Origin: an uncultured Acidobacteriota bacterium | Lineage (GTDB): Bacteria > Acidobacteriota > Thermoanaerobaculia > UBA5066 > DATFVB01 | Assembly (NCBI GenBank): GCA_963813155.1 | Contig: CAWEYG010000003.1 | Coordinates: forward strand, 96,001 to 160,000 | Direction of reading: 5' to 3' | DNA: 64,000 nucleotides | Shown: positions 1 through 64,000 of the stretch, in pieces | How the letters are laid out: each line of letters begins with the position of its first letter | How positions within the stretch are numbered: position 1 is the stretch's first letter | Made by a program: the position numbers and the translations under genes | The notes under the pieces: model-generated | The model's input: only the letters and a program-made list of their open reading frames with translations | Database searches by the model: none | What the model was told of the DNA's origin: nothing

Positions 1-631
1 TCGCCGTCTCCGGGCGGAGCTCCAGGCGCGAGATCGTCTTGTTCTGGACCTGGACCTCCGACTCCGAGAGGAGGTCTCCGATCTTCGCGAGGATCATGGT
101 CTTGCCGGGCAGGTATGACGTGACCGTCCCGTCGGGTGAGACCTTCGCAATTCGCGAGTCCTCCGAAGACCACGCCACCGGGGGCACGCTCGCCGGGGAG
201 CCGTCGATGGCTTTCCCGGCGACATCGAGCCTTGCGGACGTGCCGGGCGGACCGAGGAGCTTGAGCGATGCCGGCGACACGAGGATCTCGGAGAGATCGA
301 CGACCTCGACGCCGATCGCGCTCGAGATCTTTCCGCACGAGACCGTCAGGCGTGCGCGCCCGGGTTTTCTCGGAGCGACGTGGCCCGAACCGGTCGCCTC
401 GACGATCGACGTGTCCGAGGACGCCCAGGCGAGCGTCTGGTCCTGCATCTCCCGTCCCTTGCCGTCCAGGACCCGCACGGCGACGTCTTTCGAGTGCGCG
501 GTTCCGTAGAACACGACCTTGGCGGGAGTCACCTCGAGCGTCGCGGGCTTTCGCGCGCACGCCGCGAACGGGGCGGATGCGGCGGCGATGAGGAGTAACC
601 GAAAGGCCCGGCCGTGGCGAGAGCGGTGCAT
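1..631 (-). CDS. Ig-like (Big_2) repeat lipoprotein, 3'-partial (runs off window start)
   Basis: Own translation of the minus strand from ATG at 631 with GGAGGGG RBS: MHRSRHGRAFRLLLIAAASAPFAAC (lipobox-like). Repeated units follow: LEVTPAKV...LAWASSDTSIVEATGSGHV and ILVSPASL...VAWSSEDSRIAKVSPDGTVT, typical of Big_2. Not in the ORF track because it is open-ended. Confidence 0.75.
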   Translation of the reverse strand, partial: MHRSRHGRAFRLLLIAAASAPFAACARKPATLEVTPAKVVFYGTAHSKDVAVRVLDGKGREMQDQTLAWASSDTSIVEATGSGHVAPRKPGRARLTVSCGKISSAIGVEVVDLSEILVSPASLKLLGPPGTSARLDVAGKAIDGSPASVPPVAWSSEDSRIAKVSPDGTVTSYLPGKTMILAKIGDLLSESEVQVQNKTISRLELRPETA

Positions 632-698
632 TCCCCCTCCAAGTTTTCGAGAGGATAACATGGGGGGAGAGGCCTCGGTCCCGCAATAGAATGTTCGC

Positions 699-2309
699 GT
701 GCTCAGGCTGCTCGTCTGGTCCGTCCTCGCCGCCGGAAGCGCGGCGGGAGTGCCGGTGCCGGTGCGAGTCGGAACCGTCCGAATCGAGAGCAACAACGTC
801 TTCAGCCCGGAGGAGGCCGCGAAGGGATGGTTCTATCGTCTCGCGGACCGGATCCACATCGAGACGAAGGACGGGTTCCTGCGCAAGCAGCTTCTCTTCC
901 GAGAGGGCGATGTGCTCGACATCGCGAAGCTCGCCGAAACGGAGCGCAATCTTCGCGCCCTTCCGTTCATCAAGAGCGCGAGCGTCGTCGCGTCCGCTCC
1001 GGTGGACGGCGTGAGCGACGTCCTCGTCGTGACGCAGGACGCCTGGACGACTCAACCCGGCGGATCGTTCGGCTCGAAAGGCGGAAAAACGACCTACAGC
1101 GTCGAGTTCCAGGAAACCGACGCGCTCGGGTGGGGAAAGTCCATCTCCCTTTCGTATGACCAGGGGAGCGAACGGACCACCCGCTCGATCCTCTACCAGG
1201 ATCCCTATCTCTTCGCGCCCTTCTGGAAAGGGAAGCTCCTGTACGCGGACAACTCCGACGGGCGGCAGCGCGCGGTCGAGCTGTCCCGCCCGTTCTATTC
1301 GTTTCAGGCCCCGTGGAGCGCCGATCTGTCGCTCGAGCACGTCGCGGAGCGGGAGAAGCTCTACGAGGACGGAGAGACGTTCTCGACGTACAGCCACGAG
1401 CATCGCGATCGCCTCTATTCGTACGGACGGGCGATCGACGCGAGCGAAAGCGAAGCGCGGCGGTGGACGGCCGGCGTGGAGGTGCTGGATGACGATTTCA
1501 AGCCGATCGAAGGGGACGCTGCCCCGATCGTCCCCGACCGGCGGAGCTTCCGGTACGTCTACGCGACCTACGAAGCGGTCGGAAACGCGTTTTCGACGCT
1601 CAACTACATCAACCGCGACTCTCGCTACGAGGACTTCAACCTGGCGCCGCGCGTATTCGTGAAGGCTGCGTATTCGCCCACGTGGCTCGGCGCTCGGGCG
1701 AGCAGCACGTTCTTCGAGGTGGACGCTTCGGGTGGCCATTCGTTCGGCGACGACTCGTTCGCCCAGGCCGAAGTGGACGCTCAGAGCCGGTTTCAGTCGG
1801 GCGTGCAGAACGGGATCGTGTCGGCGTTCGTCGGATACGCAAGGCGATTCCGCGACGTCTCTCCGCTGCAGACGTTCGTCGCGCGGGCCCAGTACGACCA
1901 GGGTTGGCATCTCGACCGGGACGTTCAGTTCGCCGCGGACGGGTTGACGGGTCTTCGAGGCTACCGGCTCCATTCCTGGGAAGGGGACCGGCGCTTCATC
2001 GCGAATTTCGAGCAGAGATTCTTCTCGGAGAGGGAGTTCCTGCAGCTCGTTTCTCCCGGAGCCGTCGTGTTCTTCGACACGGGCGCGGCAGTTCCTCACG
2101 GAACGCCGCTCTGGTCCTCCTCCCAGTTCCACAGCGACGTCGGGGTCGGGCTTCGCCTCGCGATCGCGAGAGCGGGAGGCAACAACATCCTTCGGATCGA
2201 CCTCGCGTACCCGTTCGAGAAGGATCCGCGCGGGCGCCACGGCCTGCTCGTCTCGTTTTCGTCGTCTCAGGCCTTCTCCTTTCGGAGGAGCAGTCCTTCG
2301 GGGGACTGA
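699..2309 (+). CDS. Omp85/BamA/TamA-family outer membrane protein (POTRA + beta-barrel)
   Basis: Signal peptide, one POTRA-like segment (FLRKQLLFREGDVLD...ETERNLRALPFI), GLRGY lid motif, FFDTGAA and SDVGVGLRL...ILRIDLAYP C-terminal strands. Confidence 0.8.
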   Translation: MLRLLVWSVLAAGSAAGVPVPVRVGTVRIESNNVFSPEEAAKGWFYRLADRIHIETKDGFLRKQLLFREGDVLDIAKLAETERNLRALPFIKSASVVASAPVDGVSDVLVVTQDAWTTQPGGSFGSKGGKTTYSVEFQETDALGWGKSISLSYDQGSERTTRSILYQDPYLFAPFWKGKLLYADNSDGRQRAVELSRPFYSFQAPWSADLSLEHVAEREKLYEDGETFSTYSHEHRDRLYSYGRAIDASESEARRWTAGVEVLDDDFKPIEGDAAPIVPDRRSFRYVYATYEAVGNAFSTLNYINRDSRYEDFNLAPRVFVKAAYSPTWLGARASSTFFEVDASGGHSFGDDSFAQAEVDAQSRFQSGVQNGIVSAFVGYARRFRDVSPLQTFVARAQYDQGWHLDRDVQFAADGLTGLRGYRLHSWEGDRRFIANFEQRFFSEREFLQLVSPGAVVFFDTGAAVPHGTPLWSSSQFHSDVGVGLRLAIARAGGNNILRIDLAYPFEKDPRGRHGLLVSFSSSQAFSFRRSSPSGD

Positions 2310-2319
2310 GGAGGAAATT

Positions 2320-3567
2320 TTGCAGCGATGGACCGGCCTGGCGGGGATTGCGGCGCTGCTCGGCATCGCGATCCTGTTTTCGAAGGACCGAAGGAGGATC
2401 CGGTGGTACACGGTGATCGCGGGTCTCGGCCTTCAAATCGCGCTGGCGTTCCTCGTTCTCGCCTGGGAGCCGGGAAAGATCGTCCTGGAGCGCCTCTCGC
2501 TCGCCGTCACCCGCGCGGTGTCGTACTCGGACGAGGGAGCGAAATTCCTGTTCGGCTGGCTCGCCGAGCCGATGGACACGCTCGGCCAGGCAACGCACCT
2601 GCCCCTCCGCGGTTTCGTTTTCGCCTTCAAAGTCCTTCCCCTGATCATTTTCATCTGCTCGTTCTTCATGATCCTTTACCACTTCGGGGTGATGCAGAGG
2701 GTCGTGCGGGTCATGGCCGTCGTCATGCAGAAGCTCCTGGGGGTCTCGGGAGCGGAATCGCTCTGCGTCGCGGCCAGCGTTTTCATCGGGCAGACCGAAG
2801 CGCCCGTCCTGATCGCGCCGTACGTCCCCGAGATGACGATGTCGGAAATGCTCACGATGATGACGGGGGGAATGGCCCACGTCTCGGGGGCGGTCCTCCT
2901 CGCCTACGTCGCGATGGGGATTCCCGCGAAGTACCTGATCACCGCGTCGGTCATGGCGGCTCCGGGAACGATCCTCGTTTCGAAGATCCTCTGGCCGGAA
3001 ACCGATGTTCCGAAGACGTACGGCCGTGTCACGCTCCGCGTGGAGAAAACGCACGCGAATTTCATCGACGCCGCGGCTTCCGGCGCTTCGCAGGGGATGA
3101 GCCTCGCCCTGAACATCGCCGCGATGCTCATCGCGTTCATCGCGCTCGTCGCGCTGCTGAACGGGTTTCTCGGCTGGGCTGGGCACTTCTTCGGGCACCC
3201 GGAGTTTTCGCTTCAGACCCTGTTCGCCGCCGGACTCGGCTGGCTCACGGTCCTGATGGGAGTTCCCCGCGCCGATTCCGGGACGGTCGCGGACCTGATC
3301 GCCAACAAGACCGTGATCAACGAATTCTTCGCATACGCGAAGATGTCGCAGGTCCAGGCGGGCCTGTCGGAGAAGGCGCGCCTGATCGCCTCGTTCGCGC
3401 TGTGCGGATTCGCGAATTTCTCCTCGATCGGGATCCAGATCGGCGGTATCGGAGGCCTCGCGCCTTCCCGGAAGGGGGACCTCGCGCGGCTCGGGTTTCG
3501 GGCGCTGCTCGCGGGGTCGCTCACGAGCTTCGTGACGGCGGCCCTGGCGGGCATCATTGCGGGGTGA
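2320..3567 (+). CDS. nupC: CNT/NupC-family concentrative nucleoside transporter
   Basis: FAFKVLPLIIF, SVFIGQTEAP, MTGGMAHVSG, KTVINEFFAY and SFALCGFANFSSIGIQIGG motifs. Confidence 0.93.
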   Translation: MQRWTGLAGIAALLGIAILFSKDRRRIRWYTVIAGLGLQIALAFLVLAWEPGKIVLERLSLAVTRAVSYSDEGAKFLFGWLAEPMDTLGQATHLPLRGFVFAFKVLPLIIFICSFFMILYHFGVMQRVVRVMAVVMQKLLGVSGAESLCVAASVFIGQTEAPVLIAPYVPEMTMSEMLTMMTGGMAHVSGAVLLAYVAMGIPAKYLITASVMAAPGTILVSKILWPETDVPKTYGRVTLRVEKTHANFIDAAASGASQGMSLALNIAAMLIAFIALVALLNGFLGWAGHFFGHPEFSLQTLFAAGLGWLTVLMGVPRADSGTVADLIANKTVINEFFAYAKMSQVQAGLSEKARLIASFALCGFANFSSIGIQIGGIGGLAPSRKGDLARLGFRALLAGSLTSFVTAALAGIIAG

Positions 3568-3570
3568 GGG

Positions 3571-4380
3571 GTGAATCGAAGGAAGGTCGACCTCGGCGGA
3601 TCCCGGATCGGGATCGTTCTGGGGTCGGGTCTCGGAGAATTCGCGCAGAGCCTCGAGGATCGTTCGGCCATTCCGTACGCGAAGCTTCGCGGGTTTCCGC
3701 CGGCGGGAGTCGTCGGGCATCGCGGGGAGCTCGTTCTCGGGAAGGCCGGCGGCGTTCGCGTCGCCGTGCTCTCGGGCCGGGCCCACTATTACGAAGGGCT
3801 CCCGATGGCGGACGTCGTTTCCGCCGTCCGGGAGCTCGCGCGAGCCGGCGCGAAAGCGGTGATTCTCACGAACGCCGCCGGGGGAATCCGGCGGTCGTTT
3901 CGCCCGGGGGACCTCATGCTCGTCGCGGATCATCTCAACGGGTTCGGAACGAACCCGTTGATCGGGGCCAACGACGACGCGCTCGGCCCGAGATTCCCGG
4001 ACATGTCCGAGGTGTACGACGCGGAATTCCGGCGGTTCGCGCGCGCGGCCGCCCGTCGACTGCGAATCCCTCTCCGGCAGGGCGTGTACGTCGGCCTGCA
4101 CGGCCCTTCGTACGAGACTCCCGCCGAAATCCGGATGTGGAGAAGGCTCGGCGCGGACGCGGTCGGGATGTCCACCGTCCCGGAGGCGATCGCGCTTCGG
4201 CACGCGGGAGTTCGCGTCGTCGCGATCTCGACGATCACGAACATGGCGGCGGGGGTCGTTCGCAAGCCCGTGGTCCACGAGGAGGTGCTCGAGACGGGCA
4301 GGAGCGTCGCCCGGCGGCTCGGGAAGCTTCTCACGTCGCTCGTTCGCTCGATCGACTCCTCCCTCGGCGGCGCGCCATGA
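3571..4380 (+). CDS. punA: Purine nucleoside phosphorylase (trimeric type)
   Basis: IVLGSGLG, GRAHYYEG, TNAAGG, GPSYETPAE, DAVGMSTVPE and TNMAAG motifs. Confidence 0.93.
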   Translation: MNRRKVDLGGSRIGIVLGSGLGEFAQSLEDRSAIPYAKLRGFPPAGVVGHRGELVLGKAGGVRVAVLSGRAHYYEGLPMADVVSAVRELARAGAKAVILTNAAGGIRRSFRPGDLMLVADHLNGFGTNPLIGANDDALGPRFPDMSEVYDAEFRRFARAAARRLRIPLRQGVYVGLHGPSYETPAEIRMWRRLGADAVGMSTVPEAIALRHAGVRVVAISTITNMAAGVVRKPVVHEEVLETGRSVARRLGKLLTSLVRSIDSSLGGAP

Positions 4381-5789
4381 AGCGCTCTTTCCGGGCGTTC
4401 CTGCCGATATTTATCGCGGCGGCGGCCGAGCTCGGCGGCGCCGGGATCCGCCGCGAGACCCGCGCGCGCAAGTGCGACCTGACGGTGCTCGGGGGGACGG
4501 TCGTGACGGTCGATTCGGCAGATCGCGTCTACGCGCCGGGCGGAATCGCGATCGGCGGCGGACGCATCCTCGCGGTCGGGCCGTCGGAGGAGATTCGTTC
4601 GCGGTTCGCGGGACGCGAAGTGGTCTCCGCGGCGGGGGAGATCGTTCTGCCCGGACTGGTCAACACGCACACGCACGCCGCGATGACCCTGCTGCGCGGG
4701 ATCGGCGCCGACCTGTCTCTCGCGGACTGGCTCACGCAAAAGATCTTCCCGGCCGAAGCGAAGAACGTCTCTCCCGCGTTCGTCCGCGACGGAACGAAGC
4801 TCGCCTGCCTCGAGATGATCGAGGGAGGAACGACGACGTTCGCCGACATGTACTACTTCGAGTCCGACGCGGCGGAAGCGACGCACGCCGCGGGGCTTCG
4901 CGCCGTTCTCGGCGAGACGTTCATCGATTTTCCCGCTCCGGATCACAAGGACCTCGCGGAGACCCTGCGGGTCGCGGAGGCATTCATCCGAAAATGGAAG
5001 GGCGATCCCCTGATCACGCCGGCTGTCGCTCCCCATGCGCCCTACACGTGCTCGAAAGAAACGCTCCTGGCGGCGCGGAGTCTGGCGGAGGCGTACGGGG
5101 TTCCGATCGAGATTCACCTGTCCGAGACGAAAAAGGAAGTCGAAGAAGCGAAGTCGAAAGGGAACGCGAGCCCGATCGCGTATCTGGAATCGATCGGGTT
5201 CTTCGGCGTCCGGCCGACGGTGGCCGCGCACGTCGTCTGGCCGGAGCCCGGCGACGCGGAAATTCTGAAACTGCGCGGGGTCGCGGTCTCGCACAATCCC
5301 GAGTCGAACATGAAGCTCGCGTCGGGCATCGCGCCGATCGTCGCGTTCGAGCGCGCCGGGGTTCTCTGGTCCCTCGGAACCGACGGCGCGGCCTCCAACG
5401 ACGACCTCTCGATGTTCGAAGCCATGGATTTCGCGGGCAAGCTCGCGAAGGTCTCGACGCTCGATCCGACCGCTCTTCCGGCGCGCCGGGTCGTCCGGGC
5501 CGCGACGGCCGGGGGAGCCAAGGCGCTCGGCCTGGAGAACAAGGTCGGGTCCCTCGAGCCGGGAAAGGAGGCCGACTTCATCCTCGTCGATGCCGGCCGC
5601 GCCCACTCCGTGCCGGGCGACGACCCTTTCGCGCTGCTCGTTTCGTCCCTGAAGGCGGGCGACGTGACCGACGTCTGGGTGGCTGGCCGGCGCCTTCTCC
5701 GGCGAGGGCGGGTGACCTCTCTAAATGGCGCGTCAATTCGGCATTCGGCGGCCGAATGGCGGCGAAAGATCGAGAGAAGCCTGCCCTAG
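4377..5789 (+). CDS. mtaD: Amidohydrolase, MTA/SAH deaminase (MtaD) family
   Basis: ATG at 4377 overlaps the punA stop (ATGA). Motifs PGLVNTHTH, APHAPY, IHLSET, HNPESNMKLASG and LGTDGAASN. Confidence 0.8.
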   Translation: MKRSFRAFLPIFIAAAAELGGAGIRRETRARKCDLTVLGGTVVTVDSADRVYAPGGIAIGGGRILAVGPSEEIRSRFAGREVVSAAGEIVLPGLVNTHTHAAMTLLRGIGADLSLADWLTQKIFPAEAKNVSPAFVRDGTKLACLEMIEGGTTTFADMYYFESDAAEATHAAGLRAVLGETFIDFPAPDHKDLAETLRVAEAFIRKWKGDPLITPAVAPHAPYTCSKETLLAARSLAEAYGVPIEIHLSETKKEVEEAKSKGNASPIAYLESIGFFGVRPTVAAHVVWPEPGDAEILKLRGVAVSHNPESNMKLASGIAPIVAFERAGVLWSLGTDGAASNDDLSMFEAMDFAGKLAKVSTLDPTALPARRVVRAATAGGAKALGLENKVGSLEPGKEADFILVDAGRAHSVPGDDPFALLVSSLKAGDVTDVWVAGRRLLRRGRVTSLNGASIRHSAAEWRRKIERSLP

Positions 5790-5851
5790 GTCGGGTCCGA
5801 CTACCTCCTTTATTGCCAATTCTTTTCTTCCTTTTTCGCCGCACGCGAGGC

Positions 5852-5876
5852 TATAATTTTTGCAGTTCACGGAGGA
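5852..5876 (+). promoter_or_regulatory. Putative -10 box (TATAAT) and RBS (GGAGG) of the DGQHR gene
   Basis: TATAAT at 5852-5857 in an AT-rich intergenic gap, with GGAGG just before ATG 5880. No clear -35. Confidence 0.5.
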
Positions 5877-5879
5877 TGA

Positions 5880-7010
5880 ATGAACTCAGTAGCCGCGCTC
5901 CGGCTCAATCAATTTGGGGTCCATTTTTACGAAGTGCTGCTCACGGGTGTCGATGTGCAGAAAATCGTTCAATTTGAAGTACTTAACTTCGGTCCGGACG
6001 GCGAAAGGACGATCGGTTCCGCCAAAAGGCGACACAGTGGCATGGTCAACTGGGAATTCCTGGAAAAGAAGATCTCCGCCTCCGGGGAGGCCTTCCAGCG
6101 GCCGATCATCGAAAAGAAAATCAACGAGCTCGTCGCGTACTACCTGCAGTGCGCGGACTCGGGAACGCTTCCGGCGATTCCCGGGAGCGTGCTGCTCGTG
6201 AGCGACCGGCGCCTCGAGTTCAAACCGATGCGGGAAAAGTCGGACTTCGGAACGATCGCGCTTCCGGAAGAAGCGGGAATCATGCGAGCGCTCGACGGCC
6301 AGCACCGCCTCCTCGCCCTCCACCAGCTCGCGGAGAAGCACAACCTGACCGATTTCCAGGTGCCAGCCGTCGTGTTCGACACCCTCACTCCCGATCAGGT
6401 CGTGGAGCTCTTCGTGACGATCAACAGCAAGCATACGAAGTTGAATCCGTCGCACCTGATTTCCCTGTCCGGCCGGCGCCTCTACCGCGACGAGAACCTG
6501 GCCGCCGCGCACGACGTCATCCGGGCTCTGAACGAGGACGAGCATTCGCCCTTGCGCGGGCAGATCAAGGTGCTCGGCGTCGGCAAGGGAACCGTGACCC
6601 AGGCATCGCTCGCCGACGAGATCCGGGACGTCTTCGCGGCGATGGCGGCCGCGGGCCCTCGCACCTCGAAGGAATTCCGGGAGAACGCGAAGCGGTTCTT
6701 CCTGAATTATTTCAAGGCCCTCGAGAAGGTCTTTCCGAAGGCGTTTTCCTCGCGGAAGTATTCGATCCGCACGGGCCTCGCCCTTCGCGCGTTTCTTCGT
6801 GTTTCGCCGCACGTGATCGCCATGATCCGTCACCGGGGCGGAGATCTCTGGTCCGCGGGAGAGCTCCACGCGGCGCTGCTTCCGTGGGCGGAGTCCGTCG
6901 GCGACGCGCGCTTCGAGACCGAGCACAGCTGGAAGCAGCGAATGACCGGCGGAACGCGCTCGACCGTCGAGGTCCTCGTCCGCGAGCTCAAGCAGGGCCT
7001 GCTCGCCTAG
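5880..7010 (+). CDS. DGQHR-domain (DndB-like, ParB/Srx superfamily) protein
   Basis: FQRPI...IPGSVLL...ALDGQHRLLAL...LFVTINSKHTKLNPS motifs diagnostic of the DGQHR family. Confidence 0.88.
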   Translation: MNSVAALRLNQFGVHFYEVLLTGVDVQKIVQFEVLNFGPDGERTIGSAKRRHSGMVNWEFLEKKISASGEAFQRPIIEKKINELVAYYLQCADSGTLPAIPGSVLLVSDRRLEFKPMREKSDFGTIALPEEAGIMRALDGQHRLLALHQLAEKHNLTDFQVPAVVFDTLTPDQVVELFVTINSKHTKLNPSHLISLSGRRLYRDENLAAAHDVIRALNEDEHSPLRGQIKVLGVGKGTVTQASLADEIRDVFAAMAAAGPRTSKEFRENAKRFFLNYFKALEKVFPKAFSSRKYSIRTGLALRAFLRVSPHVIAMIRHRGGDLWSAGELHAALLPWAESVGDARFETEHSWKQRMTGGTRSTVEVLVRELKQGLLA

Positions 7011-7037
7011 CGCGACGCGAGCCATGCTCCTCCGACC

Positions 7038-9722
7038 TTGACCCTTCCGGCCGGCAGTCGGCTCGGCCCCTACGAGATTCTCGCCCCGATCGGAGCGGGC
7101 GGAATGGGGGAAGTGTATCGGGCAAAGGACGCCCGGCTCGGACGTGACGTCGCGATCAAGGTCCTCCCCGCGCACCTGACCGACGATCCGGATCTCAAGG
7201 CCCGGTTCGAGCGGGAAGCGCGGGCGATCTCGCAGCTGACGCACCCGCACATCTGCACGCTCTACGACGTCGGAAGCGCGGACGGCGTCGAGTATCTCGT
7301 GATGGAGCTCCTCGAAGGGCAGACGCTCGCGGACCGCATCGAGAAAGGGCCCCTCCCGACCGATCAGGTGGTGAAATTCGGCGTCGAGATCGCGGACGCG
7401 CTCGATCGCGCGCACCGCGCCGGCATCGTCCACCGGGACCTGAAGCCCGGCAATGTCATGTTGACGAAATCGGGCGTGAAGCTCCTCGACTTCGGTCTCG
7501 CCAAGACGGCGGCGTCCGAGCGCGAAGCATCAGGGCTTTCGTCGCTCCCCACCGAGATGGCCGCTTCGCGGCCGCTCACCCAGAAGGGCACGGTCATGGG
7601 CACCTTCCAGTACATGGCGCCCGAGCAGCTCGAAGGGAAGGAAGCCGACGCCCGCAGCGACATCTTCGCGCTCGGATGCGTGCTGTACGAGATGGCGACG
7701 GGGAAGAAGGCCTTCACCGGCGCCAGCCACGCTTCACTCGTGTCGGCCATCCTTCGGGACGAGCCGAGACCCATATCCGAAACAGCCCCGATGGCGCCTC
7801 CCGCCCTCGATCGGCTGGTCAAAACCTGCATCGCGAAGGACCCCGAGGAGCGGTGGCAGTCCGCCCGCGACGTGATGTCGGAGCTTCGCTGGATCGGCCA
7901 GGGGGGATCGCAGGCCGGCGCCCCGGCAGTCGTTGGACCGCGCAGGAAAAGCCGCGAGCGGCTCGCCTGGGGAATCGCCGGCGCGGCGATCGCGGGAATC
8001 GCCGTTCTCGCGGCGATGCAGCTCCGCCGGCGTGCGGAGCCGGCGCCGACGATCCGCTTCGAAGTCTCGCCGCCTCCCGATGTTCGATTCGGGTACGGCC
8101 TCGCGATCTCGCCGGACGGGAGCCAGCTCGTCTTCGAGGGTACGGGCACCGGCAAGCAGATGCTCTACCTGCGCCGCCTCGCTTCGACCGAAGTCAAGGA
8201 GCTTCCGGGAACCGAAGGGGCGGCGTTCCCGTTCTGGTCGCCGGACGGGTCCCGCCTCGCCTTCTTCGCCGGGGGTACGCTCAAGCGCTACGACCTGGCG
8301 ACTGCTTCGGCTCAGACCCTCGCGCCCGCGGCGAACGGCCGCGGAGGCGCCTGGAGCCGGGACGGAATGATTCTGTTCGTGCCCGACACCGGGACGGGGA
8401 TTTCGCGCGTTTCCGCGGACGGCGGAACCGTCGTTCCCGAAACGGCCCTCGACCGGCACGCGCAGGACGGAAGCCACCGCTGGCCTTTTTTTCTTCCGGA
8501 CGGCCGCCACTACCTCTTCATGGTTCGTGGCGCGGCGTCGGGGAAGCCGGGGATCTACGCCGGTACGCTCGGCTCGAAGAAGAGGCAGTTCGTCGCCGAG
8601 GCGGCGTCCGCCATGGCGTACTCGCCTCCGGGCTACCTGCTCTTCATTCGCCAGAAGGCTCTGGTCGCGGTGCGCTTCGACGCGGGATCTCTCCAGACGG
8701 AAGGATCGCCGTTTCCGATCGTCGCCGACATGGAGGCCCTCGGCGACACGCAGCCGACCGGATACGCGCGATTCTCGGTTTCCGCCAACGGGGTCCTCGC
8801 GGTCCGCAGCGGAGTTTCGAGCGTTTCGCAGTTTGCCTGGTTCGACCGACAGGGAAAGAAGCTTTCCGTGACGGGATCGGCGGGGGAACAGGACGAGCTC
8901 GCGCTTTCGCCCGACCAGAAATACGTCGTCTTCGAACGCAGCGATCCCGCGCTGGGCACGAACGATCTCTGGCGACTCGATCTCGAGCGCGGCATCGAGA
9001 ACCGCGTGACCTACGACCCCGGCAGCGAAAGCACCGCGGTCTGGCTGCCCGACGGCAAGACCGTCGTCTATTCGAACGGCGGCGTCGTGGGCCTTCAAAA
9101 CGAGATCGTCCAGACCAGTGCGTCGGGAACGGGAGGCAAACGCGTTCTCCTCCGCTCGGACGAGGGCTCGCTCTATCCCGACGCTGTCTCGGGCGACGGA
9201 AAGTTTCTTCTTTACGAGCTGCAGACGCAGAAAGGGAGCATCGACCTGATGCTGCTGCCGCTCCCGGGAGGAGGAAAACCCGCGCCGTTCCTCGCGACGC
9301 CCTTCGACGAGGCGCACGCGCAGTTCTCGCCCGACGGGCGGTTCGTGAGCTACACATCCAGCGAGTCGGGGCGGGAGGAGATCTACGTCCGCCCGTTTCC
9401 CGCGGGGGACGAGAAGTGGCAGGTCTCGGCGTCCGGAGGCGACCAGGCAACGTGGAAGGGCGACGGAACGGAGCTCTACTACCTCTCCTCGCAGCAGGAG
9501 ATCATGGCCGTTCCCGTCGAGCGAAAATCCTCGGCCCTCTCCTTCGGCGCGCCCACGGCGCTGTTCGGCGTGAGGGTGCCGGCCGTGGGCGTGACGCTCT
9601 CGCGAACAGGATTCCAGGCTTCCCTCGACGGGAAACGATTCCTCGTCAACCAGGTGACGGGCGGCACGGACCGTTCCCCGATCACCGTCGCCTTGAACTG
9701 GACGGCAGACCTCCACAAATGA
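7038..9722 (+). CDS. Hanks-type Ser/Thr kinase with TM helix and PD40/TolB-like beta-propeller
   Basis: GAGGMGEVY, VAIKVL, HRDLKPGN, DFGLAK and GTFQYMAPE motifs; hydrophobic helix; repeated (F/W)SPDG propeller blades. Confidence 0.93.
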   Translation: MTLPAGSRLGPYEILAPIGAGGMGEVYRAKDARLGRDVAIKVLPAHLTDDPDLKARFEREARAISQLTHPHICTLYDVGSADGVEYLVMELLEGQTLADRIEKGPLPTDQVVKFGVEIADALDRAHRAGIVHRDLKPGNVMLTKSGVKLLDFGLAKTAASEREASGLSSLPTEMAASRPLTQKGTVMGTFQYMAPEQLEGKEADARSDIFALGCVLYEMATGKKAFTGASHASLVSAILRDEPRPISETAPMAPPALDRLVKTCIAKDPEERWQSARDVMSELRWIGQGGSQAGAPAVVGPRRKSRERLAWGIAGAAIAGIAVLAAMQLRRRAEPAPTIRFEVSPPPDVRFGYGLAISPDGSQLVFEGTGTGKQMLYLRRLASTEVKELPGTEGAAFPFWSPDGSRLAFFAGGTLKRYDLATASAQTLAPAANGRGGAWSRDGMILFVPDTGTGISRVSADGGTVVPETALDRHAQDGSHRWPFFLPDGRHYLFMVRGAASGKPGIYAGTLGSKKRQFVAEAASAMAYSPPGYLLFIRQKALVAVRFDAGSLQTEGSPFPIVADMEALGDTQPTGYARFSVSANGVLAVRSGVSSVSQFAWFDRQGKKLSVTGSAGEQDELALSPDQKYVVFERSDPALGTNDLWRLDLERGIENRVTYDPGSESTAVWLPDGKTVVYSNGGVVGLQNEIVQTSASGTGGKRVLLRSDEGSLYPDAVSGDGKFLLYELQTQKGSIDLMLLPLPGGGKPAPFLATPFDEAHAQFSPDGRFVSYTSSESGREEIYVRPFPAGDEKWQVSASGGDQATWKGDGTELYYLSSQQEIMAVPVERKSSALSFGAPTALFGVRVPAVGVTLSRTGFQASLDGKRFLVNQVTGGTDRSPITVALNWTADLHK

Positions 9723-9745
9723 ATCGCTGATAGGATTCTTCCAAC

Positions 9746-12436
9746 TTGCCCCTGACCAACGGCACCCGGCTCGGACCCTTCGAGATTCTCTCGCCGCTCG
9801 GCTCGGGCGGCATGGGCGAGGTCTACCGCGCCCGCGACGTCCGTCTCGGGAGGGAAGTCGCCGTCAAAGTCCTGCCGCCCGGCCTCTCGACCGACAAGGA
9901 AAAGCTCGTCCGGTTCGCGCAGGAAGCCCGTTCGGCGTCGGCGCTCTCGCACCCGAACATCGTGACGATCTTCGAGGTCGGCCAGGCCGGTGCCCTGCCT
10001 TTCATCGCGATGGAGCTGATCGACGGACAGACGCTTCGGGCGATGCTCCAGGCGGGCCCGCTCCCCTTCAAGAAGACCCTCCAGATCGCCTATCAGACGG
10101 CGGACGGCCTCTCCAAGGCCCATTCGGCCGGGATCGTTCACCGCGACCTCAAACCGGAAAACGTGATGGTGACGCGGGACGGTTACGTGAAGATCCTGGA
10201 CTTCGGTCTCGCGAAGCTCGTCGGCCCTCCGGCCGGGTCGGGCTCCGTCGAAGCTCTGTCGATGACCGCGACCGGATTCGTGCTCGGCACGGCGGGTTAC
10301 ATGTCGCCGGAGCAGGCGAGCGGCCGTCCCGTCGATTTCCGCTCGGACCAGTTCTCTCTCGGGCTCATCCTCTACGAGATGGCGACGGGCCGCCGCGCCT
10401 TTTCGCGATCGACGGCCGTCCAGACTCTTTCCGCGATCATCCAGGACGACCCGGAGCCGATCGACCGTTTCAACCCGCGGATTCCCCTCCCTTTTCGCTG
10501 GCTCGTGGATCGCTGCCTCGCGAAGGACCCCGAAGATCGTTACGCCTCCACGAGGGACCTCGCGCGCGACCTCCAGAATCTGCGGGATTCGGGCGCGGCC
10601 GCCGGGGACGCCTCGGAAGTCCTTCCCCGGGCGCAGTCCGACGCGTCGCAGAAAACGGAGAAGCTCGATTCCTCCTCGGCCGTTCCGCGCCGGGGCGCGG
10701 CCCGGCGCGGGGCGTCGCTGGCGCTGTCCCTGCTGTTCGGCCTGATCGTCTTCGCCGGCGGCCTCGGCGCGGGTTTCTGGATTCGCGCACTCGTGTCGGA
10801 TCCGCCGGCTCCTCGCTGGAGAGGAGATCTCCTGCTCGCCGGCTCGATCCGCGTCTTCGCCCCGAGGGTTTCTCCCGATTCGCAGACGCTGGCGTTCGTG
10901 ACGGTCGTCGGGGGAATTTCCCAGGTCGCAATCATGAAGCCGGGCTCCGGAGACTGGATCGTCCTCTCGCACCAGAAAGCGCTGGGATCCGTCGACCGCG
11001 TCGACTGGTCGCGGGACGGTTCCCGCATCTACTTCGACCGGATCGCGGACCTGGGCCGAAGCATCTACAGCATTCCGATCCTCGGGGGCGAAGAGCGTCT
11101 CGTGCTCGACGACGCCCAGGGGCCGGAGGTTCTCCCCGACGGGACGCTGCTCGTGACGAGGATCGACGCCGGCCGCAATTTTCAGGTTCACCGTTACTGG
11201 CCGGAGACCGGGCGCCTCGCGCCGATCGGCCCTCCGATCGCCCGCGAATCCGCCGGCCTCGGCCTGCGGGCTTTCGCCGACGGAAAGACCGCGATCTTTT
11301 TCGGGAAGCCCGCCGCCGGCGATTCGGCGGCGCACTACGCTTATCTGCTCGATCTCTCGACGGGAAAACTCCAGCGCTTCGCTCCGGACCTGCCGATCAG
11401 CCCCCCGATCACACTGACCGGCGACCGCTCGGGCGTTCTCGCGGACGTCGTGGTCGGAGACCTGCACCGAATCGCAAGGGTCCCGCGCGCCGGGAACGAT
11501 TTTCAGACGCTGATGACGTTGCCGTCGCGGCCCTGGTATGTCAACGCCGGCGGCGACGGGAGTCTTTACGTGGAGTTTCTCGACAACCCGGCCGAGCTGT
11601 TGAGGTTCCCGGTCCTCGGCGGCGTTCCCGAACGACTCAATTCGGTCGGGCGAAACTTTTTCATGCATCCCGTCCAGTTCGCGGACGGGCGCGTTCTCCT
11701 GCCGAGCCTGACGTCCGGGCGGCGGCGCCTGCTCGTCGCTTCGCCGGGGGAAGCGCTTCGCCCGTTCCTCGACAGCACGGAGCAATCCTCTCCTCCGGTC
11801 GCTCTCGTCGGCAAGGGCGAGGTCGCTCTCGTGGGCGGCGGTTTCTCCGCGAGCGCTCCTCCCGTCCTGCTGCTGGCGTCCGTTGCCGACGGGCGAATCC
11901 TGAGGCGCTTCGACCAGACGAAAGGGACCGGTTACTCGGCGCTCTCGGTCTCGGCTGACGAGAAGACCCTGTATGCGGTCGAGTCGGGATGGATTTCCTC
12001 GATCGACCTCGCGACGGGAGCGGTTCGCCGCCTTCGGCCCGGCAACGGGGTCGCGGCGGACCCCACGCAGCCGAGCCTCGTCGTGCAGCTCAACGACAAG
12101 ACGGGAGTGCATCTCGTACGGGCGCCCCTCTCGGGATCGCCCGATGTTCCCATCCCGATCCCGGCGGATGTCCGGCTCTCCACGTCGCCGATCGCGGGGA
12201 ATGCGGTTGGAAAAGACGGACGCATCGTCCTTTCGATCCTCGCGAAGGATGGCGTTTTCTCCGGGCCGGCGATTCTCGATCCCGCGACCGGAAAGCTCGA
12301 GAAAGTTCCGGTTCAGTACGAGGGCGACATCCTTCCCTCGAGCTGGGCGCGCGAGGGATCACTGCTCGGAATGGGAGTCGGCCTGAAGAGCGACCTGTGG
12401 CGCTTCCGGCCGATCGCGGCGGACGAAGCCCGCTAG
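9746..12436 (+). CDS. Second Hanks-type Ser/Thr kinase with TM helix and propeller-like sensor domain
   Basis: GSGGMGEVY, HRDLKPEN, DFGLAK and GTAGYMSPE motifs; TM segment (LALSLLFGLIVFAGGLGAGFW); VSPDS and WSRDG repeats. Confidence 0.92.
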   Translation: MPLTNGTRLGPFEILSPLGSGGMGEVYRARDVRLGREVAVKVLPPGLSTDKEKLVRFAQEARSASALSHPNIVTIFEVGQAGALPFIAMELIDGQTLRAMLQAGPLPFKKTLQIAYQTADGLSKAHSAGIVHRDLKPENVMVTRDGYVKILDFGLAKLVGPPAGSGSVEALSMTATGFVLGTAGYMSPEQASGRPVDFRSDQFSLGLILYEMATGRRAFSRSTAVQTLSAIIQDDPEPIDRFNPRIPLPFRWLVDRCLAKDPEDRYASTRDLARDLQNLRDSGAAAGDASEVLPRAQSDASQKTEKLDSSSAVPRRGAARRGASLALSLLFGLIVFAGGLGAGFWIRALVSDPPAPRWRGDLLLAGSIRVFAPRVSPDSQTLAFVTVVGGISQVAIMKPGSGDWIVLSHQKALGSVDRVDWSRDGSRIYFDRIADLGRSIYSIPILGGEERLVLDDAQGPEVLPDGTLLVTRIDAGRNFQVHRYWPETGRLAPIGPPIARESAGLGLRAFADGKTAIFFGKPAAGDSAAHYAYLLDLSTGKLQRFAPDLPISPPITLTGDRSGVLADVVVGDLHRIARVPRAGNDFQTLMTLPSRPWYVNAGGDGSLYVEFLDNPAELLRFPVLGGVPERLNSVGRNFFMHPVQFADGRVLLPSLTSGRRRLLVASPGEALRPFLDSTEQSSPPVALVGKGEVALVGGGFSASAPPVLLLASVADGRILRRFDQTKGTGYSALSVSADEKTLYAVESGWISSIDLATGAVRRLRPGNGVAADPTQPSLVVQLNDKTGVHLVRAPLSGSPDVPIPIPADVRLSTSPIAGNAVGKDGRIVLSILAKDGVFSGPAILDPATGKLEKVPVQYEGDILPSSWAREGSLLGMGVGLKSDLWRFRPIAADEAR

Positions 12437-12476
12437 ACTGCGGAGCCACTATCCCGTACAATAAACCTGTACGGGA
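12434..12476 (+). promoter_or_regulatory. Sigma70-type promoter with overlapping palindromic operator of the TA operon
   Basis: TAGACT(12434)-N17-TACAAT(12457). Perfect 9-bp inverted repeat TCCCGTACA-N7-TGTACGGGA (12452-12476) covering the -10 box. Confidence 0.75.
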
Positions 12477-12485
12477 GGAACAACG

Positions 12486-12770
12486 ATGAACAGGGAAACG
12501 TCCTATTCCGCGGCCCGAGCCAACTTCGCCTACTTGTGTGAAAAGGTCGTTGAAGATCAAGAGCCCGTCGTGATCCATCGGCGCGGTGCTGATGATGTTG
12601 CCCTTGTGTCGGCCGCTGAGCTTCGGAGCCTCGAAGAAACCGCCCACCTGCTGCGCTCCCCTCGGAACGCGGAACGCCTCTTTCAGGCCCTTCGGCAGAC
12701 GGAGCGGAACCGGGGGGTAAGACTCAAACCGAAAGCCCTTCGCAAGAAGGTCGGGCTTGGGCCCGCATAG
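12486..12770 (+). CDS. yefM: YefM/Phd-family antitoxin
   Basis: SYSAARANFA...EPVVIHRRG..DVALVS..ELRSLEETAHLLRSPRNAERL. Confidence 0.92.
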   Translation: MNRETSYSAARANFAYLCEKVVEDQEPVVIHRRGADDVALVSAAELRSLEETAHLLRSPRNAERLFQALRQTERNRGVRLKPKALRKKVGLGPA

Positions 12771-13023
12771 AGACGCGGTCTTTCAAAAGCAATTTCTCGA
12801 AGATCTTCGTTGGTGGGTGACGGAGGACCGCAGGATTGCGATCAAGATCCTGGAGCTCGTCGATGCGGTCGTGAAGTCGCCGTTTGAAGGGATAGGCAAG
12901 CCGGAGCCTCTCAAGTACCTTGCTGGAGGAGTTTGGTCGCGACGGATTACGCAGGAACACCGGGTCGTCTATCGGGTGCGGGGCGACCGGGTGGACTTCC
13001 TCCAGTGCCGGTATCACTACTAG
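12757..13023 (+). CDS. yoeB: YoeB/Txe-family mRNA interferase toxin
   Basis: PFEGIGKPEPLK...WSRRITQEHRVVY...QCRYHY C-terminus. Confidence 0.93.
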   Translation: MGPHRDAVFQKQFLEDLRWWVTEDRRIAIKILELVDAVVKSPFEGIGKPEPLKYLAGGVWSRRITQEHRVVYRVRGDRVDFLQCRYHY

Positions 13024-14018
13024 GGCGGCTCGACCGGGAGCTCGACGTCAACGGTTCCAGTTCCTTTCCATGTCCTCGGGTCGGCCTGCCAAATACGCTT
13101 GCCCGAAGTAGCTTCGAAGTAAATCGACTCGTATTCCTCGGGTCGGAATCCCGGGAGCCGGATCATTCCGTTTGAATCTGACGTTGCGCCGGGTCCGTCG
13201 CAGGCCCCACACAAGCCACCCGGGCAGCCAGCCATCCAGAAGCGAAGATTTCTGCCAGCAGCGGGCCGACCATTCTCGGTGACCCTCATCGCTAGAGCCT
13301 TCTTTCGGCGGAAATGAAACTGAACGCGAGTCTCGTCGGAGGAGAGACCGGTAACGAGTGTCGTTTCCTGCGCGGGATCGAGAGGCAATTTCAGCACATA
13401 GTGAGGCTTATCGAAAACGAATGCATACTTGACATCCGCGTCGGGGACAAAGGCAAGGCCATCGCCATCACTAACGGCATCGCCCAGCGGGTGATCGCGT
13501 GAAACCCAGCCGCAGTGACTTCGTGCAGTCCAGAACATGTAGCTCGAAACCTTGACGCCACCAATGGGGTGACCTCGCTCATCAACTAATTTCAGAGTTC
13601 TGCGGCCTGGCCGACGGAAGGTGAGAGTGAGCGAAGCAACGGCATCGAGACTGATGTTCGCCGCCTTGTCTTTGAGACGAATCTCGGTTTCCGATGCCTT
13701 CCCGCCTCGGCCCTCGTGTGTTTCAAATCCCAACCAGGCGAACGGATCAGATTCGATCGGTGCGTAACCCTTGGCGGATACGAGCAGCGTCGCAAATTCG
13801 ACCGCATCCGGGTGAGAGGCATGAGATGAAAGCCACGCCGCGTTCAGATCGAGGACTAGTTCCGGGGAGCCGGCCTTGAGCTCCACCTGCTCCCCGCCGC
13901 CCCAGTACGCCAAGAGCAACGTCGCGCCTGAAATTGTGACGCGGTCGCCGCGCTCGTTCCGGAAGCGAATTCTGAGTTCAGCAGCGTCCCCGAAGGCCGC
14001 GCGGAACAAGGTGGCCAA
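13020..14018 (-). CDS. Hypothetical, probably exported beta-sandwich (carboxypeptidase regulatory-like) protein
   Basis: Visibly lower GC than the flanks. Repeated LVDERGHPIGGVKV...SDGDG and VTENGRPAAG...TSDSNG units; Cys cluster GCPGGLCGAC. Start uncertain. Confidence 0.55.
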   Translation of the reverse strand: MATLFRAAFGDAAELRIRFRNERGDRVTISGATLLLAYWGGGEQVELKAGSPELVLDLNAAWLSSHASHPDAVEFATLLVSAKGYAPIESDPFAWLGFETHEGRGGKASETEIRLKDKAANISLDAVASLTLTFRRPGRRTLKLVDERGHPIGGVKVSSYMFWTARSHCGWVSRDHPLGDAVSDGDGLAFVPDADVKYAFVFDKPHYVLKLPLDPAQETTLVTGLSSDETRVQFHFRRKKALAMRVTENGRPAAGRNLRFWMAGCPGGLCGACDGPGATSDSNGMIRLPGFRPEEYESIYFEATSGKRIWQADPRTWKGTGTVDVELPVEPP

Positions 14019-14085
14019 GAAAAAGCATACCGTTGCGACCCGACGGCTGTAAGGGGTCAGAGAACCCCTGGAGCTCGGCTGATGA

Positions 14086-15450
14086 CTACGCGTACAGGCC
14101 GCGAACCATCGTGTCGTGCGCGACTCTCGAAATCCCGAGCATGTAGGCCGCGATGCGGTAGGTGACGTCGTATTTCTTCGCCATCTCGGCGACGTCGTTG
14201 AACGACTGGACCATGATGTCCTCGAGCCGTTCGTTGACCTCGCTCTCTCTCCAGAAAAATCCCGCCCGGTCCTGGACCCACTCGAAATACGACACGGTCA
14301 CGCCGCCGGCGTTCGCGAGAATGTCAGGAACGACGACGATCCCGCGGTCGCGAAACACATCGTCGGCCCGCTGGGTCGTCGGGCCGTTGGCGCCCTCGAC
14401 GATGATCCGGGCCTGGACCTTCGGCGCGTTGTGGGCGCGCAGCTGGTTCTCGTTGGCGGCGGGCACGAGGATCTCGCAGGGCAACTCGAGAACCTGCGTC
14501 TTGTCGATCTTTTCGCCGCCGGGAAAGCCGGCGAGAGTCTTCTTCTGCGCGTAGTGCTCGAGCAGCGCGGGGATGTCCAGACCCTTCGGGTTGGCGATCC
14601 CGCCCTGAATGTCCGACACGCCGATGATCGTCGCGCCGGCGGCGTGGCACATCTTCGCGGTGATCGACCCGACGTTGCCGAACCCCTGCACCGCGACGCG
14701 CGAGCCCGCGAGCTCGAATCCGTTCGCCCGGGCAGCTTCCCGCGCGATCATCATGAGTCCCCGTCCGGTCGCTTCCACGCGCCCGCGCGAGCCCCCGATC
14801 GTCAGAGGCTTTCCAGTGACGACCGACGTCACGGTGTGGCGCATGTGCATCGAGTACGTGTCCATGATCCACGCCATGGTCTGGGGGGTCGTCCCCATGT
14901 CCGGAGCGGGAACGTCGGATTCCGGTCCGATCAGGTCGATGATCGCGGCCGTGTATCGCCGCGTGATGCGCTCCAGCTCCGACATCGACAGGCTGGAAGG
15001 GTCGCAGATGACGCCGCCCTTCGCGCCTCCGAACGGAATGTTGACGACCGCGCACTTCCACGTCATCCAGGCGGCGAGCGCCCGGACTTCGTCGAGCGTC
15101 ACGTTTTTGTCGAACCGAATGCCGCCCTTGCCGGGGCCCCGCGCGATGTTGTGCAGCACCCGGTAGCCGACGAAGACCTCGATGCGGCCGTCGTCCATGG
15201 AAATCGGGATCGAGACTTTTGTCTCCCGGACCGGCTCGCGGAGCACCTTGTACAAACCGGGATCGAGGGAGAGCTTCTGCGCGGCGACGTCGAACCGGGA
15301 CATCATCTCCTCGAACGGGTTGTCCGAGTCGACGCCCTGCGGCCTCGTGATCATGGTCGTCTTGTTCATCAGGTCCGAGACATCGGCCCGGGCGGCGTCG
15401 CCCTCGATCATCACTTCCGTCGGTTTGGGAGGGAGATCGCTTTCTTTCAT
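14086..15450 (-). CDS. gdhA: Glu/Leu/Phe/Val dehydrogenase (glutamate dehydrogenase)
   Basis: [44 protein letters not shown] and [12 protein letters not shown] motifs. Confidence 0.92.
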
Positions 15451-15551
15451 TCAAGCTCCTCAATAAGATGCGAGGCCCGGATTGTATCGAATTCGTCGGC
15501 GCAACGAAAACCCGGGAGGCGATACTCCGTAAGAGAGTGAGGACAGGAAGG

Positions 15552-16130
15552 GTGGACGCGCTTTCCGACGAACAGATCGTCTCCCGCATCGTCGAGCGGG
15601 GAGAGGACCTGTTTCCGGAGCTCGTACGGCGGTACCAGAGCCGGATCGTCTCCCACCTCACTCGGGTCGTCGGCGGGCGGGAAGAGGCCCTGGACCTCTC
15701 CCAGGAAATTTTCCTCAAGGTCTACCAGGCCCTGGATCGTTACAACTCGGAATACAAGTTTTCCACGTGGATCTTCCGGATCGCCTCGAACGCCGGGATC
15801 GATTTCCTGAGAAAACGGAGGATCCGGACGGTTTCCATGGATTCCCCGCCTCCCGGATCGGCGGAGGAGGAGGGCCCCGTCCGGGAGTTCCCGTCCCGGG
15901 ACCTCGATCCGCTCGGCAATCTCCGGAACGCCGAGCGCCGGCAGTCCATTGGCCGGGAGATCGCCGCCCTTCCCCCGGACTTCCGGGAGCTGATCGCTTT
16001 GCGCCATTTCGCCGGGCTGTCGTACGAAGAGATCGCGGAGACGAAAAATATGCCCCTGGGGACCGTCAAGAATAAACTTTTTCGGGCGCGGGCCGTTTTA
16101 AAGGATAGGTTGGCTGGAGAATGGACTTGA
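15552..16130 (+). CDS. ECF (SigW/RpoE-like) sigma factor
   Basis: Probable GTG start at 15552. Region 2 DLSQEIFLKVY...FSTWIFRIASN; region 4 LSYEEIAE...PLGTVKNKLFRAR. Confidence 0.9.
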   Translation: MDALSDEQIVSRIVERGEDLFPELVRRYQSRIVSHLTRVVGGREEALDLSQEIFLKVYQALDRYNSEYKFSTWIFRIASNAGIDFLRKRRIRTVSMDSPPPGSAEEEGPVREFPSRDLDPLGNLRNAERRQSIGREIAALPPDFRELIALRHFAGLSYEEIAETKNMPLGTVKNKLFRARAVLKDRLAGEWT

Positions 16131-16678
16131 ACTGCGAAAATTCGATCGATCCTCTGGATTTAGAGGCCTTTGCGTCGGGCGAGCCCGCTCCGACGCCGGG
16201 GGCGGCCGACCACATTCGTTCGTGCCCGGCGTGCCAGAGCCGCGTCGAGGCCTTCCGGCAGATGGATCTCTGGCTGGCCGATCTGCCGGCCGAGGACGCC
16301 GGTCCGGAGCTCGGTTTTCGAGTCGAGCGCCTGCGGGCCTTTTCCCGGGCGGAAAAGCGGTCGCTCCGAATCTGGTGGCCGCCGGCCGCCCTGTTCCTCG
16401 GGCTCCTTTCGGCGTCGGCCGCCCTGCTGTCCGTTCCGATGCTGAGCGGTCCCGAGCAGGCCGGCCTTCTGTCCGCGCTTCCGGCCGCCCTCGGTCTCGA
16501 GTGGAAGACGCTCCTCGGTTTCCCGGGATCCATCGGGCGCGCCCTGCCCGGCTCGGTCTCCGCAATCTCGGACCTCCTCGCCCTCCAGCGCGGTTACGCC
16601 GCCCTGTCGATCCTGCTGCTGCTGCCCGCGGGGTTCTCGATCGCGCGGCTCTGGATGCGCCGCGCGGCGACCCGATGA
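16121..16678 (+). CDS. Zinc-binding (ZAS, zf-HC2) anti-sigma factor, membrane-anchored
   Basis: HIRSCPAC (HxxxCxxC) motif plus hydrophobic helices; overlaps the sigma gene. Confidence 0.82.
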   Translation: MDLNCENSIDPLDLEAFASGEPAPTPGAADHIRSCPACQSRVEAFRQMDLWLADLPAEDAGPELGFRVERLRAFSRAEKRSLRIWWPPAALFLGLLSASAALLSVPMLSGPEQAGLLSALPAALGLEWKTLLGFPGSIGRALPGSVSAISDLLALQRGYAALSILLLLPAGFSIARLWMRRAATR

Positions 16679-17532
16679 AGTTTCGGCTCCGTTCCGCCTT
16701 TTTTCTCCTCCTGTTTGCCGTGCTCGCCTCGGCCGCCGCGAGCGGGCAGTCGGTCGTCACGGTCGGCAAGCCGCTCGCGGTCGTCGCTCCGGTGCAGGGC
16801 CGGGTCGTGAGCGTCGCGGGGGACGTCGATCTTCGCGCGCCGGTGACCGGAGACGTCGTCGCGTGGGGCGGCGCGGTTCGAATCGCTCCGGGCGCCTCGA
16901 TCGGAGGAAACCTGATCGCGTTCGGCGCGAAGGTCTCCGGCGACCGCAGTGTCATCGCCGGGCGAATCGTCACGCCGGGCTCGCTCGCGTCGCTCTATCT
17001 CGCCGAGGCGGAGCGCGGGCCGTTCCGCGCCGCGCCGGGCGCCGTCCTGGCCACCGCGCTCGGATTGCGCCTGCTCGCGCTCGCGATCTGGGCCCTTCTT
17101 TCGTCCGCCGTGCTGCGGCTCTGGGCCGGGCCGGTAGCGCGGGCCGCCCTGTGCTTCGAAGAAAACGCGGCCGCGGCCGCGACCTCCGGAATCGTCGGCA
17201 TCGCTTTTCTGTTGTTGTCGGGAGTGACGGCGTTCTCCGCCTTTCCCGCGGCCCTTCGCGTGCCGGGCGCGATCCTGATCCTCGCGGCGGCGGCGTCTCT
17301 CAAGATTTTCGGCATGACCGCGCTCTTTCTCTTCCTCGGCCAGAGGATCGCGCGCCGGTTTTCGCCCCGCCAGCGGCCAGCCGCGCTCGCTTTCGGGCTG
17401 ATCGCTGCGGGCCTCGTGTCTCTCATCCCGGTCGCGGGTCCCCTGGTGTGGAGCGCGGCATCGATTGTCGCGATCGGCGCAGCCGTCTACACGCGTTTCG
17501 GGGCGCCGCGCTTTCGAATCGCCGTCGCCTGA
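16675..17532 (+). CDS. Membrane protein with polymer-forming (bactofilin-like) beta-helix repeats
   Basis: ATG 16675 overlaps the upstream stop. Signal peptide, VQGRVVSVAGDV/VTGDVVAWGGAV/IGGNLIAFG repeats, then several TM helices. Confidence 0.7.
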   Translation: MKFRLRSAFFLLLFAVLASAAASGQSVVTVGKPLAVVAPVQGRVVSVAGDVDLRAPVTGDVVAWGGAVRIAPGASIGGNLIAFGAKVSGDRSVIAGRIVTPGSLASLYLAEAERGPFRAAPGAVLATALGLRLLALAIWALLSSAVLRLWAGPVARAALCFEENAAAAATSGIVGIAFLLLSGVTAFSAFPAALRVPGAILILAAAASLKIFGMTALFLFLGQRIARRFSPRQRPAALAFGLIAAGLVSLIPVAGPLVWSAASIVAIGAAVYTRFGAPRFRIAVA

Positions 17533-17576
17533 CCGGCGCGGCTGCGCGAATCGCCGTCGCCTGACGGCGCGGCTGC
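17515..17576 (+). repeat. Tandem ~31-bp direct repeat spanning the stop codon
   Basis: CGAATCGCCGTCGCCTGACCGGCGCGGCTGC (17515-17545) and CGAATCGCCGTCGCCTGACGGCGCGGCTGC (17547-17576). Confidence 0.85.
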
Positions 17577-17634
17577 CGGCGATCCCCGGGGCCGTCGATT
17601 GACCGCTTCTCGATCGCGGCGATAGAGTCCCTCC

Positions 17635-18492
17635 ATGAAATCGATCACGACCGTCGGCGTCGTCGGGTCCGGACAGATGGGCAGCGGGATCGCGCACGTC
17701 GCCGCGTCGGCGGGTCTTTCCGTCCTTCTCGCGGACACAGCCCCGGAGATTCTGGTCCGCGCCCGGGCTGCGATCGAAAAAAACATGGATCGCGAGATCG
17801 CGAAGGGAAAAAAGACGGCCGACGAGAAGGCGGCCGCGTTGCGTCGGATCCGCGAGACGGCGGACCTGTCTGTCCTCTCGGGCGCGGACCTCGTCATCGA
17901 GGCGGTGACGGAGAACGAGTCCGTCAAGCGCGACCTGTTCGGGCGGCTCGACGCGCTTCTTCCGCCGGAATGCCTTCTCGCGTCGAACACGTCGTCGATT
18001 TCGATTACCGCGCTCGCGGCATCGACCTCCCGTCCGGAGCGGTTCATCGGAATGCACTTCATGAACCCCGTTCCCGTGATGGCGCTCGTCGAGGTCATCC
18101 GCGGGATCGCGACCTCGGACGAGACGGCGGCGGCGATCGAGGGGCTCGCCCGGAAGATGGGCAAGACGCCGATTTTCTGCAACGACTTTCCGGGCTTCGT
18201 GTCGAATCGCGTGCTGATGCCGATGATCAACGAGGCGATCTTCGCCCTTTTCGAGGGGGTGGCCGAGAAGGAGGCGATCGACGGCATCCTCAAGCTCGGA
18301 ATGAATCATCCGATGGGGCCTCTCGCGCTCGCCGATTTCATCGGCCTCGACACCTGCCTCGCGATCCTCCGGGTCCTCCACGACGGTTTCGGAGATCCGA
18401 AGTACCGGCCCTGCCCGCTCCTCGTGAAGATGGTCGACGCGGGATGGCTCGGAAAGAAGTCGGGACGCGGCTTCTACACTTACGAAGGCTGA
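17635..18492 (+). CDS. hbd: 3-hydroxybutyryl-CoA dehydrogenase
   Basis: [38 protein letters not shown] and HPMGP motifs. Confidence 0.92.
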
Positions 18493-18498
18493 AACCGG

Positions 18499-20340
18499 AT
18501 GCTCTGCCAGACCTGCGGAACGTTCAACCCCGACGACGACGCGGACTACTGCGTCCGCTGCAAGGCGAAGTTGCTCGTCGTTTCGGGGCCGCGGGCCGAC
18601 GACGAGGGCGAGTCCGGCTCTCCCGACGACATCGCCTTCGACGAGCACCTCCTGGAGCGGATCTCGGCGCTGGAGGAGGTCGTCCGGCGCGAAGGGGAGA
18701 TGATCCGCACGCTCTTCGAATCGCTCCAACGGCTGGAGAAGAGCCTGTCGGTCGCGCAGACGGGAATCGTGGCCCTGCAGGAGACCCTTGAGCAGCGGGG
18801 CATCCTGCCTCCCGGCGAAACGGCGGATCGCTGGCAGGCGCGGTCCGAGAAGCGTCTCCACGCCGTTGAAACGAAGGAGCGGCTTCTCGAGCGCCGCGAC
18901 CGCGTCCTCGCGGGTTTCGCCGGGAGCGATCGCGAGGGGTTCGAGCAGAAGCTGCGCGAGGCGGAGATGGCGATCGTCTCGCTCGACTCGGAGCGCGGCC
19001 TGCGGCTTCTCGAGGAAGGATTCCGGCTGGACCGGGGGAACGCCGACCTCGGGTTCTTCCTCGCCGAGACGTACTTCTCCGACGGCGACCTGGATCACGC
19101 GTCGCACTTCCTCAAGAAGGTGCTCGCCGCGAACCCGAACCACTACGAGACGCTTCTGTACTCGGGAATCGTGGCATCGGAATCGGGGGAGGCGCGGCCG
19201 GCGGAGACGTTTCTGAAGAAGTCGATCGAGATCCGGCCGGACGCGTTCCTGCCACATTTCGCCCTGGGCGGCCTCTTCGCCCGACAGTCGAAGTTCTCCG
19301 AGGCGCAGAAGGAGCTCGCGATCGCCCGGGACATCGCCCCGCTGACGGCGACGCGGATTCTCCTGGGACAGGTCCATCGCGAGCTCGGCGACGCCGCACA
19401 CGCGATCGAGGAGTTCGAGGCGGCCGCGAAGCAGGATCCCCGTTCCGACGAGGCGTTTTTCCAGCTGGGAATCGCCTACCTCGAGAAGAACCGGCCCCGC
19501 CGGGCGCTCGAGGCGTTTCAAAGCTCTCTCGCGATCAACCCCCGGCGCCTCGAGGTCCAGGAGGCCGTTCGCCTGCTGCGGGGAGGAGACCGGGCGAACA
19601 AGCCCGCCGTCGACGGGCCCGCCGCCGAGGATTTTCGCCGGGCGGAAGAATGCGTGTCCACCGGACGCCTGAGGCAGGCGCTCGACCTGTACCGGCGGGC
19701 CCTCGAGCGCGAGCCCGAAAACCAGACGGTTCGGATCTCGTACGCGCTCCTCTGTGCTTCGCTCGGCGCCTCCGCGGAAGCGATCGCCGCCTGCCGTCGG
19801 ATCCTCGCGGGCCCCGCGGAGGAAATGGTCGCGACGGCAGCCTGTTCGACCCTCGCGGAAGCGCTCCGGGAAGACGGGCAATGGCGCGAGGCCACGCGGA
19901 CGGTCGAAGAGTTCATGAAGAGTCACGATTCGCCGGCCGCCCGGACGATCGGTTTCTACGAGCTGGCGTGCAATCTGGCCGACGCGGATGGCGACCTCGC
20001 CGACGCCCTCGAGTTCGCTTCGCGATCCCTGGAAGCGGCGCCGGACGAGCTCAAGCCGTTCTCCCTCGCCGCGCTCGGCTGGGTGTATTACAAGAAGAAG
20101 GAATACGAGAGCGCGATCGATTTCCTGAAGCGCTCCTGCGAGAGCCTCGCGACGCCTTCGACTCTTCACCGCCTCGGAATGGCCCTGCTCGCCGCGGAGC
20201 GTTCCGAGGAGGCGAAGGCCGCGTTTCGCCGGGCCAAGACGATCGCTTCCCGCGGCTCGGGCCTGGAGGACCGCATGCTCGAGCAGGTCCGCCTGAACGT
20301 CCGCCTCGCGGAGATGGCGGCTCCCCGGCGAAAGGCCTAG
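18499..20340 (+). CDS. Zinc-ribbon + coiled-coil + TPR-repeat protein
   Basis: N-terminal CQTC...CVRC, a heptad segment, and many TPR-like helices (e.g. AFFQLGIAYLEKNRPRRALEAFQSSLAINP). Confidence 0.8.
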   Translation: MLCQTCGTFNPDDDADYCVRCKAKLLVVSGPRADDEGESGSPDDIAFDEHLLERISALEEVVRREGEMIRTLFESLQRLEKSLSVAQTGIVALQETLEQRGILPPGETADRWQARSEKRLHAVETKERLLERRDRVLAGFAGSDREGFEQKLREAEMAIVSLDSERGLRLLEEGFRLDRGNADLGFFLAETYFSDGDLDHASHFLKKVLAANPNHYETLLYSGIVASESGEARPAETFLKKSIEIRPDAFLPHFALGGLFARQSKFSEAQKELAIARDIAPLTATRILLGQVHRELGDAAHAIEEFEAAAKQDPRSDEAFFQLGIAYLEKNRPRRALEAFQSSLAINPRRLEVQEAVRLLRGGDRANKPAVDGPAAEDFRRAEECVSTGRLRQALDLYRRALEREPENQTVRISYALLCASLGASAEAIAACRRILAGPAEEMVATAACSTLAEALREDGQWREATRTVEEFMKSHDSPAARTIGFYELACNLADADGDLADALEFASRSLEAAPDELKPFSLAALGWVYYKKKEYESAIDFLKRSCESLATPSTLHRLGMALLAAERSEEAKAAFRRAKTIASRGSGLEDRMLEQVRLNVRLAEMAAPRRKA

Positions 20341-20370
20341 GCCGCGCGCCGATCTGGTATCCTCCCCGAA

Positions 20371-22086
20371 ATGCGCTGGTCGGAATTTTTTCTCTACACC
20401 GTGAGGGAGACTCCGGCCGACGCCGAGGCGGCCTCGCACCGCCTGATGCTCCGGGCGGGAATGATCCAGAAGGCCGCGGCCGGCATCTACACGTATCTCC
20501 CGCTCGGTCTGCGCGTCATCCAGAAGCTCGAGAAGATCGTGCGCGAGGAAATGAATCGCGAAGGCGCGATCGAGCTGCTGATGCCCGCGGTCGCTCCGGC
20601 CGAGTTGTGGCAGGAATCGGGCCGGTGGTCGAAATACGGGAAGGAGCTTCTCCGTCTGAAGGACCGCCATGGGCGCGATTTCTGCTTCGGCCCGACGCAC
20701 GAGGAGGTCGTGACGGACACGGTGCGCAAGTCGGTGACCTCCTACCGCCAGTTGCCGCTCAACCTCTACCAGATCCAGACGAAGTTTCGGGACGAGGTGC
20801 GGCCCCGGTTCGGCCTGCTTCGCGGCCGGGAGTTCACGATGAAGGATGCCTACTCCTTCGACGTGGACGAAGCCGCCCTCGACGTCGTCTATCAGAAGAT
20901 GATCCGCGCCTACTCGGCGATCTTCACCCGCTGCAAGCTCGATTTCACGATGGTCGAATCGGACGTCGGGGCGATCGGCGGAGCGTCGGCGCACGAGTTC
21001 ATGGTGCTGGCGGAGACCGGCGAGGACGCCGTCGTCAAGTGCACGAATTGCGACTACGGGGCGAACCTGGAGAAGGCATCGACGGGGGAGATCGCCGTTC
21101 CCGAGGCGGGACCCCAGCTTCCGATGCGCAAGGTGCCGACGCCGGGCCGAAAGACGATCGACGAGGTCTGCGCCTCGCTCGGCGTTTCGCCGCTCCAGTG
21201 CGTCAAGACTCTCGTCTTCGAGACGGACAAGGAATTCGTCGCCGCGCTCGTGCGAGGGGACCTCGAGGTCAACGAGGTCAAATTGAAGAATCACCTCGGT
21301 GCGGACCACCTCCAGCTCGCTTCGGAGGCGAAGGTCGAACAGGCGACCGGCGGCCCTTCGGGCTTCTCCGGCCCGGTCGGCCTGAAAGGCGTGCGAATCG
21401 TCGCCGATCGCTCGGTGCTCCGGCTCGTCAATGTCGTCGTGGGCGCCAACGAGAAAGACGCCCACTACGCCGACGCCAACCCGGGCCGCGATTTCAACGT
21501 CGAGGAGGAGGCCGACATCGCCTCGGCCCGGAAAGGCGATCCGTGCCCCCGTTGCGGCGGGAGTCTGGACCTCGCCCGCGGGATCGAGGTCGGAAACATC
21601 TTCAAGCTGGGGACGAAGTATTCCGCGCCGATGGATTGCTCTTTCCTCGACGAGGCGGGCGCGAAGAAACCGATGGTGATGGGCTGCTACGGCCTCGGAA
21701 TCGGGCGGACGGTGGCGGCGGTGATCGAGCAGAACCACGACGACAACGGGATCCTCTGGCCGGCGCCGCTGGCGCCCTTCGACGTCCACCTGATCGCGAT
21801 GAACATGAACGACGCCGAGACGCGGGGCGAAGCCGAGCGCGTGTACTCGGAATTGTCGGCGAAGGGCGTCGACGTGTTCTTCGACGACAGGGACGAGCGC
21901 GCCGGCGTGAAGTTCAAGGACGCGGACCTCCTCGGAATTCCCCTGCGGATCAACGTGGGCGGCCGGTCTCTGAAGGAGGGGAAGATCGAGATGTCGTCCC
22001 GCCGGGACGGCAAGCCCGAGTCGCTCTTGAAAGAGCAGGCCGTGGAAGCCGCCGTGGCCGGCGTTCACCAGGCCGCGAAGGCCTGA
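20371..22086 (+). CDS. proS: Proline--tRNA ligase (with INS editing domain)
   Basis: GPTHEE, QIQTKFRDEVRPRFGLLRGREF, GIEVGNIF and MGCYGLG motifs. Confidence 0.97.
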   Translation: MRWSEFFLYTVRETPADAEAASHRLMLRAGMIQKAAAGIYTYLPLGLRVIQKLEKIVREEMNREGAIELLMPAVAPAELWQESGRWSKYGKELLRLKDRHGRDFCFGPTHEEVVTDTVRKSVTSYRQLPLNLYQIQTKFRDEVRPRFGLLRGREFTMKDAYSFDVDEAALDVVYQKMIRAYSAIFTRCKLDFTMVESDVGAIGGASAHEFMVLAETGEDAVVKCTNCDYGANLEKASTGEIAVPEAGPQLPMRKVPTPGRKTIDEVCASLGVSPLQCVKTLVFETDKEFVAALVRGDLEVNEVKLKNHLGADHLQLASEAKVEQATGGPSGFSGPVGLKGVRIVADRSVLRLVNVVVGANEKDAHYADANPGRDFNVEEEADIASARKGDPCPRCGGSLDLARGIEVGNIFKLGTKYSAPMDCSFLDEAGAKKPMVMGCYGLGIGRTVAAVIEQNHDDNGILWPAPLAPFDVHLIAMNMNDAETRGEAERVYSELSAKGVDVFFDDRDERAGVKFKDADLLGIPLRINVGGRSLKEGKIEMSSRRDGKPESLLKEQAVEAAVAGVHQAAKA

Positions 22087-22099
22087 TGAAAATCGATCG

Positions 22100-24373
22100 A
22101 TGAGAAAGATCGGCAAGCAGGAAGCCCTCGATTTCCATTCTCGCGGACGCAAGGGGAAAATCGAGGTCGTCGCCACGAAGCCGTGCCGCACCCAGGAAGA
22201 CCTCTCTCTCGCCTACACGCCCGGAGTCGCGGAGCCCTGCCTGGAAATCGAGCAGGATCCCCTCAAGGTCTACGACTACACCGCGAAGGGGAACCTCGTC
22301 GCGGTCGTGTCGAACGGGACCGCCGTCCTCGGCCTCGGCAACATCGGTCCTCTCGCCGGGAAGCCGGTGATGGAGGGAAAGGGCGTCCTGTTCAAGCGTT
22401 TCGCCGACATCGACGTGTTCGACATCGAGCTCGACGCGCCCGACGTGGACGGCTTCGTCGACACCGTGCGCCGCATGGCGCCGACCTTCGGCGGGATCAA
22501 TCTCGAAGATGTGAAATCCCCCGAATGCTTCGAGATCGAAGATCGCCTGAAGAAGCTGCTCGACATCCCGGTGTTCCACGACGACCAGCACGGGACGGCC
22601 ATCATTTCGGCCGCGGCGTTCCTGAACGCCCTCAAGATCGCGGGCAAGAAGATCGAGGACGTGAAGGTCGTCTTCGCGGGCGCGGGCGCCGCCGCGATCG
22701 CCTGCGCGAATCTCTACGTCTCGTACGGCGTCCGGCCGAAGAATCTCCGGCTCTGCGACCGCAGCGGCGTGATCTACAAGGGCCGCAAGGAAGGAATGAA
22801 CCCCTACAAGGAGAAATTTGCGGTCGAGACCTCGGAGCGGACGCTCGCGGAGGCGCTCGTCGGCGCCGACGCGTTCATCGGCGTGTCGGCGAAGGGCGTC
22901 GTCACGGGCGACATGCTCCGCGAGATGAAAGAGAGCCCGATCGTCTTCGCGATGGCGAACCCCGATCCGGAAATCACGCCCGAGGACGCCATGATCGCCC
23001 GTCCCGACGTGATCATGGCGACCGGCCGGAGCGATTACCCGAACCAGGTCAACAACGTGCTCGGCTTTCCGTACATCTTTCGCGGCGCCCTGGACGTCCG
23101 CGCCCGCGAGATCAACGAGGCGATGAAGCGCGCCGCGTCCGAGGCGCTCGCCGCGCTCGCGATGGAAGACGTCCCCGACTCCGTGCTCAAGGCGTACGGC
23201 GGACAGTCGTTTCGCTTCGGGCGCGACTACCTGATTCCGAAACCGTTCGACTACCGGGTCCTCTTCTGGGTGGCGCCGGCTGTCGCGCGGGCCGCGATGG
23301 AAACCGGCGTCGCGAGGGTGCAGATCGACCTCGACGCGTATCGCCGGAAGCTCGAAATCCTCCTCTCGCGGACCCGGGAGGTCATGCGCGGAGTGAGGGA
23401 GCAGGCGAGGGCCGGGCCCAAACGCATCGTCTTCCCGGAGGGCGAGCATCCCAAGATCCTGCGCGCCGCGAAGATCCTCGCGGAAGCGGGCCTGTGCCGG
23501 CCGATCCTGATCGCCCGGCAGGAACAGGTCGCCTCAAAGATCAAGGAGCTGGGCATTCCGGCCGGCAAGATCGAGTTCGTCGAGATCTCGAAGTTCCCCC
23601 GCCTGGAGGAATACGCGAATCGCCTCGAAAGCCTCCGCCGCCGCCGCGGCATGACGAAAGAAGACGCGCGCCGCGAGGTGACGCACCGGAACGTCTTCGG
23701 GTCGCTCATGGTCGAGATGGGGGAGGCCGACGGCCTGATTTCCGGCCTGACGCAGTCGTACTCGGACACGATCCGCCCCGCCCTGCAGATCGTCGGCGTC
23801 GCGCCGGGAGTCAAGCGGGTCTGCGGCCTCTACATCCTGATCCTGAAAGATCGCGTTTTCTTCTTCGCGGACACGACGGTCAACATCAATCCGAGCGCCG
23901 AGGACCTCGCCGAGATCGCCCTGCTCTCCTCGGAGGCCGCCCGCCGGTTCGGGTTCGAGCCGCGCGTCGCGATGATCTCGTTCTCGAACTTCGGCTCGAA
24001 CCGGCACGCTCGGGCCGACCGGGTTCGCGACGCGGTCGACATCGTGAAGACGCTTCGCCCCGATCTGCCGATCGACGGCGAGATGCAGGCCGACACGGCG
24101 GTGATGCCGGAATTCCTCGAGGACACGTTTCCGTGGGCGACTGTCCGCAAGCCGAACGTACTCATCTTTCCCGACCTCGAATCGGCGAACGCGGCCTACA
24201 AGCTCGTCTGGCGCCTCGCGAACGCCGAGGCCGTCGGGCCCGTCCTCATGGGCATGCGCAAGCCGGTCCACGTGCTCCAGCGGGGCGTCGAAGTCACCGA
24301 CATCGTCAACATGGCCGCGATCGCGGTCGTCGACGCGCAGCGGAACGAGGAATTGCAGCGCAAGCTCCTGTGA
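22100..24373 (+). CDS. maeB: NADP-dependent malic enzyme with C-terminal PTA-like domain
   Basis: LSLAYTPGVA, GKPVMEGK, FHDDQHGT and TGRSDYPNQVNN motifs; PTA-like IVFPEGE and DGEMQAD. Confidence 0.95.
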   Translation: MRKIGKQEALDFHSRGRKGKIEVVATKPCRTQEDLSLAYTPGVAEPCLEIEQDPLKVYDYTAKGNLVAVVSNGTAVLGLGNIGPLAGKPVMEGKGVLFKRFADIDVFDIELDAPDVDGFVDTVRRMAPTFGGINLEDVKSPECFEIEDRLKKLLDIPVFHDDQHGTAIISAAAFLNALKIAGKKIEDVKVVFAGAGAAAIACANLYVSYGVRPKNLRLCDRSGVIYKGRKEGMNPYKEKFAVETSERTLAEALVGADAFIGVSAKGVVTGDMLREMKESPIVFAMANPDPEITPEDAMIARPDVIMATGRSDYPNQVNNVLGFPYIFRGALDVRAREINEAMKRAASEALAALAMEDVPDSVLKAYGGQSFRFGRDYLIPKPFDYRVLFWVAPAVARAAMETGVARVQIDLDAYRRKLEILLSRTREVMRGVREQARAGPKRIVFPEGEHPKILRAAKILAEAGLCRPILIARQEQVASKIKELGIPAGKIEFVEISKFPRLEEYANRLESLRRRRGMTKEDARREVTHRNVFGSLMVEMGEADGLISGLTQSYSDTIRPALQIVGVAPGVKRVCGLYILILKDRVFFFADTTVNINPSAEDLAEIALLSSEAARRFGFEPRVAMISFSNFGSNRHARADRVRDAVDIVKTLRPDLPIDGEMQADTAVMPEFLEDTFPWATVRKPNVLIFPDLESANAAYKLVWRLANAEAVGPVLMGMRKPVHVLQRGVEVTDIVNMAAIAVVDAQRNEELQRKLL

Positions 24374-24837
24374 TCTCGCGTCAATCCCGTCCGCTTCGGG
24401 TTCTCGGCCTCGCCGCCTGGATCGTCTTGCTCGCCTCGTGCACGGTCTGGAAGAAGCCGTCCGTCGCGTTCGAGGGAATCTCGCTCCACGGCCTGAGCCA
24501 GGACGGAGCTTCGCTCGAGGTTCGTCTCCGGGTGGAGAACCCCAATTCCTATCGACTCGTCGTGAAACACTTGAGCTACCGGCTGGCGGTCTCGGGAGCG
24601 CAAGTCGGCGGCGGCGAGACCGATTCCGACGTCGCGGTCGAGGGGAAGTCGGGGAGCGACGTTGCGCTGCCGGTCTCGCTCGACTGGCGCGAGCTGAAGG
24701 GGAAAGGGCTCGACTTTCTCCTTTCCGGAGGCGTCGACTACTCGATCGAGGGAGAGATCACGTTCTCCACGCCGATCGGAACCTTTCAGCGGCCCTACGG
24801 CCACTCCGGGCGAATCAACCCCTTCGAGCGCAAATAG
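24370..24837 (+). CDS. LEA type 2 (WHy) family lipoprotein
   Basis: GTG 24370 overlaps the maeB stop; lipobox LLASC; LRVENPN motif. Confidence 0.8.
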   Translation: MISRQSRPLRVLGLAAWIVLLASCTVWKKPSVAFEGISLHGLSQDGASLEVRLRVENPNSYRLVVKHLSYRLAVSGAQVGGGETDSDVAVEGKSGSDVALPVSLDWRELKGKGLDFLLSGGVDYSIEGEITFSTPIGTFQRPYGHSGRINPFERK

Positions 24838-24843
24838 CGCGGC

Positions 24844-26781
24844 TCAGATCCGCTCGCAGATCACGAGGGTGCGGTCGTCGTCGAAGACTCCGGAGGCGCA
24901 GTGCCCGGCGATCGCTTCGAGAATCACGCGCTGGAGCTCCTCGATCGGCGCGCCGCTGTTCGAGCGAAGCACCGCCTCGAAGCGTTCGAAACCGAACGCG
25001 TCGTCGTTGTGGTCGCGACACTCGATGATGCCGTCCGTGTAGAGCACGAGACGATCGCCGGCGGCGAACGGATAGGAACGCGTCGGGAAATCCCTTCCGT
25101 CGAAGAGCCCGAGGGGAAACGCGGGCAGCTCCAGCGACCGGATCGTTCCCCCGGAGAGAAGATACGGGGGCGGGTGACCCGCGTTCGTCAGCTCGATCTG
25201 GCCGGACGGGCGAACGGTTGCGAGAGCGAAGGTCATGTAATTGCGGGAATCCGTCGAGCGGTAGAGAAGGCGATTGAGCTTGAGGAAGAGCGGAGTGCCC
25301 CCTTCGCCCGATTCGAGGAGCGTGTCGAGCGCCGCCTTGGCCGCGGCGACGAGGAGCGCGGTGGGAAGGCCGTGCCCCGAAACGTCCCCGATCGCGATCA
25401 CCGTGTCGCCGCCGCTGGTCGCGAGGAAGTCGTAGTAGTCGCCTCCCATCTGGGCGACGGGCTCGAAGAACGCGGTCGTGCGCAAGCCCGGCACCTTCAC
25501 GTCGGGCGCCGGAAGGAGCTTCTGCGCGATCAATCGCGCCTGCTCGATCTCGCGGTCGAGGAGCTCTTTCGCCGCGCGATCCTGCAGCGTTCCTTCCAGC
25601 GACGCAGCCATCGAGTCGAACGAACGGGCCAGGTCGCCGACCTGGTCCTTCGCCCGCGTCGCGATGCGCACCGAAAAATCGCCGGTCGCGATGTTCCGGG
25701 TCGCCCGGGACAGGCGGTTCACGGTTTTCGTGATCGTGCGCACGAGGAGATAGGCGATCAGGAGCGCGACGAGGTAGACCGCGAGCAGGATCGATCCGAT
25801 GACGATGAGCGCGATGAGCGCCCAGTTCTGATTCCTGCTCTGCTGAATCGCGCCCTGGGCGAAGAGCTCCGAGAGGGCGCGGCGCCAGGAGAGGCGGGTG
25901 AAGATGGCGACGATGTTCCGGTCGTGCTCCTCGCGGGCCGACGCGGCGATTCCCAGCACGGGAGGGGACGTGTAGATCCAGGAGACCGCGATCCACGGCG
26001 ACCTCGAATGGTCCGCGGGAATCGCCTCCGCGGGATAGATGAAAGGAGCGGAGTCGCGCCGGCCCGCCCCTTTTTCGTTTTCGTCGACCGAGACCGTGAG
26101 GCCGCCCCGGCGCGTGTCGGGGCGCGCGGCGCCCGCGATCGGCTTGAGCGCGACGCCCGACAGTTCGGCGAGGCGGGCGTAGAGGAGATCATCGACCGGG
26201 AGGGCGAGGACGCGGGTCTCGCCGGCCCGCGTCCTCGCGACGCCGAGGCCCTCGACCCCGCTCCCGCCCGAACCGAAAAAACGCGGTTCCGACAGCTCGC
26301 CGAGCCACGCCGGCGCGTCCTCGCCGGCGGGAAGCGCGGCGAGCTGGGAGGAGACGATCTTCCCTCCGGCGACTCGCGCGCCGCGCACGCCCGTGACTTC
26401 GCCGGCCAGGATCCGGGCGCCGAGCTGGCGCACCGCCTGCTGCACGCGGTAGGCCTGGAACTGTCCGAGCGACATCACGGCGGCGACCCCCAGGAGGAGA
26501 GCGAGCAGCGGCGCCGGGAACACGCCGATCAGGAAGTACGAGAACGCGAGCCTCCACGAGAGGCGATAGAACAGCTTCTGCGAGACGAAAACGGCCGCCC
26601 GAAGGCACACGGCGCTTCCCGCGACGACCGCAAGGAGGATTCCGAGGGGGAGCAGGGCGGGGATCGCCCAAACGCTTCCCGCAACAATCAGAATCGCGGC
26701 GGCCCCGTTCAGAACGAGCCACACCAGAGTCGATCTTCTCCAAGCCATCGGTGCGGGCGAGTTTAACAGCCTGTTCCACAT
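24844..26781 (-). CDS. Membrane-bound HAMP + SpoIIE/PP2C (RsbU-like) phosphatase
   Basis: TM helices, HAMP (DQVGDLARSFDSM), GGDYYD, GDVSGHG, NAGHPP, YTDGI and DDRT motifs. Confidence 0.9.
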   Translation of the reverse strand: MWNRLLNSPAPMAWRRSTLVWLVLNGAAAILIVAGSVWAIPALLPLGILLAVVAGSAVCLRAAVFVSQKLFYRLSWRLAFSYFLIGVFPAPLLALLLGVAAVMSLGQFQAYRVQQAVRQLGARILAGEVTGVRGARVAGGKIVSSQLAALPAGEDAPAWLGELSEPRFFGSGGSGVEGLGVARTRAGETRVLALPVDDLLYARLAELSGVALKPIAGAARPDTRRGGLTVSVDENEKGAGRRDSAPFIYPAEAIPADHSRSPWIAVSWIYTSPPVLGIAASAREEHDRNIVAIFTRLSWRRALSELFAQGAIQQSRNQNWALIALIVIGSILLAVYLVALLIAYLLVRTITKTVNRLSRATRNIATGDFSVRIATRAKDQVGDLARSFDSMAASLEGTLQDRAAKELLDREIEQARLIAQKLLPAPDVKVPGLRTTAFFEPVAQMGGDYYDFLATSGGDTVIAIGDVSGHGLPTALLVAAAKAALDTLLESGEGGTPLFLKLNRLLYRSTDSRNYMTFALATVRPSGQIELTNAGHPPPYLLSGGTIRSLELPAFPLGLFDGRDFPTRSYPFAAGDRLVLYTDGIIECRDHNDDAFGFERFEAVLRSNSGAPIEELQRVILEAIAGHCASGVFDDDRTLVICERI

Positions 26782-26811
26782 TCCCCCGGGTTGTTATATT
26801 TTGTTGGAAGA

Positions 26812-27318
26812 GTGAAGTTTTTCCGTGCCTGTTCGTGGATCCTGCCCACCGCCTTCCTTGCCGCCGCCTTCACGTTCCTCCTGACGCACGGTCCGGCGGA
26901 CCCCGCGCTCGCCGTTTACCCGTTCTTCCGCGACTGGATCGGCCCGGAGCGCCTGCCGAGGTCGGCGGAGGTCGGGTTTTTCCTCGAGTCGGGAGTCCTG
27001 TTTCTGTTTCCCTACGGGTTCCTGCTCGCCTTCGTCCTGCTCGTCACGGTCGCGGAGCGCGCGGTTTTCGGAAGAGCGGCGGAGGGAGCGGCCGGACCCT
27101 TCCACACGACGTTCGTCCGGATCTACGTCGTCCTGATCGTCGCGGGAGCCGCCGCCCTCGGAGCGTCGACCGGGCTACTCCGGCGAAAGCTCGGGGGCGA
27201 TACCCAGGTGGGGGCCATCGCGGTGGCGGCGGCCCCTTTCCTGTCGAGCCTTCTCGCGGCCGCGCCCGCCTTCGTCCTCGCCGTTCCGGTGACCGGGTTC
27301 CTGAGGATGCGCGAATGA
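26812..27318 (+). CDS. Hypothetical 4-TM membrane protein
   Basis: Hydrophobic ORF whose stop overlaps the guaA start. Start uncertain (GTG 26812). Confidence 0.6.
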   Translation: MKFFRACSWILPTAFLAAAFTFLLTHGPADPALAVYPFFRDWIGPERLPRSAEVGFFLESGVLFLFPYGFLLAFVLLVTVAERAVFGRAAEGAAGPFHTTFVRIYVVLIVAGAAALGASTGLLRRKLGGDTQVGAIAVAAAPFLSSLLAAAPAFVLAVPVTGFLRMRE

Positions 27319-28856
27319 CTTCGCCGCACGACTCCGTCGTCATCCTCGATTTCGGCTCGCAGTACACGCAGTTGATCGCCCGCCGGGTGCGGGAGGCGAA
27401 GGTGTTCTCCGTGGTGCTCGGCCCCGACGCTTCGCGGGACGAAATCGAGCGTTGCCGCCCGATCGGCCTGATTCTCTCGGGCGGCCCGCAGAGCGTGTAC
27501 GAGCCCGGCTCGCCGAAGCCGTCGTTCGACCTGCTCCAGATGAACCTTCCCGTTCTGGGCGTCTGTTACGGAATGGACATCCTCGCCCAGGCTCTCGGCG
27601 GCGACGTGCGGAAGGCGCCGGGACGCGAGTACGGCCGCGCCTCCTTCGAGCCGTCTCCGGGGTCTCCGCTGTTCGCGGGCCTCTCGGGGAAGGAGACGGT
27701 CTGGATGTCGCACGGCGACCTCGTGGCCGCGGCTCCCGGCGGATTCGAGGTGTCCGGCCGCACCGAGTCCGCGCCGATCGCGGCGTTCGAGAACGAGAAG
27801 AGAAAGATCTTCGCGATCCAGTTTCACCCCGAGGTCCGGCACACGGAAAACGGGGCGCTCGTTCTGGAGAACTTCCTGTTCCGGATCTGCGGCGCGAAGC
27901 CGGACTGGACGATGAGCTCGTTCCGCGAGGAAAAGATCGCCGAGATCCGCCGCCGGGCGCCGGCGGGCCGCGTGATCTGTGCTCTCTCGGGAGGGGTCGA
28001 CTCCTCCGTGACGGCCGTCCTGCTCCGGGAGGCCCTCGGGGACCGGGTTCTCCCGATTTTCGTCGACCACGGATTGCTTCGAAAGAAAGAGCGCGAGCGG
28101 GTCGCGGCAGCTTTCGAGCGCTTCGGGCTCGCCATCGACGTCGTGGACGCCTCCGCCCTGTTTTTCGAGCGCCTCCGCGGCGTGACGGACCCCGAGAAAA
28201 AGCGCAAGACGATCGGCGCGGCGTTCATCGAAGTCTTCGAGGCGGAAGCGAAGAAGTTTCCGGACGTTCGCTATCTCGCGCAGGGAACTCTGTACCCCGA
28301 CGTCATCGAGTCGGTGTCGCTGAAGGGGCCCTCGCAGGTCATCAAGTCTCACCACAACGTGGGCGGGCTCCCCGAGCGGCTCGGCCTCGAGCTCATCGAG
28401 CCGGTTCGGGAGCTGTTCAAGGACGAGGTTCGCGCCCTCGGGGCGGAGCTCGGCCTGCCGAAACAGTTCCTTTCGCGGCACCCGTTTCCCGGGCCCGGCC
28501 TCGCCGTTCGAATCCCGGGCGAGGTGACGCCCGACCGGGTCGCGATCCTCCAGGAAGCCGACGAGATCCTGATCGACGAAATCCGCTCTGCCGGGCTCTA
28601 TGACGCGATTTCGCAGGCCTTCGCCGTCCTCCTGCCCGTCAAGACGGTCGGCGTGATGGGAGACGAGCGCACGTACGAGAACGTGCTCGCGATCCGCTGC
28701 GTTCAGACGTCCGACTTCATGACGGCGGACTGGTTCCGCCTTCCGCACAGTGTCCTCGACTCGATCGCGAGCCGAATCGTGGGCTCCGTTCGCGGCATCA
28801 ACCGGGTGGTGTACGACGTCACCTCGAAGCCTCCCGGTACCATCGAGTGGGAATGA
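27315..28856 (+). CDS. guaA: GMP synthase (glutamine-hydrolysing)
   Basis: LDFGSQYTQLIARRVRE, GVCYG, QFHPE, SGGVDS, IKSHHNVGG and KPPGTIEWE motifs. Confidence 0.97.
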   Translation: MTSPHDSVVILDFGSQYTQLIARRVREAKVFSVVLGPDASRDEIERCRPIGLILSGGPQSVYEPGSPKPSFDLLQMNLPVLGVCYGMDILAQALGGDVRKAPGREYGRASFEPSPGSPLFAGLSGKETVWMSHGDLVAAAPGGFEVSGRTESAPIAAFENEKRKIFAIQFHPEVRHTENGALVLENFLFRICGAKPDWTMSSFREEKIAEIRRRAPAGRVICALSGGVDSSVTAVLLREALGDRVLPIFVDHGLLRKKERERVAAAFERFGLAIDVVDASALFFERLRGVTDPEKKRKTIGAAFIEVFEAEAKKFPDVRYLAQGTLYPDVIESVSLKGPSQVIKSHHNVGGLPERLGLELIEPVRELFKDEVRALGAELGLPKQFLSRHPFPGPGLAVRIPGEVTPDRVAILQEADEILIDEIRSAGLYDAISQAFAVLLPVKTVGVMGDERTYENVLAIRCVQTSDFMTADWFRLPHSVLDSIASRIVGSVRGINRVVYDVTSKPPGTIEWE

Positions 28857-29362
28857 AGAATCCCGAGCAGCGCGGGTCTTCGCGCCGGTTTCTGCTGCTG
28901 TTCGGGCTCTTTCTTCTCGTTTTCTACTTCCTCCTGGCGGCTCGCCCCGTCGACGCTCACGTGGTCGTGCCTTTCACGGCCGCCATCGCCAGAGTCTCCG
29001 GCTCGCTGCTCCGTCTCCTTGGCGAGAGCGTGACGGTGTCGGGTACCGTCATTTCGTCGAAGACGTTCTCCGTGAACATCGAGAACGGCTGCAACGGCGT
29101 CGAGACGGCTCTTCTGCTGGCGGCGGCGATCCTCGCCTTCCCGGCCGGCTGGGGAGCGCGCGCTGCCGGATTTATTGCCGGGTTCGCCGCCGTGCAGGTC
29201 GTGAACCTCGTCCGGGTCGCGTCTCTCTTCTGGATCGGCGTCCACCGGCCCTCCCTCTTCGGTTCGGCGCACACGCTCGTCTGGCAGACCGCCGTCGTCC
29301 TGTTCGGCGTGGGTTTTTTCGTCGTTTGGGCCAACCGTGTCGCGAAGCGCCGCACCGCTTAG
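28853..29362 (+). CDS. xrtH: Exosortase H-type (exosortase/archaeosortase family) transpeptidase
   Basis: Catalytic Cys-Arg-His pattern: IENGCNGVE, VNLVRV, AHTLVWQ. Short size matches XrtH. Confidence 0.85.
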   Translation: MKNPEQRGSSRRFLLLFGLFLLVFYFLLAARPVDAHVVVPFTAAIARVSGSLLRLLGESVTVSGTVISSKTFSVNIENGCNGVETALLLAAAILAFPAGWGARAAGFIAGFAAVQVVNLVRVASLFWIGVHRPSLFGSAHTLVWQTAVVLFGVGFFVVWANRVAKRRTA

Positions 29363-29885
29363 GACGCTCGCAAAGGCGACCGCCGGGTTCCTCTGCGGGG
29401 CGTCGATGTGGCTGCTCCTCGCGGGGCCGTACCACGCCGCGGTGGCGGCGCCCGCGCAGTTCCTGATCCGCGCGTTCGAGTCGCCCGCGGTGACGAACCT
29501 TCGCGCGGAGGGGTCCGAGGTCGTCGTCGATCGGTCGGACTTTCCGCCGGCCTCCCCGCGTCCGGGAATCCCGGCTTCCGATCTCGACTTCAACATTGCC
29601 ATTCTGACCGCGCTGTTCGCAACCGCCGCGCGACCCCTGTCCGATCGGGGATTCGGAAGACTCCTTCTAGCCGGGTCGATCCTCTACCTTTCGCATGTCG
29701 CCGCTCTCGTCTGCGGCGTCGAGTCGCTCTATGCGTTCGACTTGGGCGAATGGAGCGCCGCTCACTACGGCCCGGTCGCTCGCAACATCTGGGCCACGGG
29801 ATCTCACTTCTATCGGATCGCCGGGATCTTCGCGATTCCCTTTGCGCTCTGGTGGGCTCTCGGGGCGGCCCGTCGTCGCCCCTGA
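29337..29885 (+). CDS. Exosortase H-associated membrane protein (putative)
   Basis: Hydrophobic ORF overlapping xrtH, ending ...FAIPFALW. Assignment rests mostly on position. Confidence 0.55.
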   Translation: MSRSAAPLRTLAKATAGFLCGASMWLLLAGPYHAAVAAPAQFLIRAFESPAVTNLRAEGSEVVVDRSDFPPASPRPGIPASDLDFNIAILTALFATAARPLSDRGFGRLLLAGSILYLSHVAALVCGVESLYAFDLGEWSAAHYGPVARNIWATGSHFYRIAGIFAIPFALWWALGAARRRP

Positions 29886-29904
29886 TCACTTACAATCGGG
29901 CTCG

Positions 29905-32900
29905 ATGCCTTCGGATTTCGTTCATCTGCATCTCCACTCCCAGTATTCCCTTCTGGACGGCGCGAACCGCCTTTCGGAGCTCTGCTCGACGGTCGCGAAG
30001 CTCGGCCAGGGCGCGGTCGCGGTGACCGACCACGGCAACATGTTCGGCGCCCAGAACTTCTACCAGGAGGCGCTGCAGAAGGGAATCAAACCGATCTTCG
30101 GGGTGGAAGCGTACATTGCGCCGGGCGACCGCCAGGACCGGGAGATGCGCGCGGCGAGCGAATCGGGCGACGGTTACACCTACCACCTGACTCTTCTCGC
30201 GCGGAACGAAGCGGGCTACAAGAACCTCGTCAAGCTCGTGTCCGAAGCGTACATGACCGGCTTCTACCACCGCCCCCGGATGGACAAAGACCTCCTCCGG
30301 AAGCACGCGGACGGTTTGGTCGCGCTCTCCGGCTGTCTCAAGGGCGAAGTCGCCGGGGCCCTCGCGCGCGGCAATTTTCAGGCCGCGAAGAAGTCACTCC
30401 TGGAGCTGTCGGACATCTTCGGCAAGGAGAACGTCTACGTCGAACTGATGGACCACGGCCTCCCCGACCAGACGCGGATCCTTCCGGAGCTGCTGCGGCT
30501 GTCCTCCGAGACCGGAATTCCCGCCGTCGCGACGAACGACAGCCATTACCTCCAGAGGACCGACGCTTTCGCCCACGAGGTGCTGCTCTGCATCGGGATG
30601 GGGAAAACTCTCGAGGACGACCGCCGGATGCGGTTCTACAACGACGAGTTCTACGTCAAGGACGCCGATGAGATGAAGGCCCGCTTCGCGCCGTGGTCGG
30701 CGGAAGCGGTGACGAATTCCGCCGCCATCGCGGACCGCTGCCATGTGTCGTTCCCGAAGCCGGAGCTGCTGCTTCCGCGCTTCGACCCGCCCCCGGGGCA
30801 AACGGCGGCGCAGCACTTCCGCGAGCTCGCGCGGAAGGGGCTCGACCGGCGTCTCGAGACGATGAAGCCGCATTTCGATTCGGGCGCCATCAAGCGGCCC
30901 CGCGAGCAATACCTCCAGCGGATCGAGTACGAAATGGACGTCATCGAGAAAATGGGATTTCCGTCGTACTTCCTGATCGTCTCGGACTTCATCCGCCACG
31001 CCCGCGAGACCGGTATCGCCGTCGGCCCGGGACGGGGCAGCGCGGCGGGATCGATCGTGTCCTGGGCGCTCGAGATCACGGAAATCGATCCCCTTCGGTA
31101 CGACCTGCTGTTCGAGCGATTCCTCAATCCCGAGCGTATCTCGATGCCCGACATCGACATCGATTTCTGCCAGGCTCGGCGCGGCGAGGTCATCGAATAC
31201 GTGACGCGGAAATACGGCCGCGAAAACGTGGCCCAGATCGTCACCTTCTCGCTGCTGAAGCCGAAGGCCGCCGTTCGCGACGTGACCCGGGTGCTGGGGC
31301 TGCCCGTTTCCCTCGGGGACAAGATTTCCAAGGCCATTCCGGTAGGCCCCGATGTGACGTTCGAGTCGGCCTTGAAGGACTCCAACGACCTCAAGGCGCT
31401 TCTCAAGGGCGACGAGAACGCGAAGAAGGTCGTTCAAATCGCGACGCGCCTCGAGGGCCTCTCGCGCCACGCGGGAATGCACGCGGCCGGCGTCGTGATC
31501 GCGCCGAGCGCAATTACGGACTACGTTCCCCTGTACCGCACGGCGGACGACCAGATCACGACCCAGTTCGACATGGGCGTCGTCGAGAAGATGGGCCTGC
31601 TCAAGATCGATTTCCTCGGGCTCATCACTCTCGATATTCTCGGCGAAGCCGTGGAGTCGGTCCGGCGGACTCTCGGTCGGGAGATCGACCTGACGCACCT
31701 CCCTCTCAACGACGAGCCGACCTTCGAGCTCTTCCGGGAGGGAAAGACTGGTTGCGTCTTCCAGTTCGATTCTTCGGGAATGCGCGATCTGCTGCGGCGG
31801 GCGAAGCCGACCGTCTTCTCCGACCTCGCGGCTCTCAACGCCCTGTACCGGCCGGGAGCCCTCGACGCGGGAACGGTCGAAGACTACGTGCGCCGCCGCA
31901 GCGGCTCGGCGAAGGTGACGTATCCGTTGCCGGAGCTCAAGGAGATCCTCGAAGACACGCTCGGCATTCTCGTCTACCAGGAACAGGTGATGCGGATCGC
32001 GCAGCGCGTGGCCGGCTACTCGCTCGCCGAGGCCGACCTCCTTCGAAAGGCGATCGGCAAGAAGAAAAAAGAGGTCATGCAGGCCGAAGCGGAGAAGTTT
32101 CTGCGGCGCGCGGTCGAGGCCAAGACCGCCCGCAAGAAGGCCGAGGAAATCTGGTCGCTGATCGAGCCGTTCGCGCGCTACGGGTTCAACAAATCGCACG
32201 CCGTCGCCTACGCCCTCCTCGCCTATCAGACCGCGTACTTGAAGGCCCACTATCCCGTCCATTTCATGGCAGCCTGCCTCACGGCGTCGATCGGTTCGAC
32301 CGACGAGATCGTCCGCGTCATGGGGGAATGCTCGATTGCGGGCGTGCCGGTGCTTCCGCCCGACATCAACGAGTCGCAGCGGACGTTCGCTCCCGCCGGG
32401 GCCGCGATCCGGTTCGGCCTGGCCGCCGTGCGGGGCGTGGGGGAAATGGCCGCGCAGACGATCCTGGACGAGCGATCGCGAGGCCCGTATGCCTCGTTCA
32501 CGGATTTCGTCTTCCGCGTCGATGCGAAGCTCGTCAACCGCCGCGCGGTCGAAGCTCTCATCCACGCGGGAGCGTTCGATTCCCTCGGGAAGAGCCGGTC
32601 CTCGCTGCGCGAGGCGTACGAGGAAATCTCGTCCCGTTCCGCCCGGAGCCGGCAGGACCGGGAAAACGGGCAGACGGATCTCTTCGGCGGAACCGCGGCG
32701 CCGGGGCCGCCGGCGGACGATTTTCCGGACGCGGCCCCCGACACGCTCGACGAGAAGCTCCGGCACGAAAAGGAGTCGCTCGGGTTCTACGTCACCGGGC
32801 ATCCCCTCGCGAAGTATTCCGAGGAGATCGAGCGTTTCGCGGAAGTCAAGGTCGAGGGCCTTCGCGATTGCATCGAACGGGTCGTCAAGATCGCCGGGGT

Positions 32901-33393
32901 GATCACCGCGCTCAAGAAACAGAAGATCAAGAAGGGCGTCAACACCGGCAAGTTCATGGCGAAGTTCCAGCTCGAAGACACAACGGGAACCGCGCCGGTC
33001 GCCGTCTTTTCTTCGCTCTTCGACAAGGCCTCCCCGATGCTCGAAGACGACAGGCCCATTCTGCTGACCGCTCTCGTCCGGGAGGGTGGCGGAAGCGTGG
33101 AGCTCAATGCTCAGGAAATCGTGCCCCTCGCGGGGCTAAAGGACCGCCGCGCCCGAGGAATCGAGATCTGCCTCGACCTCACGCTGGCCGACGAAGACGT
33201 TCTCGCGAAAGTGCATGACCGGCTCCGGCAGCACCCCGGTCCCGTCCCGGTCTCGATCCGGCTCGTCCGGCCGGGCGAGTTCGAGGCAACGCTGCGCGCG
33301 AACGGAACCCTGTCGGTCAAGCCGTCGCCGACGCTCACGGAGGAGATTCGCCTGCTCGCGGGGGAACGCTCCGTCGAGTACGTCTATGAGTGA
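29905..33393 (+). CDS. dnaE: DNA polymerase III alpha subunit
   Basis: FVHLHLHSQYSLLDG, GPGRGSAAGS, FERFLNPER.SMPDIDID and YGFNKSHA motifs. Confidence 0.97.
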   Translation: MPSDFVHLHLHSQYSLLDGANRLSELCSTVAKLGQGAVAVTDHGNMFGAQNFYQEALQKGIKPIFGVEAYIAPGDRQDREMRAASESGDGYTYHLTLLARNEAGYKNLVKLVSEAYMTGFYHRPRMDKDLLRKHADGLVALSGCLKGEVAGALARGNFQAAKKSLLELSDIFGKENVYVELMDHGLPDQTRILPELLRLSSETGIPAVATNDSHYLQRTDAFAHEVLLCIGMGKTLEDDRRMRFYNDEFYVKDADEMKARFAPWSAEAVTNSAAIADRCHVSFPKPELLLPRFDPPPGQTAAQHFRELARKGLDRRLETMKPHFDSGAIKRPREQYLQRIEYEMDVIEKMGFPSYFLIVSDFIRHARETGIAVGPGRGSAAGSIVSWALEITEIDPLRYDLLFERFLNPERISMPDIDIDFCQARRGEVIEYVTRKYGRENVAQIVTFSLLKPKAAVRDVTRVLGLPVSLGDKISKAIPVGPDVTFESALKDSNDLKALLKGDENAKKVVQIATRLEGLSRHAGMHAAGVVIAPSAITDYVPLYRTADDQITTQFDMGVVEKMGLLKIDFLGLITLDILGEAVESVRRTLGREIDLTHLPLNDEPTFELFREGKTGCVFQFDSSGMRDLLRRAKPTVFSDLAALNALYRPGALDAGTVEDYVRRRSGSAKVTYPLPELKEILEDTLGILVYQEQVMRIAQRVAGYSLAEADLLRKAIGKKKKEVMQAEAEKFLRRAVEAKTARKKAEEIWSLIEPFARYGFNKSHAVAYALLAYQTAYLKAHYPVHFMAACLTASIGSTDEIVRVMGECSIAGVPVLPPDINESQRTFAPAGAAIRFGLAAVRGVGEMAAQTILDERSRGPYASFTDFVFRVDAKLVNRRAVEALIHAGAFDSLGKSRSSLREAYEEISSRSARSRQDRENGQTDLFGGTAAPGPPADDFPDAAPDTLDEKLRHEKESLGFYVTGHPLAKYSEEIERFAEVKVEGLRDCIERVVKIAGVITALKKQKIKKGVNTGKFMAKFQLEDTTGTAPVAVFSSLFDKASPMLEDDRPILLTALVREGGGSVELNAQEIVPLAGLKDRRARGIEICLDLTLADEDVLAKVHDRLRQHPGPVPVSIRLVRPGEFEATLRANGTLSVKPSPTLTEEIRLLAGERSVEYVYE

Positions 33394-34621
33394 GCCCCGC
33401 CCCCGAACCCCGGGCGGCGTCCGTGAATCGATCGGCCGCGAGGCGGACCGTGCCGGCGTCGTCGCCTACCTCGTGGGAGGCGCCGTTCGCGATGCCTTGC
33501 GGCGGCGGAGGGTTCGAGACATCGACGTCGCGGTCGAAGGCGACGCGGTGGCCTTTGCGCGAGCATGGGCCCGCGCCTCCGGCGGGCGGTTCGCGGCCTC
33601 CTCGGCGTTCGGAACCGCGACCGTCGAGCTCGGCCCCGCCGCGGCAGCGCTGCGCGTGGACTTCGCGACGAGCCGCGCGGAGTCGTATTCCTCGCCGGCG
33701 GCGCTTCCCCGCGTCCGACCTGCATCCATCGCCGAGGATCTCGGGAGGCGCGATTTCACGATCAACGCGATGGCCATCGCCTTGAACGGTCCGGCGAAGG
33801 GCCGGCTCCTCGATCCGTTCGGTGGACGGGCCGATCTGGCCCGCGGCATCGTCCGGATGCTTCACTCCGCTTCGGCGCGAGACGACCCGACCCGGGCCTA
33901 TCGGGCGGCTCGCTTCGCCCTGCGGTTCGGGTTCCGGATCGCGCCCGAGACGCGGCGCTGGGTCGCCGAAGCGATCGACTCGGGCGCGTTCGAGAGCCTC
34001 AGCGGCGACCGTCTCCGGCGGGAGATCCTCCTCCTGTTCGCGGAGCACTCCCCGTCGATCGCGGTTCGGGCGATCGTGGCCCTCCGCCTCGAGCGGACGA
34101 TCTCCCCGCGTCTCGGCGCGGGCGCCGCGCCGATCCGGAGACTCCAGCGAGTGGAGGCCTTCGCGGGGCGGGCCGGGCGGCCGCGGGGATGGCCGGCGCT
34201 GCTGGCGTGGTCGCTCGACCTTCCCGAAGCGGATCGCCGTGCCGCCGCGCTGCGCCTCGGCCTCGCGGGGGAGCCGCTGCGCGAGTTTTGCGACGCCGGG
34301 CGGCGCACGCGCGAAGCCCGCGAGGCGGCCCGGGGAAAACGGCTCTCGGCCCTCGCCGCCGTCAGCCGCGACTGGCCGATCGACACCGTCCTCGCCGCGG
34401 CCTCGGCGCTCGCGCCGGCCGCTGCGTCGCGCCTGCTGCGCGCGCGTTCGCTCGCTTCCCGGCTGCGCCTGCGGATCAGCGGCGAAGACCTCCGGCGGTC
34501 CGGGGTGCTGCCGGGCCCGGCAATCGGCCGGGCGCTCGAAGAGACGTGGCGCGCGAGAATCGACCGCCGGATTCTGCCGGCCCAGGAGCTGCCTTTCGCG
34601 CTCGCGGAGGTTCGAAAGTGA
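33386..34621 (+). CDS. tRNA nucleotidyltransferase (CCA/poly(A) polymerase class II)
   Basis: LVGGAVRD...DIDV, EDLGRRDFTINAMA and DDPTR motifs. Confidence 0.88.
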   Translation: MSEPRPRTPGGVRESIGREADRAGVVAYLVGGAVRDALRRRRVRDIDVAVEGDAVAFARAWARASGGRFAASSAFGTATVELGPAAAALRVDFATSRAESYSSPAALPRVRPASIAEDLGRRDFTINAMAIALNGPAKGRLLDPFGGRADLARGIVRMLHSASARDDPTRAYRAARFALRFGFRIAPETRRWVAEAIDSGAFESLSGDRLRREILLLFAEHSPSIAVRAIVALRLERTISPRLGAGAAPIRRLQRVEAFAGRAGRPRGWPALLAWSLDLPEADRRAAALRLGLAGEPLREFCDAGRRTREAREAARGKRLSALAAVSRDWPIDTVLAAASALAPAAASRLLRARSLASRLRLRISGEDLRRSGVLPGPAIGRALEETWRARIDRRILPAQELPFALAEVRK

Positions 34622-35286
34622 ACATCCTCGTCCGCGTGGCGGCGTTTCTCGCGGGCGTCGCGGCGAGCGCGGCCCCGCCGGCTCCGCTGGCCTCGCCTGC
34701 GCCGGCGGCGGACGAGGCCCCGGCGTCGACGTACCTCTTCGAATGGATGACCCGAACGGGAGCCGCGAGCCGGCGGCTGACGCTCTTCGGTGACGGCATC
34801 CTCGTGCGGAAATCGGTTTCCCAGGACGGAAAGACCGATCTCAAGAAACGGAAGCTCTCCCCGGAGGAGTACTCCTTCTACTCCGACTACTTCGGGAGTC
34901 CCGAGTCCCGCGAAGGAGCCGGCAACTTCGAGACGGGTCTGACGGGCGACCAGGCGGCGAGCTCCGAGATTTCGTTCGCTCCGCCCGGAGGGCCCCGGTG
35001 GTCGCTGACGTTCGACTCGTTTTCCGCGCTGTCGGCCCCGGCGTCGCGAGTGAAATCCGCGCTCGAAGGCCTTCTCGACTCGTTCGGCAAGGTGTTGCCC
35101 AGCGAAAGCGATTTCCCGATCGAGAAACTCGTTCCGGGGACCCTCCTTCGTCGCCGCGACGGCCAGGAGTTTCGGGTCGTGCACGTGGACGAACAAGCGA
35201 AGATCGTCGAGGCGCGCGCCGTCGGCCAGCCGTATTCTCAGTTCTTCCAGTGGTCGAAGCTTCGGTATTCCTTTTACCCGCCATGA
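34618..35286 (+). CDS. Hypothetical exported protein
   Basis: GTG 34618 coupled to the upstream stop; signal peptide and Pro/Ala linker; stop overlaps the rsmD start. Confidence 0.65.
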   Translation: MNILVRVAAFLAGVAASAAPPAPLASPAPAADEAPASTYLFEWMTRTGAASRRLTLFGDGILVRKSVSQDGKTDLKKRKLSPEEYSFYSDYFGSPESREGAGNFETGLTGDQAASSEISFAPPGGPRWSLTFDSFSALSAPASRVKSALEGLLDSFGKVLPSESDFPIEKLVPGTLLRRRDGQEFRVVHVDEQAKIVEARAVGQPYSQFFQWSKLRYSFYPP

Positions 35287-35822
35287 CGTCCGGTCTTCGC
35301 GTGGTCGGAGGGACGTTGCGAGGGCGGCGCCTCGCGGCCCTTCCCGGGTCGCGGCCCACGTCCGAAAAGGCGCGCGAGGCCCTGTTCGACATTCTCGGGC
35401 CCTGGATCGCGGGAAGGTCGATTCTCGAGCTGTATGCGGGATCGGGCGCGATCGCCATCGAAGCTCTCTCGCGGGGGGCGGCGTCGGCGGTTGCGGTGGA
35501 CCGCGACGCGTCGGCGCTCGAAGAAAACCGCCGCCGGCTCGAAATCGCCCTCGACGTCGTCGAGGCTCCGGCCCACCGGGCGGTCGACACTCTTCGACGG
35601 TCCCGCCGCGCGTTCGACCTCGTCTTTCTGGATCCGCCTTACGCCGCGGCGGCCGACGTCCTGAGCCCCGACGATCTCGGGCGGCTCGTGCTCCCCGCGG
35701 GCCGCCTCGTCTGGCAGACCGACTCCGGCGCGACGGTCGAGGCGATCGGGGCGGAACTCTCCTCGGAGCGCGTCGCCCGATACGGCCGCAACGTCTTTTC
35801 CTTTTTTCGGAAGACGGCGTGA
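35283..35822 (+). CDS. rsmD: 16S rRNA (guanine966-N2)-methyltransferase
   Basis: LRVVGG..RGRRL, RPTSEKAREALF, LYAGSGA..IEALSRGA and FLDPPY motifs. Confidence 0.92.
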   Translation: MTSGLRVVGGTLRGRRLAALPGSRPTSEKAREALFDILGPWIAGRSILELYAGSGAIAIEALSRGAASAVAVDRDASALEENRRRLEIALDVVEAPAHRAVDTLRRSRRAFDLVFLDPPYAAAADVLSPDDLGRLVLPAGRLVWQTDSGATVEAIGAELSSERVARYGRNVFSFFRKTA

Positions 35823-36842
35823 GCCGGCCGAGAATTCTCTTCTGGGTCCACGACCCGGAAGCGCCCTCATTCCGGCACCGGCTCGCGGCAAACATTCCCG
35901 CCCTCGAGGCGGAAGGCTTCGCGTGCGAGGTCGAGACGTTCCCCCGGCGGCGCTACGGCATCCGGATTCTCGAGCGGTGGGGCCGCCTTTCCGGTTTCGA
36001 TCTTCTCGTGGTCGCGAAGTTCAAGCTCGAGGTGGGCGAGCGCCCGATCGTCCGGCGGCTCGCCAAGCGAATCGCCTACGATTTCGACGACGCGATCTAC
36101 TATTCGAAACCGGACCGCCCCGGCGATCCCCCCGACCGATCCGCGAGACGCGTCCGCAAGTTTCGCGCGATGTGCGCGATCGCGGATCTCGTGACGGCCG
36201 GCAACGAGACGCTGGCGGCGGCGGCTCGCCCGTACACGCGGAGAGTCGAGATCCTGCCGACCCCGATCGACCTCGCGCCCTACTCCGGTCCGACCCTCGA
36301 ACGGAGCGGGACTCGCCTCGTCTGGATCGGGCTGCCGGGGAATCTGCCCTACCTGGAGATCCTTCGCGAGCCGCTCGCGAGACTGAGCAGCGAATTTCCG
36401 GCGCTCTCCCTGAAAGTCCTCAGCGAGCGACCGCCGGTGGCCCTGCCGATCCCGGTCGAATTCGTCCGCTGGTCGCCGGACACGGAGGCGTGCGAGCTTG
36501 CTTCGTGCGGATATCGGAGTCATGCCGTTGTCGGACGACGACTGGACCCGCGGAAAGGGAGGCTTCAAGCTGCTCCAGTACATGGCGGCGCGGCTTCCGA
36601 CCGTCGCGTCTCCGGTCGGCGTCAATCGGGAGATCGTGGCGGAGGGCGAAACCGGCTTTCTCGCGGCGGACTCCGCCGGGTGGGAGAGGTCTCTCCGGAC
36701 TCTGCTCCAGCATCCCGTCCGCGCGCGGGCAATGGGCGAGGCGGGGCGGCGTCGCGTCGAGGAGAGATACGAACGGTCGATCGCTTCGAGGCGTCTCGTC
36801 GAGCTGTATCGGCTCGCGATTGCAATTCCCGGCGGGTCTTGA
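35819..36842 (+). CDS. Glycosyltransferase family 4, split by a +1 frameshift near 36509
   Basis: 5' frame has YDFDDAIY and LVWIG; 3' frame has DIGVMPL, KGGFKLLQYMA and ASPVGVNREIV. Removing one G at 36509-36510 joins them. Confidence 0.8.
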
Positions 36843-36887
36843 TACCTTTTTTCGCCTTTACCGGTTTTCAGGGCGAAAGGAGCCACG

Positions 36888-38069
36888 ATGCCGCGGGACG
36901 GGAAGCACTTTTTCACTTCGGAGTCGGTGACGGAGGGTCACCCCGACAAAATCGCCGACCAGATCTCCGACTCGATTCTCGACGCGATCCTGAGCCAGGA
37001 TCCGATGGGCCGCGTCGCGTGCGAGACGCTCGTCACCACGGGAATGGCGTTCGTCGCGGGCGAGATCACGACGGACTGTTACGTGCACTTTCCCGACGTC
37101 GTTCGGCAGACGATCAAGGACGTCGGCTACACGCGCGCGAAGTACGGGTTCGACTACCAGACCTGCGCCGTGATCTCGTCGATCGACCGCCAGTCTCCCG
37201 ACATCGCGCAGGGCGTCGACACGGGCGGCGCCGGCGACCAGGGCCTGATGTTCGGCTACGCGTGCAACGAGACGAAAGAGCTCATGCCCACGCCGATCAC
37301 GCTCGCGCACGCGCTGACGATGCGGCTGGCGGAAGCGCGCAAGAAGGAAGAGCTCGATTTCCTGCGGCCCGACGGCAAGTCCCAGGTCACCGTGCAATAC
37401 GACGGCGACAAGCCGGTGCGTTGCGAGGCGATCGTCGTTTCGACTCAGCACGCCGAGGCCATCAAGCATGCCGAGCTGAAGGAACAGATCATCGAGGCGG
37501 TGATTCGCCCGACGATTCCCGCCGCCATGATCGACGCCCAGACGAAATTCCACATCAATCCGACGGGGCGCTTCGTCGTCGGCGGCCCGCAGGGCGACTG
37601 CGGCTTGACCGGGCGAAAGATCATCGTCGACACGTACGGCGGCGTCGGTTCGCACGGCGGCGGCGCGTTCTCGGGCAAAGACCCCACGAAGGTCGATCGT
37701 TCGGCCTCCTACATGGCGAGGTACATCGCAAAGAACATCGTCGCTTCCGGGATTTCGAAACGCTGCGAGGTCCAGCTGGCCTACGCGATCGGCGTCGCGG
37801 ACCCCGTGTCCATCCTGATCGACACGAAGGGGAGCGGGCAGATCGGGGAGGATCGGATCGAGAAGATCGTCCGAGAGATTTTCCCGCTCACGCCGAAGGG
37901 AATCATCGAAGCGCTCAACCTGCGCCGGCCGATCTACAAGAAGACCGCCGCGTACGGCCACTTCGGCCGCGCTCTGCCGGAGTTCCACTGGGAAAGAACG
38001 GACCGCGCCGAAGCGATCGCGAAGGCGGCGGGCGTTTCGGCTCCGGCGAAGGCGGCTGTGACGGCGTAG
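36888..38069 (+). CDS. metK: S-adenosylmethionine synthetase
   Basis: [28 protein letters not shown] and TAAYGHFGR motifs. Confidence 0.97.
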
Positions 38070-38088
38070 TTTTTCTCCCGCGTGGATC

Positions 38089-38117
38089 TTGACCTCCCGA
38101 AGGCGAGGGCCTAGCTT
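38089..38117 (+). promoter_or_regulatory. Putative sigma70 promoter
   Basis: TTGACC(38089)-N17-TAGCTT(38112), followed by GGAGG RBS and ATG 38136. Confidence 0.55.
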
Positions 38118-38135
38118 GTCGAGGGAGGTGCGGAC

Positions 38136-38243
38136 ATGCTCGACGTCATCCTGAAAAGCTTCGAGAATCCCTGGGTCGTGGGAAACGAGCCCTACGTCTC
38201 GCTCCATTTTTCCGGAGCGGAGAAATATGCCCGGAAGGAATGA
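38136..38243 (+). pseudogene. Internally deleted cupin-family gene remnant (35 aa)
   Basis: MLDVILKSFENP joined directly to WVVGNEPYVSLHFSGAEKYARKE. From memory these resemble the two termini of a small cupin family. Good RBS. Confidence 0.6.
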
Positions 38244-39147
38244 TGGGCCGAATTGGTGTGTCCCTGGCTGCGTGGCTGATATTGGGTTTCCCGATCGCCA
38301 GTCGCGCACAGAGTCTGGCCCTCACCTTTGACGACGGGCTCGATCCGCGGGAGCAGCCGCAGTCAGCCTCCTGGAATAAGGCCATTCTGTCCGCCCTGGC
38401 GAAAGAGAAAATCCAATCCCTTCTCTTCGCCGCCGGAAAGAGAGTCGACAGTGAGGAAGGTCTGGCGCTCGTAAAAGACTGGGGAATGTCCGGACACGCG
38501 GTCGCCAACCATACGTACTCACACCTCAATTTCAACTCCGCGCAGACGACGCTCGAGGGCTTCGTCACAGATGTCGAAAGAGATGAAGCGTTGCTGAAGG
38601 ACCTACCCGGTTGGACCCGGCGTCTGCGCTTTCCCTACCTCAAGGAAGGGGATACCGCCGCCAAACGCGACGACTTCCGGCGCTGGCTGGTCCATCACAG
38701 GTACAGGAGCGGCGCGGTAAGCATCGATACGAGCGACTGGTACTACAACAACCGCTATCTCTCCTGGAAGGCCGCGCACCCGGGCGACGACCCCTCTCGA
38801 TTCCGTTCCGCCTATCTCGCTCATCTGTGGGGTCGGGCATTTACTACGACGGCTTATCGAAGAGACTCTTTCATCGGAGCATCAAACACATTTTGCTGCT
38901 CCACACCAACGCCATCAACGCGGCATTTTTGCCCGACGTCGTCTCGATGTTCAGATCGAAGGGATGGGCGTTCGTCAGTCCCGATGCGGCGTACCACGAC
39001 CCGGTTTATGGGATGAAACCGACCGTGCTGCCGGCCGGTGAAAGCATCCTCTGGTCGTTGGCCAAACAGAACCAATTTGAAGATCTCCGTTATCCTGCGG
39101 AAGACGATGTCTATGAAAAACCTCTTCTCGACGCGCTCGAGTTCTAG
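38240..39147 (+). CDS. Polysaccharide deacetylase (NodB/CE4), split by a frameshift near 38840
   Basis: Signal peptide, ALTFDDG, ANHTYSH, RFPYL and DTSDW in frame 1; HILLLH..INA and AYHDPVY in the next frame. Confidence 0.82.
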
Positions 39148-39169
39148 CGTCTCCCAAAACTCCAGATCG

Positions 39170-39535
39170 ATGGAGCGCGTTCTTTTTTCGCTCGGCGCGT
39201 TCTCCGCGTTCCTGGCCGTCGCCGCCGGGGCGTTCGGCGCTCACGCTCTGAGGGCCCGCCTGTCGCCGGAAATGCTCTCCGTGTTCGAAACGGGGGCTCG
39301 ATACCAGATGTACCAGGCGCTCGCGCTCCTGGCCGCCGGATGGGCCTCGGCCCATTGGCCGGGGCGCCGCGCCGTGGCCGCGGGCTGGCTCTTCGTCGCG
39401 GGAACGGTTCTCTTTTCGGGGAGCCTCTACGCGCTCGCTCTCACGGGAATTCGCTCGTTCGGAGCCGTCACGCCCGTGGGAGGGCTCTGCTTTCTCGTCG
39501 GGTGGGTTTGCCTCGGATCCGCCGCCTGGGGTTAG
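39170..39535 (+). CDS. DUF423/TMEM256-family membrane protein
   Basis: AVAAGAFGAH.L, FETGARYQMY, GTVLFSGSLY and TPVGG motifs. Confidence 0.9.
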   Translation: MERVLFSLGAFSAFLAVAAGAFGAHALRARLSPEMLSVFETGARYQMYQALALLAAGWASAHWPGRRAVAAGWLFVAGTVLFSGSLYALALTGIRSFGAVTPVGGLCFLVGWVCLGSAAWG

Positions 39536-39565
39536 ACTGGGACCCTGGCTGGGAGGAGGTTCAAG

Positions 39566-40134
39566 ATGACAAAGAAAACGGCCTCGAAGAAGAAAACCGC
39601 TTCGGCGAAAAAGAAGAAGGCCGGCGCGAAGAGGAAAGTCCGCGCCGAAAAGGAAATCCGCCGCGACGAAGAAGTCGGCCCCGAAAAGGAAGTCAGCTCC
39701 CCGTCCGGCGAAAAAGCGCGCGGGAAAGAAGACCGCGACGGCCCGGAAGAAGCCGGCCGCGAAGAAGAGCCGTCCGGCGACGAAGAGCAGAGCGAGAAAG
39801 GCGGCCGCCCCGAGGAAGAATCCGGCTCCGCGTTCGCGGCCGTACCTGGAAGAAGACCACGAAACCACGAGCGCCGATTTCGACCTGATGGAGCCTCCGA
39901 CGGAACGCGGGCTCGGGCTGGAATCGGGGGGACAGTCCGGCGACACGGAGGGTCTCTCGCGGAGCGAGATCGCCGCTTCGGAAAGCGTGGAAGAGCTGCT
40001 CGAAGAAGGGACAGGCCTTCGAGGCGGGCATCATCAGCGGCGTCGAGAATGCGCCCGACGCCGACGAAGGCGGAGTCCGAACGCGCCAGGTTCCCGAGGA
40101 CGACGTGCCGGAGGAGTACATCGACCGCGACTAG
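39566..40134 (+). CDS. Histone-like Lys/Ala-rich N-terminus + acidic C-terminal domain protein (two apparent +1 frameshifts)
   Basis: Removing one A (39635-39637) and one G (40008-40010) gives MTKKTASKKK...KRKSAPKRKSAATKKSAPKRK...GGQSGDTEGLS...ESVEELLEEGQAFEAGIISGVENAPDADEGGVRTRQVPEDDVPEEYIDRD*. GGAGGAGG RBS upstream. Confidence 0.65.
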
Positions 40135-40166
40135 CGCGCCGCTCCTTCGGATAAGATTCGGCCCGG

Positions 40167-41777
40167 ATGGAAATCCTCGAAAGCCACCTCGACACCGGCT
40201 CGGAGGAGTTCCGCGCCCGTTCGGAAGCGATGCGCAAGCTCGTCGCCGGGTTGAAGGAGGGCGCCGCGAAGGCTCGCGACGGGGGCGGAGAGAAGGCTCG
40301 CGAGCACCACGTGAAACAGGGGAAGATGCCGGTCCGGGATCGCATCGAGAAACTGCTCGATCCCGGCTCTCCGTTCCTGGAGCTTTCGCCGATGGCCGCC
40401 CACGGAATGTACGACGGCGCCGCCCCGTGCGCGGGCCTCGTGACCGGGATCGGGGAGGTGTCCGGCCGCGAGGTGATGATCGTCGCCAATGACGCGACCG
40501 TGAAGGGCGGAACGTATTTCCCGATGACGGTGAAGAAACATCTCCGGGCGCAGGAGATCGCGCAGCAGAACCGCCTGCCGTGCGTCTACCTCGTCGATTC
40601 GGGCGGCGCGTTCCTTCCGCTCCAGGCGGACGTGTTTCCCGACCGCGATCACTTCGGAAGGATTTTCTTCAACCAGGCGCGCATGTCGGCCCTGAAGATT
40701 CCGCAGATCTCCGCCGTTCTCGGTTCGTGCACGGCCGGCGGCGCGTACGTTCCGGCCATGTCCGACGAAGCCGTGATCGTTCGCAACCAGGGCACGATCT
40801 TCCTCGGAGGGCCGCCGCTCGTCAAAGCCGCGACCGGGGAAGAGGTCACCGCCGAGGAGCTCGGCGGCGCCGACGTGCACACGCGGGTGTCCGGCGTCGC
40901 GGACCATCTCGCGGAGGACGACGCCCACGCGCTCGAGATCGTCCGTTCGATCGTCGCGAACCTCCACACGAGCAAGGTCCTTCCGGCGGACACGGTCTCC
41001 CCGGAGCCGCCGCTCCATCCCGCGGAGGAGATCTACGGCGTGATCCCGCGCGACGTCCGGAAGCCCTACGACGTCCGCGAGCTGATCTGCCGCCTCGTCG
41101 ACGGCTCGCGTTTCCACGAGTTCAAGGCCCGATACGGCCCGACGCTCGTGACGGGGTTCGCGCGGCTCTCCGGTTTCCTCGTCGGCATCGTCGCGAACAA
41201 CGGGATCCTCTTCTCGGAATCCGCCCTCAAGGCGACGCACTTCATCGAGCTCTGCTGCAGCCGCCGCGTGCCGCTCGTCTTCCTCCAGAACATCACGGGG
41301 TTCATGGTGGGCAAGGAATACGAACGCGGCGGGATCGCGAAAGACGGCGCGAAAATGGTTCACGCCGTCGCGAACGCCCGAGTGCCGAAGTTCACGGTCG
41401 TCGTCGGCGGCTCGTTCGGCGCGGGAAACTACGCAATGTGCGGCCGAGCCTATGAGCCGCGATTTCTCTGGATGTGGCCGAACGCGCGAATCTCCGTGAT
41501 GGGAGGGGAGCAGGCGGCGAAGGTCCTGTCGACCGTCAAGCAGGAACAGCGAAAGCGGCAGGGCGAGCCGGCGCTCACCGGGCCGGAGCTCGCCGAGTTC
41601 GAAAGGCCGACGCGCGAGAAGTACGAAACGGAAGGCAGCCCGTACTTCTCCACGGCGCGCCTCTGGGACGACGGAATTCTCGACCCCGCGGACACGCGCG
41701 AGGCGCTGTCGCTCGGGATCTCGGCCGCTTACAACGCGGGGATTCCGGATACCGAGTTCGGCATCTTCCGGATGTAG
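40167..41777 (+). CDS. liuB: Methylcrotonyl-CoA carboxylase beta (carboxyltransferase) subunit
   Basis: [37 protein letters not shown] and ARLWDDG motifs. Confidence 0.92.
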
Positions 41778-41786
41778 GAGAGACGC

Positions 41787-42584
41787 GTGGCGGAAGAGAC
41801 GTATTCGACACTTCGCGTGGAGCGGGACGGGCCGATCCGCCGGGTCGTGCTGAACCGGCCGCAGGTTCGCAACGCGTTCGACGAGGAGATGATCCGGGAG
41901 CTGACGGCGGCGTTCGCCGGGCTCTCGTCGGACGCCGGCGCGCGGGCCGTCGTGCTGGCGGGCGAGGGAAAGATCTTCTGCGCCGGCGCGGACGTCAACT
42001 GGATGCGCCGGGCCGGTTCGTACTCCCGCGAGGAGAACCTGGAAGACGCCCGGCGAATGGCGAAGATGCTCCGGACGATCGACACGTGCTCGAAGCCGGT
42101 CGTCGGGCAGATCCGGGGAGCCGCGATCGGCGGCGGCGTCGGTCTTGCCGCCGTCTGCGACATCGTCGTCGCGTCCGACAACACGGTGTTCTCGCTTGCC
42201 GAAGTGAAGCTCGGCATTCTTCCGGCCGCGATCTCGCCGTACGTCCTTCGGGCGATCGGGCCAAGGCAGGCGCGCGACGTTTTCCTGACGGGTGATCGCT
42301 TCGGCGCCGACGAGGCGCGGCGGATCGGCCTCGTGCATCGCGTCGTCCCGGACGCGGATCTCGAGAAGGCCGTTTCCGAGAAGATTTCGTCGCTCCTGAC
42401 CTCCGGACCCGAAGCGGTCGCCGCCGCGAAACGCCTCATCGGAACGGTGACCGGCAAGGACATCGACGAGGCGTTCTCGGAAACGGCGCAGGCGATCGCG
42501 GAGCGCCGGGCCTCCGACGAGGGTCGCGAGGGGCTCTCGGCGTTTCTCGAGAAGCGAAAGCCTTCGTGGAGCGGCGGCTCGTGA
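41787..42584 (+). CDS. liuC: Methylglutaconyl-CoA hydratase (crotonase family)
   Basis: LNRPQVRNAF, FCAGADVNWM, AIGGGVGL and EVKLGILPA motifs; liu operon context. Confidence 0.85.
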   Translation: MAEETYSTLRVERDGPIRRVVLNRPQVRNAFDEEMIRELTAAFAGLSSDAGARAVVLAGEGKIFCAGADVNWMRRAGSYSREENLEDARRMAKMLRTIDTCSKPVVGQIRGAAIGGGVGLAAVCDIVVASDNTVFSLAEVKLGILPAAISPYVLRAIGPRQARDVFLTGDRFGADEARRIGLVHRVVPDADLEKAVSEKISSLLTSGPEAVAAAKRLIGTVTGKDIDEAFSETAQAIAERRASDEGREGLSAFLEKRKPSWSGGS

Positions 42585-45351
42585 TCCGGACCGGCACGGA
42601 CCGCCGCGGTGCTCGCGGCTATGCTCGCGGCCCTGGCCGGGACGCCTCGGCGCGGAGCCGATCCATCTGGCCTATACGAAACGTGTCCTCGACAACGGGT
42701 TGACGGTCATCCTCCACGAGGACCACCGCCTCCCCCTCGCGGCCGTCAACATCCTGTATCGCGTGGGCTCGTCGAGGGAGAGGCCCGGGCGCAGCGGGTT
42801 CGCCCACCTGTTCGAGCACCTCATGTTCACCGGCTCCAGCCACGTCGCGAACGGCGTGTTCGACCGTCTGCTCGAGGCCGCGGGCGGAGAGAACAACGCG
42901 AACACGGAAACGGAGGACACGGACTATTACGAGCTGCTGCCGTCGAACGCCCTCGAGCTGCCGCTCTACCTCGACGCGGACCGGATGGCGACGCTCGGCG
43001 AGTCGATCACGCAGGAGAAGTTCGAGACCCAGCGGTCGGTCGTCGAGAACGAGAGGCGCGAAGAGATCGACAACCGGCCGTACGGCACGACGCGAAGAGA
43101 CGCTCCTCGCGAACCTGTTTCCTCCGGGGCATCCGTACCATCTTCCCGTCGTCGGGACGATGAAGGACCTCGACGCCGCGACTCTCAAGGACGTGCGGGA
43201 GTTCTTCGCGGAGTTCTACACGCCGAACGACGCGATCCTGTCGATTGCGGGGGACTTCGACTCGGCCCGGGTCGGAGCGCTCGTCGACAGGTACTTCGGA
43301 TCGATCCCGAGAGGCCCCGACTCCGCCCCCTTGCGGCCGGCCGCCGTGCGGGTCCCGCGGGAAATTCGCCTTCGGGTCGAGGACCGCGTGGAGCTTCCCC
43401 GGCTCACGCTCGCATGGGTGACCCCCGCCGAGCTCCAGCCCGGGGACGCCGCGCTCGACGCGCTTTCCCTCGTGCTCAGCGGAGACAAGACGTCCCGGTT
43501 GTACAGGAAGCTCGTCTACGACCTGCAGATCGCGCAGGACGTGTCCGCCCAGCAGCAGTCCCGCTCTCTCGCGTCGATCTTCACGATCTCCGTCACCGCG
43601 CGCGCGGGTCATTCCCTCGCGGAGATCGAGCCGGTCGTCGAGCGCGAGCTCGAGCGCCTGCGGTCCGAGCCGCCGTCGGCCGAGGAGCTGCAGCGCGCCC
43701 GCGCCGGCATCGAGGCGAGCTTCCTTCACCGGCTCCTGAGAGGTCGGCGGAATCGCGAGCCAGCTCGCGGTCTACGAGGCGACGCGGGCGAGCCGGATTT
43801 CTTTCAGAAGGACCTCGACCGTTACGAGTCGCTGAAGCCGGAGGACGTGCGCGACGCCGCGCGCCTGCTCGGTGACGATCACCGCGTCGTGCTGTCCGTC
43901 GTTCCCCGCGGCAAACTCGACCTCGCTTCGTGGGAAATGCCGCGGGAGCGCGGGAAAGCGGCGGCGGTTCCGGCCGTCGACTGGGCGTCAGTCCCGACCA
44001 CCGGCTCGCCGAAGGACGTGCGGCTTCCTCCGGTTCGCCGGACGAAGCTCAAGAACGGGCTCTCGGTCTGGGTCCTCGAGCAGCACGGGCTTCCCGTCGT
44101 CCGAGCCGACCTCATCGTCCCTTCGGGATCCGCCGACGACCCGGGGCGGAAGCCGGCCTCGCGCGCATGACCGCGGCGATGCTTTCGCGCGGGACCGATT
44201 CGCGCGACGCGCTGGAGATCTCGGGACAGGCGAGCCTCCTCGGCGCCGAGCTGGGCGCCGGCGCGGGGTGGGATTCGTCGTTTGTTTCGCTCGACGTCCC
44301 GGCGGCGGGATGGGGCAAGGGGCTCGACTTGCTGGCCGACGTCGCGCTCCACCCCAGCTTCCGGGAGACCGAGCTGCAACGCGCGAAAAAAGAGATCGAC
44401 GGCGCGATTCAGCAGGCGCTCTCGGAGCCCGACGCGGTGGCGGGAGCGGTCTTCGAGCGGGCGCTCTACGGCCGGACCCATCCGTACGGGCGTCCGGGCG
44501 AAGGCGTTCTCCGTTCGATCGGGAGGATCGGGACGCGCGACCTGCGGTCGTTCTACCGGCGAGCGTTCGACCCCCGCCGCTCCGTCCTGATCGTCTCCGG
44601 CGACGTGCGGGCCGACGCGGCGATCGAGGAGATCGAGAAGCGATTCGGAACGTGGAACGGGGAAGGCTCCGCCGCGGCGCCGCTTCCGAAACCGCCGGGA
44701 CCCGCTCGCCGCCTCGTTCTCGTCGACAAGCCGGGCGCGGCCCAGTCCGTCGTGCAGGTCGGAAAGGTCGGCGTCGCGCGCTCCACGCCCGACTATTTCG
44801 CGATCGAAGTGATGAACACCGTACTCGGCGGTCCGTTCACGTCGCGGCTGAACCAGAACCTGCGCGAGGCGCACGGCTACGCGTACGGCGCGTTCTCCGG
44901 CTTCGAGATGCGGCGGGGCGCCGGCCCGTTCGTCGCGGAAGCGGCGGTGCAGACCGATTCCACCGCGCCGGCTCTCCGGGAGATGCTCTCGGAGCTGACA
45001 CGGATCGCGTCGGAAGAGGTCTCCGCCACGGAGCTTCAAAAGGCGAAGAACTACCTCGCGCTGTCGTTTCCGCAGACGCTCGAGACCCCCGGCGATCTCG
45101 CTCGCCGCCTCGCGGCGGGCTTCGTGTACGGCCTGCCGGACGACTACGACGATCGTTTCGTCGCGAGCGTCGAGGCGGTGACCGCGGAGGACGTGTTCCG
45201 GGTCGCGAAGGAAACGCTCGGCGGCGATTTTACGATCGTCGTCGTCGGCGACGTCGCGAAGATCCGCCCGGAAATCGAGAAGCTCAAGCTGGGGACGATC
45301 GAGCTCGCGAAGTACGACCCCGCGACGGGAAACGTCGTCCCGGGGAAGTGA
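42581..45351 (+). CDS. M16 (pitrilysin/insulinase) zinc peptidase with several apparent frameshifts
   Basis: GFAHLFEHLMF (HxxEH) motif, LDNGLTV, second-half LKNGLSV and SRLNQNLREAHGYAYG. Frame breaks near 42593, 42646, 43093 and 44156, plus a compensating pair at ~43740-43785. Confidence 0.8.
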
Positions 45352-45357
45352 CCGAAG

Positions 45358-45473
45358 GTCATTCCCGCGAACGCGGAAATCGCTCGGGGGTGGGCGCAGG
45401 GAGTCCTAAATCGAGCATTCGCGCATTCAAACAATTTCCCCCTTTGTCGCGCCGAAGCTTTAGCGAAGGCGGA
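45358..45473. repeat. REP-like palindromic remnants
   Basis: GTCATTCCCGCGAACGCGGAAATC (45358-45381) and CGCCGAAGCTTTAGCGAAGGCG (45450-45471) are imperfect palindromes resembling dispersed REP-type repeats. Confidence 0.4.
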
Positions 45474-45550
45474 TGTCCCCTTTTCGCGGGTCGCGCGATG
45501 TGCAGGGGAGAGGGGTATGATTTTCGAACAAATGCCCATCGATGTCGCCC

Positions 45551-45672
45551 GCCTAACGCGGATCGTCTTAGGCCGACGATTCGGTTGCCAGGTTGTTGGC
45601 TCTTGGAGAGTGGGAGGCCGTTTTGTTCCGCCTATCGCGACAGACCCGCTTCCGCCTAATCACATGCTGGGC
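45551..45672 (+). other. attC site 1 (degenerate)
   Basis: R'' GCCTAAC (45551); inner TTAGGCCGA/TCCGCCTAA inverted pair. R' GCTGGGC(GTTTC) at 45666 is 11/12 complementary to GAAACGCCCAAC at the end of the following cassette. Confidence 0.55.
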
Positions 45673-45689
45673 GTTTCAGCGAGCATTTC

Positions 45690-46061
45690 GTGAACGACGC
45701 CGTTCTCGAAATGTCCTTGGTACTCGTTGTGTCGGTCGCTGCCTACTTAGGTTGGGTCGCCTGTCGGTCAGAGCGTCCCGTCTGGACTGCTCGCAGTGTC
45801 GTCCTATCGTTGCTGACCGTAATCAATGTCCTGTGCGCGGCAGTGTCATTCCTGGGAATCTATGCTCTGGCGAACTTTGCAGCTGGCCTCAAAGCGTCGT
45901 GGTCAGATTGTCTCGTCGGTGGTAGCGTTCTGGCCGTCGTAGCTACCGTACTCGCCCTTCGAAGGCCGCGGCGTGACCTAATCGTGGCCCTAAACGGGGC
46001 GTTGATCGGGCTCTTCGGTCTAGCGTGGCTGATTCTGATCGCAACGTCGGTCCGCAGATGA
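45690..46061 (+). CDS. Cassette 1: hypothetical 4-TM membrane protein
   Basis: Hydrophobic ORF between attC1 and attC2. Confidence 0.65.
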   Translation: MNDAVLEMSLVLVVSVAAYLGWVACRSERPVWTARSVVLSLLTVINVLCAAVSFLGIYALANFAAGLKASWSDCLVGGSVLAVVATVLALRRPRRDLIVALNGALIGLFGLAWLILIATSVRR

Positions 46062-46080
46062 GCGAGCAGAGGGTCGAAAC

Positions 46081-46156
46081 GCCCAACATGTCGCGGCAGC
46101 GGACTTCAGCCCGCCGCGTTGCGCCGGGCTTCGCCGCTGAGCTCAAGGCGTTACCT
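46081..46156 (+). other. attC site 2
   Basis: GCCCAAC-N8-GCAGCGG...CCGCTGAGC-N7-GTTACCT; inner palindrome AGCCCG/CGGGCT. Confidence 0.82.
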
Positions 46157-46172
46157 GTGCGAGGAGCGTGAG

Positions 46173-46646
46173 TTGTTGCGGCAGAGTTGGAAGCTTCGTT
46201 GGTGGCCCCTACTCTGGTCGATCGCGATGGCCTTCTGTACGACGGTTCTCGGGGTAGGCCTCTGGATGGCAGCGTTGGGGCCCGTTGGCCGTGTTCACGG
46301 CGCGCTCATGTTCGTCACCCTACCATTCGTCACCCTTGGGTTTGCGGTAGGTGAGCTGCCGTCCAGGTCGGCCCTCGGGTCCGGAATCCTTCTAATCGGC
46401 GGGTTCGTTTTCTGGGCCGGCACTTCGTATGCCATTCTTCACTTGGCCAGCGGCCCGGTTAAGAGTGAAAGTGCGCACAGCCAACATCGGTATCTGGACT
46501 CCTCCTGCAAGAGGGCGAAGCGCGGGCTCGGGAAGAGGGTTCGACGGGTTGTGAAGAGCGCAGTTGGTGAGTCGAGGATGTCAGGTCGAGACAGCGATCG
46601 TATCTACGGCCTCTTTGTGGAGTCGCGTTGGCGCTCCGGGCCATGA
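46173..46646 (+). CDS. Cassette 2: hypothetical membrane protein (C-terminus reads into the IS end)
   Basis: GAGGAG RBS at 46161 and TTG start; three hydrophobic helices up to ~46440. Sequence after 46490 is IS-derived. Confidence 0.55.
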   Translation: MLRQSWKLRWWPLLWSIAMAFCTTVLGVGLWMAALGPVGRVHGALMFVTLPFVTLGFAVGELPSRSALGSGILLIGGFVFWAGTSYAILHLASGPVKSESAHSQHRYLDSSCKRAKRGLGKRVRRVVKSAVGESRMSGRDSDRIYGLFVESRWRSGP

Positions 46647-46745
46647 TGGGAGCCGCACACGGGGAGCCAATCATTGACAGCGGCTTCTGAGAGCCACCGA
46701 TGTTGTCGGCTTGTCCCCGTGTCGGTCCGACCGAAACCATCATCG
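46590..46745 (-). ncRNA. Predicted bridge RNA/seekRNA of the IS1111 element
   Basis: Stem ACACGGGGA/TCCCCGTGT encloses a bilateral loop with CAACAUCGGU (=46482-46491) and GCUGUCAAUGA (complement of 47907-47916 with one extra nt). A second loop has CCCAUCAU and AGAUAC, matching the IS ends. Boundaries approximate. Confidence 0.75.
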
Positions 46746-46785
46746 AGATCTGATGCGCGTTCACAGGAAGGTCGTGGTCCTTTCC

Positions 46786-47820
46786 TTAATTGCAGGGGCT
46801 CAGGCTTCGGGGTTCGTAGACAGTGTTTCGTGACCAGACGGCCCAGGCGACGCGAGCGAGCTTGTTGGCAAGGGCGGTGGCGGTGCGGTTGTGACCGCGG
46901 CGTTTCTCGACTTCGAGGGCCCAGGACTGGATGCGATCGGGGTTTTTGGAGCGTTTGGCGGCGAGAAGGACGGATCGCGCTCCGTGGATGAGAAGAGTTC
47001 GCAGGTAGGAGTCGCCGCGTTTGGTAATGGCGCCCAGATGGCGATTGTTACCGCTGGAGAACTCTTTGGGGACCAGGCCGAGGAAGCAAGAGAGCCGCCG
47101 GCTCGAGCGGAAGCGGGAGGCCGAGCCGACAAAACCGAGCAAGGCGGTGGAAGTCAGGAGCCCGATGCCGGGGATCGATTGAAGGCTTTTCGCTGCGTCA
47201 ATGTCCTTCGAGATCACCGCGAGCCGGCGATCCCCCATCCGAATGTTTTCCGTAAGCTTTCGGACCTCGTCGCAGAAGGCCAGAAGGATCGGATGAAGGT
47301 CTTTGGGTATGGCATCGGAGGCCAGCGCCTCGGAGACGGCGGGCAGGACGTATCGAGATCCCTGCGGGATGGTGACGCCGAGCTCGCGCAGGATGCCGCG
47401 CAGGATATTCAACCGAGCCGTGCGTGTGGTGATCCACGCGGAGCGCGAAGAGTGGAGAGCGGTCAGGACATGCTGGCCCACTGTTTTGACCGGCACGGGG
47501 AGGATCTGGTTGTTGCGCCCGGCTTCCAGCAAAGCATCGGCGTCGGCACGGTCGGTCTTGTTGCCGAGGCGATAACGGCGGACGTGGTGAGGAGGAAGAA
47601 GCACGACCTCATGGCCGAGGCCCTGGATCTCTCTTGCCCAGTGGTGTGCCGATCCGCAGGCTTCCATCAGAACCTTAGCCGAGGGTTGGTTAGAGAAGAA
47701 AGAGATCATCTGGCTTCTGGTCAGCCGGCGTCTCTGGCAGACGCGCCCCGGTTGCTTCGAGACGGCGATTTCGAAGACGGACTTCGCAAGATCAACGGCA
47801 ATGGTCGTAGAATCACTCAC
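46786..47820 (-). CDS. IS110-family DEDD recombinase/transposase
   Basis: IAVDLAK (D), MEACG (E), KTDRADA (D,D), SIPGIG, GLVPKEFSSG (catalytic Ser) and ALANKLAR motifs; AAGGAG RBS. Confidence 0.95.
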   Translation of the reverse strand: MSDSTTIAVDLAKSVFEIAVSKQPGRVCQRRRLTRSQMISFFSNQPSAKVLMEACGSAHHWAREIQGLGHEVVLLPPHHVRRYRLGNKTDRADADALLEAGRNNQILPVPVKTVGQHVLTALHSSRSAWITTRTARLNILRGILRELGVTIPQGSRYVLPAVSEALASDAIPKDLHPILLAFCDEVRKLTENIRMGDRRLAVISKDIDAAKSLQSIPGIGLLTSTALLGFVGSASRFRSSRRLSCFLGLVPKEFSSGNNRHLGAITKRGDSYLRTLLIHGARSVLLAAKRSKNPDRIQSWALEVEKRRGHNRTATALANKLARVAWAVWSRNTVYEPRSLSPCN

Positions 47821-47976
47821 GGACTTCTCCTTTCATGAAGCTGACCGATCAACCCGGAACAGCCTGGCACAACGATGCCGCACCATGCGGGGAGGAGTCC
47901 ATCTCATCATTGCAGCGGGCGGCGGGCCTGCGGATTGCCGTAGCTAAAGCCGGGTCGTCGAGCACCTGAGCAAGAG

Positions 47977-48714
47977 ATGTCAGTTCGTCAGTGGCTCTCT
48001 CGAATACCCCGAAGCGCACGGATTGGCGCGGGCGTGACATGTGCAATTGTTCTTCTGCCGCTTGGGGCATTTCTCATGTACGCGGGGTTGGCTATTGGCA
48101 ATGATTTGGCAGACAGGGGGCGATCAACGGGAATTCTCGGAATGCAGGAGCTCTGGCCGTTCCTCGGCCTCACACTCTATGCCCTCGTGATCGTCGCGAC
48201 GCCGGTGTCTGTCGGCGGCCTGATCGGCTGGGGGATCGATCGAGCGTTCAAGGCCGCGCGAGGCAGGGAGACGCGTAAGCAGAAACGTGGCCGGTGTCCG
48301 GTGTGCGCCCACGAATTTGACTATTACCTCGTGCATGACGGCTTCAGCGACACGGCACACGCATACTGCGATCGCTGTGGCGCGACGGCCCTTCTGGATA
48401 TGTGGTTCCCACGCATTCCACCCGCCGCGGATCTAAGGGTTCACCAAGCCATCTCAAAGGCGGTCGAGCCATGGCTGTCGCCGTGCCAGTGCGGAGGCAC
48501 CTTTCGCGCTGACGCCTCTCCTCGGTGTCCAACGTGTGGCGCACCGTTGGGGGCCGAAGAATGCAGAGGTTTTATCGAGCGCAATGCCGAAGGAACAAAG
48601 AAGGGGTGGCGGTGGCAGGGCAAATGGGTGGCAACCTACGCGATCGTCGTGGCGAACCGTGTCGTCTATGACAATTGGATTACCGAGAGCGTGGCACATG
48701 GCTCGAAGGCATAA
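47977..48714 (+). CDS. Cassette 3: 2-TM N-terminus fused to a Cys-rich (CxxC x3, CxC) putative zinc-binding domain
   Basis: CPVC, CDRC, CQC and CPTC motifs. The TAA stop lies inside R'' of attC4. Confidence 0.65.
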   Translation: MSVRQWLSRIPRSARIGAGVTCAIVLLPLGAFLMYAGLAIGNDLADRGRSTGILGMQELWPFLGLTLYALVIVATPVSVGGLIGWGIDRAFKAARGRETRKQKRGRCPVCAHEFDYYLVHDGFSDTAHAYCDRCGATALLDMWFPRIPPAADLRVHQAISKAVEPWLSPCQCGGTFRADASPRCPTCGAPLGAEECRGFIERNAEGTKKGWRWQGKWVATYAIVVANRVVYDNWITESVAHGSKA

Positions 48715-48769
48715 CACCGGCGTGCAGCGGGTTTCGCTACGCTCGCCGCTGATGCGCAAGTCGTTAGGC
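48709..48769 (+). other. attC site 4 (canonical)
   Basis: GCATAAC-N8-GCAGCGG...CCGCTGATGC...GTTAGGC, 61 bp. Confidence 0.9.
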
Positions 48770-48809
48770 AGTCAACGCAGGTCCAAACAGCTGAAAAGGA
48801 GTGCGCCCC

Positions 48810-49187
48810 ATGAAGCATAACGATCTCTTGAGTTTGACGTCGATACTCTCCGTGCTTCTGCTTGCCCTGCATATTTCGCAGGACATCGTCTTCGGGTTCG
48901 ACCGCGCAGGGCTCAATCATCTTGTCGGCGTTGCGATCTTGGTCGTCGTTGTCTGCGGCGCCGTGCTGCTCCGAGAACGGCGATTGGGCAAGGTGATCAT
49001 GCTGCTTGGCGGCGTGATGGCCGTCGGGATGCTGCCTCTGCACATGCGGAATGGATTGCGCCCGGAGTTTCTCGAGAAGAGCGGCGCCCTGCTGTTCATC
49101 TGGACGCTCTATGTCCTCGGAGTCATCGGCGCGTTCTCGATTATCCTGGCGATCCAGGCGTTGTTCGCTCGGCGGATCGCTTCGTGA
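48810..49187 (+). CDS. Cassette 4: hypothetical 4-TM membrane protein
   Basis: AAGGAG RBS and ATG 48810; four hydrophobic helices with intramembrane His residues. Confidence 0.72.
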   Translation: MKHNDLLSLTSILSVLLLALHISQDIVFGFDRAGLNHLVGVAILVVVVCGAVLLRERRLGKVIMLLGGVMAVGMLPLHMRNGLRPEFLEKSGALLFIWTLYVLGVIGAFSIILAIQALFARRIAS

Positions 49188-49250
49188 AGAACCGCTTGCA
49201 GCGGACGTCGCGCCTGCGGCCTTGCCGCCCCTGAAGCCGGGCCGTTAGCC
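49183..49250 (+). other. attC site 5 (R'' AAC>AAG variant)
   Basis: CGTGAAG-N8-GCAGCGG...CCCCTGAAGC...GTTAGCC. Confidence 0.75.
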
Positions 49251-49256
49251 CTCTTG

Positions 49257-49862
49257 ATGCATCGTCATCCAGCGTTTCGTTCTCGCCCTGCGCTCGCCCA
49301 GTTCGCCAAGAGTGGTTCATGGGAGACCGCTTTTTCCTTTGATCATCTGTGCGTCCCGACGCAGGCCGCATTGCTGGCGTTTCTCGATTCCACGGACGAA
49401 GTCGCCTTCGAGGTCTTCTTCGGTGATGCCTTCTTTGGCGTGCGCCTCGAAGGCCATGCAAGCCTCGTCGCTCAATTGTCGAGCGCCTGTGTCGAGGCAT
49501 TTTCCAGTTCACTCGATGGCACGACGTTCTTCGAGAGCCTTCAAGACGCTGGTGGCTGGAAAGGCCTTGGTCATACGATTTCATTCACAGAAATTGGCGC
49601 CGTAAACGCCTGGCGCTCCGTGGGCTCATTCCGCATGCCGCCGCCTGACCAGGCGCTACTCCATCTGCAGGAGCTATGGCCGCTCATATCCAGTACGCCA
49701 CTCGCCCACGACATCGACCACAAGAAAGCTCTCGAGTTCGCATATGAGCATCCCGTCAAGCATTGGTTTGCGCTGCCAGTCAGCCGATCCATTGCACCGC
49801 TCACCATTTCACACGCGATGCTCCGGCAGGCTCTTGAATCCGTCCTTCACCGAGAGGGCTAA
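49257..49862 (+). CDS. Cassette 5: hypothetical protein
   Basis: ORF bounded by TTAGCCCTCT (49245) and its exact complement AGAGGGCTAA (49853-49862). Confidence 0.7.
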   Translation: MHRHPAFRSRPALAQFAKSGSWETAFSFDHLCVPTQAALLAFLDSTDEVAFEVFFGDAFFGVRLEGHASLVAQLSSACVEAFSSSLDGTTFFESLQDAGGWKGLGHTISFTEIGAVNAWRSVGSFRMPPPDQALLHLQELWPLISSTPLAHDIDHKKALEFAYEHPVKHWFALPVSRSIAPLTISHAMLRQALESVLHREG

Positions 49863-49880
49863 TCCTTCCTTCAAGCGGAC
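49857..49880 (+). other. attC site 6, left half only (truncated)
   Basis: GGCTAAT-CCTTCCTT-CAAGCGGAC matches the R''/L'' pattern. No L'/R' follows before high-GC host sequence resumes. Confidence 0.6.
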
Positions 49881-49912
49881 GTGCGCGCCGAGGCTATCGC
49901 CCCCGGCGGACG

Positions 49913-50131
49913 TCAGGCGGCCGGTGTCGGCGTGTTCTCGGGGGCCGGGGCGGGCGGGGGAGGCGCGGGCGGAGCGGCCGGCGGACGCTTCGCCGCGTCG
50001 TCCTCGAATTCGGTCTTGCAGAAACAGCACTTGACCTTCGCGCCCGGGAGCGACTCGGGCCGCCAGTACGGGAACTTCTTCTTGCAAGACGGGCAGCGGA
50101 ACGTTTCGCGTTTGCCTTCGATTCCGTTCAT
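49913..50131 (-). CDS. Small MJ0042-type zinc-ribbon protein with Pro-rich tail
   Basis: FRCPSCKKKF...GAKVKCCFCKTEF followed by a PPAAPPAPPPP tail. Confidence 0.65.
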   Translation of the reverse strand: MNGIEGKRETFRCPSCKKKFPYWRPESLPGAKVKCCFCKTEFEDDAAKRPPAAPPAPPPPAPAPENTPTPAA

Positions 50132-50163
50132 CGAGGCTGATCGTAGCACTACAATTGGCCGCG

Positions 50164-51632
50164 ATGAAGCGCCTCCTGATCGCGAATCGAGGAGAGATCG
50201 CCGTGCGGATCGCGCGGACGGCGCGGGAGCGCGGCGTCGAGACCGTCGCGGTGTATTCGACGGCCGACCGCGAAGCGCCGCACGCGCTCGCGTGCGATTT
50301 CGCCGTCGAGATCGGTCCGCCTCGAGCCTCGGAGTCGTACCTGTCTTTCGAGAAGATCCTGGATGCCGCGCGCCGCACGAAGGCCGACGCGATTCACCCG
50401 GGCTACGGCTTTCTGTCGGAGAACGCGGACTTCGCGGAGGCGGTCGGGTCGGCCGGGCTCACGTGGGTCGGCCCCGACCCGGCGTCGATGCGGGTCATGG
50501 GCGACAAGATCTCCGCCCGGGAGGCCATGCTTCGCGCGGGAGTGCCGGTCGTTCCCGGTTACCAGAGCCCGAACGCGACGGATTCGGATCTGGCGGCGGC
50601 GGCCGGAAGAGTCGGCTTTCCGCTCTTCGTGAAGGCGAGCGCCGGAGGCGGAGGAAAAGGGATGCGCCGGGTCGCGAGCCGCGAGGAGCTCCCGGCCGCG
50701 ATCGAAGCGGCGCGCCGGGAAGCCGTCGCGGCGTTCGGGCGGGGAGACGTGTATCTCGAGAAGGAGATCGAAGGGCCCCGCCACGTGGAATTCCAGATTT
50801 TCGGCGACCGGCGCGGCACCGTCGTCGCGCTCGCGGAGCGCGAGTGCTCGATCCAGAGACGGCACCAGAAGATCGTCGAGGAAGCGCCCTGCGCCGCTCT
50901 CGACGCCGGCCTCGAAAGAGAATGGCCGAAGCGGCCGCCGCCGCAGGCCGATCCGTGTCGTATGTAGGGGCGGGGACGGTCGAGTTTCTGCTCGACCGGA
51001 AGAAAGAGTTCTCGTTCCTCGAGATGAACACGCGCCTGCAGGTCGAGCATCCGATCACGGAGGAGACGCTCGGCATCGATCTCGTCGCCGCGCAGCTTTC
51101 GGTCGCCGACGGAGAACCGCTTCCGCCGGCATGGGAGGGCGTCGTTCCCCGAGGCCATTCCCTCGAATGCCGGGTCTCCGCCGAGGACCCCGAGACGTTC
51201 CTGCCCCGGACGGGCGACGTGCTCGCGTACGAGGAGCCGTCCGGGCCCGGAGTCCGCGTCGACTCGGGAATCGCGGAGGGGTCGGCCGTGGGCATCCACT
51301 ACGACCCGCTCCTGGCGAAGGTGATCGTTCGCGCCGAGACCCGGGGCCGCGCGATCGCGCGGATGCAGCGGGCGCTTCGAAGTTACGTGATCCTCGGCGT
51401 CGAAACGAATCTCCCGCTTCTCCGGCGCATCCTCGAGTCGGAAGAGTTTGCGTCGGGGGCGATCGACACGGCGTTCCTCTCCCGGCTGCCCCCGGCCGCG
51501 CCGCGCCCGGCCCCGCCCCCGGCGGCCGCCGCGGCGGCAAAGATCGCCGAGCAAGCGAATCCGGGAAAGTTCCGAAAGCCGGCATCCCGCCCCGATCCGT
51601 GGGCGCGCGGATCCGGCTGGAGGCTCCGATGA
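50164..51632 (+). CDS. liuD: Biotin carboxylase (MCC alpha), split by a frameshift near 50912
   Basis: LIANRGEIA, HPGYGFLSEN, GGGGKGMR and ERECSIQRRHQK in frame 1; GAGTVEF, EMNTRLQVEH and YDPLLAK in the next frame. Confidence 0.85.
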
Positions 51633-52033
51633 AGGAGTCGCCCGAAGGCGAGGCGATTCTCGTCGCGGGAAAGGTCCGCGCCCTCGACTTCGGAGGGCGA
51701 AGAGTGGCCGTGCGCGCGGTCGCGTCTCGCGGCGGCGTGCTCGTCTGGTGCGAAGGGGAGACGTATGCGTTCGGCGCGGCATCCGCGACGAGCGCGAGAC
51801 CCCGAGCGGCATCCGAGGAATCGGGCCTGAGGGCTCCGATGCCGGGCAAGATCCTCCGGGCGCTCGTCCGCGAGGGGGACGAGGTGGCGCGCGGCGCGAC
51901 GCTTCTCGTTCTCGAGGCGATGAAGATGGAGCACGAGATCAAGGCTCCGCGGGACGGCCGGGTCGCGCGGTTGCCGTTTCGCGAGGGCGACCAGGTAGAG
52001 TCGGGCGCGAAACTCGTCGAATTCGCGCCATAA
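51629..52033 (+). CDS. Biotin carboxyl carrier (biotinyl) protein
   Basis: LRAPMPGKI and LEAMKMEHEI motifs; ATGA overlap with the upstream gene. Confidence 0.88.
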   Translation: MKESPEGEAILVAGKVRALDFGGRRVAVRAVASRGGVLVWCEGETYAFGAASATSARPRAASEESGLRAPMPGKILRALVREGDEVARGATLLVLEAMKMEHEIKAPRDGRVARLPFREGDQVESGAKLVEFAP

Positions 52034-53016
52034 TGCACGCGGTGGAACGACACGACGAGTCGATCCGGCGCCCGGACTATCCGTCCCGGGTTTCGGTGTA
52101 CGAGGTCGGCCCGCGCGACGGCCTGCAGAACGAGAAAGAGACGGTCCCGACCGCGGCAAAGATCCAGTTCATCGAGAAGCTCGCCGACTCGGGGCTTTCG
52201 GCGATCGAGTTGACCTCGTTCGTCAAGCCGTCGGCGATCCCGCAGCTCGCCGACGCGGCGGAGGTCGTGAAGGGAGTTCGCCGTCGAAGCGGCGTCCGGC
52301 TTCCGGTGCTCGTGCCCAACCTCAAGGGATTCGAGGCGGCCCGCGCGGTAGGCGTGCGCGAGGTCGCCGTCTTCACGGCCGCGTCCGAAACTTTCAACCG
52401 CAAGAACATCAACTGCGGGATCGAGGAGTCGATCGAGCGCTTTCGCCCGATCGCCGCCGCCGCCGCGCAGGACAAGATTCGCATCCGCGGCTATATCTCG
52501 ACCGCGTTCGGCTGTCCGTACGAGGGGAAGATCGAGCCCGAATCGGTGCGGGAAGTCGTGCACATGCTGCTCGACCTCGGCATCGAGGAGATCTCGATTG
52601 GCGACACGATCGGCGTCGCGACGCCGAACCAGGTCTACGACGTGATCGAGACCCTCTACGCGTCGGGCGTGTCGCGCGACGTCGTTGCGCTCCATTTCCA
52701 CGACACCCGGGGGACCGCGCTCGCGAACGTCTGCGCCGGGCTGGACTGCGGCGTGACGATGTTCGATTCGTCGGCCGGAGGGCTCGGAGGCTGCCCCTAC
52801 GCTCCGGGGGCGTCGGGGAATCTCGCGACGGAAGACCTGCTCTATCTTCTTGAGGGATTGGGGATTCGAACGGACGTTTCGCTTCCGGCCGTGGTCGAGG
52901 CGAGCCTCTTCCTGGCGCGCCAGATCGGGCGAAAGCTGCCCTCGCGATACCTCGCGGCGGCGGGACTCGGAATCGGGGGGGAAGTTTCGGTTGACACCGG
53001 CGGGGGGGCGCGGTAA
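52033..53016 (+). CDS. liuE: Hydroxymethylglutaryl-CoA lyase
   Basis: EVGPRDGLQNE, AFGCPYEG, HFHDTRG and GLGGCPYAPGASGN motifs. Confidence 0.93.
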   Translation: MHAVERHDESIRRPDYPSRVSVYEVGPRDGLQNEKETVPTAAKIQFIEKLADSGLSAIELTSFVKPSAIPQLADAAEVVKGVRRRSGVRLPVLVPNLKGFEAARAVGVREVAVFTAASETFNRKNINCGIEESIERFRPIAAAAAQDKIRIRGYISTAFGCPYEGKIEPESVREVVHMLLDLGIEEISIGDTIGVATPNQVYDVIETLYASGVSRDVVALHFHDTRGTALANVCAGLDCGVTMFDSSAGGLGGCPYAPGASGNLATEDLLYLLEGLGIRTDVSLPAVVEASLFLARQIGRKLPSRYLAAAGLGIGGEVSVDTGGGAR

Positions 53017-53019
53017 ATT
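52991..53019 (+). promoter_or_regulatory. Sigma70 promoter upstream of the romR-like/valS operon
   Basis: TTGACA(52991)-N17-TAAATT(53014). Confidence 0.7.
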
Positions 53020-53076
53020 TTTTAATGACAATGGTTTCCGAGGCGAGAGAAAGCGCATGAAGGCGCGAAGGTAAAG

Positions 53077-54303
53077 ATGCCCAAATCGATTCTTCTGGCC
53101 GACGACTCGCTGACGATCCAAAAAGTCATCGAGTTGACCTTTTCGGACACGGATTACGAGCTCACCACGGTCGGCAACGGCCTGGAGGCGATCGCCGCGA
53201 TCAACCGGAGCCGCCCCGACCTCGTGATGGCGGACGTGGTCATGCCGGGAAAGAACGGCTACGAGGTCTGCGAGACGATCAAGACGAATCCTTCGCTCGC
53301 CGACATTCCGGTCATCCTCCTGTCGGGAACCTTCGAGCCGTTCGACAGCGATCGCGCCGAGCGCGCGCGGGCGAACGCGATCGTGACGAAACCGTTCGAC
53401 TCGAAGAACCTCCTGGCGCAAGTGGAATCGCTGCTCGGTTCGCGCGGTTCGCCGACGACGGTCGCGGTTCCCGTTTCCGCGGGCTCGCAGCAATCCACCG
53501 CGGAGATCCCCGCGGCGCCCGCGCCGCCGCCGTCCTCGGCCGAGACGGTCCAGATCCCCTCGACCCTGACGCCCGCGGACGGCGCCTCGTTCCGCGCCTC
53601 CTGGATCGCCGCGAAGCCCGTCGCCGAGATCGCCGAGATGACGTTCGACGGTTCCGCGGACTTTCCCGCGCCGTCCCTTCCGGACGAAAAGAAGGCGGCT
53701 CCGCCGGACGAGTCCCCGAAGCGGAAGATCGAGCCGGTGGAATTCGACATGGACGACTCTTCGCCGTTCGGCAAATCGGTCCCGAGCACGCCGTTCGCGC
53801 AGGAGCGCCCGCTCCAGGAAGTCTTCTCTCCGTTTCCGGAGCGGGACAACGTGTTCGAATTTCCGGTCTCCGAGCCCGCCGCGGGCGAGGCGGCCGCCGC
53901 TCCCGCGGGGAAGGGGCCGGGCCCCGACGACGTCACGCAGGAGATCCCTCCGCTCGCCGGTCTCTCCGAGGATGATTTTCCTCCTGAACCGATCTTTCTC
54001 CAGCCGTCGGCCGCCGAGCCGGAGCCCGCCGGGGAATCGACCGCGGCGCGGACGAACCGCGAGGAGATCGAGAATCTCGCCCAGAACGCCTCGATCTCGG
54101 ATCTTGCGAGTCTCGTGAGCCGCGTTTCGCCGCCGGCTGCGATGTCCGACGAGGACGTCGAACGGGTCGCGCGAAAGGTCGTCGAAATCCTCTCCGACAA
54201 GGCGGTGAGGGAAATCGCGTGGGAAGTCGTGCCGGACATGGCGGAAATGGTCGTGCGCAAGCGCTTGCGCGAGCTGGAAGCCGAATCCGGCGAACCCGAC
54301 TGA
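53077..54303 (+). CDS. romR: RomR-like response regulator (receiver, Pro/acidic linker, RomR-C helix)
   Basis: LLADDSLTIQKVI...ADVVMPGKNGYEVC...LSGTFEPFD receiver; low-complexity linker; C-terminal REIAWEVVPDMAEMVVR. Confidence 0.75.
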   Translation: MPKSILLADDSLTIQKVIELTFSDTDYELTTVGNGLEAIAAINRSRPDLVMADVVMPGKNGYEVCETIKTNPSLADIPVILLSGTFEPFDSDRAERARANAIVTKPFDSKNLLAQVESLLGSRGSPTTVAVPVSAGSQQSTAEIPAAPAPPPSSAETVQIPSTLTPADGASFRASWIAAKPVAEIAEMTFDGSADFPAPSLPDEKKAAPPDESPKRKIEPVEFDMDDSSPFGKSVPSTPFAQERPLQEVFSPFPERDNVFEFPVSEPAAGEAAAAPAGKGPGPDDVTQEIPPLAGLSEDDFPPEPIFLQPSAAEPEPAGESTAARTNREEIENLAQNASISDLASLVSRVSPPAAMSDEDVERVARKVVEILSDKAVREIAWEVVPDMAEMVVRKRLRELEAESGEPD

Positions 54304-54306
54304 CAA

Positions 54307-56928
54307 GTGCCCCCCTCCGCCGATCCCCTCTCGAAGACGTTCGAGCCGTCCTCCTTCGAAGAGAAACAATCCCGCCGGTGGGAGGAGGCCCGAGCCTTCG
54401 AGCCGTCCGGGAAGCCGGGCGATCCGCGCTTTTCGATCGCGATCGCCCCTCCCAACGTCACGGGAAAAATCCATATCGGACACGCTCTCGAGAACTCGCT
54501 GGCAGACGTCGTCGTGCGCTGGAAGAGGATGCAGGGGTTCCGGACGGTGTGGGTGCCCGGGATGGACCACGCCGGCATCGCGACCCAGATGGTCGTCGAG
54601 CGCGCTCTCGCGAAAGACGGCGTCGACCGCCGGGCGATCGGGCGGGAGGCCTTCGTCGAGAAGGTCTGGGAATGGAAGCGCGATTCGAAGGCCTCGATCC
54701 AGAACCAGCTGAACCGCCTCGGGTGTTCCCTCGACTGGAGCCGCGAGCGGTTCACGCTCGACGAGGGGCTGTCCCGGGCCGTTCGAAAGGTGTTCGTCGA
54801 CCTCTATCGGGACGGATTGCTCTATCGCGGGCGTTACGTCGTCAACTGGTGCCCGCGCTGCGGCACGGCGGTTTCCGATCTCGAAGTCGTCCATGTCGAA
54901 ACGAGGGGAAAGCTCTACTTCATCAAATACGACGTCGAGGGTGACTCCGTCGGCGCGATCGTCGCGACGACGCGCCCCGAGACGATGCTCGGCGACACGG
55001 CCCTCGCGATCGCGCCCGAAGATCCGCGAACGCGCCGGCTCGTCGGAAGGACCGCGATTCTCCCGATTCTGGGCCGCCGTCTGCCGGTCGTGGAGGACGA
55101 CTTCGTCGACCGGGAATTCGGTTCCGGCATCGTGAAAATCACTCCCGCGCACGACCCGAACGATTTCGCGTGCGCGACCCGACACGGCCTTCCGTCGGTG
55201 ACGGTCATCGGCCCGGACGGAAAGATGACGGCGGAGGCGGGCCCGTACGCCGGCCTCGACCGCTTCGAAGCGAGAGCGAAGGTCGTCGAGCAGCTCACCA
55301 CGGAAAAGCGGATCGTGGACGTCCAGGAGCACGTGCATTCCGTCGGACACTGCCAGAGGTGCGATACCGTGATCGAGCCGTACCTCTCGAACCAGTGGTT
55401 CGTCCGGGTCCAGCCCCTCGCGGAGCCCGCGATCCGCGCGGTCGAGGACGGCTCGATCCGGTTCGTCCCGGAGAATTGGACGAAGACGTATTTCGAGTGG
55501 ATGCGCAACATCCACGACTGGTGCATCTCCCGGCAGCTGTGGTGGGGCCACCGGATCCCGGCCTACTATTGCGACAGGGGCCACGTGATCGTCTCGGAAA
55601 CGGCGCCCGCCGCGTGCGGCGAGTGCGGCTCGGCGACCCTGACGCAGGACCCCGACGTGCTCGACACCTGGTTCTCCTCGCAGCTCTGGCCGTTCTCGGT
55701 CTTCGGCTGGCCGGAAGACACGAGCGATTTTCGCGAGTTCTATCCCACCGACTTGATCATCTCGGGATTCGACATCCTTTTTTTCTGGGACGCGCGAATG
55801 ATCATGGCGGGACTCCGCTTCACCGGGAAGCCGCCCTTTTCGTTCCTGCACCTCCACGGGCTCGTGCGCGACGAAAAGGGCGAGAAGATGTCGAAGACCC
55901 GCGGCAACGTCATTGACCCCCTCGACGTCATCGCGGAGTTCGGGGCGGACGCCGTGCGCTTCACCCTGCTTTCTCTCGCCTCCCCGGGACGGGACCTGCC
56001 GCTGGCGAAGAGCCGGATGTCGGGGTCCCGGGCCTTCCTCACGAAGCTCTGGAACGCGACGCGGTTCGTTCTGTCGCAGACCGAGGGCTCCGCCGGCGGC
56101 GGGCTCCCGGATGGACCGCTCTCGATCCTCGATCGGGGTCTCCTGGCGCGGCTCCATCAAACCGTCGAGGCGGTGGGCCGACAGCTCGAGGAGTTCCGGT
56201 TCGACCTCGCGGCGTCGAGCCTCTACGAGTTCGTGTGGAGGGATTTCTGCGACCGCCACCTGGAAATGGTCAAACCCCTCCTTTCGGGGAAGACGGGCAC
56301 CGACGCCGATCGCGAGGCCTCCCGCGGCGTCCTCGTTTCGTGCCTGCGGACGGTCGTGGCGCTGCTGCACCCGTTCGTTCCCTTCCTGACGGAGGAGATC
56401 TGGGAGCGGATCGGGGACGGCTCCCTGCTCGCCGTTTCGAAGTTCCCGGCGCCCGATCCGCGATTCGCCGACGCCGGCTCCGCGGAGACGGTGCAGCTCC
56501 TGGCCGAGCTCCTGACCCGGGTTCGCACTTTCCGCTCCGAGCGGAGCGCGACCCCGACGGAGCCGGTGGAGCTTCGGATCGTGCCGGGGTCTCCGCGCGA
56601 GGACGATCTCCGCGCGCTCGCGCCCGTCCTCACGGTGCTCGGCCGGCTGTCGGCGCTCGAGTTCGCGACGACCCAGAAGGACGATTTTCGCGACGTCGTG
56701 GCCGGCGCCTCGGTCGGCCTGAAGTTCGCCCGGAAGGAGGGCCCCGCCGACGTCGCGGGCATTCGCCGCGAGCTCGAGAAGCTCGACTCGGAAATCGAGG
56801 CGCTCTCGGACAGGCTTCAGAACCCCGACTACCTGGCGAAAGCGCCGGAAGCCGTCGTGCAGAAATCACGGCAGAGGCTCTTCGAGATGGAAAAACGGCG
56901 CGCCGCGCTCGGGGGAGGCCAGGGGTGA
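54307..56928 (+). CDS. valS: Valine--tRNA ligase
   Basis: PPNVTG..HIGH, DHAGIATQ, DWCISRQLWWGH, KMSKT and C-terminal coiled coil. Confidence 0.97.
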   Translation: MPPSADPLSKTFEPSSFEEKQSRRWEEARAFEPSGKPGDPRFSIAIAPPNVTGKIHIGHALENSLADVVVRWKRMQGFRTVWVPGMDHAGIATQMVVERALAKDGVDRRAIGREAFVEKVWEWKRDSKASIQNQLNRLGCSLDWSRERFTLDEGLSRAVRKVFVDLYRDGLLYRGRYVVNWCPRCGTAVSDLEVVHVETRGKLYFIKYDVEGDSVGAIVATTRPETMLGDTALAIAPEDPRTRRLVGRTAILPILGRRLPVVEDDFVDREFGSGIVKITPAHDPNDFACATRHGLPSVTVIGPDGKMTAEAGPYAGLDRFEARAKVVEQLTTEKRIVDVQEHVHSVGHCQRCDTVIEPYLSNQWFVRVQPLAEPAIRAVEDGSIRFVPENWTKTYFEWMRNIHDWCISRQLWWGHRIPAYYCDRGHVIVSETAPAACGECGSATLTQDPDVLDTWFSSQLWPFSVFGWPEDTSDFREFYPTDLIISGFDILFFWDARMIMAGLRFTGKPPFSFLHLHGLVRDEKGEKMSKTRGNVIDPLDVIAEFGADAVRFTLLSLASPGRDLPLAKSRMSGSRAFLTKLWNATRFVLSQTEGSAGGGLPDGPLSILDRGLLARLHQTVEAVGRQLEEFRFDLAASSLYEFVWRDFCDRHLEMVKPLLSGKTGTDADREASRGVLVSCLRTVVALLHPFVPFLTEEIWERIGDGSLLAVSKFPAPDPRFADAGSAETVQLLAELLTRVRTFRSERSATPTEPVELRIVPGSPREDDLRALAPVLTVLGRLSALEFATTQKDDFRDVVAGASVGLKFARKEGPADVAGIRRELEKLDSEIEALSDRLQNPDYLAKAPEAVVQKSRQRLFEMEKRRAALGGGQG

Positions 56929-57707
56929 TCCGCTTCTTCGACGAGCCGATCGACGTTGCCGGTTTTCGGAATCTGCGGAATTTCGTCCTCACCCCGCTTC
57001 TCCCTTCGACGAATGCGGCCGGACGCGGCTGGATCGACTACGCCGACCGCGAAGAAGTCGGCGTCGAGCCTCTTTCGATCTGCGCTCTGGAACAGACGGA
57101 GGGCCGGGGCCGGCGGGAGAGAGTGTGGCGCTCGCCCCGCGGGGGCCTGTACATGACCTTCGTCTGGAAAGTTCCTCCCGGGACGTCGCTCGCCCATGTG
57201 CCGCTCGCTGCCGCGGTCTGGGCCGCGGAAGCATGCACGAAAGCGTTCGGCCTGGCCGTCGCCCTGAAATGGCCGAATGATTTGATCTGCGGGGGAAAGA
57301 AGCTCGGCGGGATCCTGACCGAAGCGAAGACCCGGGGAGAGGACACGCACGCCGCCGTGGGATTCGGAATCAACGTGTTCGAGAACGCCGTGACCGAGGC
57401 CGAGGCTGGCGCGACGTCCGCGCAGCGCGAGTCGGCCGAACGCCCGTCGATCGCATCCGTTTTCCTGGAGCTCTGCGGGGAGTTCGACCGGTACCTCGAC
57501 AACCCGGCGAGCGCGACGGCGGTCGCGGAGTGGAGCCGCCGCACCGTTCATCGCGCCGGCGACCCGATCCGGGTTTCGCTCGATCCCGAAGGGTCCGAGC
57601 CTCCGGTGGAGGGAACCTTCGGGGGACTCACGGAAGAGGGCTTTCTCCGGCTGAAGACCGAAGCGGGCGAGCGCGTCGTCACGTCCGGAGAGGTGCGGTC
57701 GTGGTGA
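56925..57707 (+). CDS. birA: Biotin--[acetyl-CoA carboxylase] ligase (no HTH)
   Basis: STN, QTEGRGRR..W.SP, KWPND and KKLGGIL motifs. Confidence 0.9.
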   Translation: MIRFFDEPIDVAGFRNLRNFVLTPLLPSTNAAGRGWIDYADREEVGVEPLSICALEQTEGRGRRERVWRSPRGGLYMTFVWKVPPGTSLAHVPLAAAVWAAEACTKAFGLAVALKWPNDLICGGKKLGGILTEAKTRGEDTHAAVGFGINVFENAVTEAEAGATSAQRESAERPSIASVFLELCGEFDRYLDNPASATAVAEWSRRTVHRAGDPIRVSLDPEGSEPPVEGTFGGLTEEGFLRLKTEAGERVVTSGEVRSW

Positions 57708-58471
57708 GCCTCCTCGTCGTCGACGTCGGAAATACGAACACCGTCCTCGGCCTCTACGAGGGGACGGAGCTCCGCGCCGACTGGCGGCTCGCGACCCGCC
57801 GCGACGCGACGGCCGACGAGATCGGCATTTTCGTGCGCGGCCTGCTCGAATCGGCGGGCGCGAAGGTTTCCCGCGCGATCGTCGCGACGGTCGTGCCCTC
57901 TCTCCATTTCCCGTGGAAGAGCGCTTTTCGGCGCTACTTCCGCGTCGAGACGCTCTTCGTCGAGCCGGGGATCAAGACGGGAATGCCGATCCTCTACGAC
58001 AACCCGCAGGAGGTGGGAGCCGACCGGATCGTCAATGCGGTCGCGGCGTTCGAGAAGTACGGCGGCCCCTGCGTCGTCGTCGATTTCGGGACCGCGACGA
58101 CGTTCGACGTCGTGAACGCGGCGGGAGAGTACGCGGGCGGCGTGATCGTGCCGGGCGTGATGATTTCCGCCGAGGCCCTCTTCTCCCGCGCGGCGCGGCT
58201 CTCGCGAGTCGAGATCCGCAGGCCCGATCGCGTCGTCGGGACGACGACGGCGGGATCGATCCAGTCGGGGCTCTTCTTCGGCTACCTCTCGCTCGTCGAC
58301 GGGCTGATCGACCGCATCGCGGCGGAGCTGGGGACGGCGCCGGCCGTCGTCGCCACCGGAGGGCTCGCGGACCTGCTCGGCCGGGCCTCCGAAAAAATCC
58401 AGCACGTCGACCCCCATCTGACACTGGAAGGCCTTCGGCTTCTCGATGAACGAAACCGATCCCGCCGCTGA
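57704..58471 (+). CDS. coaX: Type III pantothenate kinase
   Basis: VDVGNTNT, EVGADR, VDFGTATTFD and ATGG motifs. Confidence 0.93.
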   Translation: MSLLVVDVGNTNTVLGLYEGTELRADWRLATRRDATADEIGIFVRGLLESAGAKVSRAIVATVVPSLHFPWKSAFRRYFRVETLFVEPGIKTGMPILYDNPQEVGADRIVNAVAAFEKYGGPCVVVDFGTATTFDVVNAAGEYAGGVIVPGVMISAEALFSRAARLSRVEIRRPDRVVGTTTAGSIQSGLFFGYLSLVDGLIDRIAAELGTAPAVVATGGLADLLGRASEKIQHVDPHLTLEGLRLLDERNRSRR

Positions 58472-59123
58472 CGCGGCCGCCCGCGACTATTTCACGGCGA
58501 TCGAAACCGAGTTCATCCGGCGCCGCGGCAGTCCTTTTCTCCTCTCTCCGAAGGACTTCGAGCTGATCCGGCGCTGGCGCGAGCTCGGCATCCCGGCGGA
58601 CGACGTTTGCCGGGGTATCGCCGACGCGTTCGACCGCCGGGCCGAGAGGGGAGCCCTTTCCCGCATCAACAGCGTCTCGTATTGCGAGGGCGCGGTCCTC
58701 GAGGCCTGGGAGACAAACGCCTCCGCGCGGGTCGGCAAGGTCCGCGCCGGATCGGAGGAAGGCGACACCGAGTCGGTTCTCGATCGGCTCTCCGACGCTC
58801 TGACGCGATCCGCCGCCGGGAATCCCGCCGCGTCGGATGCCATCGGGAACGCCGTGAAGGCCGTTCGAAAGCTCCAGGGCGCGGGCCGGTCGGCGGAGCA
58901 GATCGAAGCTTCTCTGGCCAGGCTCGAAAAGAAGCTTCTGAAAGAGGCCGCCGGTTCGTTGCCGGACGGGGTCATGGCCGAGATCGAGGCCGAGGCGGAC
59001 CGCCGGCTCTCGGGCGACCGGGAAGCGATGGAAGCGCGCGCGTTCCAGCGCACCCGCGACGTTCTCGTCCGGCGAAGGCTGCGGCAGGTGCTGGGAATCC
59101 CGCGGCTGTCGCTTCTGGGATGA
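58446..59123 (+). CDS. Conserved hypothetical protein with DnaD-like N-terminal helical domain
   Basis: LLSPKDFELIRRW...GIP...SVSYCEGAVLEAW. Translationally coupled to both neighbours. Confidence 0.6.
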   Translation: MNETDPAADAAARDYFTAIETEFIRRRGSPFLLSPKDFELIRRWRELGIPADDVCRGIADAFDRRAERGALSRINSVSYCEGAVLEAWETNASARVGKVRAGSEEGDTESVLDRLSDALTRSAAGNPAASDAIGNAVKAVRKLQGAGRSAEQIEASLARLEKKLLKEAAGSLPDGVMAEIEAEADRRLSGDREAMEARAFQRTRDVLVRRRLRQVLGIPRLSLLG

Positions 59124-60310
59124 GCCGAGTCGTTCGGCTCGAGATCGAGCGCCTCGCCCCGACGGGAGAGGGCGTTGCCCGTCTTTCGGGAAAAGTGGTC
59201 TTCGTCGAAGGCGCTCTTCCCGGCGAGCGGATCGACGCCGAGATCTTTGCCGAGCGATCGCGTTTTGCGCGGGCCCGCACCCTGTCCGTCGAGCTTGCTT
59301 CGCCCGACCGGCGCGCGGCCGACGCGCACTCGGAGCGGTGCGGGGGAACCGACTGGGCGCACTTCGACCCGGCCGCCGCGCGGGCCGCGAAGCGCGAGTT
59401 GTTTCTCGAGACGATGTCGCGGATCGGGGGAGTCTCCGCCGCGGCCTTCGGCGCGCTGCCGATCTCGGAGTCGCCGCTGGAGTACCGGCTTCGAAACCAG
59501 TTTCACGTTCAGGGCCGACGGGCGGGATTCTTCGAGCGCCATTCCCACGCGATCGTGCCGATCGACGGGTGCGAGATCGTTTCCGCGCCGGCGCGGGAGC
59601 TCCTCGCGGAGCTCGCGCGGAGCAACGGCGCCGCGGACGATGTCGTCGAGACGATCGACAGCGTCGAAACCGTCGAAACCGGAGCGGGACACGAGATCGC
59701 GCTCTGGAATCGGACGCGGGAGGAGCCCGTGGGCACGAACCGGGCCGTCGAGATTCGTTCGGCGTCGGCGTCGGCGTCGTTCTCGGTCTCCCCTCGCTCC
59801 TTCTTCCAGGTCAACCGGTTTCGGTTTCCGCACCTGTTCGAGGAGGTCCGGGACCGGGCCCGCGCGCTCGGCGGGGCGACGGCCCTGGACGCGTATTCGG
59901 GCGTCGGCTTTTTCACGCGCGCCCTGGCCGACGCCGGTTTTCGCGTGACCGCCGTCGAGGGCTCCGCCGAGTCCGTCGCCTTCGCCCGCGAGAACCTCCT
60001 CCGGCACACCGACCCGGCAGCGGCCGAGATCGTCGCGTCGAGCGTGGAGTCGTTTCTCGAACGGTCGCCGGCTTCGTTCGATCTCGTTCTCGCCGATCCG
60101 CCCCGGGCGGGCCTGTCGGATCACGCCGCCGAGATCGCCCGGCGCGCGCGATCTGCGATCTTCTACGTTTCCTGCGATCCCGCCTCGCTCGCGCGCGACC
60201 TGCGAATCATTCTGGCGCTCGGCTTCGAAGTGGAATCGGCGCATCTCGAGGATTTCTTTCCCCTGACTCATCGGGTGGAGGCGTTCGTCTCCCTTCGGAG
60301 GCGGCCGTGA
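59120..60310 (+). CDS. rlmD: RlmD/TrmA-family RNA (uracil-5)-methyltransferase with TRAM domain
   Basis: VFVEGALPGE, SFFQVN, DAYSGVG, DPPRAG, YVSCDPASLARD and FFP.THRVE motifs. Confidence 0.85.
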   Translation: MSRVVRLEIERLAPTGEGVARLSGKVVFVEGALPGERIDAEIFAERSRFARARTLSVELASPDRRAADAHSERCGGTDWAHFDPAAARAAKRELFLETMSRIGGVSAAAFGALPISESPLEYRLRNQFHVQGRRAGFFERHSHAIVPIDGCEIVSAPARELLAELARSNGAADDVVETIDSVETVETGAGHEIALWNRTREEPVGTNRAVEIRSASASASFSVSPRSFFQVNRFRFPHLFEEVRDRARALGGATALDAYSGVGFFTRALADAGFRVTAVEGSAESVAFARENLLRHTDPAAAEIVASSVESFLERSPASFDLVLADPPRAGLSDHAAEIARRARSAIFYVSCDPASLARDLRIILALGFEVESAHLEDFFPLTHRVEAFVSLRRRP

Positions 60311-62637
60311 TCCGTCCCGTCGCTCGCGCCGGCGCCGCTCCGGCGTTCGTCGCCGCGATCGCCTGCGCGTTCGGAATCTGGGCGGGCGCGTGGAGCACTT
60401 TTGGTGGCGCGCTCGCCGCGCTCCTTGCCGTCTTCTGCGCGGGAATGGTTCTGGCGGCGCCGAGCGAGCGGAGTCGAATCTTCCTTCCGCTGGCCTTCGC
60501 CGCGGCCGGCTTCTCGGCCGGCCGTCTGCGGATCGCGGCTCCGGCCGAGGCGGCCTCCCGGGCTCTGCAGGGGATCGACCGGTCCCGGCCCGCGGAATGG
60601 AGCGGCCGGATCGAAGGGTTCTGGACCGAGGCGGAACACGGGCGATTCACGACGGTTCGCCTCGACCGGTGCCGGCAGGGGACTGTCGAGTTTCCGTTTC
60701 GCGCCCCGGCGAGGATCTGGGTGTCGGGCGAAGCGCCGCCGCCGGCGCTACGCGGAGACCGGTTCCGCGCGACGGCCGTGATCGCGCTTCCCGATCTGCC
60801 GGCATCGCGCCGGGATCTCGCCCAGCCGTTCACGGAATACTCGCTCTCGGTCAAGAGCGCGATGCTGATGGAGCGGAAGGGGCGCACGGCGCTCTCCTGG
60901 ATCTCTCTTCCCGACGAACGGCTCGCGCGCCTCCTTTTCCGATCCGGCCTGCCGGCGGAAACCGTCCAGCAGCCGGTCGCCGCCCTCCTTCTCGGGCGGC
61001 CGGCCGCGCTCGACCGGGGGCTCGCGGGAGACTTCCGGCGCGGCGGCTTGCTGCACGTTCTCGCGATCTCGGGGCTTCACGTCGCTCTCGTGGCCGGTTT
61101 CGTCTTTTTCCTCCTCGGAGCGACGCGCCTGCCGCGGCGATTCCGCGACATCGCGGCCGGCGTGGCGGTCCTCGGATTCGCGCTCGCGGTCGGCGGACGG
61201 ATGCCCGTGCTCCGCGCCGCGCTGACGATCGCGGTGTTCCTGGCTTCGAGACTGCTCGAAAAGCCGGTCTCGCCGCTGCAGGCGATCGGTCTCTCCGCGA
61301 TCGCCGTTCTCGCGATCGACCCTTCGGAATTGTGGCGGGCGGGGTTCTTCATCACCTACGGCGCCGCGATCGGAATCGCGCGGCTCGGCCCTCTCCTCGC
61401 TCGCGCGCTGCGGGCGCTTCCGGCGGGTATCCGGCTGCCCCTCGCGATCGGGCTGGCCGCTCAGGCCGCGGTCGCGCCGATCCTCCTGTGGCGATTCAAC
61501 CTCGTCACGGCGCTCTCCTGGCTCGCCGCTCCAATCGCCATTCCGCTTGCGGCCGCCTTCCTCGTGTTCGGAAGCCTGTTGCTGGCGCTGCTCGCTCTGC
61601 ACCTCTCCCCGTCGGCGCCGGCCGCGGCACTGGTCGCGTGCGAGTGGCTGCTGCGCAGGCTCGCGTCCGCGACGTCGAAGGGGACCTTTCTCGCGGCGAC
61701 TCCCTCGCTCGCGGCGATCGCGGCGCTCGTCGGTCTTCTTTTTCTCGCGACCCGGCGCAGCCCCGCCGCGCGAACGGCCGGAATCGCCGGCTACCTGGCG
61801 CTCTTCGCGTTTCTCGCCTGGAGGACGCCCGCCGAACCGGGTCGCTGCGATTTCTCGGTCGAGGGCCTCGACGTCGGGCAGGGGGACGCGTTCCTCCTTC
61901 GGTCCGGCCGCTCGGCCTTTCTGATCGACGGCGGCGGCCGGTTCGAAGCGACCGACGAGGATTTCGGGAGGGCGAGGCTCCTTCCGAAGCTCCTCGATCG
62001 CGGAGTCGTGCGGCTCGACGGCGCGCTGCTCTCGCACCCGCACCCGGATCACGCCCTGGGGCTGTTCTCGGTCGTCCGCGAAATTCCCGTCGGCACTCTG
62101 TACGTCGGCGAAGGCCCGGACGAAGGAGATCTCGAGCGCCGTCTCGAGGCGGCGGCGTTGGAGCGCGCGGTTCCCGTTCGGACGCTTCGCACCGGTGACG
62201 TCGTCCCGTGGGGCGGGGGCCGGCTCCGCGTGCTTCGCTCCGGGGGCCGGCCTTTCAAGCTCGACCCGGTGAACAACGAGTCGGTCGTGGCGGTCTTCGA
62301 GAAGGGGACCCGCCGGGTGCTCTTCACGGGTGACGCGGGCGCGCCCGTGGAGGAAGAGTTGCTTCGCGGGCCCGGGCTGCTTCCGCGCGTCGATCTCCTC
62401 AAGGTCGGTCACCACGGGAGCCGGACCTCGTCGACGCCCGCGTTTCTCGAGGCCCTGTCGCCGCGAGCGGCGATCCTCTCCTGCGGGAGAAACAATCGAT
62501 TCGGACACCCCGCGCCGGCGACGATCGCGAGCTTCTCGCGCCTGAAGATCCCGGTCTTTCGGACGGACCTCCGGTCGGACGTCGGATTCGCGGTCACCCG
62601 CGAACACCTTCTTCTCTTCGAAAGGGGCATCCCGTGA
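60307..62637 (+). CDS. comEC: ComEC/Rec2 DNA-uptake channel with MBL domain
   Basis: HVLAISGLHV, DVGQGD, SHPHPDH, LFTGDA, KVGHHGS and NRFGHP motifs. Confidence 0.92.
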   Translation: MIRPVARAGAAPAFVAAIACAFGIWAGAWSTFGGALAALLAVFCAGMVLAAPSERSRIFLPLAFAAAGFSAGRLRIAAPAEAASRALQGIDRSRPAEWSGRIEGFWTEAEHGRFTTVRLDRCRQGTVEFPFRAPARIWVSGEAPPPALRGDRFRATAVIALPDLPASRRDLAQPFTEYSLSVKSAMLMERKGRTALSWISLPDERLARLLFRSGLPAETVQQPVAALLLGRPAALDRGLAGDFRRGGLLHVLAISGLHVALVAGFVFFLLGATRLPRRFRDIAAGVAVLGFALAVGGRMPVLRAALTIAVFLASRLLEKPVSPLQAIGLSAIAVLAIDPSELWRAGFFITYGAAIGIARLGPLLARALRALPAGIRLPLAIGLAAQAAVAPILLWRFNLVTALSWLAAPIAIPLAAAFLVFGSLLLALLALHLSPSAPAAALVACEWLLRRLASATSKGTFLAATPSLAAIAALVGLLFLATRRSPAARTAGIAGYLALFAFLAWRTPAEPGRCDFSVEGLDVGQGDAFLLRSGRSAFLIDGGGRFEATDEDFGRARLLPKLLDRGVVRLDGALLSHPHPDHALGLFSVVREIPVGTLYVGEGPDEGDLERRLEAAALERAVPVRTLRTGDVVPWGGGRLRVLRSGGRPFKLDPVNNESVVAVFEKGTRRVLFTGDAGAPVEEELLRGPGLLPRVDLLKVGHHGSRTSSTPAFLEALSPRAAILSCGRNNRFGHPAPATIASFSRLKIPVFRTDLRSDVGFAVTREHLLLFERGIP

Positions 62638-63545
62638 GCCTCCCGCCGCTCGTGCTCGTGCTCGGGCCCACGGCGTCGGGTAAGACGGCGGCGGCGTTCG
62701 AGATCGCGCTCGCCGCCGCGGGCGAGGTCGTGTCCGGAGACGCGTTCGCCGTTTACCGCGGCCTCGACGTGGGAACCGCGAAGCCCTCCCTCGCGATGCG
62801 CCGCGCCGTGCCCCATCATCTGATCGACGTCCGGGAAGCCGGGGAGCCCTATTCGGCGGGGCGCTGGGCGGCCGATGCCCGCGAAGCGGTCGAGCGAATC
62901 GAGGCGCGCGGCCGCGTTCCCGTGATCGCCGGCGGCTCCCACTTCTATCTCCGGGCCCTTCTCGAGGAGCTTCCGGGGGGCGCCGTCGCGTACCCGGAGC
63001 TGCGGTCGTACCTGGCCTCCCGATCGGGGCCCGACGAGAATCGAATCCGAAAGCGGGCCCTCGATTTTCTCGACCCGGAGTATTCGCGGGGAGTTCCGCC
63101 CGGAGACACGTCGCGCCTGAGCCGGGGCCTCGAGATCGTCTACGCAACGGGGCGGCGGGTGAGCGAACGGCCGCGCCCCACGCCGGAGTGGGCGCGGCGG
63201 CGCCGGATCCTCAAGATCGCGCTTCAAATCTCGCGCGAAGACATCTATACTCGAATCGACAGGAGAACCATGGAGATGTGGCGCGCGGGTTGGCCCCGGG
63301 AAGTCGAGGGTCTGCTGGAACAGAACGTGCCGACGACGGCGAATGGCTTCCGCGCGATCGGCTACAGGGAAATTGCCCGGTTCCTCGCGGGCGCCGCCTC
63401 GGAAGAAGAGACGCTCGCGGAAATCACGCGGAAGACACGGCTTCTCGTCAAACGGCAGAAGACCTGGCTCGCTTCCGAGCCCGACGTCGTGTTCGTGCCC
63501 CCGGAGAATGCCGTGGAAAGGGCGTTGCGATGGATTCGCCAGTGA
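62634..63545 (+). CDS. miaA: tRNA dimethylallyltransferase
   Basis: GPTASGKT, VYRGLDVGTAKP, PHHLID, AIGYRE and KRQKTW motifs. Confidence 0.95.
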   Translation: MSLPPLVLVLGPTASGKTAAAFEIALAAAGEVVSGDAFAVYRGLDVGTAKPSLAMRRAVPHHLIDVREAGEPYSAGRWAADAREAVERIEARGRVPVIAGGSHFYLRALLEELPGGAVAYPELRSYLASRSGPDENRIRKRALDFLDPEYSRGVPPGDTSRLSRGLEIVYATGRRVSERPRPTPEWARRRRILKIALQISREDIYTRIDRRTMEMWRAGWPREVEGLLEQNVPTTANGFRAIGYREIARFLAGAASEEETLAEITRKTRLLVKRQKTWLASEPDVVFVPPENAVERALRWIRQ

Positions 63546-63781
63546 ACAAGGCTCCGATCAACGTCCAGGATTCGTTTTTCTACTCTCTTCGTCACGACGA
63601 CTCGCTGGTGGAGGTCGTGCTGTTGAGCGGTGGAACCCGGCTCGGAAGGCTCAAGCGGTTCGACAAGTTCTCCCTCGTTCTCGAGGTCTCCGGCCACGAG
63701 GAGATGATCTACAAGCACGCGATCGCGTGCATTCGAGCCGAAGCCCACCGGCCCCCGCCGCCCGCGCCCCCGGTTCCGTGA
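63530..63781 (+). CDS. hfq: RNA chaperone Hfq
   Basis: NVQDSFF...FDKFSLVL...MIYKHAI; conserved position after miaA. Confidence 0.9.
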   Translation: MDSPVNKAPINVQDSFFYSLRHDDSLVEVVLLSGGTRLGRLKRFDKFSLVLEVSGHEEMIYKHAIACIRAEAHRPPPPAPPVP

Positions 63782-64000
63782 GACTCCGCGCCCTCGGCGC
63801 GATCGTGGTGCTGGGCGTTGCTGGCGCTTCGTGCCGCTCTCCGGCCCCGGCGGGGTCGCTTCCGGCGTACCTGCTCGACCCGCGGACGGGCCTCGACGGC
63901 CCGTTTTCCGAGTCCGTGAATGAGGGCTGGAACCTTCTGCGCCGGGGCCGCCCGGCCGAAGCGCTGCGCGCGTTCCAGGCAGACCCGAAGTCGCCCGCAG
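63778..64000 (+). CDS. Lipoprotein, probably TPR-containing, 3'-partial
   Basis: GTG 63778 overlaps the hfq stop; MRLRALGAIVVLGVAGASC lipobox; GWNLLRRGRPAEALRAF TPR-like helix. Confidence 0.6.
   Translation, partial: MRLRALGAIVVLGVAGASCRSPAPAGSLPAYLLDPRTGLDGPFSESVNEGWNLLRRGRPAEALRAFQADPKSPA

What the first reader, a model, noticed from the sequence alone, without database searches (positions are those of the whole stretch)
46482..47918. IS1111 element with a readable RNA guide programmed against an integron attC site
Seen in sequence: on the minus strand the 3' non-coding end reads ACACGGGGACAAGCCGA-CAACAUCGGU-GGCUCUCAGAAGCC-GCUGUCAAUGA-UUGGCUCCCCGUGU (46722-46657). This gives an outer stem, a bilateral loop and an inner hairpin. 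One loop strand is identical, 10/10, to the flank at 46482-46491. The other is complementary to the opposite flank TCATTGCAGC (47907-47916) apart from one extra nt. A G-U pair in the stem works only on the minus strand, which fits co-orientation with the transposase. Established knowledge: IS110/IS1111 recombinases use non-coding bridge/seekRNAs with target- and donor-binding loops, and some IS1111 elements insert into attC sites. Inference: this is a natural RNA-guided recombinase aimed at the R''-L'' arm of attC sites. The class is known; this element and guide may be undescribed.
Basis: partly seen in the sequence, partly recalled or inferred. Interest (0 to 1): 0.9.

Follow-up and report, generated by a model that had tools for sequence, protein, structure and literature searches.

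The report
RNA-guided insertion sequence in an attC site
This is an intact IS1111-type insertion sequence sitting in an integron attC site, and it carries the guide RNA that aims it there; elements of this kind were described and tested in 2024, so it is a new member, not a new kind.

Summary
Window 46491-47909 (minus strand, 1419 bp) is an IS1111-family insertion sequence with a 344-aa DEDD transposase, sub-terminal inverted repeats and a 295-nt 3' non-coding region. The quoted hairpin (46722-46657) is the target-binding module of a seekRNA/bridge RNA. Its 5' loop strand pairs with the right flank and its 3' loop strand matches the left flank.

The structure is kept by compensatory changes across 24 homologues. 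The loop strands change together with the flanks: 17 distinct 5' strands and 15 distinct 3' strands, with 0 of 20,000 permutations reaching the observed match for either.

The flanks are the two halves of an attC site in a four-site cassette cluster with no integrase nearby. The position and orientation match ISKpn4 and ISPa25. These are also the best plasmid hits (47% identity) and fall in one clade with this element.

IS1111 elements that target attC through a seekRNA were shown experimentally by Siddiquee et al. in 2024. This is therefore a new environmental (Acidobacteriota) member of a known kind. RNA expression and activity were not shown here. A shortfall of 1-2 bp at the crossover is unexplained.

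The parts
46491..47909 (-). Whole insertion sequence, 1419 bp. The left end reads TGATGAGATGG and the right end reads GTCCAGATA.
   Evidence: The ends were placed by aligning four copies and by analogy with the published ISPa25 insertion point. The same parse holds exactly for relative L091, whose two flanks add up to a neighbouring intact attC.
46786..47820 (-). Transposase gene, 344 aa, GTG start preceded by AAAGGAG.
   Evidence: Pfam DEDD_Tnp_IS110 (6.2e-11) and Transposase_20 (1.9e-22). NCBIfam NF033542 'IS110 family RNA-guided transposase' scores 278.3 bits against a cut-off of 140. The PDB hit is the IS621 transposase 8wt6, E 6.8e-10. The translation holds GLVPKEFSSG, which fits the GL-P----SG motif quoted.
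47891..47902 (-). Left sub-terminal inverted repeat ATGGACTCCTCC, 7 nt in from the left end.
   Evidence: It is complementary to the right arm at 11 of 12 positions.
46494..46505 (-). Right sub-terminal inverted repeat GGAGGAGTCCAG, 3 nt in from the right end.
46594..46722 (-). Guide RNA (seekRNA/bridge RNA) with two stem-loop-stem modules. The conserved block is 46590-46745.
   Evidence: Alignment of 24 homologues and its consensus structure. This block is 151/156 identical to L007, while the CDS is 81% and the rest of the non-coding region 55% identical. Covariance model R2 hits this site at 134.7 bits.
46696..46705 (-). Target-binding loop, 5' strand, CAACAUCGGU. It is complementary to the minus-strand right junction A|CCGATGTTG.
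   Evidence: Covariation with right flanks is shown.
46671..46681 (-). Target-binding loop, 3' strand, GCUG-U-CAA-UGA. It matches the minus-strand left junction GCTGCAA|TGA with one bulged U.
   Evidence: Covariation with left flanks is shown.
46643..46653 (-). Donor-binding loop, 5' strand, GCUCCCAUCAU. It is complementary to the left IS end (A)TGATGAGA, with one mismatch.
   Evidence: It covaries with the left end: relatives whose end begins GGATGAA carry UUCAUCCU.
46597..46607 (-). Donor-binding loop, 3' strand, GUAGAUACGAU. It matches the right IS end AGATA plus the following C.
   Evidence: It covaries with the right end: AGAUAU with AGATAT in L033, AUAUAC with ATATAC in ISPa25, and ACACAU with ACACAT in L056.
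46479..46490 (+). R'' half of the interrupted attC site: AGCCAAC followed by ATCGG.
   Evidence: It matches the start of the attC consensus RYYYAAC ATCGGC.
47910..47963 (+). L''-to-R' part of the interrupted attC site: TTGCAGCGG ... GTCGAGC. It is degenerate.
   Evidence: attC covariance model R1 gives 28.1 bits, E 1.1e-05, with three non-standard pairs; real homology starts at 47910. The first 42 nt match 14 attC sites of G001 at 82-88%. A contig of run X1 carries these 49 nt inside an intact attC.
46081..46156 (+). Neighbouring attC site.
   Evidence: R1, 34.9 bits, E 1.4e-07.
48709..48769 (+). Neighbouring attC site: GCATAAC ... GTTAGGC. It overlaps the stop codon of ORF 47977-48714.
   Evidence: R1, 52.0 bits. 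Sequence, ORF.
49183..49250 (+). Neighbouring attC site.
   Evidence: R1, 53.1 bits.

Best explanation
Window 46491-47909 is a complete IS1111-family insertion sequence of the attC-targeting group. It sits in the R''-L'' arm of an attC site in a small cassette cluster that has no integrase nearby. Its transposase gene points against the cassettes.

The 3' non-coding region encodes a two-module guide RNA. In module 1 (46722-46657) the 5' strand of the internal loop pairs with one DNA strand of the right target half. The 3' strand pairs with the other DNA strand of the left target half. In module 2 (46656-46594) the two loop strands do the same with the left and right ends of the element.

By analogy with tested relatives, the transposase binds this RNA. 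The RNA then brings the joined IS ends of a circular intermediate together with a matching attC sequence, and the enzyme exchanges strands there. The same target matches would also be needed to excise the element from its present flanks.

Shown here: the anatomy, the conserved structure, and the covariation of guides with flanks and with ends. Inferred: transcription, RNA-protein binding, the circular intermediate, and present activity of this copy.
For: Protein. The transposase matches Pfam DEDD_Tnp_IS110 and Transposase_20, NCBIfam NF033542 at 278 bits and the IS621 transposase in the PDB.

Anatomy. It has sub-terminal repeats and a long downstream non-coding region, which Siddiquee et al. 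describe as typical of IS1111.

RNA structure. The consensus of 24 homologues has 20 pairs, 11 of them with compensatory changes. 94.6% of cells are paired, against 28.5-41.9% when the partners are slid. There are 53 double-change cells against 14.1 +/- 2.8 in shuffles, 0 of 500 reaching the observed value. The RNA block is 97% identical to L007 where the CDS is 81%.

Guide-target covariation. In the close clade, 17 distinct 5' strands score 116 matches against their own right flank, versus 93.1 +/- 4.3 for shuffled pairings (0 of 20,000). 15 distinct 3' strands score 72 versus 43.3 +/- 5.1 (0 of 20,000). A looser test on 20 elements, including distant ones, gave 0 and 14 of 10,000. Examples: L035 GACUGAGCCU with flank GGCTCGGTC; L029 UAACACGCGU with CGCTTGTTA; L101 UACCCCUCCU with AGGGGGTA, and its CGGCAC with GGGGCAC.

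Donor-loop covariation.

attC target. All copies of this lineage lie in attC-like repeats. The window holds 4 attC hits. The genome has an integron integrase next to an array of the same attC type.

Kinship. The best plasmid hits are ISPa25, ISPa21 and ISKpn4. They have the same orientation to the cassette genes and the same position after the AAC of R''. One clade with 0.996 support holds them all.

Published experiments on ISKpn4 and ISPst6, and a seekRNA predicted for ISPa25.
Against: No RNA data exist for this sequence (one search listed no RNA holder), so transcription is not shown. No sigma-70-like promoter was found inside the integrated element (0 sites).

The element is single-copy in its genome, which is 90.8% complete in 23 contigs.

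Rfam 15 gave no match at E up to 1, so no curated family backs the RNA.

The two flanks add up to 1-2 nt less than any intact attC found. None of the 52 regex hits has the short form.

The interrupted attC is degenerate: its R' reads GTC, not GTT, and three pairs are non-standard.

The permutation tests do not correct for relatedness of the elements. In 6 of 15 elements the 3' strand scored only 3-4 of 6 with my simple scoring. In most relatives the last three guide letters read CGA where the junction reads TGA.
Confidence: 0.88

Rival explanations
1. The anatomy is as described, but this copy is an immobile relic: a once-active element stranded in a decaying attC site, with a guide that no longer works.
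For: There is one copy in the genome by DNA and by RNA model. The host attC is degenerate. No promoter-like site lies inside the element. The flanks fall 1 nt short of the common attC form.
Against: The reading frame is open over 344 aa. The DEDD and SG regions align with IS621. Both sub-terminal repeats and both ends are identical to those of relatives (15/15 at the right end). The RNA block is 151/156 identical to a relative whose CDS has diverged to 81%. Close variants occur at other attC sites in four soil metagenome runs.
Confidence: 0.2
2. The transposase recognises the folded attC structure by itself, as the integron integrase does. The hairpin would then be a terminator or regulatory element whose likeness to the flanks is incidental.
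For: attC sites are structured and nearly all targets in the clade are attC sites. The MFE fold lets parts of the two loop strands pair with each other.
Against: The loop strands follow sequence differences between attC classes. L101 and L035, nested in the clade, carry guides that match flanks which are not attC-like. Distant IS1111 elements with unrelated targets show matches at the same RNA positions. No T-run follows the hairpin. Published work shows the RNA is essential and reprogrammable in ISEc11.
Confidence: 0.04
3. The non-coding region merely carries a captured piece of an attC site, which would explain the likeness to the flanks without any guide function.
For: Both loop strands resemble the R''-L'' arm of the local attC family.
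Against: The two strands match opposite DNA strands. They are separated by a conserved hairpin, so they are not a contiguous copy. They also include letters of the IS ends. The same layout holds in elements with non-attC targets. The attC covariance model R1 found no hit inside the non-coding region.
Confidence: 0.02

Closest known systems
ISPa25 (IS1111 family, attC-targeting; seen here as plasmid locus L086)
   Same: It is the best plasmid hit, at 46.8% identity over 98% of the protein. Its sub-terminal repeat ATGGACTCCTCCC is almost identical, and its left end begins TGATGGA as ours begins TGATGAG. Its RNA aligns over both modules. Its transposase points against the cassette genes, and its right end faces the 3' end of the upstream cassette. 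Its published target places the insertion point at the same geometry in front of GTT.
   Different: Half of the protein differs. Its 3' guide strand has no bulged letter. Its flanks add up exactly to the published target, while ours fall 1-2 nt short. Its host is a clinical class 1 integron, ours a chromosomal cassette cluster of a soil Acidobacteriota genome. According to its seekRNA was predicted, not purified.
ISKpn4 and ISPst6 (IS1111-attC group) with their seekRNAs
   Same: ISKpn4 shares 47.3% identity. The attC position and orientation are the same. The RNA layout is the same, with the top-strand match 5' of the bottom-strand match. Their seekRNAs of 82-86 nt were purified with the transposase.
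   Different: Their sub-terminal repeats (GGACTCTCCCC) and end letters differ. They are aimed at the class 1 type attC sequence. Their function was shown experimentally; for this element it was not.
IS621 bridge RNA (IS110 family)
   Same: It has two internal loops, one for the target and one for the donor, and each loop reads both DNA strands. Its recombinase is homologous to ours.
   Different: Its RNA lies upstream of the gene and the order of the strand matches is reversed. It has no sub-terminal repeats. Its shared CT core is duplicated at both junctions (this point is recalled, together with the table). No duplicated core is seen at this element's junctions.
ISEc11 / ISXne4 (IS1111 family)
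   Same: This is a published case of natural retargeting: the loop strands change while the stems stay. It parallels the guide changes seen here between attC classes and in L101 and L035.
   Different: Their targets are short linear sequences, not attC sites. They are only distant relatives.

Membership tests
IS1111 family (IS110 superfamily) | DEDD (RuvC-like) N-terminal domain plus a C-terminal PF02371 domain with the GL-P----S/T-G motif; length 330-350 aa. | tested here: met
   Pfam hits and NCBIfam NF033542. The protein is 344 aa and holds GLVPKEFSSG. The motif and length range are quoted. The SG aligns with the SG of IS621. The N-terminal part of that PDB alignment is weak on its own.
IS1111 family (IS110 superfamily) | Sub-terminal inverted repeats. 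| tested here: met
   ATGGACTCCTCC at 47902-47891 and GGAGGAGTCCAG at 46505-46494 are complementary at 11 of 12 positions. They lie 7 and 3 nt from the ends.
IS1111 family (IS110 superfamily) | The longer non-coding region lies downstream of the transposase gene. | tested here: met
   295 nt downstream (46785-46491) against 89 nt upstream (47909-47821).
IS1111-attC group | Insertion at one fixed position and orientation in attC sites. | tested here: met
   All 5 copies with both junctions (the window and 4 in G001/G005) and 4 further single junctions from runs X2, X3 and X5 lie at the same place in attC-like repeats. The position and orientation match ISKpn4 and ISPa25. The defining papers (Tetu and Holmes 2008; Post and Hall 2009) were not readable; only their titles were seen.
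IS1111-attC group | The transposase clusters with ISPa21, ISKpn4, ISPst6 and ISPa25. | tested here: met
   These are the top plasmid hits. A clade of 18 of 33 proteins with support 0.996 holds them, this element and all 15 attC-inserted relatives. 15 other IS1111 elements fall outside it (FastTree, midpoint root). ISPst6 was not fetched.
seekRNA / bridge RNA | An internal loop whose two strands match opposite DNA strands of the two target halves. | tested here: met
seekRNA / bridge RNA | The guide strands covary with the target among homologues while the stems are kept. | tested here: met
   (0 of 20,000 permutations for each strand). Relatedness is not controlled for.
seekRNA / bridge RNA | A second loop matches the donor (IS) ends. 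| tested here: met
   The loop at 46653-46643 and 46607-46597 matches the left and right ends. It covaries with end variants in L033, the GGATGAA subgroup, ISPa25 and L056. No statistic was computed for it.
seekRNA / bridge RNA | The RNA is made, binds the transposase and is needed for movement. | not testable with these tools
   No RNA run holds the sequence. Experiments exist only for relatives.
Integron attC site (the target) | Inverse core sites RYYYAAC and GTTRRRY flanking an imperfect palindrome, at the 3' end of cassette ORFs in an array. | tested here: inconclusive
   The family is clear: 34 intact sites align and the model hits 4 sites in the window. The interrupted site itself is degenerate, with R'' AGCCAAC, R' GTCGAGC, 28.1 bits and three non-standard pairs. 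The nearest integrase is about 150 kb away, so the cluster lacks an integrase.

The most novel reading that the evidence does not exclude
This lineage may not recombine in the simple conservative way assumed for bridge and seekRNA recombinases. Its two target guides abut directly (CAA | CCGATG), whereas the common host attC carries one more base there. All seven right junctions seen are 1 or 2 bp short of any intact attC found. Either the enzyme loses bases at a crossover whose central letters differ between donor and target, or the guide geometry (which includes a conserved bulged U) imposes a strict spacing rule that restricts the element to rare short attC variants. Either way, spacing and bulges would act as a natural specificity layer beyond base pairing.
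Probability: 0.15. Interest if true: 0.55.

Novelty: new member of a known kind. Interest (0 to 1): 0.3.

Why it matters
For the biology of integrons, the element splits an attC site by 1.4 kb. That should stop the site from folding and fuse two cassettes into one immobile unit. The same RNA was found in 15 of 61 genomes of the order, so such elements may commonly shape chromosomal cassette arrays in soil Acidobacteriota.

For RNA-guided recombinases, the clade offers a natural series of guide and target pairs: 17 and 15 distinct strands, plus two lineages that have left attC sites. These show which guide positions tolerate mismatch, wobble or a bulge. None of this changes the known mechanism.

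Tried and rejected
Rfam scan of 45500-49000 at E up to 1: no match.

Empty site in the own genome: a fuzzy search for the two flanks side by side found none.

Empty site in G001: only the attC part of the window's flanks matched, and the cassettes are not shared.

A generic attC finder based on core sites and folding was useless in this GC-rich window, giving hundreds of hits. It was replaced by a covariance model built from 34 real sites.

A genome-wide fuzzy search hit the 60 s limit, so its list is partial. It was replaced by a regex scan. A few of that scan's 52 hits are probably not attC sites.

Sequencing runs: no RNA holder was listed. Only contigs of soil metagenomes were laid. They gave no circle junction and no skip of the whole element. 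Parts without cover mean nothing.

A shared duplicated core was rejected as the reading of the junctions. I tried AT, GA, GAT and YGA. Distant relatives L056, L057 and L052 do carry TGA on both sides. For this lineage and for L091, however, simple insertion fits best, and L091's flanks equal an intact neighbour exactly.

The junction promoter (a conserved TTG just inside the right repeat, facing a TGATGAGAT in the left end) was read by eye. It stays an inference; the linear element has no promoter-like site.

The first tree run built the tree but failed on a label list, so its tree was not seen. It was redone with FastTree, leaving out L049 (partial ORF), L093, L096, L098 and L066 (no ORF or no hit) and L061.

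Tetu and Holmes 2008 is not held. The last one (Acidobacteri + attC + IS110) found one unrelated preprint. ISfinder cannot be reached, so 'undescribed' is not established.
Full report
**What is there.** On the minus strand, window 46491-47909 is a 1419-bp insertion sequence. It holds the following parts:
- an 89-nt leader;
- a 344-aa transposase gene (46786-47820, GTG start behind AAAGGAG);
- a 295-nt 3' non-coding region;
- sub-terminal inverted repeats: ATGGACTCCTCC, 7 nt from the left end, and GGAGGAGTCCAG, 3 nt from the right end.

The protein matches Pfam DEDD_Tnp_IS110 and Transposase_20. It scores 278 bits on NCBIfam NF033542, 'IS110 family RNA-guided transposase', whose cut-off is 140. 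In the PDB it matches the IS621 transposase (8wt6, E 6.8e-10). It carries GLVPKEFSSG, which fits the GL-P----SG motif that Siddiquee et al. give for IS1111 transposases (section read). Its length, its repeats and its downstream non-coding region are the features they use to tell IS1111 from IS110.

**The RNA.** The quoted hairpin is real. The MFE fold of the whole non-coding region recovers it (z -3.05, 0 of 100 shuffles as stable).

I aligned the region with 23 homologues. They were three Acidobacteriota relatives at 84-85% protein identity, metagenome relatives at 53-66%, ISPa25, ISPa21, ISKpn4 and distant IS1111 elements.

The consensus has two modules:
- Module 2 follows at once (46656-46594) with the same plan.

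11 of 20 pairs show compensatory changes. 94.6% of cells are paired, against 28.5-41.9% when partners are slid by 1-3 columns. There are 53 double-change cells against 14.1 +/- 2.8 in shuffles (0 of 500). The helices of module 2 hardly vary, so they are neither supported nor contradicted by covariation.

Between the window and L007 the RNA block is 151/156 identical. The CDS is 81% identical and the non-coding stretch behind the RNA is 55% identical. Rfam has no family that matches.

**What the loops read.** In module 1 the 5' strand CAACAUCGGU is complementary to the minus-strand right junction A|CCGATGTTG. The 3' strand GCUG-U-CAA-UGA matches the left junction GCTGCAA|TGA with one bulged U. 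The 10-mer is far above chance.

In module 2 the 5' strand is complementary to the left IS end (TGATGAGA, one mismatch). The 3' strand matches the right IS end (AGATA plus C). In each loop, therefore, the 5' strand reads the top strand of the right half-site and the 3' strand reads the bottom strand of the left half-site. This is the order reported for IS1111 seekRNAs and the reverse of IS110.

Model R2, built from the alignment, found the RNA once in the own genome. It found it in 15 of 61 genomes of the same order, G000 included (13 of 57 high-quality genomes), with up to six copies per genome.

I extracted guides and junctions from stored loci and ran a permutation test.
- 5' strand: 17 distinct strands with a right junction score 116 matches against their own flank, versus 93.1 +/- 4.3 for shuffled pairings (0 of 20,000).
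- 3' strand: 15 distinct strands score 72 versus 43.3 +/- 5.1 (0 of 20,000).

One of the 17 (L094) has a tandem right end, so its flank was mis-read; it was kept and counts against the result. Six of the 15 3' strands scored only 3-4 of 6.

A looser search over 330-360 nt regions in 20 elements gave 0 and 14 of 10,000.

The three letters next to the insertion point track between guide and flank: CAA, CAT, CAG, ATG, ACG and CAC. The tests do not correct for relatedness.

The donor loop also follows end variants:
- AGAUAU with AGATAT in L033;
- AUAUAC with ATATAC in ISPa25;
- UUCAUCCU with GGATGAA in one subgroup.

**The target.** The own genome has an integron integrase (TIGR02249, two pieces of 238 and 210 bits in two frames, at G000:C3:295169-296117). 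Next to it lies an array of sites of one type: RYYYAAC ATCGGC TTGCAGCGG ... CCGCTGAAGCCGGGTC GTTRRRY.

A covariance model of 34 such sites from G000 and G001 hits the window four times on the + strand: 46081-46156, 47897-47963, 48709-48769 and 49183-49250. Each hit follows a small + strand ORF in a low-GC island. This is a cassette cluster about 150 kb from the integrase.

The element splits the second site between AACATCGG and TTGCAGCGG. This site is degenerate (R' GTCGAGC, three non-standard pairs).

All four copies in the related genome, and the extra junctions in runs X2, X3 and X5, sit at the same place in attC repeats.

**Relation to known elements.** The best hits among 72,556 plasmids are ISPa25 (46.8%), ISPa21 (47.9%) and ISKpn4 (47.3%). 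In the plasmid loci, ISPa25 and ISKpn4 point against the cassette genes, with their right end facing the upstream cassette, as here. Their published insertion points lie at the same geometry in front of GTT (table of a 2026 review, passages read).

In a FastTree tree of 33 transposases, one clade with support 0.996 holds these three, this element and all 15 attC-inserted relatives. 15 IS1111 elements with other targets lie outside it.

Siddiquee et al. 2024 showed that ISKpn4 and ISPst6 transposases purify with an 82-86 nt RNA from this region. That RNA holds the two target matches, and a seekRNA predicted for ISPa25 holds the same ones. They also showed that such an RNA is essential and reprogrammable in ISEc11 (passages and sections 6, 10 and 14 read). 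The finding is therefore a new member of a described group.

**What does not fit.** I parsed the element as for ISPa25. The same parse holds exactly for L091, whose two flanks equal an intact neighbour. With this parse, the flanks of this lineage are GCTGCAA | CCGATGTTGG (window, L007, a fourth G001 copy, run X2) or GCTGCAA | CGATGTTGG (L008, L009, run X5).

Intact sites read GCTGCAAGCC(G/A)ATGTT in 27 of 52 regex hits, and none has the shorter forms. Run X1 holds an intact site whose 49 nt are identical to window 47910-47958. It carries the extra base, and its R'' side differs from the window's.

I could not decide between three explanations: loss of bases at the crossover, choice of rare short sites, or a recombinant or mis-joined flank.

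**Limits.**
- No RNA data exist.
- No promoter-like site lies in the linear element.
- A junction promoter is inferred only from conserved letters.
- This copy's activity is unknown.

Noticed in passing
window 45200-49800; attC hits at 46081-46156, 47910-47963, 48709-48769 and 49183-49250: A low-GC island (0.58-0.63 against about 0.68-0.72 around it) lies between a peptidase M16 gene and a biotin carboxylase gene. It holds four attC sites and small + strand ORFs with no Pfam family, two of which look like membrane proteins. It is a cassette cluster with no integrase nearby.
   Followed up: partly
G000:C3:295169-296117 (loci L002, L003): The genome's integron integrase matches TIGR02249 in two pieces that lie in different frames (positions 1-192 and 186-315). 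This suggests a frameshift or a sequencing error. The main attC array lies on its 3' side, at C3:296729-303958.
   Followed up: no
run X1 contig laid on window 47910-47958: This contig holds an intact attC site whose 49 nt are identical to the window's left-flank half. Its R'' side and upstream sequence differ from the window's. It may be a recombinant attC, a paralogue, or a sign that the assembly joined two insertion sites across the IS.
   Followed up: partly
L101 (G054) and L034/L035 (metagenome): Two lineages nested in the attC-targeting clade have guide strands and flanks that are not attC-like: UACCCC with GGGGGTA, and GACUGAGCC with GGCTCGGTC. They look like cases of natural retargeting.
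   Followed up: partly
L094 (G056), right end: The 15-nt right end GGAGGAGTCCAGATA stands twice in tandem before the flank.
   Followed up: no
L084:416-479 and one further site in G001: Two of the 52 attC hits read GCTGCAATGAAATGTT. Their left part plus TGA matches the 3' guide strand fully. Their partner arm has changed to keep pairing, so they are a real attC class, not a footprint.
   Followed up: no
L087 (plasmid record NZ_OL468819.1): This ISPa21 copy lies between a dndB gene and a hypothetical gene, not in a cassette array. ATACGAATTG stands on both sides of it.
   Followed up: no
L031 right end: After GGAGTCCAG the usual ATA and any match to the guide are missing. The end is truncated or rearranged.
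   Followed up: no
window 22339-22348 (+): A third exact copy of the 10-mer CAACATCGGT lies far from the element and inside a long ORF. It is probably chance.
   Followed up: no

Follow-up and report, generated by a model that had tools for sequence, protein, structure and literature searches.

Covariation and fold support a donor-reading second loop in the guide RNA of an attC-inserted IS1111-type element

Bridge and seek RNAs are under development as programmable recombinases. The bridge RNA of IS621 has been described by Durrant et al. 2024 (PMC11208160) and, according to the text of Hiraizumi et al. 2024 (PMC11208158), this element recombines at a shared CT core flanked by staggered cuts; a preprint (10.64898/2026.08.31.748434) reports a single-strand excision for IS621. 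For the IS1111 elements, bridge RNAs provided with donor-binding nucleotides were predicted in 2024 in the right end (PMC11208160). The seekRNAs of members that target attC sites are the subject of Siddiquee et al. 2024 (PMC11187229), the text of which describes only target matches, with experimental data for the target loop, and leaves the role of the long RNA open. For one of these members, ISKpn4, the insertion point is given as AA*CG in CGGCTTGAA*CGAATTGTTAG (Table 1 of the review PMC13604230). In the case of ISEc11, the short seekRNA, which contains the target loop only, was sufficient for transposition, the role of the long form being again left open (PMC11187229, Discussion). What published work has shown experimentally in the IS1111 branch is the target loop, and the role of the second domain has been left open. 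Our literature search met no description of a donor loop or of a crossover position for the attC-targeting members; the figures and supplements of Durrant et al. and Siddiquee et al., which lay outside this search, may bear on the point.

The element described here is located in the window, i.e. the whole stretch of 64,000 nucleotides that was analysed and to which all coordinates refer (see Table 1). It carries an RNA of an already known kind, the bridge RNA or long seekRNA, and is probably an attC-inserted IS1111-type element in which the first loop of this RNA reads the attC target and the second the element's own ends. The donor-binding role of the second loop had been put forward in an original prediction made from the letters of the window.

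The element and its attC site

The assignment of the element to the IS110 family and its IS1111 group rests on the Pfam domains of the transposase (an N-terminal RuvC-like domain, PF01548, and a C-terminal PF02371 domain, as expected for the IS110 family), on the sub-terminal inverted repeats and on the long downstream non-coding region, which on the transposase strand covers ca. 295 nt between the stop at 46786 and the element end at 46491. The inverted repeats are 10 bp long and, with boundaries placed at the inherited crossover, the extensions beyond them are asymmetric, with 9 nt at the left end and 5 nt at the right one. These boundaries (46491..47909) were derived from the comparison of occupied with empty attC sites and from a tally of junctions (see below); a search for a second copy with which to define the ends found a single copy of the element in the window's genome.

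The insertion site is an attC, as had correctly been predicted. The window copy and the four copies found in genome G004 occupy the same point of a repeat of ca. 70 bp, which is recognised as an integron attC by its cassette-like spacing and its GTTRRRY-like terminal box, and the segment 47910-47958 recurs many times at cassette spacing in related genomes. Insertions into the attC sites of integron cassettes were found at one position and in one orientation, as is typical of IS1111-attC elements. IS1111-attC is the group name for attC-targeting elements, whose original literature includes Post and Hall 2009.

The element sits within a small integron-like cassette run (window 45690-49250) made of short ORFs for predicted membrane or zinc-ribbon proteins. 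Between these cassettes, attC-like repeats occur near 46085-46152, 48713-48769 and 49187-49204, and many related genomes have further copies of the repeat at 48709-48769 at cassette spacing. The cassette ORF located upstream of the insertion (46119-46646, + strand) runs via the attC remnant into the element, its natural C-terminus being replaced; when read across the empty site, its stop would fall inside the attC. Large chromosomal cassette arrays were also observed in soil genomes (G004:C1 at 1.61-1.63 Mb and 3.087-3.094 Mb, G006:C2, G544:C18, G549:C14 and G546:C7), with tens of near-identical attC sites and a consensus at the two crossover nucleotides that is genus-specific (AG, AC/GC or AT). 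For the genome itself, the situation is the ordinary one of a single insertion sequence inside a cassette array.

Table 1. Positions in the window of the element, its RNA, its junctions and its insertion site.
Feature	Position	Strand	Basis
Insertion sequence, IS110 family, IS1111-attC type, 1419 bp	46491..47909	-	boundaries = inherited crossover
DEDD transposase gene, 344 aa	46786..47820	-	listed ORF; PF01548 E 6.2e-11, PF02371 E 1.9e-22 (Pfam)
Left sub-terminal inverted repeat GGACTCCTCC (transposase strand)	47891..47900	.	direct reading; kept in relatives
Right sub-terminal inverted repeat GGAGGAGTCC (transposase strand)	46496..46505	.	direct reading; kept in relatives
Non-coding RNA (bridge RNA / long seekRNA), structured core with five helices (P1-P5) and two internal loops	46594..46721	-	RNAalifold
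Target loop, 5' segment CAACAUCGGU	46696..46705	-	complement of right flank ACCGATGTTG (46491-46482), transposase-sense strand
Target loop, 3' segment CUGUCAAUGAU	46670..46680	-	same sense as left flank and junction (GCTGCA-AT-GAT), one extra U
Donor loop, 5' side GCUCCCAUCAU, containing CCCAUCAU	46643..46653	-	complement of left end A-T-GATGAG, transposase-sense strand
Donor loop, 3' side UAGAUACGAU, containing AGAUAC	46597..46606	-	same sense as right end ...CCAGATA plus target C
P4, 3-bp helix closing the donor loop, GCG 46656-46654 / CGC 46596-46594	46594..46656	-	fold; one-sided changes only, support weak
Hairpin within the donor loop: P5 UGGCC 46643-46639 / GGCCG 46611-46607; inner stem GGAG 46637-46634 / CUCC 46622-46619	46607..46643	-	sequence and fold
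Left-junction dinucleotide A-T (transposase strand): A 47910 from target, T 47909 first element base	47909..47910	-	junction tally; X1 contig
Right-junction dinucleotide A-C (transposase strand): A 46491 last element base, C 46490 from target	46490..46491	-	junction tally
Left part of the interrupted attC, ending ...GCCCGCTGCA-A	47910..47965	-	recurrence in related genomes; alignment with G004 attC sites
Right part of the interrupted attC, C-CGAT-GTTGGCT, GTTRRRY-like R' box	46479..46490	-	comparison with G004 and empty attC sites
Candidate -35 hexamer TTGCAG of a putative junction promoter	46505..46510	-	consensus scan of the computed junction; not evidence of function
Candidate extended -10 TGA-TGAGAT, at a distance of 17 nt from the -35 in the computed junction	47901..47909	-	consensus scan only

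Fold of the RNA and partners of its second loop

A protein search of the genome contigs returned the four G004 copies and otherwise distant relatives only, at 35-54% identity, so that ends and RNA were collected by DNA similarity. The G004 copies, from a genome of the same family, are 82% identical to the window's element. The RNA region was matched in 25 of 175 genomes of the same order and in 15 of 401 genomes of the phylum, and a 15-mer scan of metagenome contigs yielded 120 stretches, 19 of which display the RNA signature and are true homologues while the rest are chance matches. Overall, the RNA signature occurs in 59 copies, and the comparison of 40 of the loci covered flanks of 300 bases only. 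Within the element, conservation is highest in the RNA region (72-84% identity versus 65-69% for the transposase gene). Genomes G008 and G478 were not used as a basis for any of the claims made here.

RNAalifold was supplied with 48 of the 54 distinct RNA sequences available. The resulting consensus fold comprises an outer helix P1 and two internal loops, the first bounded by P2 and P3 and the second by the 3-bp P4 and P5; both inner helices read UGGCC...GGCCG and each internal loop is built round one of them, in agreement with the original proposal that the second loop has the geometry of the target loop. The segments of the inner stems proposed for the window are present as described (GGCC 46642-46639 with GGCC 46611-46608, and GGAG 46637-46634 with CUCC 46622-46619). 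In the consensus structure, 99.2% of cells are paired and seven pairs display compensatory changes; the observed pairing and compensation values were reached by none of 500 shuffles, and slid controls pair at 28-44%. Compensatory changes are located in P1-P3 and in one P5 pair. P4 and most of P5, which frame the second loop, hardly vary and are thus helices without covariation support; the four of five P5 pairs that are invariant are neutral with respect to the helix, neither for nor against. The motif AGAUACGA is, together with P4 and P5, nearly invariant among the relatives. No match to Rfam was obtained at E up to 1 within 45500-49000. Its two internal loops, carried by a single RNA from the element, are a feature of bridge RNAs or long seekRNAs.

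The 5' segment of the first loop matches the right flank of the insertion at 10/10 positions, and in the relatives this segment differs from one element to the next, each version fitting its own attC flank. As for the second loop, the minus strand reads, in DNA form, CCCATCAT at 46650-46643 and AGATAC at 46605-46600, and the ends on the + strand read CTCATCAT at 47903-47910 and GTATCT at 46490-46495. Direct reading bore out the 7/8 match between the 8-mer CCCAUCAU and the left end, with coordinates and letters exact, as well as the exact reverse complementarity of AGAUAC (46605-46600) to GTATCT. The sequences of the ends had thus been quoted correctly, but their outermost bases, T47910 and G46490 on the + strand, do not belong to the element and are target-derived according to the empty-site and junction data.

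Words this short may be matched by chance. When the 290-nt non-coding region was shuffled 20000 times with its dinucleotides preserved, a match of at least 7/8 occurred in 16.4% of the shuffles, an exact AGATAC in 1.2% and both in 0.26%; the two matches in the right order and 20-70 nt apart were met in 0.04%. This test is post hoc and the decisive evidence must therefore come from the relatives, in which covariation provides the stronger argument.

On the 5' side, the ten bases that precede the left inverted repeat (positions 1-10) were compared with the ten RNA bases that precede P5, taken as their complement, over 26 distinct pairs of guide and left end from 39 copies; L164, whose end is unalignable, was left out. 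The 5' segment had been expected to covary with the left end and it does so: at positions 2-9, cognate pairs match in 171 of 208 comparisons versus a mean of 154.4 when the ends are redealt among lineages (20000 permutations, p ~1e-4), and at the variable positions 2, 7, 8 and 9 they match in 70 of 104 versus 53.5 (20000 permutations, p ~5e-5), p-values that are indicative only since the lineages are related and independence is overstated. Cognate pairs include AGGATGAG with CUCAUCCU in L004, AGGATGAA with UUCAUCCU in L006 and the L178 group (G548/G542/G549 copies), ATGATGGAA with UUCCAUCAU in L166 and, in the window, ATGATGAG with CCCAUCAU (7/8, the window's own 5' guide having one mismatch to its left end). 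That the original matches are chance resemblances is extremely unlikely in the face of this covariation across 26 lineages, of the conserved place of the segments in the fold and of the rarity with which shuffling reproduces their order.

On the 3' side, the segment expected to follow the right end is almost invariant: of the 59 copies, 58 have AGAUAC, and all 45 distinct right junctions have CCAGAT or TCAGAT as the right end. The sole AUAUAC copy is L164, which is also the sole element with the right end CCATATA, the 3' side and the right end thus changing together in this single divergent case; covariation of the 3' guide comes from this one lineage only. Because the 5' side varies and the 3' side does not, the two sides of the donor loop are not simply one helix together. 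Taken with the consensus fold, the 5'-side covariation and the joint change in L164 support the reading of the second loop as donor-binding.

The second stem-loop could also serve RNA structure, processing or protein binding only, or be a terminator, and its likeness to the ends would then result from other constraints on them, for instance the junction promoter. A protein-binding scaffold would be expected to keep P4, P5 and the motif AGAUACGA nearly invariant, as they are, and the covarying bases of the left end are at the same time those of the candidate -10, which places a second constraint on them. Moreover, ISEc11 needed only the short seekRNA with its target loop, according to the text of PMC11187229, so that the second loop may be dispensable. 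This explanation nevertheless fails to account for variable bases of the 5' side that track, as complements, a left end 1.25 kb away, and equally for a 3' side that changes with the right end in L164; we regard it as unlikely. A further alternative is that the 5' segment pairs with RNA and not with DNA, acting as a cis antisense to a transcript through the left end and so regulating the transposase. The complementarity would be identical for a DNA or an RNA partner of the transposase-sense strand, but a transcript from the candidate junction promoter would be expected to start downstream of the paired bases, the 3' segment is in the sense of the right end and cannot pair with a sense transcript, and the two-strand pattern mirrors that of the target loop, all of which makes antisense regulation very unlikely. 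Reading of both DNA ends by the second loop thus remains the interpretation that we retain.

Several observations concern the relatives and the loops themselves. In L183 (G549:C14), the right end occurs twice in tandem, as ...GGAGGAGTCCAGATA-G-GAGGAGTCCAGATA-AGGTGTTAGG. In L018, L021, L022, L180, L181, L186 and L191, the RNA and the right end are present and no left inverted repeat is recognisable at the usual distance; these copies may be truncated, longer or rearranged elements, and L022 also contains masked bases. In each loop, the 3' side carries a C-G-A motif directly after the crossover nucleotide, as X-C-GAU at 46670-46673 (target loop) and as A-C-GA at 46597-46600 (donor loop), in alignment columns 75-79 and 152-155. 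GA is the start of the left end (GATG...) as well as of the commonest attC flanks (GAGG...), so that this motif could pair with either partner.

Junctions and the inherited crossover

Empty sites in five related genomes of the window's own family read CGCTGCA-AG-CCGAT-GTT in 58 of 78 pattern matches, none of the 78 having the AT-AC form, and among 28 pattern matches from a neighbouring family, 23 have C as the second nucleotide after GCTGCA. In the arrays that hold L185 and L183, the empty sites read CCGCTGCA-AT-GAGGTGTTAG in 18 of 19 (G544:C18) and 16 of 28 (G549:C14) cases, and the occupied sites have CCGCTGCA-A-G-GATGAAGT... as left junction and ...CCAGAT-A-T-GAGGTGTTAGG as right junction, which indicates that the element entered precisely between A and T and left no duplication. 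The absence of a target-site duplication is seen directly in G544 and G549, where the occupied sites correspond to the empty CCGCTGCAA/TGAGGTGTTAG with the element between A and T. In addition, a contig of run X1 with an empty attC shares the 49 bases of 47910-47958 and departs from the window exactly between 47909 and 47910; as this attC may belong to another cassette with an identical attC, it is taken as supporting evidence only. Among the contigs of four sequencing runs, neither a circle junction nor an empty allele certain to be of this locus was seen, a result that does not bear on their existence.

At the right junction, the first nucleotide is A in 45 of 45 distinct junctions and the second is C in 36, T in 6, G in 2 and A in 1, the T cases occurring in arrays whose empty attC sites read ...CA-AT-GAGGTGTTAG. 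As regards possible handshake guides, which would pair with the other partner after strand exchange, the usual target nucleotide (36 of 45) equals the C of AGAUAC, and this C is retained in the RNA where the junction has T. Among the 28 distinct left junctions, the first nucleotide equals the target-loop base (located two positions before GAU) in 25 and the A of the donor guide in only 8, whereas the second equals the donor-guide prediction in 23 of 28 and that of the target loop in only 5; in 5 of the 28, the second nucleotide does not fit the donor guide. Each flanking dinucleotide is therefore a hybrid of one target and one element nucleotide, which places the inherited crossover between the two and delimits the window element as 46491-47909.

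The non-identical 2-nt core suggested from the window thus holds in substance, with the refinement, drawn from the empty sites and from 45 right and 28 left junctions, that each dinucleotide combines target and element. The circle junction is predicted to read ...CCAGATA/TGATGAG... in the transposase sense, i.e. ...CTCATCA/TATCTGG... on the + strand (the slash marks the joint); of the AT and GT forms that had been offered for it, AT follows from the junction data and GT does not. The donor guide predicts A-T or A-G and empty attC sites read X-C, A-T or A-G; donor and target do not have the identical core dinucleotide of the IS621 model.

Right flanks shorter by 1-2 nt than the empty-site consensus of the host were found in at least nine insertions (the window; L014-L017; L021, L162, L188 and L191). 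These flanks are AC-CGATGTT or AC-GATGTT for the window and G004 (empty sites AG-CCGATGTT) and AC-GTTGTTAG for L188, L191, L162 and L021 (empty sites GC-GCGTTGTTAG). The pattern matches of empty attC sites included none of the short form.

Other placements of the boundaries were considered and set aside. An element of 46492-47908 with a shared AT core would imply a target of the form ...GCTGCA-AT-ACCGATG..., as which none of the 78 empty-site matches reads. An element ending in ...CCAGATAC, with AC as its own bases, is at odds with the T found as second nucleotide in six distinct junctions, in arrays whose empty sites have T there. Finally, a staggered exchange in which replication resolves a heteroduplex core predicts both reciprocal outcomes, only one of which dominates.

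We tentatively propose, as a possibility that the present data leave short of probable, that donor and target need not share a core in the attC-targeting clade, that the exchange is either single-strand (copy-and-paste) or zero-stagger, and that the C of AGAUAC guides to the target nucleotide and not to the element. Such an exchange, more than the IS621 scheme with its staggered cuts round an identical core, would fit the natural insertions, nearly all of which display one and the same outcome out of two.

Proposed mechanism and comparison with known systems

By analogy with IS621 and ISEc11, from which RNA-DNA pairing in a synaptic complex, a circular intermediate and a junction promoter are borrowed, transposition could proceed as follows. 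The transposase would bind the guide RNA, the first loop of which would pair with both attC strands. In the second loop, the CCCAUCAU side would pair with the transposase-sense strand of the left end, and the AGAUAC side, being of the same sense as the right end, with the opposite strand of that end. The abutted ends (...CCAGATA/TGATGAG...) would in this way be held beside the target in one complex of transposase and RNA, and strand exchange would insert the circle. The layout of the candidate -35 and -10 recurs in most lineages in the consensus scan.

Dozens of independent attC insertions make up this clade, and the natural covariation between second loop and left end that is observed in it speaks for RNA-based reading of an element's own ends in the IS1111 branch as well. 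The many empty and occupied attC sites constitute a natural record of the position of exchange where donor and target cores differ, and this record bears on off-target and mismatch rules.

When compared to IS621, as presented in the texts cited above, the RNA described here is likewise a single non-coding RNA with two internal loops, one for the target and one for the joined ends, each of which in IS621 pairs with both DNA strands, and the DEDD transposase likewise has PF01548 and PF02371. It differs by its position downstream of the transposase gene, by a reversed order of top- and bottom-strand guides within each loop, by the 10-bp sub-terminal inverted repeats of the element, and by cores that are not the same in donor (A-T, A-G in some lineages) and target (X-C or X-T), with an inherited crossover between the nucleotides. 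Among IS1111 elements, ISCARN28, ISAzs32 and ISPa11 also have predicted donor-binding nucleotides in the right-end RNA (Durrant et al., Extended Data Fig. 10c). Many IS1111 RNAs are described as having these nucleotides in a multi-loop (PMC11208160) where a simple internal loop is found here, a comparison made by description only.

ISEc11 shares with the present element the sub-terminal inverted repeats, the asymmetric extensions and the lack of target duplication (text of PMC11187229) and differs in its target; its junction promoter is formed from the two ends (same source), whereas the candidate promoter here is a consensus match only. The extensions beyond the repeat are of 9 and 5 nt here versus 7 and 3 given in the text of PMC11187229 for the family, the difference of 4 being alike. 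The closest likeness in target is to ISKpn4, ISPst6 and ISPa25, the attC-targeting IS1111 elements with seekRNAs of Siddiquee et al. 2024 (PMC11187229), from which the present element is set apart by a distantly related transposase (35-42% identity to the best proteobacterial matches) and by its hosts, which are soil Acidobacteriota-like genomes. As far as the text of that study describes them, these elements have in common with it the insertion into attC, the 3' non-coding region and a top-strand match located 5' of the bottom-strand match. The AA*CG given for ISKpn4 in the review corresponds to ...GCTGCA-A*C-... here, i.e. to the same insertion position.
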